From assembly GCF_001194135.2 (NCBI RefSeq), contig NC_068983.1:32613417-32677416 (forward strand): a DNA stretch of 64,000 nucleotides, in the 5' to 3' direction. Below the pieces are notes generated by a model. The model was not told the origin of the DNA and ran no database searches. It worked only from the letters and a program-made list of their open reading frames with translations. This document shows positions 1 through 64,000 of the stretch, one piece after another. Made by a program: the position numbers and the translations under genes. This DNA is from Octopus bimaculoides. Lineage: Eukaryota. The stretch's first letter is position 1. Each line of letters begins with the position of its first letter.

Positions 1-44
1 ATTTGAATGAAATTGGTTGCGTAGTTCTCGAGTTTTAGGGATTC

Positions 45-46
45 AC

Positions 47-101
<55 letters not shown>

Positions 102-110
102 CACATTCTC

Positions 111-150
<40 letters not shown>
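45..150. repeat. (ACAG)n followed by (AT)n microsatellites
   Basis: Directly visible tandem repeats. Confidence 0.95.
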
Positions 151-155
<5 letters not shown>

Positions 156-294
156 TAAATGCACAACCGAAGGAGCCACTAATATTTTCATGCTGTTATG
201 ATACTTGGACAGGCATACTTATAGAGTATGTTATGTATCTTAAAGTAATCCTTGAGGCTCTGTTTATGCGTTATATATATATTTTTAAAAAGAA

Positions 295-720
295 GGACGC
301 TTCATCACTCCAAACAATCTATGTTGGGAATTGTTCATGCTCTCACATCTTGCGAAGTGAGAGCATGGACTATACTTGGAATGTAACATTTCCAATGACT
401 GCTCTTTAAAATGCAATGGATGTTTAATTTTGAAATTCTTAACTCAAGACTCACTTCCTGCAAAGATTTTTGATTTTAGTACTACTTCTTGAGTTGGGTG
501 AGTCGTCGGTCTCCACATTTTCCCTAAACGCCCTAGACATTCTGGACATTTCCCATCTGATTCAAACTGATCTCTTATTCGAGTGATGGTAAATCGCATA
601 TGTGGATCTGTTTCCCTCTTAAACTGTTTTTGCCCTTGTTTTGCATTTTCAACCTTCTGTAACACTTTTGCATAAATTTCCTTTGGTAAGAGTTTAGTCC
701 GGCTTCCTTTATTACATCTA
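295..720 (-). mobile_element. Tc1/mariner-superfamily transposase remnant (N-terminal HTH to first catalytic Asp), frameshifted
   Basis: Minus-strand translation gives KVENAKQGQKQFKRETDPHMRFTITRIRDQFESDG, then IHCILKSSHWKCYIPSIVHAL and, after a frameshift, IVWSDEA (the WSDE motif with the first D of the DDD/E triad). Stops and frameshifts are present. Confidence 0.75.
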
Positions 721-784
721 ATGTGTTAAATCTACACAGAAATGAAAATGAAGTCAGCTATATGCGTGTGCGTGTGTGCATGTG

Positions 785-825
<41 letters not shown>

Positions 826-1186
826 AAGTTTGGGCAATTTAACGACACAGATGTTTTTCTCTGGTCCACTCGATCCTTCCCTTTTTTCCTCTTCTCTAGA
901 CTTTTACCCTTGTTGTTGTTGTTGTTGTTGTTGTTATTATTATTATTATTATTATTATAGTGGTGAAAAAAACCTATGGCCAGCTACTTAGACTAAAATA
1001 CAAAAAGATTGCAAAAAGATAGATCTGAGAGTGAATAAAAATATTTAATCTATAATCGTTCGTCTGATTTCCCGTTCAGGCATAAGCTAAACAATATATA
1101 TTTGTCAGAACAGATTAANNNNNNNNNNNNNNNNNNNNNNNNNNNNNNNNNNNNNNNNNNNNNNNNNNNNNNNNNNNNNNNNNNNN

Positions 1187-1234
<48 letters not shown>

Positions 1235-2255
1235 GCGTGTGCATGCGTGTATGTGTGTGTATCGTTATCTTCTCGTATTAGTGTACTGAATTTTTATAAA
1301 TCCTCAATTGTTTTTCTTTTTATCGGACAGCTTTTTAATTGAGTCATAAATTGTAATTAAATCTCCATAAAAAATAATTTACTATAGGAAAAATAATTAC
1401 TTGCACTTGATATTTCTACTCAAAGTATGTTTAGTACAGAATGTATAAACAGGACATGTTAATGCTAAATAATAGTTTACCCATAGAGAATATAAAGAGA
1501 GTTAAATCATTGTCTTTTAAAAACTACTTAAGAAGACGAACATTCTTAAAAAGTCATTGATTTCTGGATGTGTATTCGCTAGCTGTATATAAGTGGAACA
1601 AGTCTGCTTGCGGGAGTCCATTTTCTTATTATACAAATCCACATGAATTTGTTTCGTCACGACGATCTATAAGAATACTCACCAATGTTACTAGACTACT
1701 GGGCTATAAAATGAGATGTGTCAGTGCCGGATTCAGAATTCATTAGCGTCGAGTTTGTTACCAAACCAGCTTCTCCATATTACAGTCCTCACCGTCTGAA
1801 GCTCTGATATTTTTATGTGGAATTAAAGAAACTCCGTTGCATTATCAATAAAATAAATCTACATAGAAAACATAATCCATTTTTGTTTTCCAATTCATTT
1901 TCAAGATAGGAACTAGTATATTCTGATTCCGTAATAGAGATTCATTGAGAAGTACGGTGTTTAAATTCTAGTTTTAAAATATCCTTTGACAATCTTTGAC
2001 GGAAATTTTTGATGTAAGTGCATTTCATTCGTTTGTTTAATATTCTTTTTGTTTTCATATTCATTAAGAGATCAATGTTCGTGCCAAGTGTTAATGGACA
2101 AAACTGAGATAATACAGGACTACAAAGGGGCATCGTGAACTTCATGATTTATCCTCAAATAAAATCAACCACAGCAACGTAGTTAGTCCATTGTAGATTC
2201 TTTCAATAATTGGCTTCGCGCCCAATTAGAGTAAATCAATATTACAATTTAAACA

Positions 2256-2446
2256 GAGGCTGCAAGCTAGCAGAATCAGTACCGTGTTTCTCTCGACTTT
2301 AGGTTCGGAGTTCAAATGACGCCGTTGTCCAAGTTAGCTTTCATCCTTTCAGAGTCGATATAATAAGTACCAGCTGAGCACTGGGTTGGATATAATCGAC
2401 TTAATCCCTTCCCCGAAATTATTGACCTTGTGCCAAAATTTGAAAT
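2256..2446 (+). mobile_element. tRNA-derived SINE, family A (most abundant family in the window), with 22-bp TSD
   Basis: Head GCAAGCTAGCAGAATC, B-box-like GAGTTCAAAT, central CTTTCATCCTTTC..GTCGAT..AAGTACCAG and tail CCTTGTGCCAAAATTTGAAA are shared with more than 10 other copies in the window. AAATCAATATTACAATTTAAAC is duplicated at 2233-2254 and 2443-2464. Confidence 0.85.
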
Positions 2447-2989
2447 CAATATTACAATTTAAACTGGAAACCTAAATTACGAACGGATAGAGTATTATAC
2501 GTAAATCCCAGCAGTGACATACTAGTTTCTATGTTGGATCATAAGAGCCGTGCTGAAATCCTGAAGAAATCTTCCAGTTATCTGCTCCAATCTCGTTGGA
2601 AGTTTTCTACTAAAAATTAACAGATTACAAAACAACCACCCCTTTAACAGTACTACTGTTGCTTATAGCTGCTAATTAGAATATTTACCAATTTGTAGTC
2701 TTTGTCATTTAGTGCCAGGCTAACAGTATAATGTTCCAACAGAATCAGATTATGATTGTAAGGCAAAAGCTTGAACTAACACTTCATGAATATAATACGC
2801 TTCAATGTATTACATAAACGTAGAATATATATATATTTTATAATTATAGCAAGGGCTTAGCTAGTGCCTCACCACGCTCTGAAAAATAGACGCCAAAAGA
2901 CACTATTACCACCATAAATTTTCTGAGAAAAACACGCTACATAATAAGCTAGTAGAAGAGAGAAAATGAATTAAAACTTTGGTTAACCG

Positions 2990-3085
2990 CGTGCATGATC
3001 GTGTTTCAGGCTTCAAGTAATAAAAAACATTACCTATTGCCTTCATCAGCGTCGGTGAGGCATTACCTATTGCCTTCGTCAGCGT
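2990..3085 (-). ncRNA. Hammerhead-ribozyme-like motif at the PLE 3' end, with the 5' half tandemly duplicated
   Basis: Minus strand CTGATGA-AGGC(aatAGGTAAT gtttttt ATTACTTgaa)GCCT-GAAA-C. A second CTGACGAAGGCAATAGGTAATG lies just upstream. Stems I and III are not clearly resolved. Confidence 0.5.
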
Positions 3086-3500
3086 GGTGTGGTGGTGTGT
3101 GGTGTGGTGTGGTGGGTACTGGGAAGTGGTCAATGCTAGTGTGTGCAGGGTGGTGCGATGTGGTGGTGTGGTATGATCATGTGTGGTGTGTTGTGTGTTG
3201 TGTTGTGGTGTGATGGCGTGGTGTGGTGGTGTGGTGATGTGTAGTATGTTGTGTTGTGGTGTGGTGTTGTGTGGTGGTGTGTAGTGTGGTAGTGTGTGGT
3301 GCGGTATGGCAAGATGTGGTGTGGGGGTTGAAAGGGTGGTGTGCGAGTTGGGGTGAGGGTGTGGGGGTAGGGTGGGGTGTNNNNNNNNNNNNNNNNNNNA
3401 GGGGTGGGATGTGAGGGTGGGGTGGAGCATGTGGGAGTGGAATGGGAGTGGGATGAGATGTATAGGAATGGTGGGTTGGGATGTGTAGGGGTGGGGTTGT
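3083..3500. repeat. Degenerate (TGGTG/GTGT)n G+T-rich simple repeat within the PLE 3' region
   Basis: Directly visible; includes a 19-nt N gap. Confidence 0.9.
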
Positions 3501-3602
3501 GATGGAGTGGGTGACGGTGAAGGGAGAGGGTGGAGAGGAGAAGGTGGTTAGGAGTGAAAAGAGGAAGTAGGTGTCAGAGCAAGAGAGGAAAGAGGAGGGG
3601 AG

Positions 3603-3895
3603 TTAGATGAAGAGGGAAGGGGGTTGAGTCCATATGGCGCAAAGGAGCGAAGAGAGAAGATTGTTTCTTGTTCACGGCGAAGATAGGAGTCCGGATAGCA
3701 CCTGAGCAAGGACAATTCGAACACAAACAGCTGTTGTAAAGAATGACTGTTAGAGCGGAAATGGCGCGAGACTGAGGTGTCGTTGCCGAGTCTGATACCT
3801 CGGAGGTGCTCCGCGAACCGGTCAACCAGGCGGTGTCCCGTTTGACCGATGTACAGAGAAGGACAGAGAGAGCAAGAGATGCAGTAAATGACGTT
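3603..3895 (-). pseudogene. GIY-YIG endonuclease domain of the PLE
   Basis: Translation NVIYCISCSLCPSLYIGQTGHRLVDRFAEHLRGIRLG...RREQETIFSLRSFAPYGLNPFPFI* matches the PLE VIY-CxxC-YIG..R..EH..E..GLN pattern. Confidence 0.9.
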
Positions 3896-6552
3896 GCTAG
3901 AGGTGCAGGTGAAGAGTCAGTGATATGATAGGGTCGATGAAGGGTGTTGGTGAGGTAGGGGCAAGTGCAGCAGCGTGGGGGGAGCAGGGGAATGAGCCGG
4001 GTTGGGAGGTGGGGTTAGGGAAGAAACTGTGGACCAAGAAGTCACGTAGGTTGTGGGCTCGTTTGAAGGAGGGGTAGGTTAGGGAAGATGTGCGAAGTGA
4101 GGGGTCGGACAGGAGTCGCCGGAAGGCTCGGAGAATGGTGCGTTGGAGAGGTAGGGTGGAGGGGTGGTAGGTGAGGGGAAACGGGAGACGAGTGACGGCA
4201 GGACAGGTGCAGGGAGAGAGAGAGAGAGGGAGAGCAGATGTACGGTCCACAAAACATGCTCTGGCAAGGGCGATGTGGATAGTGGTGAGGGGATATCCAC
4301 GAAAGATGAAGTGGCGAGCCATGAGTTGAGACTGAATCTCAACGTCATGGTTGTCACTGCAGAGCCTGCGCAGACGAGGTAATTGGGAGTAGGGGATGGA
4401 GAGCTTGGTGTGATTAGGGTGGGAGAAGGAGAAATTGAGGTATGAGTGTAAATTCGGAAGTGAATGGAAGTGGTGATGAATGCTGATCGAATTGGCGAGA
4501 AAGGTGATAGAAGTGTTAGAAATCGTGCAAGAGAATTCGAGGGCAGGATGGAAAGATTTGACAAAGGAGAGGAAGGAGTCTAGTTGTTCGTGGGAGAGTG
4601 AGGTCGCACTGATACATTCTTCAATATAACGACTGTATAATTCGGGAGTGGGACCAGTGAATCTTGAGAATATTTACGCCTCAGCGTAGCCAACGAACAG
4701 GTTCGCATAGTTGGGGCCCATTCTCGTGGCCACTCCCGAGATCTGTTAGTAATAATCACTCGCGAACGAGAAGCATTTAAGGGAGAGAACAAGTCCGGCG
4801 AGACGAAGAAGTGTGGACGTGTAAGGTTGGGGGTGAGGTCGAAGGTCAAGGTAGTGTTTGAGGACAAGAAGCTACTCGTGGTGTGGGATCACCGTTTAAA
4901 GGCTCTTGATGTCAAAAGTGAAGAGAAGTTTAGAGGGGCCAGGAGAGAAGGAGAAAGAGTTGAACAGACGAAGAGCCTGGTTAGTGTCATGGATGTGAGA
5001 GGGGAGGGAAGCCACTAGGGGGGGGGAACAATATGGTCAAGATATTTGGAGATGAGTTCTGTGGGGAGTTGCAGGCGGAGACGATGGAGCGGCCAGGGTT
5101 GTTAGGTTTGTGGATTTTGAGAGGAAGTTAATAGTGGGGAGGCGAGGAGTGCGGACAATGAGGTTGGAGACCGTGGGGGAGACGGGGAGAAGAGATGAGN
5201 NNNNNNNNNNNNNNNNNNNNNNNNNNNNNNNNNNNNNNNNNNNNNNNNNNNNNNNNNNNNNNNNNNNNNNNNNNNNNNNNNNNNNNNNNNNNNNNNNNNN
5301 NNNNNNNNNNNNNNNNNNNNNNNNNNNNNNNNNNNNNNNNNNNNNNNNNNNNNNNNNNNNNNNNNNNNNNNNNNNNNNNNNNNNNNNNNNNNNNNNNNNN
5401 NNNNNNNNNNNNNNNNNNNNNNNNNNNNNNNNNNNNNNNNNNNNNNNNNNNNNNNNNNNNNNNNNNNNNNNNNNNNNNNNNNNNNNNNNNNNNNNNNNNN
5501 NNNNNNNNNNNNNNNNNNNNNNNNNNNNNNNNNNNNNNNNNNNNNNNNNNNNNNNNNNNNNNNNNNNNNNNNNNNNNNNNNNNNNNNNNNNNNNNNNNNN
5601 NNNNNNNNNNNNNNNNNNNNNNNNNNNNNNNNNNNNNNNNNNNNNNNNNNNNNNNNNNNNNNNNNNNNNNNNNNNNNNNNNNNNNNNNNNNNNNNNNNNN
5701 NNNNNNNNNNNNNNGGTGTGTGTGTGTGGTGGGGGGTTGGATCGATGGGGCGTTTGGTGAGGGTGAGCGTATCAGGGAAGGAGAGAAGTAGGTGAGGAGT
5801 TGGGATAGTGGCATGAGGTGTGATGGAATGGAGGAGTGAGTGGAGTTTACGTTGTTTGGTGTGAGCGAGAAATTGATTTAAATGGATTTAAATGGATTAT
5901 GCAACGTAAAGGGGAGTGTGCATGGAAGGGCGACTGAGAGGAGAAGATGGAAAAGCGAGAGGGAGAAGGCAGTCGATGGCGTGTATTTTGGAGAGATTAG
6001 AACGAGTGGTAGCGCGCATAAGGTGGTAGGAAGTAGTACAGAGTATGGGTAGGATGGCTGAAGCAGAATGGAGAGTGGAGTGGAAATGGAGGTGGAAACC
6101 TTTGAGGATAAGGTGTTGATGAGGGTAGCAAATGAGAAAGGAAACGTGGCTAGAGGAGCGATTTAATTTGTTTTTGAAAAATTGTAGGGAAGGGTTAATA
6201 GAAGGTTGAAAGCAGCGTAAAGGAAATGTGGAAATGTTTTTTTTTAGGCGGTAGTGAAGGTGGAGGAGGAAAGATTTGTAATCGAGCATTATTGAAAAAC
6301 GAGAAGAAAAGAGAAAAGAAAATGGGGGAGAAAAAGGCAAAATAATGACATGCGGAGTATAGAGGATCAAAAGAAATTCAAAAGACTTGGGGAAGAAAAA
6401 TTCAAAAGGTGTGGGGAGAAAAAATTCAAAAGGCGTAAGTAGAAAAAAATACAAGAGATGAGGAGAAGAAAAATAAAAAACAAGGAGAGAAAGAAGGAGG
6501 GAGAAGGAAGAAGCATAGAAAAGGAGAAGGGAAGACAAAAAGGAAAAATAAA

Positions 6553-6556
<4 letters not shown>

Positions 6557-6611
<55 letters not shown>

Positions 6612-6871
6612 GTAAAGTAAAAATGTGCGGACTGAGAGAAAACAGAGTAAGAAAAAAACGAACAAAGGGCGACAGTAGGAAATAACAGAAAGTACAAAAA
6701 ATGTTCAAAAAAGTTCAAAAGGCTCAAACGTCGTGGTGTATTGGAGAGAAATCGCTCCAATGCACCAAGACGTTTGAACCTTTTGAAATTCCTTCGTTTT
6801 TTTCTTACTCTGTTTTCTCTCAATCTGCACATTGTTACTTTGCCTCTCTCTATCTCTCTCTCTCTGTCTGT
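6557..6871. repeat. Nested inverted repeat (fold-back) upstream of the PLE
   Basis: Outer arms 6611-6662 / 6793-6844 (about 4 mismatches in 52 bp, extended by (GA)n/(TC)n). Inner arms 6714-6746 / 6755-6787 (3 mismatches in 33 bp) with an 8-nt loop. Confidence 0.85.
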
Positions 6872-7435
6872 NNNNNNNNNNNNNNNNNNNNNNNNNNNNN
6901 NNNNNNNNNNNNNNNNNNNNNNNNNNNNNNNNNNNNNNNNNNNNNNNNNNNNNNNNNNNNNNNNNNNNNNNNNNNNNNNNNNNNNNNNNNNNNNNNNNNN
7001 NNNNNNNNNNNNNNNNNNNNNNNNNNNNNNNNNNNNNNNNNNNNNNNNNNNNNNNNNNNNNNNNNNNNNNNNNNNNNNNNNNNNNNNNNNNNNNNNNNNN
7101 NNNNNNNNNNNNNNNNNNNNNNNNNNNNNNNNNNNNNNNNNNNNNNNNNNNNNNNNNNNNNNNNNNNNNNNNNNNNNNNNNNNNNNNNNNNNNNNNNNNN
7201 NNNNNNNNNNNNNNNNNNNNNNNNNNNNNNNNNNNNNNNNNNNNNNNNNNNNNNNNNNNNNNNNNNNNNNNNNNNNNNNNNNNNNNNNNNNNNNNNNNNN
7301 NNNNNNNNNNNNNNNNNNNNNNNNNNNNNNNNNNNNNNNNNNNNNNNNNNNNNNNNNNNNNNNNNNNNNNNNNNNNNNNNNNNNNNNNNNNNNNNNNNNN
7401 NNNNNNNNNNNNNNNNNNNNNNNNNNNNNNNNNNN

Positions 7436-7477
<42 letters not shown>

Positions 7478-8227
7478 CTCACACACACACACACCAGATA
7501 CACACTCATAGGTGACTTATATGCAGTGAAACTTTTTGTCCCACTCACTTCTTAGGATCATAATGACGATTAAACTTTCTGACATGGTACAGACGAATAA
7601 AGAAACACATCTAATGACAAAAAGCGAAGGGCATGTACATTAGTTTTATACCTTGACTGTTCAGTGTCAATAAGTAAGATCTCTCGGGGTTGACGTTACT
7701 TTTGTAAATGAATCATGCTTTTTAGTCAATAAATACTCAATCTAACAGAAGAAATCTAAAGTAAACATCATGAGCGGACCCACCTGGTATAAGAATATAA
7801 ATGTATTCATAGTACTTGAATCTTAATCTGTTTCATCGATTCCAGAAGAATGGAAAGCAAAGTTCACCTCGAACAGAAATTCTAGAGATATATTGTGGGG
7901 TGCTTTAGCTCCTTTAGTCCCTTGTAAGTTCCATTTAGATTCAGCGAATTTAATGGAACTTTTAAATTCGACCAAAAGCTTCAGAATGATGATGAGATAG
8001 AAAGAAGTGATTTCTCTTTCTTACATTTTTATAATTTTTATTATTTTATTTATATATTTTTTTGTCAATCAAGTCTAGAGGATTTTCAAGTTTTAGCTCT
8101 CAAACCATTCCTAAACACATTTCCCATATATGAACCAAATACTGAATGCAGACTAAGATTGATGACACTATAGATATCAATTCTATATGTCTGATTTTGA
8201 TGATTTGCTATGGTTTACACTCTAAAC

Positions 8228-8493
8228 CAGTGATTCCCAAACTTCATCAGGTTTCACCCCCGCCTCGGCACCCGGGCCACATGCCTATCGACCACCTACT
8301 CACCACCACAAATATAGATCACTTTCTGAAACAAATTCAAAACTACTGCATTTCACAAATAAAAAATTTAACCTAATTAACATATTATTTCGCTGATTTT
8401 GGCCATCCCATAATCGCCCCACTTTTATTCAACGCCTCCTTGAACCTTTCCAATGCCCCTAGGGGGCAGTACTACGTAATTTGGGAACTACTG
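8228..8493. mobile_element. Non-autonomous hAT (Charlie-like) MITE
   Basis: Terminal inverted repeats (TIRs) CAGTGATTCCCAAA / TTTGGGAACTACTG and a perfect 8-bp TSD CTCTAAAC at 8220-8227 and 8494-8501. An 8-bp TSD with CAGT termini is typical of hAT elements. Confidence 0.88.
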
Positions 8494-8579
8494 CTCTAAA
8501 CCATTGCAAATTATCAAAATTAAACTTTAGAGACACAGTCTTATAAACACCAGCTAATCATATAAAGTTATATTAGTAC

Positions 8580-8725
8580 GTAGGTTAAGGCTGTGAACTG
8601 GCATTATGTCTGACTTCACGTTCTCAGTTCAAATTCCACGGAGGTCGACTTTGTCTTTCATCCTTTCGCGGTCGATAAATTAAGTATCAGTTGCGTACAG
8701 GATTCGCGGGCCTTGTGCCTGGAGA
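8580..8725 (+). mobile_element. SINE family A, partial
   Basis: CGTTCTCAGTTCAAATTCC..GAGGTCGACTTTGTCTTTCATCCTTTCG..GTCGATAAATTAAGTA core. Confidence 0.75.
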
Positions 8726-9863
8726 AGAAAAGTATATTAGTACATCAGCTGATGCATTAAAATAACCACACAAGAAACCCTGCTGTAATTGTCATTTCTT
8801 CTGCTATTTGGTGCTAGCGCTCTCATTGTTACTGCTGTTGCTAATCTTGTAACTGAGCAACAGCTAATTACTACTACTACTACCACCACCGCTTCCACCA
8901 GCTGTAGCATCAGCAGCGACTGCAAGATGCTTAATTCAACAGTCAGCTATAGGAAACTGTGCGTGCAAATAACAGTACATTGGGTTATATGTTTTTTAAC
9001 TGAGTGAAACATCAATTTTGATTGATGTATCGCCGCTGAATATGCTTCCACACTCTCAGATATTGACAGATCTGTGTATATGTTAGACTGTGTATATGCC
9101 TGTATATATATATATATATATATATATATNNNNNNNNNNNNNNNNNNNNNNNNNNNNNNNNNNNNNNNNNNNNNNNNNNNNNNNNNNNNNNNNNNNNNNN
9201 NNNNNNNNNNNNNNNNNNNNNNNNNNNNNNNNNNNNNNNNNNNNNNNNNNNNNNNNNNNNNNNNNNNNNNNNNNNNNNNNNNNNNNNNNNNNNNNNNNNN
9301 NNNNNNNNNNNNNNNNNNNNNNNNNNNNNNNNNNNNNNNNNNNNNNNNNNNNNNNNNNNNNNNNNNNNNNNNNNNNNNNNNNNNNNNNNNNNNNNNNNNN
9401 NNNNNNNNNNNNNNNNNNNNNNNNNNNNNNNNNNNNNNNNNNNNNNNNNNNNNNNNNNNNNNNNNNNNNNNNNNNNNNNNNNNNNNNNNNNNNNNNNNNN
9501 NNNNNNNNNNNNNNNNNNNNNNNNNNNNNNNNNNNNNNNNNNNNNNNNNNNNNNNNNNNNNNNNNNNNNNNNNNNNNNNNNNNNNNNNNNNNNNNNNNNN
9601 NNNNNNNNNNNNNNNNNNNNNNNNNNNNNNNNNNNNNNNNNNNNNNNNNNNNNNNNNNNNNNNNNNNNNNNNNNNNNNNNNNNNNNNNNNNNNNNNNNNN
9701 NNNNNNNNNNNNNNNNNNNNNNNNNNNNNNNNNNNNNNNNNNNNNNNNNNNNNNNNNNNNNNNNNNNNNNNNNNNNNNNNNNNNNNNNNNNNNNNNNNNN
9801 NNNNNNNNNNNNNNNNNNNNNNNNNNNNNNNNNNNNNNNNNNNNNNNNNNNNNNNNNNNNNNN

Positions 9864-9901
<38 letters not shown>

Positions 9902-10079
9902 TGCATATGTGTGTATGTGTACGTATGCATGTATGTGTTTCAAAAACGCGAATATTTAGCGTTGTGATATAGCACAGAGAGAACAAGCAAAAGATTTACT
10001 GATGGTGCGATACTATTAATAGAGTGAAATAAATTGCAGTGAATGAGACATTCGAGTTTCACATATTACACAAGCGCGG

Positions 10080-10830
10080 GTTGTGAGAGGGAAAGCTGTA
10101 AACCAGACTAGCAACAACTCCATCAATGACTTAACTGTTTCCCCTATATCTAATGAGGGATGTTACAGATATCTAGGGGTGGATGAAAACATATCTTATG
10201 GTAGCATCTGTAACAAAACACGTGTCGCTAAAGAGTATTACAGCCAAATAAAGAAAATTTGGACCTCAGAACTCTCTGCGTTCAATAAAACAGTCCCCAA
10301 CAATATGTTTGCAGTGCCGGTACTCATACCAAGATTTGGGCTGCTTGATTGGATGCTTGATGAGATCCGAGCCACTGGTGTGAAAACCCGGAAGATATTA
10401 ACAAGCACATAATTTCCACATCAACAGTGACCGTCTCTACCTAAAATGAAAACAAGGCGGCAGAAGCTTAACATCCATCCAGACTGCCTTTGAATGTCGT
10501 ATCATATCATTTCGAAGAAGAGCTTAAAACTCAAAGAAAAATCATACATACATACATACATACATACATACATACATACATACATACATACATACATACA
10601 TACATACCCTTGCTGTCACTCGCAAGGGAGTGTGACTTGGTCTCTAGTAGCGTGATATCGCTAATTAATTTTGGGGACCTGTGCAACTGCGAGCAGACAT
10701 AGTTAAACCCTCTCAGTCGGCCAATCCCTAACCCAATGGAATATCGAGAGTGTGGCCGCTGGAATGGGAAGAGTACTGCACAAGTACTAGGCCGGTACTC
10801 GTTTACAGTAGACAGTAGAAACGTTAAATG
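10080..10830 (+). mobile_element. R4/Dong-type RLE non-LTR retrotransposon fragment (RT thumb region) plus probable 3' UTR, split by (TACA)n
   Basis: YRYLGVDE..EYYSQIKKIWTSELSAFNK..NMFAVPVLIPRFGLLDW..TRKILT, then DRLYLK*KQGGRSL, paralleling the same region of the copy at 25507-27160. The 3' UTR assignment (10607-10830) is weaker. Confidence 0.75.
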
Positions 10831-10924
10831 ATACAACGCATTGTCAGTTCCAGAAATCGAGTCCATAAGCCTAAAATGCACGATACACACAGAAACACAC
10901 ACACGCACACAAACGCATGCACAC

Positions 10925-10926
10925 TT

Positions 10927-10995
<69 letters not shown>

Positions 10996-11018
10996 GATAG
11001 ACAGACAGAGAGACAGAC

Positions 11019-11073
<55 letters not shown>

Positions 11074-11106
11074 CAGACAGACGGACAGACAGACAATCAA
11101 ACAGAC

Positions 11107-11159
<53 letters not shown>

Positions 11160-11160
11160 C
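10925..11160. repeat. Compound (TC)n(CA)n(AGAC)n(AGAT)n microsatellite
   Basis: Directly visible. Confidence 0.95.
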
Positions 11161-11479
11161 AGAGCAGATACTAATATAAGTGAAGGGCAGATGGCAAATC
11201 CGACTTCAATAGTTACTTAATAATTATTCAATAAGTAAACAATTTGAAAGCGACCGATTCCCTTTAAACGTTTGCTTTCAGAACAACTCAAATGAAAATC
11301 CCGGTAATGGTAAGCAATTCTGCTCGAGCGACTTGTATAGATACTCATCGTCATTTTTTACAATTTCCTCCAGCTGGATATTTGTCACATTTTGATAAGG
11401 CATCGCCATATATTATCGAAATACATTATGAGAAATATGAGAAAAGCACAAAATAAATATAAAGCAAAATATTGGTTTA

Positions 11480-11690
11480 AAAGTTTTCACAAGGCCAGCA
11501 ATTTCGTGGGAAGCGGGCGAAGTCGATTCCAGCAGGCCTAGTGCTCATTTGGTACTTATTTTATGGACTCCGATAGGATGGAGGGGAAAAGTGGACCTCG
11601 GTGGAATTTGACTCCGAGCGTCAAGTCCGAAGAAATGCCGCAAAGTGTTTTTCTCTGACGCCCTAACGATTATGCCAGCTCGCTGCCCCG
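11480..11690 (-). mobile_element. SINE family A
   Basis: Reverse complement of the family A consensus (CAAGGCCAGCAATTT..GGTACTTATTT..GACCTCGGTGGAATTTGA..GCCAGCTCGCTGCC). Confidence 0.8.
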
Positions 11691-11727
11691 GATAAACGTA
11701 ATCTGTATATCTATAAAAGGCAGGATG

Positions 11728-13056
11728 TGTGTGTGTGTGTGTGACAGAAAAAGTAACAATTGTGTATAGAATATTGAAAATTGAATCAGAAAAGGTGGAA
11801 GCAGCTGCAGTGGAGGCGGTCGAGGAGTGCCTCCGAGATATTAAGAACGTAGTGACGTTCTACACTAGGAAATACGGCACAGTTGAAGTTCGCTTCGTGA
11901 GCGAAGAAGAAGCGAGGAAATATTCCACTGTGCCTTTGAGATCAGCGAAGTGGGCACTACTGCCAACTTACTGTGGTAAATGTACGGCCAGAGTAAGAAT
12001 AGGTAGGGTTCCCCAGAAATTGCTGAGGCTTGGCTGGTGGCAGCCATTCTCTTCAACACAGAAGAGGACACTGAAATAATAAAAATATCAAGAACTACTA
12101 TATAAGCCTGCTAGACCTTCACAAGATTGCGGAGGAACTGATACTGCCGAACGAAGCAAGGCTGAGGATAGTGGTGGAAGGGGACACATGAAAGCTAAGT
12201 GTCCCCAGAAACACGATGAGCAGGAGACACGGAAGGAGAGGGTGCAACCTTGGAGGAGGAGATAATAGAGGAGCAATACACAGTGGTAAAACGAAAGAAG
12301 ACAGACTCGCCACCAAAATGTTCGAGGAAGAAAAGAAAGGCAAGTGGAGAGGAGAAGAAGAGTGAAAAACAAGAAAATACAAATGAGGAGAGAAAAAATG
12401 AAAAGGCAACAAAAGTAAGCGATGAGCGAACGCAAAGATCATCAACCAGTAAGGAGGAAAGAATACAGAAGAGAAAGGAAAATGAAAGAGAGATGATAGC
12501 AATACAGAATGAAAGACAGACAGAGACAGAAATGCCAGTAGCAGAGGAGGGATTGGTGAGGAGAGAAGGAGAGTGATACCAAAAAGGGAAAACATAAGAA
12601 CAATGGTGCAATACCCAAAAAGTGTGGAGATAGAGAAGAGAGTTGCTAAGATGAAGAACGTGATAAGAGTGAAATTAGCGGCCAAAGAGTATGACGAAGG
12701 TTTTAAAGCTATTTTGGTAGAAAAAGAAAGAGGAGAGAAACTGAAGGAGGTGTTTGGCGAAAAAATATAGATGACAGGAATACACTTTGGCTACGACGAA
12801 TTGCCATGGGTGGTGGCCTTTGAAGAGTTAATACAGTATATGATATAAACCAACAGATACAAGACCGATATGAACCGTGCATTTAAAAACAGTAAAATGG
12901 AACTCCCTGCTTTGTGGGGTAGGTAAGCCATTTCATTCTCATTTTCATTATATCCATAATTCATCCGATATATGTTTCTATGTTCCCCGATGTATTGTTT
13001 TGTCTGTTTTGTTTTGTCCTTTCTCTCTATTGAGGCCTTGTGCCTAATTAAAGAAA
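11728..13056 (+). mobile_element. L1/Tx1-like element carrying only a decayed ORF1 (RRM-like region, CCHC knuckle, K/E-rich tail) and a 3' tail
   Basis: ..FYTRKYGTVEVRFVSEEEARKY..ARVRIGRVP, zinc-knuckle remnant GGRGHMKAKCP, then a charged low-complexity region. It ends in CCTTGTGCCTAATTAAAGAAAT, similar to the tail at 22255-22280. No endonuclease or RT motifs were seen. Confidence 0.55.
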
Positions 13057-13223
13057 TCAGGACGTTGGTGTTGCCTTGGCAGAGCTTTGCGCTCTCTGAG
13101 TGCTCTTAATATATGTATTTTAGTCTTTGAACTGCAGCTATACGAGAGGCCGCCTTGAAGGGTTTAGTCTATTAAATCAACTGCATCACTATATCTTATA
13201 TCTGGTATATTTATTCCACCGTT

Positions 13224-13450
13224 GAAGCGTGTAGCTTAGTGGTTAAGGTGTTGGACTTATGATCGCAATATTGTGGTTTCGATTTCTGTGCCAGGCGATG
13301 CTTTTGTGTTCTTGACCAAAACATTTTATTTCATGTTGCCCCAGTCCATTCAACTGGCAAAAATAAGTAATCCTGTGACGGACTGGTGTCCCCTCCAGAG
13401 GTAGAGGAATATATACGCTAGGGAAACTGTGAAATCAGCCCTATGAGTCT
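13224..13450 (+). mobile_element. tRNA-derived SINE with CORE-like central domain
   Basis: A-box TAGCTTAGTGG and B-box-like GGTTTCGATTTC, followed by TGTGTTCTTGACCAAAACATTTTATTTCATGTTGCCCCAGTCCA (resembles the CORE domain). Confidence 0.6.
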
Positions 13451-15470
13451 GTAGGACTTGGGAAGGATCTTAATCCTTTTTTTTATTGATTCCATCACTC
13501 CCATATTATATTATATTATATATAATATAATACGCAAATACATTGAACTACACATATATATTCGTATACATGCGCGAATGTACGGACTACTTTGAAGCAA
13601 CATTAACTTTACAACGAACTCATGGAAATTTTCAGTTGAAGTGCGTATGTCTGAAAACCAACAGGTCTTTCTTAAAGAGAAAAGAAATACGAAATATTGA
13701 AAAGCAAACAAAATAGAATAGTAAAGATGTTCCAACACTATCTACTTAACGTTTCTAGAATTTTTTTCTTGCTAGCGGTTAAGAACGAAATAATTTACTA
13801 CAATATTAGTATTTTTTTCATGAAGCTGCTACAGACAAAGCATTCTCTGCTTCTCCTCCTTTATCTTCTCTTTCCAATTTTCCGTTTCTGTTATATTTTT
13901 CGCTCAATCATTCGCTTTGTTAATTTCCTCACCCTGTTTTAACCATTATCTTCCTGGTCATTCAGGACTTGTCAAATGATTTGCACTAAATAAAGTAGAC
14001 TATAAAAAGGAAAGGAAAGAAAAAAAAAAACTGTTTCGTAATTTCATCCACCGTTGCCCTTGACAAAACGTCTGAGCTGATCGGCTGACTTTCCATTTTC
14101 TTTAAGAATCGATTACATCTCACGTACGATGCATTATATGGTGGTGGGTTAAATCTCAGCGAATAGTAAATCCACTGGCTAGATTCGATGTGAAACACGC
14201 ATGACAGATTTTCATTGGTATAATAAATTCTCATAGGATGCAGTAAGAAATTATACAACTCTTTCACCTTCATTTCAAACACGCGAAATAATGAAGGCGC
14301 ATCTACACAATTGTTTAATTATAAGAATCATCAGCCAAACCTCCCATGAATAAACCCACACCCACTTAATAAAAGAGAGGTGCTTAAGATAGTCTTATAT
14401 ACTGTCAGGCTCGAAATGGTCACAACCGGGATGTCTTGACCGCAGATTTTCTCAGGGTCTAAAAGCAACAATGCGTTGTAATTGGTTTTGAACTAGTAAA
14501 ACATACACATATATATTTGCAAGCATACATGAAAAAAATGCATATATGAATTTATTTGGAATTTTTTCCGACATCTGTCTGTTTGAATCTACGTGGTGCT
14601 CTCTATCAAGGGAATGCTTAAAATAGAATACCAGTTTAAAATTCCACCCCAACTCCACTCATGTATATACATACATACACACATGAAGATGTAAAGGGGT
14701 GGAGCTTCACATGCTAATTCAGAATGGTTTATTTGAGAACCTAAGCATATACATACATACAGAAATATATTTAAATAAACATGCGCGTACACACACCTCC
14801 ACTCTCTCACCCCCACACAATGCTCTCTCTCTCTCTCTCCCTCTCTTTCTCTCTAACACTCACAATCTCTCCTCCCTCTCTCTTTCAGTCACTCCCCTTC
14901 TCTCTCTCATACATATACAACGAGTGATAATGGCTGCTAAACCGAAACTTCAAAGTCATTGTCAATGTGGCTGTATAGAAATTAATAGGCTGTATTCTAC
15001 TAAAGAAATGCTGAATGATTTATCAGTTTAAACTTAAATTGTTTTACATATAAACGATAAATTTGCGTATTTATTCCAAATATCCTCCGGAATATTGGGG
15101 TGCAAATACGCTACTAGTCGTTGTGTACGTTACAAGAAAAACAGCTTCTTTTTACGGAGATAATGTTTCCATAATAGACTCGGCTCCATGTTGCGAGGGA
15201 TTATGGGACACCGGTGTTTCGACATATTGTACCTCGTCAGCCAGTAGCGCCCGGGCCTTTGAGCCTAAACCAGGCCGTTGGTTTTGTTTATAATTTCAAG
15301 GAAATAACTGTTTGCAGATCAGAACTGATATCTGCCGACCGATAATATATGTATATATATATATATATATATAATTTTTCATAGAAAACTATGTAATCGT
15401 TACCAATATAGCAGGAGATTTCACCGCAAAAAAATCTAAATTAGACTCCTTAGGGATCGTTCCCCTTGTT

Positions 15471-15600
15471 TATATATCCAAAGTTTTAAATTTTTACATT
15501 TAAGAGAGATTTGACGCTAATATCCATTATCAATGTAATTTGTTCCTATTAGCGTCAGATCTCTCTCTTAAATGTAAAAATTTAAAACTTTGGATATATA
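15471..15600. repeat. Near-perfect 52-bp inverted repeat with 24-nt loop, TA-flanked (MITE/fold-back)
   Basis: Arms 15471-15522 and 15547-15600 differ by one substitution and a 2-nt indel. Confidence 0.9.
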
Positions 15601-16289
15601 TATATCACTTCGCATAAACATACACGTATACAGACACACACAGACATACATACGCAAATACACACACACGCACGCACATACATACACATACATACATACA
15701 TACATACATACATACATACATACATACATACATACACACCTTTAGAAATACATCGGACAGTCCAACAAAATCAGGATAAAAAAACCACCGAACCATATCT
15801 AGAAACTACCGAATAGTAACAAGTAAAAGAAATTATCAATAAGAGAAAGAACAGTGAAATGCTAATAGATAAACATTAAAAAAATCAAAACTATAAAATA
15901 ACTGAATGAAAGCTATCAATGCAAAGATGATGTAAACAATAAAGTAACAATTGAAATTACCACAAGCACAGACAACAGCGTAAGAAGTAAGATGCCAAAA
16001 CAGCATTGGAAACCGACCAATGAATTTAATAACCGTACACTCCTATAACAAAACATAGGAACCCCCACCAAAACGAAAACAATAGCTATAGGTAAAAGAA
16101 GCTATAGACAAAAGAAGATCAATCCAGTGTGTGTAAGATGAGTACGAACACGGCTAGAAAAAGAAATCTCGCCTTTGTATGGTAGTGTTATGAGAACTGA
16201 AACGAGAAAAATAATTCCTTATACATGCGCGCGCACGTACACACACATGTTAACCGGCGAGACTATAGAATATTGTTATTCACCGTTAG

Positions 16290-16495
16290 TCACGATGCAC
16301 TTCCTTGCACTATTGTAGCTTTCGAATGATGCTACACCGCTGGTTAGGTAGGCTGGCCTGATTCTCCGTGAACAGGATGCCAGTCCATTGCAGAGTAATG
16401 TGAAATCAAGAAGCTTTTTGCTCAAGATTCCAACGCACCGCCGACGTGTCAAACGGAATCACGATATTGCAACACCCTGACCACTAAGCCCCCAC
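16290..16495 (-). mobile_element. Degenerate CORE-like SINE
   Basis: GCAGAGTAATGTGAAATCAAG..TTGCTCAAGA..CAACGCAC resembles the reverse of the CORE domain, and CCTGACCACTAAGCC is a reversed A-box. Confidence 0.45.
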
Positions 16496-16557
16496 ATACC
16501 TACACGCACGTACACACACACACGCACGCACACGCGCGCACGCACACGCGCGCACGC

Positions 16558-16594
<37 letters not shown>

Positions 16595-16595
<1 letters not shown>

Positions 16596-16740
16596 CAGGC
16601 TTCTTTCGCTTTCTATGTACGAAGTCCACTCATAAAGCTTTGGTCAGCCGCGGCTATTGTAGAAGACATTTATCCAAAGTGTCACGCAGTGGTACTGGAC
16701 CATGTAGCTGGGAAGCAAATCTCTTACCATACAGTCACGA
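16595..16740 (-). mobile_element. tRNA-derived SINE family B, 5' half
   Basis: Reverse complement of the 19868-20030 sequence, adjacent to (CA)n. Confidence 0.75.
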
Positions 16741-16841
16741 GAGATAGAAATAGATAAATAAATAGACAGATACTTAGATAAATAGATAGATAGAGAAAGA
16801 GAGAGAGAAAGAGAGAGGAGTGTGTGGGAGATATATATAGA

Positions 16842-16882
<41 letters not shown>

Positions 16883-17574
16883 GATTTATATAACATAGTA
16901 TAATAAAGTGTTCCTCAGATGATCGTTGTTGTTAAGTACCCATTTGACTTGGAGCATCCAATGTAGAGTTCCAAACAACCACAACGATGAAACGTACGAA
17001 GGAACAGATAACATAAAGTGGTGTTTATCTTAATTTCTCATATTTTTCGCCTAGTTTTGGAAATATCATAAGCGATATGCATATCTATTCATTAACCCGT
17101 ACATGGTTTTAAATATAGAAAAATTACATTAAACATTTAAAAAGTTGAAACCGGATCCAGGTCAGTTAAACATGACTTTTTTCCTATATTACAAAAAATA
17201 ACCCTTTTAGCCGCAAAACTCAAAAATCTATACACTAAAACCTTTTTCTACTCAATAGTCTCGAAGCAAGTTAATTTATTTCTCTTGCTCCTACCATCTT
17301 TTACTGTTATGTTTATATATGTTATATATGTCAAACTCACCGTAAAAATATGTATACCAATATAATTTCAGTTGAAATATAATACGAAAATATTTATTCT
17401 GTGTAAACGTATATTTATATACGTTATATATTCTTCATATATATAAACACGAAATTAAGCAGTTCTCCAATTATGTTAATTGCACAAAAAATATAATATA
17501 TACGAATACATAAAATAGGAATGCTGAGATAATTTTCAAACTTTTCCTATATACATGCATATATATAGGGAGAA

Positions 17575-17930
17575 TTCACAAAAAACAACAGACGAAAATA
17601 GGTGGTGTAGAAAACAAACAGATGTATTAGTATAGCGCTCGGGAACTGAAAAAGTCTTTAACATTTCGAGCCGAAGCTCTCCCACAGAAAGGAACACAGA
17701 AAGAAACAAGGAGAGAAAAAAATGTGTGTAGTGGTTAGCGATCTATCATGGCGATATATATATATTTCTTTTGAACTTTCCCCTTTCTCCTGTGTCTGAA
17801 GAAGAGCTTTGCTCGAAACATAAAATACCCTTTCTTTCTTTCCCTGAGCGTCTTATTAATAATTTGCATATACCACCACGCTCGCACGTTGTATTTTTCT
17901 TGTCTTTTTTCTCCGTTTTTTAAAAAATTA
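17575..17930. mobile_element. Two divergent copies of a short hammerhead-bearing repeat (probable PLE pseudo-LTR (pLTR) remnants)
   Basis: Plus copy CTGAAGA-A-GAGC-TTT-GCTC-GAAA-CATAA (17796-17823). Minus copy CTGTGGG-A-GAGC-TTCG-GCTC-GAAA-TGTTA (17659-17687). Both share a downstream GAGCG..TAATA motif with the copies at 30790-30950 and 39370-39520. Confidence 0.6.
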
Positions 17931-19068
17931 TTCATTATATATATATACATGCATAGTGCACATATACATACATATGTACATACACCTATANNNNNNNNNN
18001 NNNNNNNNNNNNNNNNNNNNNNNNNNNNNNNNNNNNNNNNNNNNNNNNNNNNNNNNNNNNNNNNNNNNNNNNNNNNNNNNNNNNNNNNNNNNNNNNNNNN
18101 NNNNNNNNNNNNNNNNNNNNNNNNNNNNNNNNNNNNNNNNNNNNNNNNNNNNNNNNNNNNNNNNNNNNNNNNNNNNNNNNNNNNNNNNNNNNNNNNNNNN
18201 NNNNNNNNNNNNNNNNNNNNNNNNNNNNNNNNNNNNNNNNNNNNNNNNNCACCACCACCACCACCACCACCACCACCACCAACAACAACAACAGTACGAA
18301 AAACGATGGAGCTTCTACATGATTGCTCAATTTGTTAACAATAGTAACCGAAATTCTCTCCAACTCCTCCCTATCGTCTTGAAAATAGAATGGATTTAGC
18401 TGATGATGTAGATGTAAATACACAATGCTCGAGAGAAAAAACAGAACTGTCATCTATATTTGGAATGTCTTTAATCATAAGTTATCTCAGTCAGGGCTGA
18501 CTTGTGGTTAAACAACATCAACAACAGCTACAACAACGTCGGTGGGTTAACTTCCTTTTCTGCCTTAATGGTATAAAAACAAAAAAATAAACTATAGTGT
18601 AAACACAAGTCATTTCTTAAATATAGTTACGACTGTTATCTTTGTGTCAAGCAAATAAGCTAAAGAACAAAAGAACTGCAAATCAGAAAAAATGGCATGA
18701 TTGCAATCGATGTAGACTTACTTTACTCAGTGGCGTTAGTAAGAAACAGAAAAATATTACTGATAGTGAATGATAAATGTTAATTCTATATTTGTTCTGG
18801 ACAAAGTAATACTTTCCTCCCTGCAAAGATTAGCCTGACTTTCATATCGTTTATTGCGATGCTTCTTCTGCTCCCGGAAACTATAAGCTTTCAACTTGTG
18901 ATAAGAGTTAAGAACTTCGATTGAGTAACAGAAAACGGATTAGGTGATTAGATCAGCCTAAGAATAATTGAGAATTGGACACGTATCTTAGAACTGACGT
19001 GAACACATTTACACTCACATTTGTGTGTGTGTGTATGTGTGTGTATAATTATGATCTAGCACTTACAC

Positions 19069-19100
<32 letters not shown>

Positions 19101-19867
19101 NNNNNNNNNNNNNNNNNNNNNNNNNNNNNNNNNNNNNNNNNNNNNNNNNNNNNNNNNNNNNNNNNNNNNNNNNNNNNNNNNNNNNNNNNNNNNNNNNNNN
19201 NNNNNNNNNNNNNNNNNNNNNNNNNNNNNNNNNNNNNNNNNNNNNNNNNNNNNNNNNNNNNNNNNNNNNNNNNNNNNNNNNNNNNNNNNNNNNNNNNNNN
19301 NNNNNNNNNNNNNNNNNNNNNNNNNNNNNNNNNNNNNNNNNNNNNNNNNNNNNNNNNNNNNNNNNNNNNNNNNNNNNNNNNNNNNNNNNNNNNNNNNNNN
19401 NNNNNNNNNNNNNNNNNNNNNNNNNNNNNNNNNNNNNNNNNNNNNNNNNNNNNNNNNNNNNNNNNNNNNNNNNNNNNNNNNNNNNNNNNNNNNNNNNNNN
19501 NNNNNNNNNNNNNNNNNNNNNNNNNNNNNNNNNNNNNNNNNNNNNNNNNNNNNNNNNNNNNNNNNNNNNNNNNNNNNNNNNNNNNNNNNNNNNNNNNNNN
19601 NNNNNNNNNNNNNNNNNNNNNNNNNNNNNNNNNNNNNNNNNNNNNNNNNNNNNNNNNNNNNNNNNNNNNNNNNNNNNNNNNNNNNNNNNNNNNNNNNNNN
19701 NNNNNNNNNNNNNNNNNNNNNNNNNNNNNNNNNNNNNNNNNNNNNNNNNNNNNNNNNNNNNNNNNNNNNNNNNNNNNNNNNNNNNNNNNNNNNNNNNNNN
19801 NNNNNNNNNNNNNNNNNNNNNNNNNNNNNNNNNNNNNNNNNNNNNNNNNNNNNNNNNNNNNNNNNNN

Positions 19868-20248
19868 AGTAGCTTGCTTACCGACCACATGGTTCCGGGT
19901 TCAGTCCCACTGCGTGGCACCTTGGGCGAGTGTCTTCTACTATAGCCTCGGGCCGACCAAAGCCTTGTGAGTGGATTTGGTAGACGGAAACTGAAAGAAG
20001 CCCGTCGTATATATGTATATATATATATATGTATGTGTGTTTGTGTGTCTGTGTTTGTCCCCCCACCATCGTTTGACAACCGATACTGGTGTGTTTAGGT
20101 CCCCGTAACTTAGCGGTTTGGCAAAAAGTGACCGATAGAATAAGTACTAGGCTTCCAAAAGAATAAGTCCTGGGGTCGATTTTCTCGGCGAAAGGTGGTG
20201 CTCCAGTATGGCCGCAGTCTAATGACTGAAACAAGTAAAAGAGTAAAA
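19868..20248 (+). mobile_element. tRNA-derived SINE family B with internal (TA)n(TG)n
   Basis: ..AGTAGCTTGCTTACCGACCACATGGTTCCGGGTTCAGTCCCACTGCG head (B-box GGTTCAGTCC) and GTGGATTTGGTAGACGGAAACTGAAAGAAGCCCGTCG core, repeated at 51801, 54609 and 62040. Confidence 0.85.
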
Positions 20249-21084
20249 GAGTATAGCATTTACATGGTCATCTAATCTGCTATAAATAGCAGCCAAATCT
20301 TCCTTCCTCTTCAAAAACAAGTCACATTGGAAAATATACTCTGGAGAACAAATTACCCGAAAATGATTGAATTGTCACGGCGGGAATGCCTTTAAAACCA
20401 AATTTATCCGATCATTAGCAATGTAAAGGAAAATGAACATTTACTAACTAGAATGCAAGTTTGGTGGCGGTTGATGGCCAACTTTAAAGTCTATAAGGAA
20501 TCCATAGATCAGGAAAGTGTTCCAGATTGGCATTAGAAGTGCGTTGTTTGGCATCCTGTGAGGAGAGCCATTCTGGATGACCGCAGACGGAAAGTTGGAT
20601 ATTCATATAATTCACAAGCGCACGCGCGCAAGGCTCTATTGTCTGCAGCATTATATGTTAATGAGGGCACACTGTCAGAAAGAATACAGTCGAAGATGGA
20701 GTTTGGTCCCACTCTATTCCGTTTAAGTTATAACTGTTACCACGTGTTCTCTGAATTATTAAAATGGACTCCACACAAACTATAATGACAAAGTACGATA
20801 TTTATATAACTAAAATGAGTTCGCCGAGAATTGGTTAGAGAATTACAACAATGATTTATTTTCATGGCGGAGAGAAAATGTCAAGAATGACCTTGACCTG
20901 TGTGTTTTAATAATATATATGAATAAACTCCAGGCTACTAAAAGGTTTCCGTTCAACCAGGGAAATATTCCCAACAAATACAACAGAAAAAAATTTAGTA
21001 AACGAATTACCAAATGTTTGTATTTCTTGATTAGCTCTTTGTAGCAGGCGGTGAAATATTTTAACCCAATGCATTTTAGTATCT

Positions 21085-21260
21085 AAATTTCGAACCTGGG
21101 TTCTCATTCTTTAGGTATTTTTCGATGGTGTTGTAGTTGTTGTTGTTATTATTATTATTATTATTATTATTCAGGTCACTGCCTGGAATCGCACTGAGAA
21201 TCTTGGGGTTAGTAGCCCGCACTCTTAACCACTACACCATATGGCCATGGGCACCTCAGT
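21085..21260 (-). mobile_element. tRNA-head/(AAT)n module, left arm of a head-to-head pair, truncated just before the hammerhead
   Basis: Reverse complement of 21665-21840. Confidence 0.85.
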
Positions 21261-21279
21261 GAGATATGCCCACTGGCAT

Positions 21280-21660
21280 GTTGTTGGCACTCCGTCGCTT
21301 ACGACGTCGAGGGTTCCAGCTGATCCGATCAACGGAACAGCCTGCTCGTGAAATTAACGTGCAAGTGGCTGAGCACTCCACAGACACGTGTACCCTTAAC
21401 GTAGTTCTCGGGCATATTCAGCGTGACACAGTGTGACAAGGCTGACCCTTTGAATTACAGGCACAACAGAAACAGGAAGTAAGAGTGAGAGAAAGTTGTG
21501 GTGGAAGAGTACAGCAGGGTTCGCCACCATCCTCTGCCGGAGCCTCGTGGAGCTTTAGGTGTTTTCACTCAATAAACACTCACAATGCCTGGTCTGGGAA
21601 TCGAAACTGCGATCCTATGACCGCGAGTCTGCTGCCCTAACCACTGGGCTATTGCGCCTC
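21280..21660 (-). mobile_element. tRNA-derived SINE family C, inserted into the head-to-head pair with a 10-bp TSD
   Basis: Head GGAGGCGCAATAGCCCAGTGGTTAGGGCAGCAGACTCGCGGTCATAGGATCGCAGTTTCGATTCC. CCACTGGCAT is duplicated at 21270-21279 and 21660-21669. Confidence 0.8.
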
Positions 21661-21664
21661 CACT

Positions 21665-21734
21665 GGCATATGGCATAGTGGTTAAGAGCGCGTGTTACTA
21701 ACCCTAAGATTCTGAGTTCGATTCCAGGCCGTGA

Positions 21735-21779
<45 letters not shown>

Positions 21780-21985
21780 TAATAATAACGATAACAGCAT
21801 CGAAAAATACCTTAGGAATGAGAACCCAGGTTCGAAATTTCTCCAAGACACCTGATGAAGGCTGGAGAGTATATCAGCCGAAACGTTGTGTCAACAACAA
21901 ACAGGATGAGGGCAAATATCCGTCAAATGTAAATAATGTAAATAATGTACATAATTCCTCCTCTCTTAAATATAGAACTGTATAT
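21665..21985 (+). mobile_element. Complete tRNA-head + (AAT)n + hammerhead module (solo PLE pLTR or PLE-derived SINE)
   Basis: A-box TGGCATAGTGG (21671-21681), B-box GTTCGATTC (21716-21724), (AAT)n 21739-21790, hammerhead 21847-21892, then tail ..TGTAAATAATGTAAATAATGTAC. Homologous segments lie at 21085, 23017, 24306 and 24980. Confidence 0.85.
21847..21892 (+). ncRNA. Minimal type I hammerhead ribozyme with palindromic stem III
   Basis: GACAC-CTGATGA-A-GGCTG(gagagtatat)CAGCC-GAAA-C-GTT-GTGTC: stem I GACAC/GTGTC, core CUGAUGA..GAAA, 5-bp stem II, palindrome AACGTT and NUH triplet GUU. Confidence 0.8.
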
Positions 21986-22064
21986 TCTTAATGTATAATT
22001 ATTAAATTTGAGAGTTAACGAAACAAACAGCTTGAGAAATATTAGCGGTTTCAAATGTCATGGG

Positions 22065-22094
<30 letters not shown>

Positions 22095-22110
<16 letters not shown>

Positions 22111-22280
22111 TTTTTTCTCGATCCCTTTTGATCGAACTCCCCCTTTTTTCTTTCCTACGATCCATTTTGATCGACACCCCCTTTTTCTTCTCTTTCTCTC
22201 CTTCCCCCTCCCAAAAAGAAAAGCTCTACATTGTATTTGTCCCATCTGTGTTGATCCCTGTGTGGCTAATAAAAGAAATG
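22095..22280 (+). mobile_element. 3' tail of an L1/Tx1-like LINE embedded in (TATC)n
   Basis: Pyrimidine-rich UTR ending GATCCCTGTGTGGCTAATAAAAGAAAT, with TATC repeats on both sides and similarity to the tail at 13030-13056. Confidence 0.5.
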
Positions 22281-23016
22281 TATCTATCTATAATCGACTT
22301 ACCCCCGGAATCGCAAGCCTTGTGTCAAAATTTGAAACTGATATTTCTTGCTGATAAAGTGATATATGACTTTATCACTGTATAAAGTGATTTATCACTT
22401 TACTTCTTTATATTTCTGGTTGATTTATATACCAACCATTTATGACGTCAACAACCTTTATTTATTCTGTGGATAAACGAGTAATTGCTTTTAGTTCAAG
22501 ACTTGTTGACAAACCTGAATAGTCATCGACATATAGAGATATGTTACGAGGGAACTTGTGGGAAATATCTTATCCAATATATTTTTCAGCACGTTTTTTT
22601 CATTAACATAGACATAAATTCATAGCGCCGACTGAATGTTGAGTTGCTGTGCAATCTTGCAGATTAAATATCTCACTGAGATGCACTAAAATTGCACTGC
22701 CCGGGTTCATATACGGTGCGACTATCTACTATACATACATACATACATGCATACACACACATACATACACACAAACATATATTTACATATGTGAGTAAGC
22801 ATATATGTGTATGTATAAGCATAAGTATATGTATAAGCATATGTATATGTATATGTATAAGCATAAGTATAAGCATATGTGAGTAAGCATATATGTGCGT
22901 GCTTATAGAGAGAACGAGGGAAAGAGAAAGAGAGAGGGAAAGACAAAGAGAGAGAAAGAGAGAGAGAGGGAAACAGAAAGAGAGAGCGAGTGAGAGAGAG
23001 ACTAAAACATATACAC

Positions 23017-23159
23017 ATTATTTACAATTGACGGATTTTTGTCCTCATCTTGTTTGTTGTTTACACAACGTTTCGTCTGATATACTCTCCAGCTTTCATC
23101 AGATGTCTTGGGGGAATTTCGAATCTGGATTCTCATTCCTTAGGTACTTTTCGATGTCG

Positions 23160-23212
<53 letters not shown>
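23017..23212 (-). mobile_element. Hammerhead/tail half of the PLE pLTR module (decayed stem II)
   Basis: Minus strand (AAT)n-CATCGAAAAGTACCTAAGGAATGAG..GACAT-CTGATGA-AAGCTG..CAGAC-GAAA-CGTT-GTGTA.., homologous to 21795-21940. Confidence 0.85.
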
Positions 23213-23215
<3 letters not shown>

Positions 23216-24072
23216 TAGTTTTATTTTTATAACGTGCTTTCACTTCACTACCGAGCGCAGCTCTGTGCGCCTTGGGTATGTGCTGTGGTTTGCTGTGGTG
23301 CTCTTATGTTTACTGTATTGAAAGTGTTTTGCGTAGAATGTGTGCAGTACCCAGTAGTGCAATTTTCTGTATGTTATATATATTTGTAAGTCCTGGTGTT
23401 TTTGTTATGTATTTGTCTGAATATTTTTTTATTATACCTAAGGCACCTACTATGATAGGAATTGTTTCTGTTTTTAGATTCCACATTCGAGTTATCTCTA
23501 TTTCCAGGTCTNNNNNNNNNNNNNNNNNNNNNNNNNNNNNNNNNNNNNNNNNNNNNNNNNNNNNNNNNNNNNNNNNNNNNNNNNNNNNNNNNNNNNNNNN
23601 NNNNNNNNNNNNNNNNNNNNNNNNNNNNNNNNNNNNNNNNNNNNNNNNNNNNNNNNNNNNNNNNNNNNNNNNNNNNNNNNNNNNNNNNNNNNNNNNNNNN
23701 NNNNNNNNNNNNNNNNNNNNNNNNNNNNNNNNNNNNNNNNNNNNNNNNNNNNNNNNNNNNNNNNNNNNNNNNNNNNNNNNNNNNNNNNNNNNNNNNNNNN
23801 NNNNNNNNNNNNNNNNNNNNNNNNNNNNNNNNNNNNNNNNNNNNNNNNNNNNCAGTTACTTGTTATATTTCTTTTCATTATGTGTTTTTGGTAATTTCTG
23901 GTGGGGAGGCTCTGGTCTTGTGCAGCAATTAAAAATCCTTCAGTCTCTGCTTTGAGTCCTGAGCTTCTCAGCCATTGCTGGGATTTTTCTCTGTCTATTT
24001 CTTTCGCATTTAGTTTAGCCCAGTATTTACCATGTAGGGGCTTTTCTTGCCATCGTTTTATCATGGTCCGTC
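23213..24072 (-). mobile_element. 5'-truncated R4/Dong-type RLE LINE inserted in the (AAT)n of the PLE module
   Basis: MIKRWQEKPLHGKYW..QWLRSSGLKAETEGFLIAAQDQSLPTRNY. After the gap comes the RLE C-terminus (..IVGALGIIKKY..IQKIALLGTAHILRKTLSIQ*), then a 3' UTR ending in (AAT)n. Confidence 0.88.
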
Positions 24073-24304
24073 GCTGTTCTAGTTTTAGTTTGGATTTCCG
24101 TTGCTGTTCTAGTTTTAGTTTGGATTTCTGCTGTTCTAGTTTTAGTTTGGATTTCTTATTGTTCTAGTTTTAGTTTGGTTTTCTGCTGTTCTAGTTTTAG
24201 TTTGGATTTCTTATTGTTCTAGTTTTAGTTTGGATTTCTGCTGTTCTAGTTTTAGTTTGGATTTCTTACTTCTAGTTTTAGTTTGGATTTCGTTCTAGTT
24301 TTAG

Positions 24305-24307
<3 letters not shown>
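24073..24307. repeat. Tandem array of a 24-30-bp unit (core TTCTAGTTTTAGTTTGGATTTC), 8 full copies plus 1 partial
   Basis: Directly visible. The innermost unit is in frame with the LINE ORF (KSKLKLEQRRTMIKRW). Confidence 0.92.
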
Positions 24308-24355
<48 letters not shown>

Positions 24356-24960
24356 CTTTGGGTTAGTAGCCCGCGCTCTTAACCACTACGCCGTATGCCC
24401 GTGGGCAATTTTGGAGTGAATTTTAGGGCTTATAAATCTAATATTCTCCTATTCTTCCTTAATACTGGTTCCCATATGCTGTTCATATCTGCACTCGGTC
24501 TGCTTAGGAGGTTGTTGTGCCCTAGCATATGTGCTGCTTCTTTTAGTTCTCGTATTTTCTAGTGATGTTCTCTGTCTATTATTTTAACTTCATCCCACAG
24601 GGGGAGGTGGTCTCCATTTTAGCATACATGATCGGTTATACCCGATTTATCAATATCTCCCCGTGCCACAGCTTAGCGATGTTCCTCTACCCTTATTTTG
24701 AGGGGGCGACATGTTTCGCCTTTGTATAACCTACCACAGCTGCATGGGCTGGAGTACACACAGTTCTTAGTCATATTCTCTTCTATTGGTGGTTTTACTC
24801 GAAGGAGACATTTGCGAAGTGTTGTATTACTTTTGAATACTGTCCTGATGTCATATGGGCCGCATATCTTTTGTATCTTTTTGGAGAGGCCTTTCACATA
24901 GGGTAGACAGACTGTGTGGACAGTTTATCAGTTTCATCCACTCTTTTCTTCATAATTGGA
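24306..24960 (-). mobile_element. 5'-truncated PLE: GIY-YIG C-terminus followed by a tRNA-like head and (AAT)n
   Basis: (LPYV)KGLSKKIQKICGPYDIRTVFKS..NCVYSSPCSCGRLYKGETCRPLKIRVEEHR..SGITDHV..WDEVKIIDREHH*KIRELKEAAH..; about 25 nt after the ORF stop comes TGCCCACGGGCATACGGCGTAGTGGTTAAGAGCGCGGGCTACTAACCC. The B-box part is deleted in this copy. Confidence 0.88.
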
Positions 24961-24979
24961 GTGAAGAGTATGCTTTTGA

Positions 24980-25078
24980 ACCTGAAGGCTGGAGGGTATA
25001 TCAGCCGAAACGTTGTGTTAACAACAAACAAGATGAGGACAAATATCTCTCAATTGTAAATAATGTAAATAATGTACG
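24980..25078 (+). mobile_element. Inverted partial pLTR (hammerhead 3' half and tail) at the 5' truncation point of the PLE
   Basis: TGAAGGCTGGAGGGTATATCAGCCGAAACGTTGTG..TGTAAATAATGTAAATAATGTAC matches 21856-21950, in opposite orientation to the PLE ORF. Confidence 0.85.
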
Positions 25079-25159
25079 AAATACCGCTAAGCATTTCGCC
25101 CGACGTGCTAACGATTCTGCTAGCTCGCCGCTTTTAATAATGATTCCACATTTTTCCAC

Positions 25160-25352
25160 AAGAGCAGCAATTTTGAGGGAGAGGATCAGTCGATTACATC
25201 GTCCTCAATATTCAACTGGTACTTAATTTATCGACCCCGAAAGGATGAAAGGTAAAGTCGACCTCGGCGGATTTGAACTCTGAACGTAGCAACAGATGAA
25301 ATACCGCTAAACGATTTTGTCCGGTGCATTAAGATTCTGCCAGCTCTCCGCC
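25160..25352 (-). mobile_element. SINE family A
   Basis: Reverse family A core GGTACTTAATTTATCGACCCCGAAAGGATGAAAGGTAAAGTCGACCTCGGCGG. Confidence 0.85.
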
Positions 25353-25354
25353 TG

Positions 25355-25417
25355 AATAATAATAATAATAATAATAATGATGATGATGATGACGACGACG
25401 ACGACGACGACGACGAC

Positions 25418-25461
<44 letters not shown>

Positions 25462-25505
25462 GATGAAGAAGAAGAAGAAGAAGAAGAAGAAGAAGAAGAA
25501 GAAGA
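25355..25505. repeat. Compound triplet microsatellite (AAT)n(GAT)n(GAC)n(GAT)n(GAA)n
   Basis: Directly visible. Confidence 0.95.
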
Positions 25506-25506
25506 T

Positions 25507-27159
25507 TCAGTGATGATATCGAGATAGAGTTTGGCCTTGAAAAGTGTGCCAAAGCCACTTTTAAGAAAGGGAAACTGGTAAAATCAAGTTCAATAGAATT
25601 AGATGTCGAAAGAGTAATAAAGGAACTTGAGCAGGAAAAAAACCTATAAAACCTAGGAATAAATGAAAGCTCTGGTATCCAGCATGCAAGCATGAAAGAG
25701 AAGTTTAGGAAAGAATGTTATAGAAGAGTTCGAGCAGTTCTCAAGTCTCAGCTGAATGCATATAATAAGGCGTTAGCTATAGATTCCTTAGCAGTCCCAG
25801 TTGTTCTTTATAGCTTCAATGTGCTTAACTGGAGTATCAGTGAAATAATGAAAATTGATAGAAAGATCCGCAAGCTTCCGACTTGCACCATCCATACTGA
25901 TGCGCTATCCAAAGGCAGACGTGGATCGACTTTACCTTCCCAGAGCTCAGGGAGGTCGAGGCTTGATCCAGCTTGAACTTACGTACAAAACCACCACAAT
26001 CGGACTGGCCAAATACCTTGAAACAACCAACGATTGGATGCTAAAACGTGTTGAAAAACATGAAAGACCGAAAAAACTTCAGTCTATTCTGAAAGAGAGT
26101 AAAAAATTCGCTACTGATCTCTTAGATACCTACCAGATTGATCAGGTTGAAGAAAATGTGCCAACTGCTGCTGAAAAGAAAATAAACTTAATTGCAAAGA
26201 CAAAAGCACATGAAATATTAGCTAGCAGATGAGAACAGGAACCTCTGCATGGCAAGTATGTAGCCCGTAGCAAACAAGTTGATGTCGACCAGAAACACAT
26301 GCATCAATGGTTACGAAGCTCAGGGCTAAAAGCAGAGAGTGAATGTTTCATATTAGCTGCTTAAGAGCAAAACTTATTAACCCATAACTACCAAGCCAAT
26401 GTGATAAAAAATGGAGCTGACCCAAAATGCCGATTCTGTAACGATGCGATTGAAACTATAGACCACCTAATCTCAGGGTGTAGAGTCTTAGCACCTGTAG
26501 AATATAAAGCAAGACATGACAGAGTTGGCCAGTATTTACACTGGACAATATGTCGGCATTATAAAATCAAAACCGCTGACAAATGGTATAAACACCATCC
26601 TGAAGCTGTGACTGAGGGAGAAAATGTATCGATTCTCTGGGACTTCCCCGTACATACCGATAAGGCTGTAAAAGCTAATAAATCGGATATTATTATAAAA
26701 GATCAGACAAAGAAGATGTGTTTATTAATTGACATGAGTATTCCTTGCGATCACGATATAGCGGCGAAAGAATTTGACAAGATCAGTAAATATAAAAATT
26801 TGCTAATAGAAATTGAAAAAAATGTGACATCTCAAGGCGACTTCCATACCAGTGATTGTAGGATCTTTAGGAATGATAAAAAAGTACTGAAACCTATTTG
26901 AAAATGATACCAGGCCTACCATCCCTACAGGAAGTGCAATAAAATCGTGTTAACTGGAAGGACTCATGTACTGAGAAGAGCATTATCGCTGTGAAAACAA
27001 CATCCATTCATGAATTTATTTATTTATTAAATTTTTTTTACATACATATTTTACCTGTGAATTTGCGTGTGTAAACTGGGAATGCATACAATGAGCTTCT
27101 CTGCCCTAGGTGTACGGAAAACACTCGGCGAGAAATGGAAGAAAATTTGAAGAAGAAAA

Positions 27160-27160
<1 letters not shown>
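25507..27160 (+). mobile_element. R4/Dong-type RLE LINE, 3' ~1.65 kb (RT C-terminus, CCHC, restriction-like endonuclease, 3' UTR), decayed
   Basis: FSDDIEIEFGLEKCAK..KECYRRVRAVLKSQLN..AVPVVLYSF; KADVDRLYLPRAQGGRGL; CRFCNDAIETIDHLISGC (CCHC); ILWDFPVHTDK..KSDIIIKD..LLIDMSIP..K..KY (PD-(D/E)xK RLE). It ends in (AAC)n(AAT)n. Confidence 0.92.
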
Positions 27161-27305
<145 letters not shown>

Positions 27306-27314
27306 CTTTTCTAC

Positions 27315-27490
27315 GATAGGCACAAGGCTTGAAATTTTTGTATGGAGGGGAATAGTCGATTACATCGACCCTAGTGTATAACTGGTACTTATTTCATCAA
27401 CCCCAACAGGATGAAAGGCAAAGTCGACCTCAGCAGAATTTGAACTCAGAACGTAGCGGCAAATGAAATACTGCTAAGCATTTCGCTCGG
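27315..27490 (-). mobile_element. SINE family A
   Basis: Reverse family A core and tail. Confidence 0.8.
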
Positions 27491-27876
27491 CAGAGAAAAA
27501 AAAATAATGATGATGATGATGATGATGATGATGATTATATTTTTCTCGACAAACACCAATTGTATTTGTTTACGATTCCTTTTCAATAATAAAAATATTT
27601 CATTTCCATTCCGATTGGTGACGATTATTTTATGACATTGCTTTATTTGTTCCGCGTGATATCATATATCATATGCCTCCTATCGCATTTAGATACAAAA
27701 ATGTTTAGAAGAAATCAATATCATATTTGAAGCAAAAACGAAACAAATATCGATTAACATTTCTGTATATTAGGATGAAATTATTATACATGAATAAATA
27801 AATACATAAATACATACACACACATACACACTTATGTCTCTCTGTGTGTGTGTATGTATGTGTATGCGTGTGTGTA

Positions 27877-27943
<67 letters not shown>

Positions 27944-28853
27944 GCATATATATTTCTGTCACNNNNNNNNNNNNNNNNNNNNNNNNNNNNNNNNNNNNNN
28001 NNNNNNNNNNNNNNNNNNNNNNNNNNNNNNNNNNNNNNNNNNNNNNNNNNNNNNNNNNNNNNNNNNNNNNNNNNNNNNNNNNNNNNNNNNNNNNNNNNNN
28101 NNNNNNNNNNNNNNNNNNNNNNNNNNNNNNNNNNNNNNNNNNNNNNNNNNNNNNNNNNNNNNNNNNNNNNNNNNNNNNNNNNNNNNNNNNNNNNNNNNNN
28201 NNNNNNNNNNNNNNNNNNNNNNNNNNNNNNNNNNNNNNNNNNNNNNNNNNNNNNNNNNNNNNNNNNNNNNNNNNNNNNNNNNNNNNNNNNNNNNNNNNNN
28301 NNNNNNNNNNNNNNNNNNNNNNNNNNNNNNNNNNNNNNNNNNNNNNNNNNNNNNNNNNNNNNNNNNNNNNNNNNNNNNNNNNNNNNNNNNNNNNNNNNNN
28401 NNNNNNNNNNNNNNNNNNNNNNNNNNNNNNNNNNNNNNNNNNNNNNNNNNNNNNNNNNNNNNNNNNNNNNNNNNNNNNNNNNNNNNNNNNNNNNNNNNNN
28501 NNNNNNNNNNNNNNNNNNNNNNNNNNNNNNNNNNNNNNNNNNNNNNNNNNNNNNNNNNNNNNNNNNNNNNNNNNNNNNNNNNNNNNNNNNNNNNNNNNNN
28601 NNNNNNNNNNNNNNNNNNNNNNNNNNNNNNNNNNNNNNNNNNNNNNNNNNNNNNNNNNNNNNNNNNNNNNNNNNNNNNNNNNNNNNNNNNNNNNNNNNNN
28701 NNNNNNNNNNNNNNNNNNNNNNNNNNNNNNNNNNNNNNNNCCTCAGGAATGGTTTACATCAGAATAAATTACGAAAAAAACGCACAAATAACGATCATAA
28801 TAAGGTCCGCCATATTTAGTTCATGTTATAGGTTATGTAAGTCCCAATATAGG

Positions 28854-28974
<121 letters not shown>

Positions 28975-29039
28975 TTGTTGTTCGGAGCTCAGATATTACT
29001 GAATATATCTTTCATGCATACATTAAATCTTTATTATTA

Positions 29040-29480
29040 GGATTATGTCTATGGTGGTGCACTGGGTGAATTGTTAGTGTGTTAAACAAAACGCTTTGGA
29101 GTTCTTTTCGGCGTTTTAAACTCAGAGTTGGAATTCCAACGAGATTAACTCTGTCTTTTATCCTTTCGTGGTCGATATAGATACTAGTTGAGTACTATGG
29201 TCAATATAATCGACTAAATCCTACCCGCTATATTTACTGGTCATGTGTCAAAATTTTAGATCATAATTATTATCAAGACTAAGGTGAATGTGGTGAGCTG
29301 GTAGAATCATTACCATACCGGACAAAATGCTTAACGGTGTTTATTCTGGCTCTTTACTTTCTAAGTTCAAATGTCGCCGAAGTCGACATTCCCTTCATCA
29401 TTTCGGAATTTGAGCACCGCAGTCAATGTAATCGCCTTCTTCCTCCTCTAAAAACTGATGGCCTTGTGCCAAAATTGGTT
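29040..29480 (+). mobile_element. Two tandem SINE family A copies (29040-29270, 29290-29480)
   Basis: Each has a GGTG(C/A)..CTGG..GAAT head, GTTCAAAT-like B box and (CCTT)GTG(C/T)CAAAAT tail. Confidence 0.7.
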
Positions 29481-30328
29481 GTGCTTTGGCAATTATAAAT
29501 ATTGATTTGTCAGTATTTCTTCATTGATGATTACAATGAGATATTGAAAAAGTTCCAGTGACAAATGCACAAAATCAAATCTGCATACAACCATAAATGT
29601 AGTCGCCGTTTGTCATCTACTGAAATAAGATGTCTTTGCAGTTGAGTATATCTACGCCGAAATATTACCCAATTATTTCTAAAAAAAAGTAAATAAATAA
29701 AATAAACCTCATAGCTCCTAATAACTGCCTCAAATGCAGCTGGCACCTTAAGGATGATAAAATTAACAATTATAAAACAGGTTGGAATTTCCATACTTTA
29801 ATTACTCTAGATGGTCTGGAATCTTTCTCACGCTCTCTAGAAGTCTACATTCTATTCCAGAGATTTACAGTTTTGAACAAAAAGTCAGAATTTTGCTTTT
29901 GAAGACAGTCGTATCGAAATATATTGCAAACTTTCCAAATGCTGATTGACTAGAATCGATTACATCCGATACAATACATTTTCTATGTCCAGAAAGATCG
30001 TAACATGCAAAAATCTTTCAGTTATTCATCAACACTAAAACTACTTTAAAAGCCACCTTCTTGCGTTTGTGATACTTAATTCATAAATATACTGCATGCA
30101 CAAAGTGTTTTTGCCAGTGAGAACATTAATATTCCATGTGTATAGCAATTGATTAGACGAATGTTTTTGTGCTTGGTTATCACAATATCAGTGGCTAGAA
30201 ATACTTTCCGTCTAGGTACGAATATTTTTGACTACATATATTGTTCGCTGCTTTTTAACTTCAACCATGTGACTAATCCATTTGGAGAAGAAAGTTCAGC
30301 GTAAGATTCACGAAGTTTCAGATTCTTA

Positions 30329-30388
<60 letters not shown>

Positions 30389-30680
30389 NNNNNNNNNNNN
30401 NNNNNNNNNNNNNNNNNNNNNNNNNNNNNNNNNNNNNNNNNNNNNNNNNNNNNNNNNNNNNNNNNNNNNNNNNNNNNNNNNNNNNNNNNNNNNNNNNNNN
30501 NNNNNNNNNNNNNNNNNNNNNNNNNNNNNNNNNNNNNNNNNNNNNNNNNNNNNNNNNNNNNNNNNNNNNNNNNNNNNNNNNNNNNNNNNNNNNNNNNNNN
30601 NNNNNNNNNNNNNNNNNNNNNNNNNNNNNNNNNNNNNNNNNNNNNNNNNNNNNNNNNNNNNNNNNNNNNNNNNNNNNNNN

Positions 30681-30713
<33 letters not shown>

Positions 30714-30789
30714 ATATATAAAGAAATGTATACATATATTCATTTACTCAGTTCATTGAAGCTACACGTGTGCCGTTGGCGTTTTCCTT

Positions 30790-30950
30790 TCTTTCCTTGG
30801 ACTTTTCTCTTTCACCTTTCCAACGAAGAGCTATGCTTGAAACGTCAAATTCTCTCTTTTCACCGAGCGTCAAGCTAATACATTTCCTGTGAATGTACTC
30901 CTGTTCGTTTTTATTCGTTTTCCCGCATAAATGGACAAAACTGAAAAAAA
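30790..30950 (+). mobile_element. Short hammerhead-bearing repeat (same family as 17575-17930), decayed core
   Basis: CCAACGA-A-GAGC-TAT-GCTT-GAAA-CGTC followed by ..CCGAGCGTCAAGCTAATAC. Confidence 0.55.
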
Positions 30951-32239
30951 ACACAAAAAAAAAAACGGTGGCTTACATGGGTTTTTCTCTAATTCGTTGT
31001 ACGTACGTAATTTTTTGTATGTAGGGTTTACCATAAATTGAAAATCTATATTGTCGTATATTGGCGTCAGAGAATATTTTTTAGTGGTTTTCCCATTTTT
31101 TGATTTATTATTTGCTTATATTTTGTAATTATGTACTATCATTTGGTTAGAGAATATAAAAGTGAAAAGATTTTGTCTATTTATTTATTTCGACTGTCCA
31201 CCTGCGACGGTTATTAAATTGACTAGGAACAGTGTACGCGATAAATATCCAATACCAAACAATCTTAGTCTCCATATCTAAATTGAAATAAACTATGGCA
31301 AGCTTATCTTTACCTGTTCTGAGTTACTTGAAAGGTGATTTTTTCCTTCACTCTCTTCAATTCGTTGATAATTTTGTTCACCTACCAATGCGTTGTTTCA
31401 CTTTAAGGATGCTTATTTACCAATCCATTATGATATTTCGATCTTTTCATTGCGAACTGCTAAAGATTCAAAGTAGTATTCATGAACTGAAGTTAAACTC
31501 TTCATGTTTTTATTTTTCGTTACATGAAGTCAATTTTAGAGTCGTCGTACACTGTAAACACGTAGCAAATACATTCCTTTAGTTCTGCTTTTTCAAGTAG
31601 GTATTATATTGCTATTTTTTAACATACCAAACACACTTCTCTTCGAAAAATAGCTCCCTTTACTGTTGAATAAAATAAACTCGCAGAGAGGAAGTTTCAA
31701 CGTCTCCCTTCAATTTCCTTATACGATTTATGTGGCTGTTTCTCTTAAGAAATTTCGCTTTCATATAAAACAACTATATTTTGTACTCATTAGTCATGGT
31801 AATTCTTTCGGTAGCTGATAAAAAAGTGGAAATTTATCCCGCGCCAGACACCAACTTGGTATTTCAGTTCCGCTACTGGTTTTTGTTATTAGATTTCCTT
31901 CTCCTAAGCAGGCTGCCTTCACCTCAGCTCAGGGAGTCCTGCTTATCCCATTCCAGCTATGCAGGCATAGACGTTACGCCATGTGGGGTGTACCCTGACA
32001 TACTCCAATCACAGATAGAAAGATGAAGATAAAATAGAGATAAGAGAATAAAATAAATTCGGGGATGTAGAAGTACATGTAGAAGTATATAAAAAAATTT
32101 ATACAATATATAAAACACGACACTCACAAAAACACGCATACAAAAAACACACACGATACGCACACACGCACACACGCACACACACACACACACGCACACA
32201 CGCACACACGCACACACACAAACTTTCACACACGTGTCA

Positions 32240-32590
32240 CAATCAAATATTGTTGAATTGGCCGTTGACTACACAGTAGTTCTTCCGCCTTTTGACGGGC
32301 CTTATGTTTCGTCCCGCAGTGTGTCTAACGTCACCCTCCTCACCAAGCAAGCTTGATAGGGTTGCCAGTTTAGTTGCCGACGACCCGACCACGTGACAGG
32401 TTGTACTGGGTTACATGTTACCAGTAGCGCTAAAGACTATGTTTTACGCATTTCCCTAGACAATATGGAAGAAAATGGACTCCTTTTGAAACCCCGCCAG
32501 AGCAGTCGACATCATGCACAATATTTAACTGACGATCTTGCCTTGATATCCCATTGCATTAAAGATGAAGAATCTTTGTTTTCCTGTGTG
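32240..32590 (+). mobile_element. RTE-clade LINE remnant (UTR-like segment joined to an RT fragment)
   Basis: DYVLRISLDNMEENGLLLKPRQSSRHHAQYLTD-DLALISHCIKD resembles the RTE RT around (LDYA)DD, with the motif partly deleted. Confidence 0.6.
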
Positions 32591-33639
32591 CTAATGCATA
32601 CAAAGATTAAGGTAGGAAAGATGGATCCTATAATCTTTCTACTACCAAAAGCAATAAACAAACGTCTAGAGCAACACAAATAAGACACACACAGCTCAAT
32701 CTACAACTAATGGAAAATCTTAACAGTAGCTAATATACCCATGTAATTGCTTATTGATTCTTTTATGGTTAGCTTTTGTTAAATATGAACTCAGTCAATG
32801 ACTTGTTCTCTGTAGCCAGATTATGTTTTTAGGACAAATGAAATTAATATGCATATAGATATATACATGCATGCATGCATACATACATGCATACATACAT
32901 ACATACATACATACATACATTTATGCATTCATACACACATATACACACACGACCACGTATACGAGCGATTGTGCTTTCGTGTTTCTGTTGATTAGAGTGC
33001 AACTGACATGTATGTGTATTAATGTATGTACATAGATACATGTATGTGTCCATATGCTTTATTTGAAAGCATATGGACACATAAATATAACATTAACAAT
33101 CACCAGAAAACATAATAGTAACTATATATGTATATATGTCAGTGAACATGTCGCGGTTTCAAAGCGACGAAAATATTTTGACACAAATAAAATTTTAATG
33201 TTTAGGTGAAACTAACGGTTTTTTCGTGATCTTGAATGGCCTACAAACATCTTCCATGCTGCAATTATTTTTGTTTCAGCACACGATCCCAGATCAAGTC
33301 ACTTGATATGCAAGTACATCTTCGTAATATATATAGTATATAAAGATGAATATGGTCACAGACGTAAGTGCAGAGAATGACAGCACCAGTAGAGCGACAG
33401 AGAAAAGACATTTCAGAATTTAGTTACATCCTTTAATAATTTCACCGAGATCGATCTTATTTTCATTCTTTAATGGTTCATAAAGTAATTATCAATTATC
33501 CACCAGACTCGTTTGTATCGGCCACACAAATTTGTCAATGCTTCCTTGAAATTTTGATGGTTATACTTGGGTTCAAAACATCGACACAAGATCTCACACA
33601 TAGGCTAGAAAAACAGTTGATAACATTGGTTTCAAATTT

Positions 33640-33800
33640 TAGCACGAGGCCAGACACTTAGAGGAAGGGGCTAAATCGATTATATTAACCCAGTGCTCAA
33701 CTGGCACTTGCTTTATCCTACCAGAAAGAATGAAATGCAAAGTCAACTTCGGCATAAATTGAACACGGAACGTAAAAACGGACGAAATGCCACTACTCTG
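33640..33800 (-). mobile_element. SINE family A, degenerate
   Basis: CCCAGTGCTCAACTGGCACTTG..GAATGAAATGCAAAGTCAACTTCGGC matches the reverse family A core. Confidence 0.7.
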
Positions 33801-36709
33801 GCTGGGCATTCTCCATCGCATCGACGCGAGTTTTTATATAATAATAATGATAATAATAATGATAATAATATATATATATANNNNNNNNNNNNNNNNNNNN
33901 NNNNNNNNNNNNNNNNNNNNNNNNNNNNNNNNNNNNNNNNNNNNNNNNNNNNNNNNNNNNNNNNNNNNNNNNNNNNNNNNNNNNNNNNNNNNNNNNNNNN
34001 NNNNNNNNNNNNNNNNNNNNNNNNNNNNNNNNNNNNNNNNNNNNNNNNNNNNNNNNNNNNNNNNNNNNNNNNNNNNNNNNNNNNNNNNNNNNNNNNNNNN
34101 NNNNNNNNNNNNNNNNNNNNNNNNNNNNNNNNNNNNNNNNNNNNNNNNNNNNNNNNNNNNNNNNNNNNNNNNNNNNNNNNNNNNNNNNNNNNNNNNNNNN
34201 NNNNNNNNNNNNNNNNNNNNNNNNNNNNNNNNNNNNNNNNNNNNNNNNNNNNNNNNNNNNNNNNNNNNNNNNNNNNNNNNNNNNNNNNNNNNNNNNNNNN
34301 NNNNNNNNNNNNNNNNNNNNNNNNNNNNNNNNNNNNNNNNNNNNNNNNNNNNNNNNNNNNNNNNNNNNNNNNNNNNNNNNNNNNNNNNNNNNNNNNNNNN
34401 NNNNNNNNNNNNNNNNNNNNNNNNNNNNNNNNNNNNNNNNNNNNNNNNNNNNNNNNNNNNNNNNNNNNNNNNNNNNNNNNNNNNNNNNNNNNNNNNNNNN
34501 NNNNNNNNNNNNNNNNNNNNNNNNNNNNNNNNNNNNNNNNNNNNNNNNNNNNNNNNNNNNNNNNNNNNNNNNNNNNNNNNNNNNNNNNNNNNNNNNNNNN
34601 NNNNNNNNNNNNNNNNNNNNNNNNNNNNNNNNNNNNNNNNNNNNNNNNNNNNNNNNNNNNNNNNNNNNNNNNNNNNNNNNNNNNNNNNNNNNNNNNNNNN
34701 NNNNNNNNNNNNNNNNNNNNNNNNNNNNNNNNNNNNNNNNNNNNNNNNAATACAAATGATATATAAGCACATGCATGTATACATAAGAATACGCAAACCA
34801 CAAAATAGTGACTAAAAGAAACTGAACCAGAACAGCATGTGTTAAAAAGAAAAGAATAAAATTAAGTATGAAAAAGATTGAAGAATAGAAAAGTTCTACA
34901 GATAGAAACTTTTGGATATGACAATAATCTGAAGGTGAAAATATTTGCAGAAATAAAGACTCAACAAATGTCTCTATGCCACAACAAAATGTTTTAAGGA
35001 TAAAATGACATCAGCTATAAGAAGCCCAAATCTTGCCATTGTAGACTTAACGTGAACCGATTCAAACAATGATATTTCCAGGATAAACCAAATAATATAT
35101 GCAACAACCATGGTACTTATGAAGCAGAGTGCATATTCCTTCGGATCTACTTATATAGCAATATCGAGCTCCAACTTAGGTGGAACATGTACAACAGAAA
35201 AAATGTAGGAAATTAAAGAAAAGCTTATCCTTAATAAGTTCAAAAACAAAAATACACATAAGCAAAAAAAAAAAAAAAAAANNNNNNNNNNAAAAAAAAA
35301 AAAAAAAAAAAAAAAAGGAAAGGAAGAAAATAATTAGAGACAACTTCTATAGGGATATAACATTATAAAAAAATGATGTTGCCAAAGTGAAAATTATCTT
35401 TTCAAAAGAGAAATCCATGCTAAGTCTTAAAAGACCAGTATGAAAAGCAACAATGGTTCTTTGAACAGGAACAATATTCTAATGTAGCTCAAAATGAATC
35501 TTACCAAAACTTAGGTAAAGATAAGATAGAAATCAATGCAGCATCAACAGCAAGAGAAAAGAGTTCTTAAGGAGTTGGCGTTTGGAGAGCGAAGGAAATG
35601 CCATAAGTGGGAATATTCAAACAAGTACAGATAAGTGGGAATATTCAAATAAGTACAGATAAAAACAATCATCGAATGCCATGTGAAAACGAGTAGGAAG
35701 AGAAGTGGTTGAGATGCTACAAAAATGAAAAACTGAAAAGTTTTAGGCTGCTAAATTTCTAATATTACAGTGGCAACAGTAGTAATACACGTCTTTTAAA
35801 TGGAAAAGTTGTTCTCCGAAGACGAAATCCAACAGTGAAAAGCATGTTCACTTCCAAATCTATCGGAACATGTTAAGAATGAATATCGCATCATAGTTTC
35901 GACTCTTGCTAATTTGCAAACTGATGATAATCTTATATGAGTGGGTAGCTGATCGAACAACTGTCCGCATACATGTCGGAAATGACGTAAGACCATCACA
36001 CACACAAACATAATAAGTGGAAATTATGCCATAAGTATGAAATACATACGAAAAAAAGGTGGTTCTGACATATCGAGAAATGGTGTCAGATAACGATGAC
36101 GGGTCTATTTTGTAGGGCATGCCAATTCATACAGACATGGACATTAAGAAATAACGGGCAAATACTATTGTCAAAAAGCACCAAGTAAATGTATCTCCAA
36201 ATGGATTTATCTCTTTCAACAGTTAACAACATATTTTTTAAAGAAGCAGTGAAACAATTGAAATATATTTTGGAATTGTATTAGTTTGGCAAATGGATTA
36301 AAATAACACACTGTGTTGAAATTGAAGCAGTTACATCTCGATAATGGCACAAACGCATTGAAATCTTAATATCGAATCATAAAGATATGTAAATAAGGAT
36401 AACCAGAGGTGCAGATTGTAAAATGAACCACTCCTTATAAATATAGGTGCTGTAGAAATGATTAACAAGGTATACAGAAATACATAACCTAAGTTCAAAA
36501 AGTTACACGTACGCAACATGCAGTTCTACAAAGCATTGCTTACACATATGCAACATATGTTGAATACAATGAAGATATGTAAAAACAAGGCAAAACTGCA
36601 TATACCAAAGGCATTCTGAGAACTTGGTTGTATAACGAAAACACAACAAAAATAATACTACAAAAACAATAATAATAAAAAGTAATATTAATTATAACTG
36701 TAGAGTGGC

Positions 36710-36915
36710 GACCTGGCAGAATCGTTAGCAGGCCGGGAAAAATGCTTAGCGACATTTCATCCGTCTTTACGTTCTGAATTCAAAATTCATCGAGGTCGAT
36801 TTTGCCTTTCGTCCTTTCGAGGTCGACAAAGTAAGCACCAGTTTAGCACTGGGGTTGTTGTAATCGACTTACCCCCACCCCGAAATTGCTGGTATTGTGC
36901 GACAATTTGGAACTA
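36710..36915 (+). mobile_element. SINE family A
   Basis: Full head-to-tail match to family A. Confidence 0.85.
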
Positions 36916-37039
36916 ATATTAATAATAAACAGTTATTTTAGTAATTATGAAGAAAATGTGGATAACAAAGATACTGGCACGTTGAATTTTCTTAATCACC
37001 TCATATTTGTTTCTTTATCTAAGTTTTATGTGTTGGTTT

Positions 37040-37440
37040 CAAATTTTGGTACAAATCCAGTAACTTCTGGGGCGGGAGTAAATCGATTACATCGACCCAG
37101 GTACTCAACTGGTACTTATTTAATCAACCTCGAAAGGATGAAAGGCAAAGTCAGCTCGGCGGAATTTGAATTCAGAACGGGATGACAGAAGAAATGTCGC
37201 AAAACATTTTACCCAATATGCTAAGGATGCTTTTCTACTCTAGGCACAAGGCCCGAAATTTTGGGGGAGGGGGCAAGTCGATTAGATTGACCCCAGTACG
37301 CAACTGGTACTTAATTTATCGACCCCGAAAGGATGAAAGGCAAAGTCGACCTTGGCAGAATTTGAACTAAGAACGTAAAGACAGACGAAATGCCACTAAA
37401 CATTTCGACCAGCGTGCTAACGTTTTTGATAGCACGCCGC
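37040..37440 (-). mobile_element. Two tandem SINE family A copies in reverse orientation (37040-37200, 37240-37440)
   Basis: Each contains CTGGTACTT..CCCGAAAGGATGAAAGGCAAAGTC-type cores. Confidence 0.85.
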
Positions 37441-39369
37441 CTTATCTAAGTCTTATATATTGATATGGGCATGCATCAAATCCTTAGGAACTCGAGCGTA
37501 AAAACTAAAATTTTGTTTTGCTATATTTGATGTTTGTATCGTAGGCTCGTATTAAACCGTTTACATTGATATGATTTCCCAGAGATGTGGTGTTTATGAG
37601 TTATGAAGTAGGAAAAGAAAAAGTGGAATATTACAAAATACCCGGTAACTATTTCTGTAGGTGATCAGAGACTCCAATGAATATTTATATCTTCTAAAAA
37701 AAAAAAAACACCTGTATCTTGTAATATATACATGCTTACATAAATACATACACATACATCCATGCAAACACACAGACACTAACAGACAGACACATGCATG
37801 CACGCACACACACACATGCACGCATACATACTGATATGCATGTGTGAAATTAAAAAAAAAATTCTTCGTGAAACATTAAAATTCTGATGTCATGTAATTT
37901 AGAAACAAAAATTACCCAAAGAGACTTTCCTTGCTGTTAGGGCCAAATTCTACCAATTCTGAAATTGAAGCGTTTGCAGAAAATGCAACAAGAATAGGAT
38001 ATCGCTATTGGATCGGAAATCAATATAGAAACATAAATGCCAAGATATTTCTGTGTGAAATATATTCATCAGAAGTAAAATAATAGTTATGCAAAAGTAT
38101 ACATGAAAACAAGCTAAATATTAAGTATAAAACAGAATCTATAAAAAAATATTGCCATTCCTATGGTTTCACATGGCTAAATATAATAAATTAAATATTG
38201 GAGATTTGTAGAGGAAGCATTCACAGATAAATGCGTACATACCGTTCAATACAATACAGGTGCTATTTTAAAATCAATATAACTGAAAAATATTCTATAA
38301 AATATGAATTTTATACAGGTACTACTTCATTGGAAAACAAGTAATTGTATAAGAGATACTACTACATAATGATAGAGTTAACAAGCTATATTTTATAGAA
38401 TAAGAACGAAGAAGATTTCTAAAGAATAAAGATATTGTAACAATATGCGTATCAGCAGAATCAAATTTGTAAAGTTGCGTTGAATTTTTCGGATAGAAAA
38501 CTTAGACGGAACATTAAAGTTTACAGATAGTAGAAAATGCACGGAACAAACTACGTTACACATTAGCAAAAGCAACAGAAAAATAGAAAGGCAAAAATGA
38601 AAGTTCTTACAATAGACATAAAAAACAAAGAATAGGTACAAGTGATTTCGACATGAAAGAAGAAAACATTAAAGTTAACAAAAAATTAATTACAAAAGCA
38701 TTAGTGAATAATATAGTGAGATCTGGAGAAACGATAAATACTTAATAGGTGAGAACAGGTGTCAAGTAAACAATATTGCCTGTAATTACGCTACTGAACA
38801 GTACATAAAAGTGTTATTTATTTACCACCAGGTGAGCTAAACGACTTGCAGAACTCTGCTTCATATAACATAGTATAACTGAGGCCTACAAAAGGCTTAT
38901 CGGATTTTCAAGATGCGTTAGATTGAAAGTATAAAACGGCATCCATTGAAGGAAACGCCTGGTGTACTTCTGGAAAGAAAATGAAGTGTCATACTTGAGG
39001 ATACGGTTGAAAATGTAACTCACGATCTACAGATCATGACCACAACAACGCAACAACTAAGCCACGCACCCTCAACACGTGTAACACACTAAAAAAAAAG
39101 TAGTAAGATATTCATTCATCACATACAATTTCATTTGCAATGTTAACCTTTGTCTTATCATTCTCGATGAGAATTTTTTTTATCTATCAAAACTTAATAA
39201 ACATAACGTTATTAATATGATCTCTTACTTAACCCGATTTTCACACAAGTACACTCATGGTTTCCATGTAACCTATGGTGGCGTTGCTATTTCCAACGTT
39301 TATTTACGTTTCTCTATTAGTAATTTTAATCGCATATCTATCTTGAAATAAACTTTAGGACGTGGAATA

Positions 39370-39520
39370 AGTAGTGTTATTGGACGCTCAGGAAAGGAAA
39401 GAAAAGAAAGAGGATTTCACGTTTCGAGAGGAGCTCTTCATCAGAAATATAGAAAAAGTCCAAAGACAGGAAGACGCAGAAAAAAAAATGGCCAACGATA
39501 CACACGTGGTCACATATTGA
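39370..39520 (-). mobile_element. Short hammerhead-bearing repeat (same family as 17575-17930)
   Basis: Minus strand CTGATGA-A-GAG(ctcct)CTC-GAAA-CGTGA (39417-39444), then CCTGAGCGTCCAATAAC. Confidence 0.6.
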
Positions 39521-39567
39521 AATGTATGTATGTATGTATGTATGTATGTATGCAGGCATGTATGTAT

Positions 39568-39630
39568 AACCCAGGGTAACACTACCTTCTCGAGGCACTT
39601 GATGTAGGCCTCCGTGTTGAGTCTGAGGCC
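39568..39630 (-). mobile_element. Tc1/mariner (maT-like) transposase micro-fragment
   Basis: GLRLNTEAYIKCLEKVVLPWV resembles the segment preceding the second catalytic Asp (xQQDxAPxH) of these transposases. Confidence 0.55.
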
Positions 39631-40300
39631 ATTTTTTTTCTCCGTGTTTTTCTCCTTGTTTTTATATATATATATATATNNNNNNNNNNNNNNNNNNNNN
39701 NNNNNNNNNNNNNNNNNNNNNNNNNNNNNNNNNNNNNNNNNNNNNNNNNNNNNNNNNNNNNNNNNNNNNNNNNNNNNNNNNNNNNNNNNNNNNNNNNNNN
39801 NNNNNNNNNNNNNNNNNNNNNNNNNNNNNNNNNNNNNNNNNNNNNNNNNNNNNNNNNNNNNNNNNNNNNNNNNNNNNNNNNNNNNNNNNNNNNNNNNNNN
39901 NNNNNNNNNNNNNNNNNNNNNNNNNNNNNNNNNNNNNNNNNNNNNNNNNNNNNNNNNNNNNNNNNNNNNNNNNNNNNNNNNNNNNNNNNNNNNNNNNNNN
40001 NNNNNNNNNNNNNNNNNNNNNNNNNNNNNNNNNNNNNNNNNNNNNNNNNNNNNNNNNNNNNNNNNNNNNNNNNNNNNNNNNNNNNNNNNNNNNNNNNNNN
40101 NNNNNNNNNNNNNNNNNNNNNNNNNNNNNNNNNNNNNNNNNNNNNNNNNNNNNNNNNNNNNNNNNNNNNNNNNNNNNNNNNNNNNNNNNNNNNNNNNNNN
40201 NNNNNNNNNNNNNNNNNNNNNNNNNNNNNNNNNNNNNNNNNNNNNNNNNNNNNNNNNNNNNNNNNNNNNNNNNNNNNNNNNNNNNNNNNNNNNNNNNNNN

Positions 40301-40363
<63 letters not shown>

Positions 40364-40934
40364 TACATACATGAATCCATGTCTGGCTAAAAACGTTTAA
40401 TATCTATGGAATTTCTTAACATTCGATCAATTTATTTGCACGAATATTTCTGCCCTATTTATTTCATTTGTCAAATATTTTTTCATTGCTGCTTTTTCTC
40501 TCTTTCACTTAAGCTTTGCAAAGGCAATCCACTCGCATAATTAACCTAATAATCTACCATTCGGCTCGAAACATCGATGAGTTCTCATTCGATTGAATAT
40601 ATAAAGCGTCCTCTCCGCTTCTTATACTATTCCATAAATAACTTTGTTGATGTCTGTACGTACTGAAAATAAATATTATCACTGTCATTGATTAATAGAA
40701 GGGCCATTTATACATTCTATTTTGCCTGTTTTCATATCTGCTATTGGTTTCTCATATTTTGAAATAAATTTCACACCTGATATTACCATCAAAAACTGCT
40801 CGAAATGAAGCCTACATTAATGGAGCGTCTCATATAATTGCTTAGGGTTCTGATTCATACACAAAACAAAATACACAAACATTAAAAATTTACTGTAACC
40901 TATTCTTTCACGGTAATATTTCAAAGGAGCACAA

Positions 40935-41150
40935 GGTGGCAAGCTGACAGAATCATTAGCACAGCGAACAAAACACTTAGCGGCATTTCGTCTGACTAAT
41001 TAGCTCTGAGTTCAAATTGCGCCGAAGTCGACTTTGCCTTGCATCCTTTTGGGTTCCATAAAATAAGTACTAGCAGAGCACTGGGGTCGATATAATCGAC
41101 TTAGCCCACCCCCGAAATTGCTGGCTTTGTGCCAAAATCTGAAATCAATA
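40935..41150 (+). mobile_element. SINE family A with 14-bp TSD
   Basis: Full family A match. AATATTTCAAAGGA occurs at 40915-40928 and 41147-41160. Confidence 0.87.
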
Positions 41151-42159
41151 TTTCAAAGGACTATTTTAACGAAGTTTTTTTCCTATATTTAAAATGTTAA
41201 CCGAAGTGTTTTGTAGCTAAAGTAAAGTATTTCGGAGAAAGATCTTGGGACAAGAAAGAGCTTGATAAAACCATGATTTAGAATAATTGAAGATATCGTG
41301 AAAGGTATGCACAGTTTGGCTATGCTTCTACGTAAAAATCTAGAAGAAATGAATCCCATATCTACTTAAGTTATGCTGTAAGCTAAAGAACAGACACATA
41401 ATTTACAGTGTATGCGTTTGTTTACATCGAAAGGAACACAATAATAGCATAACAAGTAAGATTCTATAGCAGTCAAACACTAGTCTTACGATCTTAAGAC
41501 AGAACATATTGGAAATGAAGTTCAGTTACATTATTTCATGAGCATAAAGATGGTATGGGCATGGTTGGAATTCTTTTGCTCAAGAGACTGCTTGCTCGGG
41601 ACTGCATTGATGTCAAACAACAACAATAAAGGGTTAATATATATACACATACACATATATTTATATATGAAAGGTAACATAAGATTACACGCACATAAAC
41701 ACACACACATTCACATATACAAATTTATATATGAATGGTATTGAAAAATAAGATCTTTTGAAAACATCTCTTGAAAGTAAAATCGACTAATTTCAAGTAG
41801 TAGCTCAAGAGAATATAAAGAAAAGGAAATTGATGACATTAATTAACTTCGATAATGACTTTAAAATATTACTTGTTGAAACATTATTGGAGAAAAAGTT
41901 CAGTAAGATTGAAATAGTGAAATCGGAAAAAATATGCTAATTGAAGTTTTGCTAAGATTAGTGTACAATTTAAATACTAATTAATAAAGATGATATGCTG
42001 CAATGGGAATAAATCCCCCGTCAATTTATATTGTGGGCTAAGAATTCAAAACAAAAGAAGAAGAGTGTTTATTTTATTAAAACTGTTAAGAGAAAATAAT
42101 CTTTATTCTATATTTAGGCACAAGGTCAGACATTTTTTACTTCATTTTTTGTCTATATA

Positions 42160-42380
42160 TGATGTGCGTTCCTCTAGCCTTCTTCCTGCAACCTTTCTGT
42201 TCTTCTGGCAGTTAATTCCGGTTATCAAGGTGTGTTGTTTGTGTAGCGCAGGTTGTTTTCTTCTGTCGGATATCGGCCTTCTATGGTACATGTGGGTTTT
42301 GTTCATTTTGTCGGGTATTTACAGTATGAGTTTATTCTTGTATGATTTTGGAGGGCTGTTGCAGAGGAGGGGTGTTGCAT
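42160..42380 (-). mobile_element. R4/Dong-type RT fragment
   Basis: LPEEQKGCRKKARGT corresponds to [18 protein letters not shown] in the copy at 56620-57335. Confidence 0.55.
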
Positions 42381-42469
42381 AGTATTATTTTATAGTAATC
42401 AACTATGTTATAGTATTTATGATTATCTGTCCGCCGTTCTTTTGCTTGGTTTGGTTATGGGTTCCGTTA

Positions 42470-42612
42470 ATTCTTCTTGTTCTTGTTCTTCTTGTTCTTG
42501 TTCTTCTTGTTTTTGTTCTTATTCTTCTTGCTCTTGTTGTTGTTGCTGTTCTTCTTCTTCTTCTTCTTCTTCTTCTTCTTCTTCTTCTTCTTCTTCTTCT
42601 TCTTCTTCTTCT
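42470..42612. repeat. Compound (TTCTTG)n(TTG)n(TTC)n microsatellite at the LINE 3' end
   Basis: Directly visible. Confidence 0.95.
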
Positions 42613-42639
42613 CACTTGCATTATTATCTTTCAATTCTG

Positions 42640-43642
42640 TTTCCTTTTCTTGCTGAGTGCTTTCCTGACACCTAGGACAGAGAAACGCACTGTATACATT
42701 TGTAGGCCACGAAACTAATCACACCAGATTGTTCATTTACAAAGTCATGTGATAGAAAAAAAGGGGACAAAAGAGATAGAGAAAAAGAAAAAAAAACAAA
42801 TATAAAAGTGAATAAAGAAAATAAATGGCAAAAAAGGAAGGAAATTTCACAGCGACAATGCTTTTCTCAATACGTGTGATAATTATTATGTGTGGTCTAT
42901 TATCTTGTAACTACTTGTCCGTTTGAATAGGGAAGTCCCACAAAATCTTACAATTCTCTGACTCCAATACACTTACGACTCGATGATTGTACCATGTGTT
43001 TCCATCTTCAAATCCCCATTTCTGACACAGTTTCCAGTGCAAAATATTTACAATCTGGTTGTGCCTCCATTTCTTATATTCTTCCGGTATCAACTTGGGG
43101 CAATCTTCCACAATATATGCCACTGTCTCGTCCCAAGTTCCACAAGATCTACATTTTTCCGACACCTTCTCTCCAAATATATTCTTTCTTAAGTAGTTTG
43201 TTTTTATCGCTTGATCTTGAGCTGTTACAATTAGGATCCCTGTTTCTATTTTTAATTGCTCTTTCTTTAACCAGGCCCAGGATTTTGTTCCACATACGTC
43301 TTCAGTGGCTCTCTATCATTGGCCATGAAGAAGTTTCTCTTCAATATGTCTGACGTGCTCTCTTTGTATTTTATTCTTGTCCTTTTCTCGTAGTACGTGC
43401 TTCATCACCTTTTCTTTATTAACTGCCTTTATAGTTCTTTCTGTGCTGCTCTATAACTACTCTACTAGACTTTCTTCCCCATCAGTACACATTCTTCTAC
43501 TGCTATTAAGCCTCTTCATGAAGTTGGAATTATAGACTGGACCAAAAACTATATAAAGAAAATTGACAGAAAAACTAGGAAGTTGTTGAAGATGTATGGA
43601 ACCCACCATCTGAAAGTTGATATCAACCGGCTTTACTGTCAA
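42640..43642 (-). mobile_element. R4/Dong-type RLE LINE 3' fragment with an inverted 5' piece
   Basis: Minus strand: GRGLIAVEECV.., CRSCGTWDETVAYIVEDC, VLESENCKILWDFPIQTDK, and a 3' UTR like 27080-27150. Plus strand 43524-43642: GIIDWTKNYIKKIDRKTRKLLKMYGTHHLKVDINRLYCQ. Confidence 0.82.
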
Positions 43643-44749
43643 GTATCGACCCGTATGATAGTGCATTCGATACCAAAGAAATTGAAAAACCTCGAAATAT
43701 CAGGATCTAACCGGAGAGTTGAAGAGACTGCTGAAAACCAAGACAACAATTATTCCTGTGGCAATTAGTATACACACACACATACACCCACACACACTCA
43801 CACACATGCACGCACGCGCACGCACGCACATACATACATACACATGTATATATATATATATATGGTAAAAACAGACGTATGGATTATCTGGTATTGCTAG
43901 AGTTATTTCATTAGGAATTTTAATTTTGACGTAGGCATAATACAATTAGTTAGATTGTGTTATACGTTACACATCTCCCAACTCATTAGGCAATCAAGTA
44001 AGCAGCATCTTGTTAATTAATCAACAGATTATGAACAAGTCATTCCTCTACTTTATACATGTAGGTATGCATGTATGCATGCATGAATGTCAATATTTAT
44101 CTATCTATCTATCTATCTCTCTATGAGAATGAAATATACATATATATATCCTAATATGTAAACACGATAGAACAAATTGGAGAAAAGAAAATAACAGCAC
44201 TTGACTGATTCTTTATGTTCCAGACCTTGTAGTGATGGAAAGCAAAGAATCCCGTATCAGGGTTGAACCGGGAACGTTAAGAATCTGAAGAAATGCTGCA
44301 ATGCATTTTTCTGGCGTTTTAATGCTTCTTCCATTCTACCGCCTCTACTTCTACTATAATTACCGCAACAGCCATCGATCAGTAACATGAATAGCATCAA
44401 GTGTAGAATGAGCACTGAGAATCGCAATTAAATTACTTTAACCAAGAATATCACATTTCCGCCTTTAATAAATTTAATGAATACTCTCAGATTGTAAATA
44501 GACGAAAATAATTACACAGTTCACATTCCGTTTAAAAGAGCAATTAATGTTTTAAAAATTAAATATAATAAATGTTGGTTGATGCCGTCACAACGTAATG
44601 ATTAGGTAAACTTGGCTCTCGTATTTTAGCCTGCCTGCCCAAATCAAAACTTCTTTGTACGTATAAGTTAAACACTTGTACTGACATACGCTCACACATA
44701 AATACACACTTACCTACAAGCTAAACTCGAAGGAGTTTTTACGTTGTCA

Positions 44750-44905
44750 CTCGATCCTCTAGAAATAAGAGCCAACTTTCTCTAACATAACATTCTGCGT
44801 CTTAAACATTAAATCTCCGACGAACTCCATGGTTACGGTTAGAATACCTTTGATCACAGGTTTGATGGATAAAGGTCGATTTAAGACCGTAAAGCAATAA
44901 CAACC
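44750..44905 (+). mobile_element. Old SINE-like domain fragment (similar pieces at about 14330-14470 and 20250-20410)
   Basis: Shared motifs (A/C)GAGCCAA/CAGCCAAA..AAT(A/G)CCTTT(GA/AA) among three loci; heavily diverged. Confidence 0.35.
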
Positions 44906-44934
44906 CTTCACACATACATATACACAATTACGTA

Positions 44935-44987
<53 letters not shown>

Positions 44988-45604
44988 GTGTATGTGTGTG
45001 CATGTGTGTGTGTGCGCGTGCATTACCTAACCTTCACCTTAAACTAGTAATTAGTTAGCCCACTGATTTGTCCAGCGTTTTCCTTTCCAACTGTTAAACA
45101 CTAAGAAGATTCCTTCCGAACTCTCTTCTACTTAATGAACCCTGAGAAGCATCGGTATTATTTGTCGATTAAATGGACTCATATACTTCATTTTACTTCA
45201 TTTTAACGACCTCGTCAGAAAAAAAATACAAATTTAACCTTCGTTACATATACACTGACTATGTAGACAAGAATTAAATACCGCAATGCATTCTCAAAAG
45301 CCGTAATGATTCTGTCAATCCGCTGCCAGAAACTCTTTTAAAAGTTGTGCTCTTTAACAGTAAATTAATCATCCCTATGCTACACAATCCAAGTATATTT
45401 ATATACTTTCTGAAATCTATTTTTCGATCTGCAGCAATATGTTTCTCAACAACAGAGTTACAAATACTGTCATATATTCGTTTGTCTTCGTTGGAAAAAT
45501 GTCAAACGAATCATGGAATTTGAGCCAAGTGATACGTTATTAATACAATGCAGTTAAGTCCAGTGGAAAAGCTTAAGTATGGTTGGATTCATAAACGTGT
45601 TCGG

Positions 45605-45663
<59 letters not shown>

Positions 45664-48409
45664 CCCCCCACATACACACCATTGAATATGCGTATGTGTG
45701 CATGCACTCACGTAGATACATATAACTATATAAAATAACATGCTCGCATACGCTCATTCATTTTGCTAGACATCAGTCTCCGCCCGCATTGAATTCATCA
45801 GTGCTGTCATCCAGGAGTGTTCAAACTGACTCGAGTTCCACATGCTCTTGCATGTGTTGAGCACACATATATGGTGGTTGTTTTGCCAGCATGGACCAGC
45901 TTTCGTCTGTTCCTTTCTTGTAGTCAATGTACGGTATTGACTACAATTGAGCACTGGCTATCACAATCTTTCTGTTAGTTTTCCTCCACTGGATACAGAG
46001 TATATTTCACTGTTTGATAATGACCTCTGTTTAGCTTTTTTTTTTTACTTCTCTAATGTCTGTGCCTAGTTTTTTTCTCTGCAGGAAATACTGCCTTAGG
46101 TAGTTCGATCTCGGATATGCACGCAGCGTCTTAGTTATGCTTTAGTTACCAAGCATTCAATGCCAGCAAACTTTGTTTGCAGGAGAACGTGATCGTTGGT
46201 CAGCTATTCAAATTATAAATTTCTCCTGTATACGTGTCATAGTCGTTATAGGTAGAAGGTTTCCAGTTGCGCTTTTTGTCTCCCCCATAAAGTCTAGCTT
46301 TCACAGTAACAAACGAGAGAAGATACAAGCATTGCTTCGTACACATCACATTTGATTTGACGGACATATTCTTATTGTTGTAGATGAACTTTCGTAGATT
46401 CAAATTGACCTTGTTCAAAATTTGTTTGCATAAAAAATTTTCTTAGTATGACTGCGAATTATGAGTTAATTTACATATCATTATGATAAATTTGGGGCTT
46501 GTGCCTACAGTAAAAAATATATCATTCTGATGAATATTTCATGATCTTTATTACGTTCACTTGTTCTTTAGAAATGGTTCACTTTGTATATAACCCGTTA
46601 GTATATATTCGACTTTCTTCAGTTATTTATTGCACTATATCACTTACTAATCTTTTACAATCTCTGAAATGAGTATATGGAAACAACGACGTTGTTCACA
46701 GACTTAACAAGGATAGTCAACTTTGGATTTCTATATTCCTATATTTTGATTTCGGGTTTCTCTCCGGTTTTGGAAATATACATATACATACACAAACGCA
46801 TGCGCACACACAAACGCACACACACGCACACATGTGTTGAAGTAACGTCAATGATTCACTTTATAGTTATTCATATTTTCACACAAGGCAATCAAATCGG
46901 CTATGACAGACAAAATAAATAAATGAATCCTACCATCATACTTGACGATAATAAGACCACTATAACAACTGATGACAATACACGAGAAAATTAATTATAC
47001 TGGACTCACACAACGCATACACATTATCTTCATGAAGATTGTATCGATTAATCCTTTGTTCAATCTATAGGTGGACATGAACTAAAAACTTTATGACTCT
47101 TAACACTTAATGATTGTTAAGAAGATGACTGTTCTATTCGTCGTGCAGTTTTATCACATTTTACATAGATATTACACATTAACTCACTAATCTAGCGACG
47201 GTTATATTTGCGTATTTCAACAGGTCAGTATTGCTCAGTAACTGGACGTGAAATCGCAGACTTCCGACTTGAAGGCTAACACTTTATCTATCGAGTGATT
47301 CCTTTGTGATCTTAATAAATATTACTATAGTGATTATGTTATTTTTGAGACCCCCATCCAGTAAGATAAAGAAACGAAAAATCTAATAATTCTACAGGAA
47401 ATTCGAACAATATTTAATTGATGATGTTTGAATTCTATGAAAGGAAGTAGCAATTTTATCGATTACTGACGAATATAAAGTGCAGTAAATAATTAGTAAC
47501 AACAATAACATCAACAACAAATTATCATTATATTCAAAAATAAAGGGAAAAAGTCATCTATCAAATGTATAATCTATACTTTAGCTTTTTCAGGAGAGTA
47601 AATTATTGAAAGGAAATTTGAATCATTATAATTATTTAAAAATTACTGTATTAATTGTTGAAGCACAAAATTAGTGCGCTTTTCATATTTATTTTCCGTT
47701 TTCAGAAAAAAAAGAAAGAAACTGGCTTTCTCATGAAAGTAGGGCACAACTCATTGAATTAATCGCAATATGTATGTATGACTACATATGTATGTAAATA
47801 TGTATGTGTGTGTGTATATATGCTATTTGCTTGGTACTTTAAATTCATCCGAACGAACTACAATTAAATAACGAAAAACATAAAATTGTAAACAGATGTA
47901 AGCACAATACTTAAATTGTATTATTCAAAGACAACCTGATTTCCATATATTCATATACACACACATACACACTCACATACACATACACACACAAATATAC
48001 ATGTTGTGTTAATGAATATATATATATATANNNNNNNNNNNNNNNNNNNNNNNNNNNNNNNNNNNNNNNNNNNNNNNNNNNNNNNNNNNNNNNNNNNNNN
48101 NNNNNNNNNNNNNNNNNNNNNNNNNNNNNNNNNNNNNNNNNNNNNNNNNNNNNNNNNNNNNNNNNNNNNNNNNNNNNNNNNNNNNNNNNNNNNNNNNNNN
48201 NNNNNNNNNNNNNNNNNNNNNNNNNNNNNNNNNNNNNNNNNNNNNNNNNNNNNNNNNNNNNNNNNNNNNNNNNNNNNNNNNNNNNNNNNNNNNNNNNNNN
48301 NNNNNNNNNNNNNNNNNNNNNNNNNNNNNNNNNNNNNNNNNNNNNNNNNNNNNNNNNNNNNNNNNNNNNNNNNNNNNNNNNNNNNNNNNNNNNNNNNNNN
48401 NNNNNNNNN

Positions 48410-48452
<43 letters not shown>

Positions 48453-49102
48453 GGGGGAGGGAAGCAATTATGCAGATAAAAAAGTTAGATACATTAAATA
48501 TATTAAATAAAATAGCTTAGGTATGAAATACACAATATGTATACATGCAAACCGAGAGGGATAAAAAGGTGGAGACTTTCAAATGATGAATTCTTAAGTA
48601 TAGATATATATATATTCATATTAAATAGGTCCAACTTACGCAGAGTACAAACGACATAGAAAATTAATGAGGTGGAACAAAGGTGTTATATGTCGACCAG
48701 CTGTTTCTGGAGGTTCAGAAATCCATAGTACTGTTGGTAGATGTGGATCATCAAAATATGTGACAGAAATGGATTCATTCAACATTGGATATGACAAGGC
48801 TCCATATATATTGTACGCACACACAAAAAACACACATACATGGCTACACCAACGCACCACAACGCACCAACACGCATCTCTTCTCTCTCTCTCACGCACA
48901 CACACACGCACATATGCGCACGCATGCATACACATGCACTACATATGCCTCATTTAATTATATACATTTTTGCGTCGTAACTCCTTTATTATTATTAATA
49001 TAACCAAAAAGATCGATTTTTGAAGTGTCTATCGTTTTTTTCTGCTACTTTGGTGATGATTTTTTTGAGTTAGCTTACCAATTATTTTTGTTGGTAGTTA
49101 AT

Positions 49103-49163
<61 letters not shown>

Positions 49164-49699
49164 GTGTATTTCTTCTATCTTAATGAATAAAAATTCTTCT
49201 GATAGAATAAATGGGTTAATAGAAACCAATGTAGCAAAGAACACAAAATAACTGTGGTTAGCTCCTGTTTTTAAGGCAGGAACTCCTTGAAATGTTGGGT
49301 ATTTGAGTATATTTAAGAATTTAAGGATTGGAGAAAACGCATGTTATAATTGCATACTTTATTCCTACATATGTTTCAAAGGATTACAACCTGTGTGATC
49401 CATAGGGATCTTTGATATTAAAATTGTAACCTTCTCATCAGGCAGAGTCCAATTCTCTAACGGTTTTTTTCAAATGAATCAAGTCATAACCTTATCCATC
49501 TATTGTTTTCATAATCGGTCATAATGCCTTACGTTTAAGATGATTCCCATGCTTTCCCATAACAAAACGTACTGATACAATACAATATTCCCCCCCGCCA
49601 AAAAAATGCAACACACACCAACTTCACCAACACAAAGGTGCAACAAATGATGCAATAGAAATTTGCTAGAAATTTTCAGATGCTGAGAAATAATACTGG

Positions 49700-50460
49700 T
49701 GATGACGATGTTGACGAACGTTACCTTACCTCAGTTTGTGAGAGACAGGAGTTTCCGAAAAGCTGGTTGTAATAGCGAAAATAAAGCTACACCTTTAAGG
49801 AAAGGCCTCTCGCTCGGCAGTGGATCAGTAAAGATACAGACTGACCCCCAGCTGTCATCTTAATACAGCATCAGTAGATGATAGAGCAAGGAGTAGGAAG
49901 TGGACTAGCGAAGAAAACAGGATAGTGATACATTGCTACTTAGAAAGTGAACCTAAAATAAGGGGCTAGAGAAAACGGATGTTAACACTTTGGGTAGAGA
50001 AGGGTATGTTTAAAGTGACTAAGCAGAGATTAGTTGATCAAGCTAATGCTATTAGGAGAAGAAAGTGGATGGCAAAATTGGAGGAAGAAGAGATCACAAG
50101 AGAACTGGAAAAGAAAGACCAGACAGTGGGAAAGATAAAGAGTAACAAGGGATAAATCTCAAACCAAAGAAGAACCTGAGGAAAACAAATAATAATAGCG
50201 ATACCATTAAGGAAGAGACAACTGGCACCAACGACTTAAGTGGTTCAAGCGAGGAAGATCAAAAGATTTTAGATGGGTTGCAGGAAGTAATGAGTAAACA
50301 AGATTGCCAGCATTAAAATACATTAACAAAAGGAAGCTGTTACATATGACTAGGAAAGTAGATTCTGTAATCAGTAGGATAGATACTAGAAATATAGAAG
50401 ACACCAACTTATTGATCTGTGCAGGAGGCGTAGTAGTCACCAGAAGATTAGATATCTCAC
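49700..50460 (+). mobile_element. R4/Dong-type LINE, N-terminal ORF remnant
   Basis: RKWTSEENRIVIHCYLESEP..RKRMLTLW..KQRLVDQANAIRRRKW and LPALKYINKRKL..IDTRNIEDTNLLICAGGVVVTRRL, resembling the N-terminus of this clade and paralleling 57340-57560. Confidence 0.65.
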
Positions 50461-50479
50461 AGGGAAAGATTTAAAAAGA

Positions 50480-50790
50480 GCAAATGTGCAAAAACTGCTT
50501 TCAGCTGACCAGAAAGACACTCGGGTTTCAGTTGCACAAGATCTCTTTGATTGTGCCGAGAACGATGAAAAGTTTTTGAAAACTTTGTGTAGGCCTCTGA
50601 GCAGATATCGCCCAGCTTTTGGCAAAATTTGATGCGGATTCTCTACTTAGCTTTCTATGTCATGGTCAACGAGACCATCACACGCTACACACCTTCTTTC
50701 CAAACACTGCTGTAAAAGTGGAAGTGAGCTAGAACATTAAAACTTAGTGCGCATGCACAGCAGAATTCAAGGTCAATCTGAACCAAGCGG
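50480..50790. mobile_element. Rearranged mariner remnant (internal piece on plus strand, 5' end on minus strand)
   Basis: Plus: QKLLSADQKDTRVSVAQDLFDCAENDEKFLKTL (follows the WVP/FVP motif). Minus: MT*KAK*RIRIKFCQKLGDICSEAY (mariner N-terminus). Confidence 0.75.
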
Positions 50791-51800
50791 CTTCACTATC
50801 AATGCTTTAGCTTCGTTTCTATAGAAACAGTCCGGATACTTATAGATTAGACCACGTAATACTAAAAAAAAAAATTGCAGATTCCTGTTTTATTATAAAA
50901 ATTTTGTTACGTAGACACAAGTCTTTAAATTTTTGAAGAGAGAAAGTCAATTATACCGAACCTTGCAATTGTTTCGTACCTCATTTTATTGCCTTGGATT
51001 GTTAAAAAGAACGTAAGCGTCATCCGTGTTGGAATTCAAATGCAATAAGATGTAGCCTAGCGCAAAATAATTTGTCCAATAATCTATCGTATCTGTAAGT
51101 CTACCACTTTACCCCCTAGTAATGATTTCCAGCTATGGCATGAGATTTTAACTTTGGGGATGGGTTAATTATAGTGATCCCCTTAACTGATTGCATGAAA
51201 AAAAAATGTTGACCTCGTAGCGTAGAGAGACAGAACAAATAATGTAAAACATTTTGTACGACGCTCTAACGATTCAACCAATCACCGCCCTTTTAGAAAT
51301 CATTGAAGAAGATACAAAACAAACATTCCGAGTTTTCACTACTTTATCGCTTAAAGCAATTATGTCAAGTAAAAATGATGGGGAAAAAAGCTTGCAATTT
51401 GTTTTCATTTCAACGTGGAATTTATTAAAACATGAATAACAGAAATTACCAGAACTAAAATATGAAGCATAACAAATACTAAAAATAGAAAAAGCCATTT
51501 TTTTTTTAGCAATATGAAAAATTATGAAATGATTGAATATTAATTTATTTTTATTCAGTTTTTGCTTGATAATGTTTGTATAATGACAAAGATATAGAAG
51601 AAAGTGAGAGGAGAGAAAGACGGGAGAGACAGAGATTGAAATAGATAGAGGGAGAGAGAGAGGAGTGGGGAGAGAGAACATGAGTTTCTGAATGTGAATA
51701 AGAATGAGAACACAAATACTTCCAGACAAAGATGCCAATTGTTAGTTGCCATAATGCTGAACATCATTTGCTGCAACAGTATGTTTTGTCTTTATGTATA

Positions 51801-51948
51801 GGCGCAGCGTGGCCGTGTGGTAAGAAGCTTGATTCCCAACCACATGGTTCCGGGTTCAATCCCACTGCGTGGCGGCCTGAGGCCGACCAAAGCCTTTTGA
51901 GTGGATTTGGTAGACGGAAACTCAAAGAAGCTTGTCGTATATATATAG

Positions 51949-51992
<44 letters not shown>

Positions 51993-51993
51993 A

Positions 51994-52033
<40 letters not shown>

Positions 52034-52150
52034 TGTTTATGTGTATGTGTATGTGTGTGTGTATGTGTGTGTGTATGTGTCCGTGTATATACCCTTACCA
52101 TCGATTGACAGCCGATGTTGGTGTGCTTACGTCCTCGTAACTTAGCGGTG
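51801..52150 (+). mobile_element. SINE family B
   Basis: GGCGCAGCGTGGCCGTGTGGTAAGAAGCTTG..GGGTTCAATCCCACTGCG head; internal (TA)n(TG)n. Confidence 0.85.
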
Positions 52151-53156
52151 AGACCTTTTCCTAGTCATTCAGTACCTGATCGGCTACTTCAGCTGTACCC
52201 TAATTACTGAATGGAAATAGCTTCAAGAGTTATTATCTGGCGTTATCTCATTGCTTTGGTGCACATGACCTGGTTGCCAAATTATAATTAGAACTAGTTT
52301 CGCTTGCTTTTTGAAGCAAAATATAATCATAGTTTACAGCACGTCTGAAATTTCCAAGAAAGTTATCAACAAGAGGTTAGTAACCTTTGGATCATACCAT
52401 ATCTTCAGATATTGTCCCAACAGAGTTGAAGGAAACTTATTGAATCTCACAATATGAAAATATTTGGTGTTATATGTCGTGAAAATAATTTCTATTCTTT
52501 CTAAATGACAGGGTAAAATTACAGTTATTATAATGAAGTTGACGACGAAAGAGAGGAAGAGCAAAATCTTTGAAAATGAGAGAACGTTGACCACGCCAAG
52601 AAGGAAAGTAAGCTTGAGAAACAAAATGTGAGAAGAAGTAGTGACTATGTTGCTGTGGAAAATGACTGGAACTGTCAAACGAGCCGAATAGATGGTCAAT
52701 GACTTACGAATATTAAGCGTCTACCATTGTTTTCTCAGAATGATTAATGCCAAATCAAAATAATCATATAACATTCACAACTGTACTGAAATATTTATTA
52801 CGACATTATAGATAGTATTCAGTGTTTGGCACAGACTAAAAGCAGTCGAGCTGTATAATGTCTGAGAAAATCAATGCAAAGATGATTTCAAATTTAATGA
52901 TTGCTTTCGTTACAAGATGGTGACCATGAGGATGTTGGTATCTTGTGTGCATCTCAGTTGCAGTACACAGATACATACAGACACATAGCTCCCGCTCATA
53001 TATATATATATATATATATATGTGTATATATATATNNNNNNNNNNNNNNNNNNNNNNNNNNNNNNNNNNNNNNNNNNNNNNNNNNNNNNNNNNNNNNNNN
53101 NNNNNNNNNNNNNNNNNNNNNNNNNNNNNNNNNNNNNNNNNNNNNNCACACACGCA

Positions 53157-53222
<66 letters not shown>

Positions 53223-53539
53223 TATATATATATATGTATGTGTGTGTGTATGTGTAAGAGAGAGAGAGAGAGAGAGTGTGTGTGTGTGTATACACATGTG
53301 TATATACATACAAACACACTCACAAACTTACACACACACATATATACACGGGTAAACAGATAAATGCAAAAAAGGGGGAAAATACTAGTACTCTAATATC
53401 GAAAGCAGAGCAATATGCTTTTATTAAACTATATTAAATTAAAGCGTATTACTCTACTTTAATAAAAGTATCTATATGTATCCATCCATCCACCCATCCG
53501 TCCATCCGTCCATCCATTCATGCATACATACATATATAT

Positions 53540-53841
53540 TTTTGCACTGTTGGTACCGCTGGAGTGTCATCTAAAGTGGCATCCGTGTCAGCATGAATAT
53601 CCTTGAGGGCTAAACACTTTACCTGTGGGTACTTGAGAACAGCACAATTCCAAATCTTGTCCATTTCCAAGAGAAGTCGCTACTTGTTACTTTTGAAGTG
53701 TTCTTTGAACAGTTAGTTTACTCGGAAAGAAACAATGCAGTTATTGACAAGAAGCGTTGAAATTAAGGCATTCAAGATTTCACAGCTCAAGCATCACTCC
53801 TTCACAGCCAGCCCATGAACTTTTCAGGCCCCACATCGAAG
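53540..53841 (-). mobile_element. Mariner 5' end (TIR-like terminus and transposase N-terminus)
   Basis: Terminus CTTCGATGTGGGGCCTGAAAAGTTCATGGGCTG, then MDKIWNCAVLKYPQ..LKDIHADTDATLDDTPAVPTVQK. Confidence 0.7.
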
Positions 53842-54608
53842 GTGTGCGGTCTACATATCAGATAGAAGGTATTGAAGCGAAATATTTAACGATAGATTAG
53901 CTCGATTGTGGATGACGGTGAGGTAAAAAAAACAGCAATAACATTAATATCAATGTACTAATTAATGATCAAAATTATATTTCACGAACACTAATACAAT
54001 ACAAATCATCACCAAATATAAATGAGGTTATTTTCTTTTCATATCATGGCTAAACGGGAAATGAGTATTTTAAAGTTAATGTATGGAATGTATGAAAAAT
54101 AGGTTTTTCAAAATACAAATATCCAGTATCAGATAAACTGATGATAGTCAAAATAAACGGCTGCACTTTATTCACCAAACCCCGCGAATAAAATGGAAGA
54201 ATCAAAAATGACTCGAGACAAATACGGTTCTCTACTACATTCATATTTTGCAGATATGCTCATTTTGCCCTAGTCCAAGAGAAACATAAGGTTATCAATA
54301 ATGTATATATAATATCTACAAAGAAAATAAACCAAGCCTAAAAGGAGCTAGTTAATTTAAAAAGACATTTTCAGGAATCACAAAATATATGCAATACTTA
54401 AAGGAAATAACGCATAAGGAATTTAAAAAAAAACAAGGAATTAAAGTCAAACAAAACACAAACAAATGAAAATGCAACAAAATATTATAGCTACATCTAT
54501 CCATATTGCATAGGTAGATCTTGTACCTACACATTCAAGCAAAATAATAAAACGGACGAAAACTAAAGCTAGCATGTATAAGCCAAAGCAATACGAACGA
54601 AAAAAACA

Positions 54609-54771
54609 GGCGTAGCCGTGGCTGTGTAGTAAGAAGCTTGCTTCCGAAGCACATAGTACTGGGTTCAGTCCCACTGCGGGACACATTGGATAAGTGATTT
54701 TTATTATAGCCTCGAACCAGCCAAAGTGCCGTGAGTGGATTTAGTAGACAGAAACTGAAAGAAGCCCGTCG

Positions 54772-54823
<52 letters not shown>

Positions 54824-55035
54824 CCTGTGTGTGTGTTTGTGTTTGTCCCCACTACCATCACTTGACAACTGGTGTTGGTGTGTTTACTTCCTCATAACTT
54901 AGCGGTTTTGCAAAAAGAGACAGATGCCATAAGTACTTGGCTTAAAAATAAGTCCTGGGGGCGATTCAGTTGTCTAAAAACCCTTCAATGAGGTGCCCCA
55001 GCATAGTCGCAGTCATATGACATACAAGTAAAAGA
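54609..55035 (+). mobile_element. SINE family B, full length
   Basis: Head, core, internal (CA)n/(TG)n and tail AGTAAAAGA match 19868-20248. Confidence 0.85.
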
Positions 55036-55528
55036 TAAATATTAAAGGAAACAATTTATGTAGCAACCATAGTAGTTACAATGTAAATTGTTACTCCCTC
55101 GAAACTATTCATATAGAACCTAAGTTAACAAAATAATACAATTATACGGAGCAAGATAGTGAAATAACAAAACAAAAATCTTAAATTAACAAAGAAGGGT
55201 GTAGTAAAGAAAATAGATATAAATACAACAGAAATACAAAAAGGAACTCAGGAAATAAAAAAATGCCGGAAACAAAAGACCCTTACTGAATTGCAAAGAA
55301 TTAATTGCACGAAACTGACAACGGCTTTTTGAGTAAAATAATTAGTTCAACTCCAATCCCAAATAATACTACCAAGAACTAGATTGACAGAAAACAGCAA
55401 TCAATGTAGTTCTAACATGAAGAGTTGTAAAATAACATGAATGCATAGAAAGGTCAGCAATACAGATCGCTACAGGCAAAAATGTTCAAGATAAGTGCAG
55501 AAACTAAATAATTGTGAGGTGTAAGGAC

Positions 55529-55636
<108 letters not shown>

Positions 55637-56039
55637 CACAAGATAATCAACTAGGAGCTACACGAAAGAGATAAAGTTCCAAAGTTCTGATTGAGCTGGC
55701 AAAGATATTTGATGAATGAAAGAGGCAAGGGGGAAAAAATCACTCAAATCGTAATCATATCAGTTATGAAAAACGCAGTTAAAAGAATGATTAGAAACAA
55801 ATACCACATTGATGTAGTATTAAAATATAATTACCCGAAATCAGAGAACTCCCGAAGCATTAAATTCTAGTTACATTACAAAGAATTTGTTAGTGTAAAA
55901 CGTATTCCGTATTTGTTAAACAAAAGAAGTAAACAAATCTCTTAATCAATTTTATTATTAACCAAACTAGAAATCAAAGGAACACCAACTTCAAGAGAAG
56001 TAACCGAATTATGAAGAGTACTGACTAAAAAGCCGTTTA

Positions 56040-56480
56040 TATTCGCGAAATGGGATATCATTGAAGGGTCTCTGGAGTAACGTTATTCGATAAGATGCAC
56101 AGTTTGGGAGTCAGGAGGCCTCTCCAGGTCGAGCCGCTGAATTACTACTCCGCATTAAAAGGTCACAGCTCCTGTACTACAGAAATGTGATTAAAACGTC
56201 ACAAGAAAGAATCGCAAGACGGATTCTTCAAGTCATGTGAAGCAGCTGGATACCTAAGGGTAGAACAAAACGGATATAGTTGGATAATATCCATGGTCTC
56301 TGTCGGCCGCACTTGGGAATCCAGCCAAAAAATCTAATGCCGGTTGCTTCTGATAGAAACTCACGGAAGGGATTCCTTAGGATTCTATACCCACGGCCTT
56401 CTCAGGAATAGTAGACGGAGAAGAAGGCTAGCTGGTTGGACTGTAAGGAATCTCTGGACTAAGATTGTTCAGTGCAACGA
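56040..56480 (+). mobile_element. RTE (Expander/REX3-like) LINE C-terminal remnant
   Basis: VRRPLQVEPL..LLRIKRSQLLYYRNVIKTSQERIARRILQ resembles the LRIERSQLRWFGHV..MPxER C-terminus of RTE elements. Confidence 0.5.
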
Positions 56481-56619
56481 ACAAGGTATACGAACATTCG
56501 TGAAATGTCTAATGAGAGAAAACAAACAACTTGAATGGACAACAACAAGAGTAGATTCAAAACGTATTTAATACTGAGCTCGGTACACAAAGTGCTGGAA
56601 GATGCCCCTCCTGATTTCT

Positions 56620-57615
56620 ACTGTCCGTAAATTTCTTCCGTATGCTGTCAGGTCTGTCCTCCAATTCGCCATAATTTTTCCAAGCAATCGCTCGAAATTC
56701 TATGCAATACCAACTAGGTTCATACATTCTATTATCCAAGAGTGTGGGATTATATCGTATGCCTTACGATAGTCGATCCATGACACGGCTCAGTTACTTT
56801 TCCTCCTCTTGCAGTCTCTAAGTACAGTTTTGTCTATCAGGAATTGATCCTTGGTACCTCTGCACTTACGCTTGAAACCTTTCTGTTCACGTGGCAGGGC
56901 TCCATTTTTTTACAGATGTTCGTACAGTGACACTACGAGTATTCCAGTCAATAATTTCCACATAAGTGGCAAACAGGATATCGGCCTGTAATTGTCTACC
57001 GTGTTGCCTTTTTCGATGTTTTTTAAGCACAACACTGTCCTACCCAATGTCAACCATTCTGGTATTACTTGGTCAGCAGTTAACAAGGTGTTGAGTTGCG
57101 CAGCTATTCGTGCATGACATTCACCAAATCTTTTGATCCAGTACTCTTGAACTCCCTCTGGTCCCGGGACCTTCCAGCAGCTCATTTCTTTGCTGATTTC
57201 CTTCACTTTCCTAACTGAAATGACTAGTTCTGCCTATTTTGGACAGACTACTGTTTGTTTCAGTTTTTGCAACCATTCAGCATCCTTCATGTGCTCCTTG
57301 TCTTTGCTCCAGATGTCACTCCAAAACCTTTAGCACACCATTTTCATGGTTGCTCAGATAGCAACACTCCATGACCACAGCATTAATTTGCTTGCTCCAT
57401 CTACGCCGTGTATGGTGGTCCCTTTCTGGATATCGCTAGCTGGAACCGAACCAGAATCTCTGAGCCTGACGGGTGCAACACTCTCACTATCAATGTCTCC
57501 AGTTTCATTACCACCGTTATTCACAACATTTTGTTCATTCATTTTCACTCATATGAGGTAGCGATTATCAGGTTGCGCAATTACCAATGTTTTTATTGTG
57601 ACACCATCGCTAATT

Positions 57616-57620
<5 letters not shown>
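56620..57620 (-). mobile_element. Internally deleted R4/Dong-type LINE (5' UTR and ORF start fused to RT domains 0-4)
   Basis: ORF start MNEQNVVNN..PASD..RRRWSKQINAVVMECCYLSN is joined to WKVPGPEGVQEYWIK..NYRPISCLPLMWKLLTGI..EQKGFKR..WIDYRKAYDIIPHSW..IRRGIFQ. (CAT)n lies at the 5' flank. Confidence 0.85.
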
Positions 57621-57647
<27 letters not shown>

Positions 57648-57669
57648 TATCATCATCATCAACATTATT

Positions 57670-58160
57670 ATTGAGTGAGAGAGCAGGGCATGCCATCAAA
57701 ATGACACTGGGGTAAAATATACGAAGCTTAGTATACCCATCATGACTACCCGTCTGATAAGGTTATATCAGGCTCATGTGTCACAACCATATGTGCGCGA
57801 TATAGTGGTATCATATCAAGATAAACAATGCATGACTTTGCAGGTGGGGTCCAGTTAGAATTTTCTTCAGGTCCAGTAGCCCATCCCGCTCAAAAGGCCC
57901 TTGATTAAAGGTTGTTTGAGGATGTCGAACGAAATACCGATGTTTCCAAAGGTGAATTATGCAAACCCCAAAGAATTCCTCTCAACACATGGCTATGTTA
58001 CTCCCCCACTAATTCTACTCGTGATCAGAGATGCACATATCATCAGCCACTAAGGGACATGGTCGACTGGTTAAGGTCAAACAACTGACAAGCAAATCTG
58101 TAGTATCGAGCAGAATATTTGCTGTAACTCATCTTTTATACCATGACAAAACAGGAATAC
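57670..58160. mobile_element. Probable interspersed non-coding repeat (~490 bp) flanked by (TAT)n
   Basis: GC content is higher than the flanks and triplet repeats bound both ends. Only one copy is in the window, so the class is unresolved. Confidence 0.3.
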
Positions 58161-59899
58161 CATCTTATTATTATTATTATTATTATTCGTTAGATAAAAC
58201 CAAATAAAGAAAAAGAGCTGCTGGTATTAACGATTATTCTGTCACATATATAATATTTAATTATGTCTTCATTGCCCTTGCTTTGTTTTTCCAGATATGA
58301 TCATACCGTAGGTTTCCTTTGAAATCCTCAACATCAAAGGAATTCAATTAAATCTTAACAATTTATTACATGATACTCATGTATACAAGCAAAGCGTAAT
58401 GTTGTCACCAAAGTTTTATTCAATCTAATTTAGCTCTATTGTTGTTACATTGTCTGTTCTTCAACATCTTTTGTTGCTAACTTACTGAGAAAGCCAAGCC
58501 TTGATATATAACCTTCGCTTTATTATGCAGTTGCTAACGCAGTTTGATTTTTAGATTTCACAAAGTATTCACTGCCCCCTGTAATTTTTAAATAGTATCG
58601 ATAGTGTTGTAATAGGTAAGTAAAGAAGAGCTCAATCTAAATGAATAAATTGACCAATTAGAAATGAATGATTTGCATTCTGTCTCTTAAGCTTAACATG
58701 AAGAGTATTAGCCCAGAAGTGACACAGTTTGATCAGTAATGAGTTATATCCTATAAAAGTAACCAATAGTAGACGATTAACCATAATGGCTGCTGAAAAG
58801 TGTCTTACTCAGTTACATAAGTTGAAGAATACTCACTTAAAATAACCGTCAACTCAATTGCTAGTTTTAACATTTTATTGATTGATTTTTCTCTTTGTGA
58901 GAAGTTTGTAGACAACATATTTATATCTCCTGATTTGTCCCAAGGCTCATCTTTCTCAGTAAAGCGAACAATCGATTAAATCAAACCCATTTCGCCCCAC
59001 TTACATCTGTATACCCACCGGAAAATAAGACGCTAAGTAAAAGACTAATCCGGAGGCGTTAAGCTAAGAACTTGAAAAGTCGCAATTATATATTCTAAGA
59101 CTTTGACGTTTTGCTTGGTGCTCTTTTACTTCGGTTAACACAGCAACACGTTATCAAATGTCATCTACACCTTTAAATTAATATATTCTATTAAACCAAT
59201 AACAATCTTTGAAAGCCATTTTAAAGATTACGAATCTGAACCAATAAATATATATAAGAAATGGCTAACATAATACTTTTTCGGCTAATTCACTTTATGT
59301 CAAATGTGTGAATTTACCATATTTATACTTATATTATTCTTTGATAGATTCAATATGCTGTCATCGTCTTATGACTTACTACTCCATAATATGTAAGTTG
59401 TTCCTGACTAGATTCATAACTATTAATCTTTATGTCTAAAATGAGGCTCTTTACCTATTAAATAAGCTTTTATCAAATAAACCACTGAGCCAAGAAAATG
59501 TATATACTTCGATCGAGTCCGAATTTATTGTAGAGTAGTGGAAATGTATAAAAAGTTTCCCGCTTTGGGTGGGCATGGAATATATTAATTCTTTTTACTT
59601 AAACTAAATGGCATCATTTACTGCTGTTTTATGTTACACTTGTATATATCTTATGCGTGTTATGATATATGCATATATAACATACACCATAAACATACAC
59701 CACATATAACATACACACATAAACATACACCACCGCTCCACAAGATGTTACCTGTAAGCGAGTATTTTTGGTAAAATTCTCTATTTCATCTTGAAAAATT
59801 CTTTTTTTCTCCGGGGCAAGTTTTAAACAAATGATTGCATGTGCTCTAATGAAAAATAATTGTAACACCAATAACAACATCAATAACAACAACAGCAGT

Positions 59900-59932
<33 letters not shown>

Positions 59933-60544
59933 TGTAATCGCATAATTTTATCTTCCACTGTGTCCCGGTTCGATATATATTTATTCATTTTCACAAAAAT
60001 ACTTGAAGAAGCTGGACAAATGAAATTTGACTTTCTCATAAAAGGATCTGCGACAGGGTGTTGATCATCTCGCCTCTCTTCTTCCTTAGTATCTGTTTCA
60101 TTTTCTAATCTAGATATGTGTCTTATGTTTATTTATTTAGTATTTAATTTCTATCAGGTTATTTATCAGTATACATGCATTTCCCAAAGAGCATTAGTTG
60201 TTATTAATACTGATTGATACCGCTAAAAGTAGCGGCCTTGCAATAAGATGTCGAAATCACGTTATTTATTTAGTAGCTGGCGGAAGATCTTCAGTTTAGT
60301 TGATTATAGTTCCTTCTTCAATTAATGACTGCTGGATTTCTTTTACTTACGTAGGCCAGTGCAAGTTATTATCTATTTTTTTCCTTTGTAGATTATGTTT
60401 TGTGGATTAGTGACAGAATTTTATATAGTTCTCAAGATCCTACCGATATGTATGCACGTTTGTGCCTCTGTTTGTGCGCGCGTGTTGTGCGTGTATACAT
60501 ATGCTCGCACGCACGCTCATATATATATATATATATATGGCTGA

Positions 60545-60760
60545 TAAGATGAGAGCTAGCAGAATCGTTAGCATGTCAGGCATAATGCTTAGCAGCATTT
60601 CGTCCTTCTTTACGTTCTGAGTTCAAGTTGCGCCGAAGTTGACTTTACTTTTCATCCTATCGAGGTCGATAAAATAAGTACCAGTTGAACAGTGGGGTTG
60701 ATTTAATCGATTTAACTCCTCTCTCGAACTTGCTGGCCTTGTGCCAAAATTTGAAACTAT
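60545..60760 (+). mobile_element. SINE family A
   Basis: Full head-to-tail match. Confidence 0.85.
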
Positions 60761-60907
60761 GTATATATAAAGGAAATATTCGTTACTGTGTTATAGTATT
60801 TATATATAAATATATGCATGCAAAACGAGAGAAAGCAAAAGGTTGAGATTTTTTTTGAGTACTACTAAGCGTCTTCTATACAGAGAATCTCTGTATCTCA
60901 TCTGTGG

Positions 60908-60978
<71 letters not shown>

Positions 60979-61528
60979 GTATGTATGTATTATAACCTAT
61001 GAACGTGTGTGTTTGCAATTAGTTTTACTTGGTAGTTCAAGTTTTGCCTATCGGCTTATTCATCTCATCCTGTTGCAATATAATCTTATTTTGAAAAGCT
61101 TCTCATGGCGAAAAATAGAAATTGCCGTAGCTGTTATTTATAATTATGAGGAGATTTTTGTAAGAAAGAGAAAAATACAATTTAATAATTTTCTGGAGAG
61201 AAATGTTGGATATTAATGCAAAGTAGGTGAGTGAGTGAAGGAAGAAACTGAAAGTGAGGGGTGGTTGTGTACAAGAATTACCAGGAGAGTTATTCTATTG
61301 AATTTATGGACTGACTTCAAGGAGTTGGCTACGAATGTTAGAGAAGGTGAAAATTGGTTTGGGATCTTCGGTAGTCTATTTTCATGTTTCTGTTTGTGTA
61401 CGTATGCATTTTTGCATATTGTTTGAACTTTTTGTGATGCGCGTTGTTCTCGTGAATTTGTGTATTTACGTGCTTGTTTGTGATTGTTTATGTATATATA
61501 TGTGAGTGTGGAAATGTTTATTTGTGTT

Positions 61529-61618
<90 letters not shown>

Positions 61619-62039
61619 AGCGTGTGCGTGTGCGTGTATTAAACTATTTATTTGGAGTGAACTCTTGCAAAATAATGGGTACGTTAATATAGAGAATTAA
61701 ATGAAAATTCAAATAGAAATTTTGAGTTTAAATATTTTTAAAATAAATATTTTTAGACTACTTTTTTTAATAATTCTTTTAAATATGTACAAATATATTT
61801 TGTATTAATTTGTTACTTTTCTTAAATTATAATGTTCGTGTTTACATATATGTGGATTTGCGTCTTTGCGAGCGGATGCGTACGTACAAGGAGTACTTTT
61901 CTGGGGAGGGGATGAGTGCGCATGCGTGTTTATTTATTTGGTTATTTTACATTTCAGACAGTAAAACAGAATAATGATTTGAAATAGATATCTAAAATCA
62001 AAGTTTCTTGAAATATTTGTAACTATTTTATTTGTATCA

Positions 62040-62411
62040 GGCATAGCTGTTTGGCTAAGAAGCTCGCTTCGCGACCTTGTGGTTTCCGGATCAATCTCAC
62101 TGCATGGCACCTCGGATATATGTCTTCTACTTTAGTTCAGAGCCGATCAATGCCTTGCGAATGAATTTACTAGACGGAAACTGTGAGGCAGCCTGTCGTA
62201 TATGTGTATGAGTGTGAGTGTGTATGTGTGTGTCTTTGTACTTGTTCGTTCATCTCTGTTGCTTTGTTTAGATTACCGGAAATCAACGGTTCAGTAAGAG
62301 TCCATAAAATAAATATATACTTTAAAATAAGTACCGGGGTCGATTTTTTTTCACCAAGCCCTCCAAGGCGGTGCTCCAGCATGGCTGAGGTCCAATGAGT
62401 AAAACAAGTAC
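62040..62411 (+). mobile_element. SINE family B, diverged
   Basis: GGCTAAGAAGCTCGCTT..TAGACGGAAACTG..GGCGGTGCTCCAGCATGGC match family B. Confidence 0.75.
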
Positions 62412-63049
62412 AAGTTAACGATATTTTGTAATTACGTCCTGTATTTATTATGCTTTTGCGTTATATTTTCTAATATATTTTCTCGTGTGTTTGGGTTTGT
62501 GTGCTATTATGAGTGTGTTTTCATATGTCGGTGAGGATACTTCTGCGCACGCAAGTGTGCAACCTACAAAATTATATCTAAAATTTATTATATCTCAGAA
62601 CTTGTAATTTTAGCATTTACGTGAAAATGTTTTATATGAAATTGAATCATTTGACTATATCTTATATATTACATTAAAGGAACTTGAGTTAAACACTTTT
62701 TGAAAACATTATATAAATGACTTTTTATAATTTACTTCTACACCTCAAAATTTTAAACGAATACATAAATTTATGAACAAAACTTCCACTCACAAACCTA
62801 CATATATAAAGGCTTTCACCTACACACACATATGCGTACGAAAAAAGGATTTGCACCTGCGCACGAAGACACGCTCACGCAAACATGAGCACAAACAGAC
62901 ACAAGAAGATATAAAAATGAGGAATTATATCACGTGCACGTACGTAATGCTAAGAGTTAATATTACATATAGCATTTCCGAGTAGGCACAGAGTTTTTAA
63001 AAATGATTTGCACTGAATAATGTAAATAAATAAATAAAAAGAAAGAAGC

Positions 63050-63780
63050 TATATGACACACAAAACCATAGAGGATTGCAAGATGTTATCCGAAACTTTT
63101 TTAGGAGTTGATTTAGGGTTGCTCCCAATGGGGCTAAAGATGCAAATCAGAAGTATTTCACTGGTATTCGCACAATATTAATAAATCTCAACATGAAAAC
63201 TAGAGTGACATTAGCATGGGTGTAAAGTAGGATATGGGTGAAAGACCGTAGGTGTTGACCTTATTTAATTCATGTATCGGAAATGTAGTAAAGGGTAACA
63301 ATCGGAGTTAACACCGAAAGATATGCATATGGTCAGTATCGTGGGAGCACTCTCATAATTATAGGGATGCATCGTTCATAGTTGCAAAGCCAATTCGTTG
63401 ATATAGTTGGTTAAATCCAACAATTTTCTACTAATTTCCTTGGTTAACGATTGTAATATTGACCTGGAATATCAATGAATTTCCGAGAAATTATTGTTCT
63501 GAGATAGCAAAGGAAGGTTTTATGCAAGAACTTGGTATGTCTGGTATAGACCAGCATCGGTGCTCTTGTGCAATAATCTACTCAATACTTCACTTACAAT
63601 TTGTAACCGTTTGTGGTTTACGCTCCTAGAGATCTGTGGTAGTATTTCGACTCATCAACGTGGTTATTCACTATGGTACATCACATAAAGTTCACAGGAG
63701 GTTATGACATGCATTTTGAATGCAATCAAACTAGAGTGTGGTCTGCTATGATTGTTGCTTAGGGGAAAGCAATCAACTAG
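63050..63780 (-). mobile_element. Possible highly decayed PLE RT remnant
   Basis: Only faint motif echoes on the minus strand (ISFGVNS resembling ISFDVxS; APLGATL resembling the GxPMG region); many stops. Confidence 0.2.
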
Positions 63781-64000
63781 TTCACTTGTATAAAGTCAGA
63801 ATTTTGTTCGTGAGGAAGAAACAGGAGTGGTTAATGCAGAGCAGTGAAGTTAGCAGAGAAGTGAAGAGCGGGAAGGACGTGTGGAAGAGGAGAAAATAGA
63901 AGGTAAGGGAGAAAGAAAGAATAAAGAGAATATGTTGCAATAATCTATTTGCCAAGGTTGTTTTTAAGTTCACTGTTACAAATCCTATGAACTGCCCTAT

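Follow-up and report, generated by a model that had tools for sequence, protein, structure and literature searches.

In the window, the whole stretch of 64,000 nt of Octopus bimaculoides DNA that we analysed, the region from 21085 to ~25085 contains two old insertions of one canonical Penelope-like element (PLE) family (Table 1). The 3' non-coding end of this family, which is also its terminal repeat, follows the stop codon and a short leader with a 12-nt palindrome, a decayed tRNA-derived segment still bearing A and B boxes at the spacing of a tRNA (the head), an (AAT)n tract, a conserved segment of ~50 nt, a hammerhead of the PLE-type minimal, dimer-dependent type I class, and a tail of 70-110 nt. 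The tail, in which target-primed reverse transcription starts, has short and long 3' end forms. The features claimed in the initial annotation of this DNA (a GIY-YIG ORF, the head, (AAT)n, a hammerhead, a tail and an inserted Dong LINE) are all present, with the corrections given below.

Table 1. Positions in the window of the PLE copies and of the elements that interrupt them
Feature	Position	Strand	Evidence and parts
Copy B, ORF-less arm truncated at its 3' side	21085..21253	-	palindrome TGCCCATGGCCA (21253-21242); box A TGGTGTAGTGG (21239-21229, 1 mismatch); box B AGTGCGATTCC (21195-21185, 2 mismatches); (AAT)n (21171-21148), then AAC-rich repeats, then first ~43 nt of the post-repeat segment
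13-nt spacer between arms B and A	21254..21266	.	sequence cctcagtgagata
Copy A, first 13 nt	21267..21279	+	palindrome TGCCCACTGGCA + T; cut off by later SINE insertion
tRNA-derived SINE, unrelated to the PLE, inserted in the head of copy A	21280..21659	-	boxes TAGCCCAGTGG and GTTTCGATTCC, 33 nt apart; Arg-like TCG loop; duplicated target ccactggcat at 21270-21279 and 21660-21669
Copy A, remainder; sole complete ORF-less unit	21660..21982	+	box A 21671-21681 and box B 21715-21725, spacing 33 nt; (AAT)n 21739-21774, AAT/AAC-rich to ~21795; conserved segment 21797-21846; hammerhead 21847-21892; long-form tail ending ...tagaactgta at ~21982
Copy C, distal half	23017..23212	-	(AAT)n 23212-23165; conserved segment; hammerhead 23107-23062; short-form tail ending ~23017
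5'-truncated LINE in the (AAT)n of copy C	23213..24307	-	C-terminus of Dong/R4-like endonuclease type; assembly gap 23512-23852; ~28-30-bp minisatellite at ~24040-24300; 3' end CTACTGAATAAT(AAT)n
Copy C, proximal half	24308..24407	-	palindrome TGCCCACGGGCA (24407-24396); box A CGGCGTAGTGG (24393-24383); TGCCCACGGGCATACGGCGTAGTGG (24407->24353); (AAT)n (24352-24308); box B deleted
PLE ORF remnant and post-stop leader	24408..24975	-	C-terminal GIY-YIG endonuclease part only, motif NCVYSSPCSCGRLYKGETCRPLKIRVEEHR; ORF about 24975-24430, present stop 24430-24432
Arm D, short inverted copy, 5'-truncated	24983..25078	+	from inside the hammerhead core to the tail end (...aataatgtac)

Event 1 (23017-25078) is a 5'-truncated copy of the ORF with the usual short inverted arm. 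The minus-strand ORF had been annotated as that of a PLE, and it is indeed the PLE C-terminus, with 65.6% identity to protein P0005 over 157 aa and 83% identity to an O. vulgaris protein, but it comprises the endonuclease part only. Its relatives have RVT_1 and HTH_animal domains; the reverse transcriptase is missing here because the copy is 5'-truncated. The remnant has also decayed: three stops interrupt it in frame, one or more frameshifts lie near 24900-24960, and the family's own stop lies ~25 nt upstream of the present one. Arm D abuts the remnant head to head, a layout with a short inverted arm that recurs in L001, L002, L003, L004, L009 and L012. After the ORF, copy C has the palindrome and, as stated in the initial annotation, box A and (AAT)n, but not the B box: the head breaks off after ACTAACCCAAAGATT, and thus box B has been deleted. 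The copy was later split by a Dong/R4-like LINE that landed in its (AAT)n, beyond which the repeat resumes and leads into the hammerhead and tail.

The assembly gap within this LINE is flanked by collinear, same-strand pieces of one LINE C-terminus with an endonuclease of the R2/R4 type. Homologues put 122-123 aa (~366-369 nt) between the two pieces, compared to 341 N in the assembly; as written, the pieces are out of frame and would need a gap divisible by 3, the gap length being an estimate. The gap is confined to the LINE insert and leaves the PLE ORF, head and hammerhead untouched. Dong-R4 leads the LINE groups of O. vulgaris in activity, by both insertions and coverage (PMC13282606).

Event 2 (21085-21982) is an ORF-less head-to-head pair whose arms both start at the palindrome, at the T of TGCCCA. 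The solo module that had been placed at 21665-21985 is the complete copy A, although its true start is at 21267, its first 13 nt having been separated from the remainder when another SINE split the arm; there is no run of four or more T on its sense strand. The inverted module, placed at 21085-21260, proved to be copy B, which has boxes A and B and (AAT)n but neither hammerhead nor tail, since the copy (21253->21085) ends at GGTTCGAAATTT.

The copy A hammerhead consists of helix I (GACAC/GUGUC), the core CUGAUGA (21852-21858) with an unpaired A at 21859, helix II (GGCUG/CAGCC), GAAA at 21880-21883 and the palindrome AACGUU; the CUGAUGA...GAAA core is intact, and the predicted cut lies between U21887 and G21888. 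The core is also intact in copy C, with helix II weakened to AGCUG/CAGAC and a cut predicted between 23067 and 23066. Over eight copies, helices I and II are 82.5% paired, compared to 16-55% in slid controls, with three compensatory pairs in which both sides changed (GGCUG/CAGCC, GACUG/CAGUC and GGCCG/CGGCC). Moreover, the minimum-energy fold includes both helices (z = -2.8). The Rfam hammerhead models gave no match to the family hammerhead; its helix I of 5 bp, the nucleotide left unpaired 5' of stem II and the palindrome that forms helix III are all as in the published minimal hammerhead of PLEs (PMC4209133).

Pairs of A and B boxes at tRNA spacing occur twice in the window, compared to 0.03 expected from shuffles. 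Copy A and L002b match box A at 11/11 and box B at 10/11 positions, with 33 nt between them. In the ERZ21867824 and ERZ16307053 lineages, the boxes are recognisable, although weaker against the strict consensus (A, 9-10/11; B, 8-9/11), and their spacing is altered to 52-53 nt; the 12-nt palindrome is not conserved in these two lineages. Across all three lineages the boxes are the best-kept parts of the head despite this change of spacer, a persistence that fits a promoter better than a fold. Box B is wholly or partly lost in three of the four ORF-linked octopus heads, which are old copies under no constraint; the ORF-linked copy of O. sinensis at L002 2441-2522 retains it intact. Most copies of the unit lack a T4 run on the sense strand. 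Neither ARAGORN nor Rfam called a tRNA in the head, even at E <= 10, and no tRNA fold was detectable in it, but these tests are insensitive here, since the clearly tRNA-derived neighbouring SINE also fails them.

The initial annotation assigned the tRNA-like segment to the PLE terminal repeat, and restriction of the junction between ORF and head to this one locus had been set beforehand as a refutation. We found the junction between ORF stop and head in four ORF-linked copies from three octopus species (copy C, L001 5068-5648, L002 5278-6064 and L002 2192-2710). In O. vulgaris and O. sinensis it lies each time inside one insertion that has target-site duplications at its ends (ATTTTAAA for L001, ATAAGTACC for L002), and in L001, L002 and L004 everything from the inverted arm through ORF, head, (AAT)n and hammerhead to the tail is enclosed by such duplications as a single event. 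Leader and head can also be aligned at the same position in PLEs of two other assemblies, in ERZ21867824 L004, L006, L010a and L010b and in ERZ16307053 L012. The ORF of L012 is intact, encodes 730 aa and has a head-bearing direct repeat on either side, the upstream one running from a partial head through hammerhead and tail to the ATG and the downstream one comprising the leader and a full head. The ERZ lineages keep head and hammerhead in the same order without (AAT)n, and have in its place GAGTAATAT, a plausible seed for the repeat; it is plausible that the octopus microsatellite grew within the octopus lineage from such a TAATAT-like sequence. By contrast, L008, from a PLE family with 45% identity, has a minimal hammerhead without A or B boxes, which argues that the head is a clade-specific addition. 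The recurrent junction, the target-site duplications and the direct repeat of L012 thus bear out the assignment, and we consider it very probable that the head is native to the PLE and is mobilised together with it.

Both of the ORF-less events observed start at the one palindrome, 14 nt upstream of box A, the distance expected for the start of a Pol III transcript, while the ORF-linked copies, in contrast, are truncated at four different positions in the ORF. In the L001 pair (6760-7160) the arms are joined exactly at the palindrome; the single near-solo copy in ERZ21867824 (L010a) starts inside the end of the ORF and not at the head. The occurrence of this terminal unit without the gene suggests that the element may make its own short parasitic copies. 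The SINE-like behaviour that had been proposed for the ORF-less units is supported in part. However, ~78 kb of unselected octopus DNA contains two ORF-less and two ORF-linked events, and therefore gives no evidence of a SINE-like copy number and no sign of a SINE burst.

We propose that the A and B boxes would act as a type 2 Pol III promoter from which short ORF-less RNAs would start ~14 nt upstream of box A, and that those RNAs left uncut by the dimer-requiring hammerhead would be copied in trans by the PLE enzyme. If the PLE reverse transcriptase recognises the tail and initiates in it, any RNA that bears the tail could be copied, and the product would be a SINE-like unit with a fixed 5' end. 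If so, each terminal repeat of the element contains the seed of a SINE of its own. Cleavage by the hammerhead would leave the promoter-like head on one fragment and the tail, which reverse transcription needs, on another, and self-cleaved solo units would thus lose their promoter unless they stayed uncut or were re-ligated. Copy B counts against the mechanism in that it has no tail from which reverse transcription should have begun. We give the whole statement, structure and mechanism together, a probability of about 55%; that the head functions as a Pol III promoter from which the ORF-less copies arise is a tentative proposal, to which we would give somewhat less than even odds.

Two other explanations deny that the head belongs to the PLE. 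An ordinary SINE might have inserted by chance beside a PLE fragment at this locus, given that nested insertions are abundant in the window and that SINEs account for a large part of octopus genomes (PMC8967140), but the probability of this is practically nil: it is refuted by the recurrence of the junction, which is present at four loci of three species and again in two more lineages, and which in L001 and L002 lies inside an insertion with target-site duplications at its ends. It is also very improbable that two elements merely meet at (AAT)n, with the head and CTGA(AAT)n as a tiny SINE mobilised by Dong/R4 and the hammerhead and tail as a PLE fragment that targets (AAT)n. In its favour, the head ends with GTGACCTGAATAAT, the Dong-like LINE with CTACTGAATAAT and another SINE, at 25300-25378, with CCGCCTGAATAAT; moreover, Dong-type elements target (TAA)n, and one L001 arm is a head with a long (AAT)n and no tail. 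However, the junction (AAT)n(AAC)n-CATCGAAAAATACC is identical in every copy and the target-site duplications enclose both parts as one insertion, which already contradicts a meeting of two elements for the copies examined, and the ERZ lineages keep the order of head and hammerhead with no (AAT)n between them.

Two further explanations accept the head as part of the PLE and give it another role or none. We consider it rather unlikely, although a serious alternative, that the head is a promoterless relic of an ancient tRNA-SINE, or of a template switch onto a tRNA-like RNA, that was fixed in the 3' UTR of the PLE master; the ORF-less copies would then be ordinary 5'-truncated PLEs whose ends pile up because reverse transcriptase stalls, or cDNA snaps back, at the palindrome hairpin. 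The failure of the tRNA models to score anything in the head, the loss of box B from most old copies and the equal event counts all agree with a relic, as do the single palindrome shared by the two L001 arms, as for a snap-back junction, and the plain 5' truncation of L010a. Persistence of the boxes and a start at the distance from box A expected for Pol III speak against it; furthermore, since the palindrome is unconserved in the other two lineages, it is unlikely to stall reverse transcriptase throughout the family. An improbable alternative is that the head acts in cis, as a Pol III promoter in the upstream repeat for the whole element, with the hammerhead trimming the leader, or as an RNase P/Z site or a TFIIIC-binding boundary. 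There is a parallel in R2, whose Pol I transcript is trimmed by an HDV-like ribozyme, and in L012 the repeat head lies ~190 nt upstream of the hammerhead, with the cut site ~110 nt upstream of the ATG; moreover, the whole sense strand of the young L012, L004 and L009 copies (2.3-3.0 kb) has no T4 run, compared to three in 1.9 kb of the headless L008. However, this absence is mostly compositional (P = 0.14 for dinucleotide and P = 0.36 for codon-preserving shuffles of L012), the upstream head of L012 is truncated inside box A, there is no tRNA fold for RNase P or Z to recognise, and we know of no retrotransposon for which Pol III transcripts of ~3 kb are established.

As the initial annotation had supposed, a tRNA-like head and a hammerhead in a PLE's own end have not been described in the searchable literature, a search that did not extend to Repbase or Dfam; nowhere in the PLE papers searched are a tRNA, SINE heads or Pol III mentioned in a terminal repeat. 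EN+ elements of the Penelope/Poseidon type (PMC4209133; PMC8557442; PMC11167929) have minimal hammerheads in their pseudo-LTRs. In them, as in the octopus family, an insertion joins a short inverted arm to a direct copy or has terminal repeats in direct orientation, the 3' tail has alternative ends, and dual hammerheads lie on the two opposite strands; the hammerhead, minimal and of type I, likewise combines a short helix I with a palindromic helix III and has one base unpaired 5' of stem II. The octopus family adds the tRNA-derived A/B-box segment and internal (AAT)n between stop codon and hammerhead. Cassandra-type and similar retrotransposons likewise embed a Pol III-type unit derived from a small-RNA gene in their terminal repeats or ends, but they belong to another class (LTR elements, or the 5' end of a LINE) and have no ribozyme, and those of the Cassandra type are non-autonomous.

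Schistosoma Sm-alpha and Sj-alpha (Ferbeyre 1998, via PMC6765202 and PMC2770079) are, by their description, similar short non-coding retroposons in which a hammerhead follows a Pol III promoter derived from a tRNA, and there, as would be so here, cleavage strands the promoter on the wrong fragment, so that uncut or multimeric RNA would be needed. As far as the available text of these accounts goes, the Sm-alpha hammerhead is canonical and cleaves efficiently, the >10,000 copies stand largely in tandem arrays, and no autonomous element with the same promoter and ribozyme unit is described, whereas the octopus unit lies physically within an autonomous PLE family, has a minimal dimer-type hammerhead and occurs in dispersed or inverted copies. 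Animal non-LTR retrozymes (PMC7761336; bioRxiv 10.64898/2026.07.22.740005), which are proposed to derive, as non-autonomous elements, from the terminal repeats of PLEs, are likewise ORF-less hammerhead units related to such a repeat and presumed to be mobilised by the PLE enzyme, but tandem hammerhead repeats and circular RNAs are their defining features, and no tRNA head is reported for them; the octopus copies, in contrast, form no tandem direct repeats. Finally, classical tRNA-derived SINEs with a LINE partner (Ohshima & Okada) are built similarly, from a head with A and B boxes and a non-coding body that ends in the same 3' tail as the partner. Here the partner is a PLE and not a LINE, and since the head is also inside this partner, the SINE would be a partial transcript of the autonomous element itself and not a chimera put together elsewhere.

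BLAST and profile searches recovered the module described in the initial annotation (A and B boxes, an (AAT)n repeat, a hammerhead and a tail) in exactly four pieces in 64 kb, all of them inside 21085-25085. The pieces belong to two insertions, one made up of the ORF-linked copy C and the inverted tail arm D and the other of the ORF-less arms A and B. Copy A measures ~335 nt once a nested SINE is subtracted, and the tails of copies A and C share 90% identity. We found no target-site duplication around either insertion in the window; copy B is truncated and arm D adjoins another SINE. The window contains no tandem direct pair of hammerheads, a trait of retrozymes, the copies being inverted or dispersed, and no direct 5' repeat, the inverted arm D being present.

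Pieces of the module in the window, and ORF-linked copies at PLE (Penelope-like element) loci from other octopuses
Feature	Location	Strand	Content
Piece A	window 21267-21279 + 21660-21982	+	whole unit
Piece B	window 21253-21085	-	head, (AAT)n and first ~43 nt past the repeat
Piece C	window, head 24407-24308, tail half 23212-23017	-	ORF-linked unit with an insert between its halves
Piece D	window 24983-25078	+	tail fragment, nothing else
ORF-linked copy	L001 5068-5648		
ORF-linked copy	L002 5278-6064		
ORF-linked copy	L002 2192-2710		by-catch

The window retains only the endonuclease part of the PLE ORF, whose translation from the minus strand of 24990-24400 (...LPYVKGLSKKIQKICGPYDIRTVFKS...NCVYSSPCSCGRLYKGETCRPLKIRVEEHR*...) spans just residues 63-219 of a relative, P0005, and shares 83% identity with an O. 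vulgaris protein and 75% with one from O. sinensis. This remnant, with three in-frame stops and a frameshift close to the 5' end, is an old, 5'-truncated PLE copy, and we found no other PLE coding remnant in the 64-kb window. Read off the translation, its GIY-YIG core has an embedded Cys/His zinc-finger-like motif (NCVYSSPCSCGRLYKGETCRPLKIRVEEHR) whose columns are conserved in alignment A1; the CX2-5CxxC linker upstream of the core is absent, which sets the element apart from the Neptune and Nematis types. Relatives at 65%-83% identity carry RVT_1, HTH_animal and the endonuclease within one ORF, which is intact (730 aa) at locus L012 of assembly ERZ16307053. The single ORF with RT and, C-terminally, a GIY-YIG endonuclease that marks canonical EN+ PLEs is thereby found, the RT part via the relatives. 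Pfam gave nothing useful on the window fragments: its GIY-YIG model had no match there and a weak one in L008, a distant PLE from ERZ26693581.

The sequence that parts the two halves of copy C contains an assembly gap (23512-23852), flanked on the minus strand by ...MIKRWQEKPLHGKYW...AAQDQSLPTRNYQKHIMKRNITSN on the upstream side and by DLEIEITRMWNLKTETIPIIVGALG...LLGTAHILRKTLSIQ* on the downstream side. The two pieces hit one set of proteins, in the correct order, and in full homologues such as P0121, P0122, P0125 and P0126 they lie 122-123 residues apart. Since the pieces are collinear within the same proteins, the two sides of the gap are parts of one 5'-truncated LINE, of which ~366-369 nt are missing versus the 341 N written; the pieces are out of frame as written, and the gap length, being an estimate, is uninformative on frame. 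The sequence compared contained no second copy of the insert, and therefore the gap was bridged via the protein homologues. In these, the stretch missing at the gap contains a CCHC knuckle and RHD...RPDIV...D...K, the restriction-like endonuclease layout of R2/R4-type LINEs. The LINE piece in the window is 89% identical to an O. bimaculoides protein, which, along with the endonuclease matches, marks the window as octopus DNA. It has (AAT)n on either side (24308-24352 and 23165-23212), such that, with the insert excised, the head joins the hammerhead half through a single (AAT)n. Repeats of the (AAT)n or (TAA)n kind are the target of Dong-type elements. The insert had been called a Dong LINE, a reasonable label given the (AAT)n flanks, the endonuclease motifs and the abundance in octopus of Dong-R4, which leads the LINE groups of O. 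vulgaris in recent insertions and in coverage (PMC13282606), but not a proven one, the RT being absent from the truncated copy. On the 5' side of this Dong/R4-like LINE lies a ~28- to 30-bp minisatellite of ~9 units (ctagttttagtttggatttc...; 24040-24300, minus strand), which translates to repeated KSKLKLEQQ. We also note that CTGAATAAT(AAT)n ends three unrelated elements, a SINE (25079-25378, plus strand), the Dong-like LINE (23213-23230, minus strand) and the PLE head (21726-21745, plus strand), and that the PLE head with its (AAT)n may also resemble a Dong-type 3' end.

We considered whether the junction between the ORF and the head, the tRNA-derived segment carrying the A and B boxes, might occur only at this locus, as the initial annotation had allowed. 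It does not: the junction recurs in L001, twice in L002 and in two other lineages. At the O. vulgaris / O. sinensis loci the ORF end is followed by a ~50-nt leader, after which come the palindrome and head, then (AAT)n and finally hammerhead and tail, and the junction sequence is identical. Target-site duplications (ATTTTAAA in L001; ATAAGTACC in L002) enclose a structure in which a short inverted tail arm precedes a 5'-truncated ORF and the module of head, (AAT)n, hammerhead and tail, and because they bound the whole structure, the ORF and the module arrived together as one cDNA event. The same layout was found in L004, L006, L010a and L010b of the ERZ21867824 family (~72% nucleotide identity), and in L004 the whole structure lies within a 10-bp duplication, AATTCTAGTT. 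In L012, an inverted arm comes first, and next a direct repeat that opens in a head cut short inside box A, takes in box B, hammerhead and tail, and leads into the ATG; the leader and a full head come after the ORF. Here the head is seen directly to be part of the terminal repeat. Terminal repeats or inverted or partial copies thus accompany insertions in the window (arm D), in L001, L002 and L004, and as the direct repeat of L012. The leader and head can be aligned across three lineages. L008, a PLE with only 45% identity, has a typical minimal hammerhead after its ORF and no A or B boxes, so the head is a clade-specific addition. We put at about 0.9 the probability that the head is native to the end of the PLE and is mobilized together with it.

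Four loci (L003, L005, L007 and L009) were set aside as evidence on the head, their 3' regions being disrupted. In two of these from ERZ21867824, independent PLE copies end at the same nucleotide (...gtaa(a)gaac; L003 2710 and L009 6643), ~37 nt upstream of the head region, with unrelated sequence and no visible target-site duplication past the break, which might mark a site favored by later insertions or an alternative form of 3' end. ERZ21867824 shares no octopus SINEs with the window. A protein search for more octopus copies returned almost only ERZ21867824 proteins and no full-length octopus copy; scans for relatives gave no pattern match among viral contigs and 181 pattern matches among metagenome contigs, none of which was confirmed.

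The head is recognizable by its promoter boxes. Box A (TGGCATAGTGG in copy A; TGGCGTAGTGG in L002b, an ORF-linked L002 copy with an intact B box) agrees at 11 of 11 positions with TRGCNNAGTGG, and box B (AGTTCGATTCC), which is alike in the two copies, agrees with GGTTCGANTCC at 10 of 11 and lies 33 nt downstream of box A; these are the consensus boxes, and 33 nt is the spacing, of tRNA genes. Box pairs at tRNA-like spacing number two in the window (the head and a neighboring SINE), compared to 0.03 in shuffles. Copy B and the ERZ lineages have weaker boxes; those of the ERZ lineages read TAGCGTAACGG / GGTTCAATCCT and TGGAGCAGTGG / GGTTCAATCCC and stand 52-53 nt apart. Box B is partly or wholly lost in three of four ORF-linked octopus heads, window copy C among them. 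A D-arm (GCGU/GCGC) and an anticodon-loop-like CUACUAA are visible by eye in the head. ARAGORN called no tRNA in the head at default settings and only marginal ones at 80% thresholds, and the Rfam tRNA model had no match at E ≤ 10; the SINE at 21280-21659, clearly tRNA-derived and used as a control, also fails the tRNA models, and therefore these tests are low-powered. A promoter fits the comparison better than a fold, because the boxes persist while the spacer changes. We accordingly speak of the head as tRNA-derived and promoter-like, not as a tRNA-like structure. The control SINE (minus strand) sits in the head of copy A within a 6- to 10-bp target duplication (ccactggcat), has boxes TAGCCCAGTGG and GTTTCGATTCC and an Arg-like TCG anticodon loop, and may be a member of Ohshima and Okada's octopus OR families.

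The 5' ends of the ORF-less units bear on whether these are SINEs. Copies A and B lie head to head with 13 nt between them, and both begin at the T of TGCCCA, where a 12-nt palindrome opens, 14 nt upstream of box A; further upstream they no longer match the ORF-linked leader. The arms of a further ORF-less pair (L001 6760-7160) meet precisely at the palindrome in a snap-back-like arrangement, and the ORF-linked copies are truncated at four distinct ORF positions. A fixed 5' end at the distance expected of a Pol III start would favor the SINE reading. On the other side of the balance, ORF-less and unselected ORF-linked events number 2 versus 2 in ~78 kb, copy B has no tail, and the sole near-solo copy of ERZ21867824 begins in the ORF end. 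On their sense strand, most units are free of T4 runs, which is weakly consistent with Pol III. Over whole elements, no T4 run occurs on the sense strand of L012 171-3140, L004 4325-7100 or L009 4374-6643 (2.3-3.0 kb), with A4 runs at the expected level in all three, compared to three T4 runs in 1.9 kb of the headless L008; Phe codons in L012 are 13 TTC and 1 TTT. This depletion was suggestive with mononucleotide shuffles, gave P = 0.003-0.14 with dinucleotide-preserving shuffles, and was not significant with codon-preserving shuffles of the intact L012 ORF (P = 0.36). Pol III transcription of the whole element is speculation, and we consider it highly improbable that whole elements are made by Pol III and trimmed by the hammerhead in the way that R2 is made by Pol I and trimmed by an HDV-like ribozyme.

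The near-palindrome TGCCCA(C/T)GGGCA occurs at window 21267-21278, 21253-21242 and 24407-24396 and at L001 ~7040-7075; the two lineages outside octopus do not conserve it. The inverted arms of L001 share one copy of it, as though second-strand synthesis had been primed by a cDNA end folded back on itself, and the arm at L001 7064-7260 has a head and a long (AAT)n with no PLE tail.

The hammerhead of copy A reads GACAC-CUGAUGA-A-GGCUG(N10)CAGCC-GAAAC-GUU/GUGUC (the slash marks the predicted cut), with CUGAUGA at 21852-58, GAAA at 21880-83 and U17 at 21887; the cut is thus predicted between 21887 and 21888, where the initial annotation had placed it. The hammerhead helices are present in the minimum-energy fold, and helices I and II are 82.5% paired over eight copies from two lineages, compared to 16%-55% in slid controls. 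Both-sided changes occur in three pairs (e.g., GGCUG/CAGCC, GACUG/CAGUC and GGCCG/CGGCC), and the covariation score, from just eight related sequences, was reached by 1 of 500 shuffles. Minimal PLE hammerheads combine a short helix I with a base left unpaired 5' of stem II and a palindromic helix III, and need dimers to cut (PMC4209133); the AACGUU palindrome, which is the sole helix III here, and the extra A agree with that description. Copy C has an intact core and a helix II weakened by two mismatches, arm D begins inside the core, and copy B has no hammerhead. Rfam hammerhead models had no match at the gathering threshold or at E ≤ 10 in the window, its sub-regions or L012; those models expect a helix III, which the minimal PLE variants lack.

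The only Rfam matches, to mir-3149 and mir-297 (E down to 5e-8) in TG/TA-rich sequence at about 22700-22900, were rejected as low-complexity artefacts on the simple repeats between the insertions, (TATC)n, (CATA/TG)n and (GA)n at 22066-22110 and 22720-23010. Other CUGANGA...GAAAC motifs lie in the window at 17788-17833 (plus strand) and at 39452-39407, 15248-15202 and 3057-2989 (minus strand), the first two both reading CUGA(A/U)GA-A-GAGC...CUC-GAAAC with the unpaired A in common; the four may be relics of other PLE hammerhead families, with no PLE coding remnant nearby. The short inverted arms at L001 5048-4969 and L002 4218-4166 begin 13 nt downstream of the predicted cut and might come from a 3' cleavage fragment; arm D and the L004 arm begin upstream of the cut, and such an origin is not general.

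The tail of the module is a PLE tail, not a LINE tail. It is the shared 3' end, in short and long forms, which fits internal initiation of reverse transcription at neighboring sites, a behavior reported for an Anolis PLE (PMC11167929). In the mechanism we propose, the A and B boxes would direct Pol III to transcribe from the palindrome, and uncut transcripts would be copied in trans by the PLE enzyme to give ORF-less units. The dimer-only hammerhead may decide which RNAs remain copyable, because cutting would part head from tail, as has been pointed out for Sm-alpha (PMC6765202). We tentatively suggest, with the odds somewhat against it, that a canonical PLE clade in octopuses and two other invertebrate assemblies retains a functional tRNA-derived type 2 Pol III promoter in each terminal repeat, immediately upstream of the hammerhead, such that each insertion would seed a Pol III-made, PLE-dependent SINE and would supply the physical connection so far missing from autonomous PLEs to tRNA-headed hammerhead SINEs such as Sm-alpha and perhaps to retrozymes.

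Parts of this picture are already known: PLE hammerheads, Sm-alpha, in which a tRNA-Gln-like head is combined with a hammerhead (PMC2770079), and the origin of retrozymes from PLE terminal repeats, an idea already proposed (bioRxiv 2026). The papers searched on PLEs, retrozymes, mollusc SINEs and cephalopod repeats make no mention of PLE terminal repeats with a tRNA or Pol III unit inside, nor of hammerheads in cephalopods. Octopus repeat libraries contain ~900 "unclassified SINE" families (PMC13282606), some of which may be derivatives of PLE terminal repeats, a point that bears on annotation. Until now, resemblance and co-distribution have been the only links among PLEs, their hammerheads, Sm-alpha-type SINEs and retrozymes; in the present case, an autonomous PLE contains both a PLE hammerhead and a promoter unit of tRNA type, which move with it as one insertion and are kept in three lineages. 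If the boxes are active, a PLE may spawn its own SINE as a sub-transcript of the terminal repeat and not as a chimera, the dimer-only hammerhead would have a testable role in switching RNA between an uncut, copyable state and a cut one, and the way in which Sm-alpha-like elements arose could be modeled concretely.
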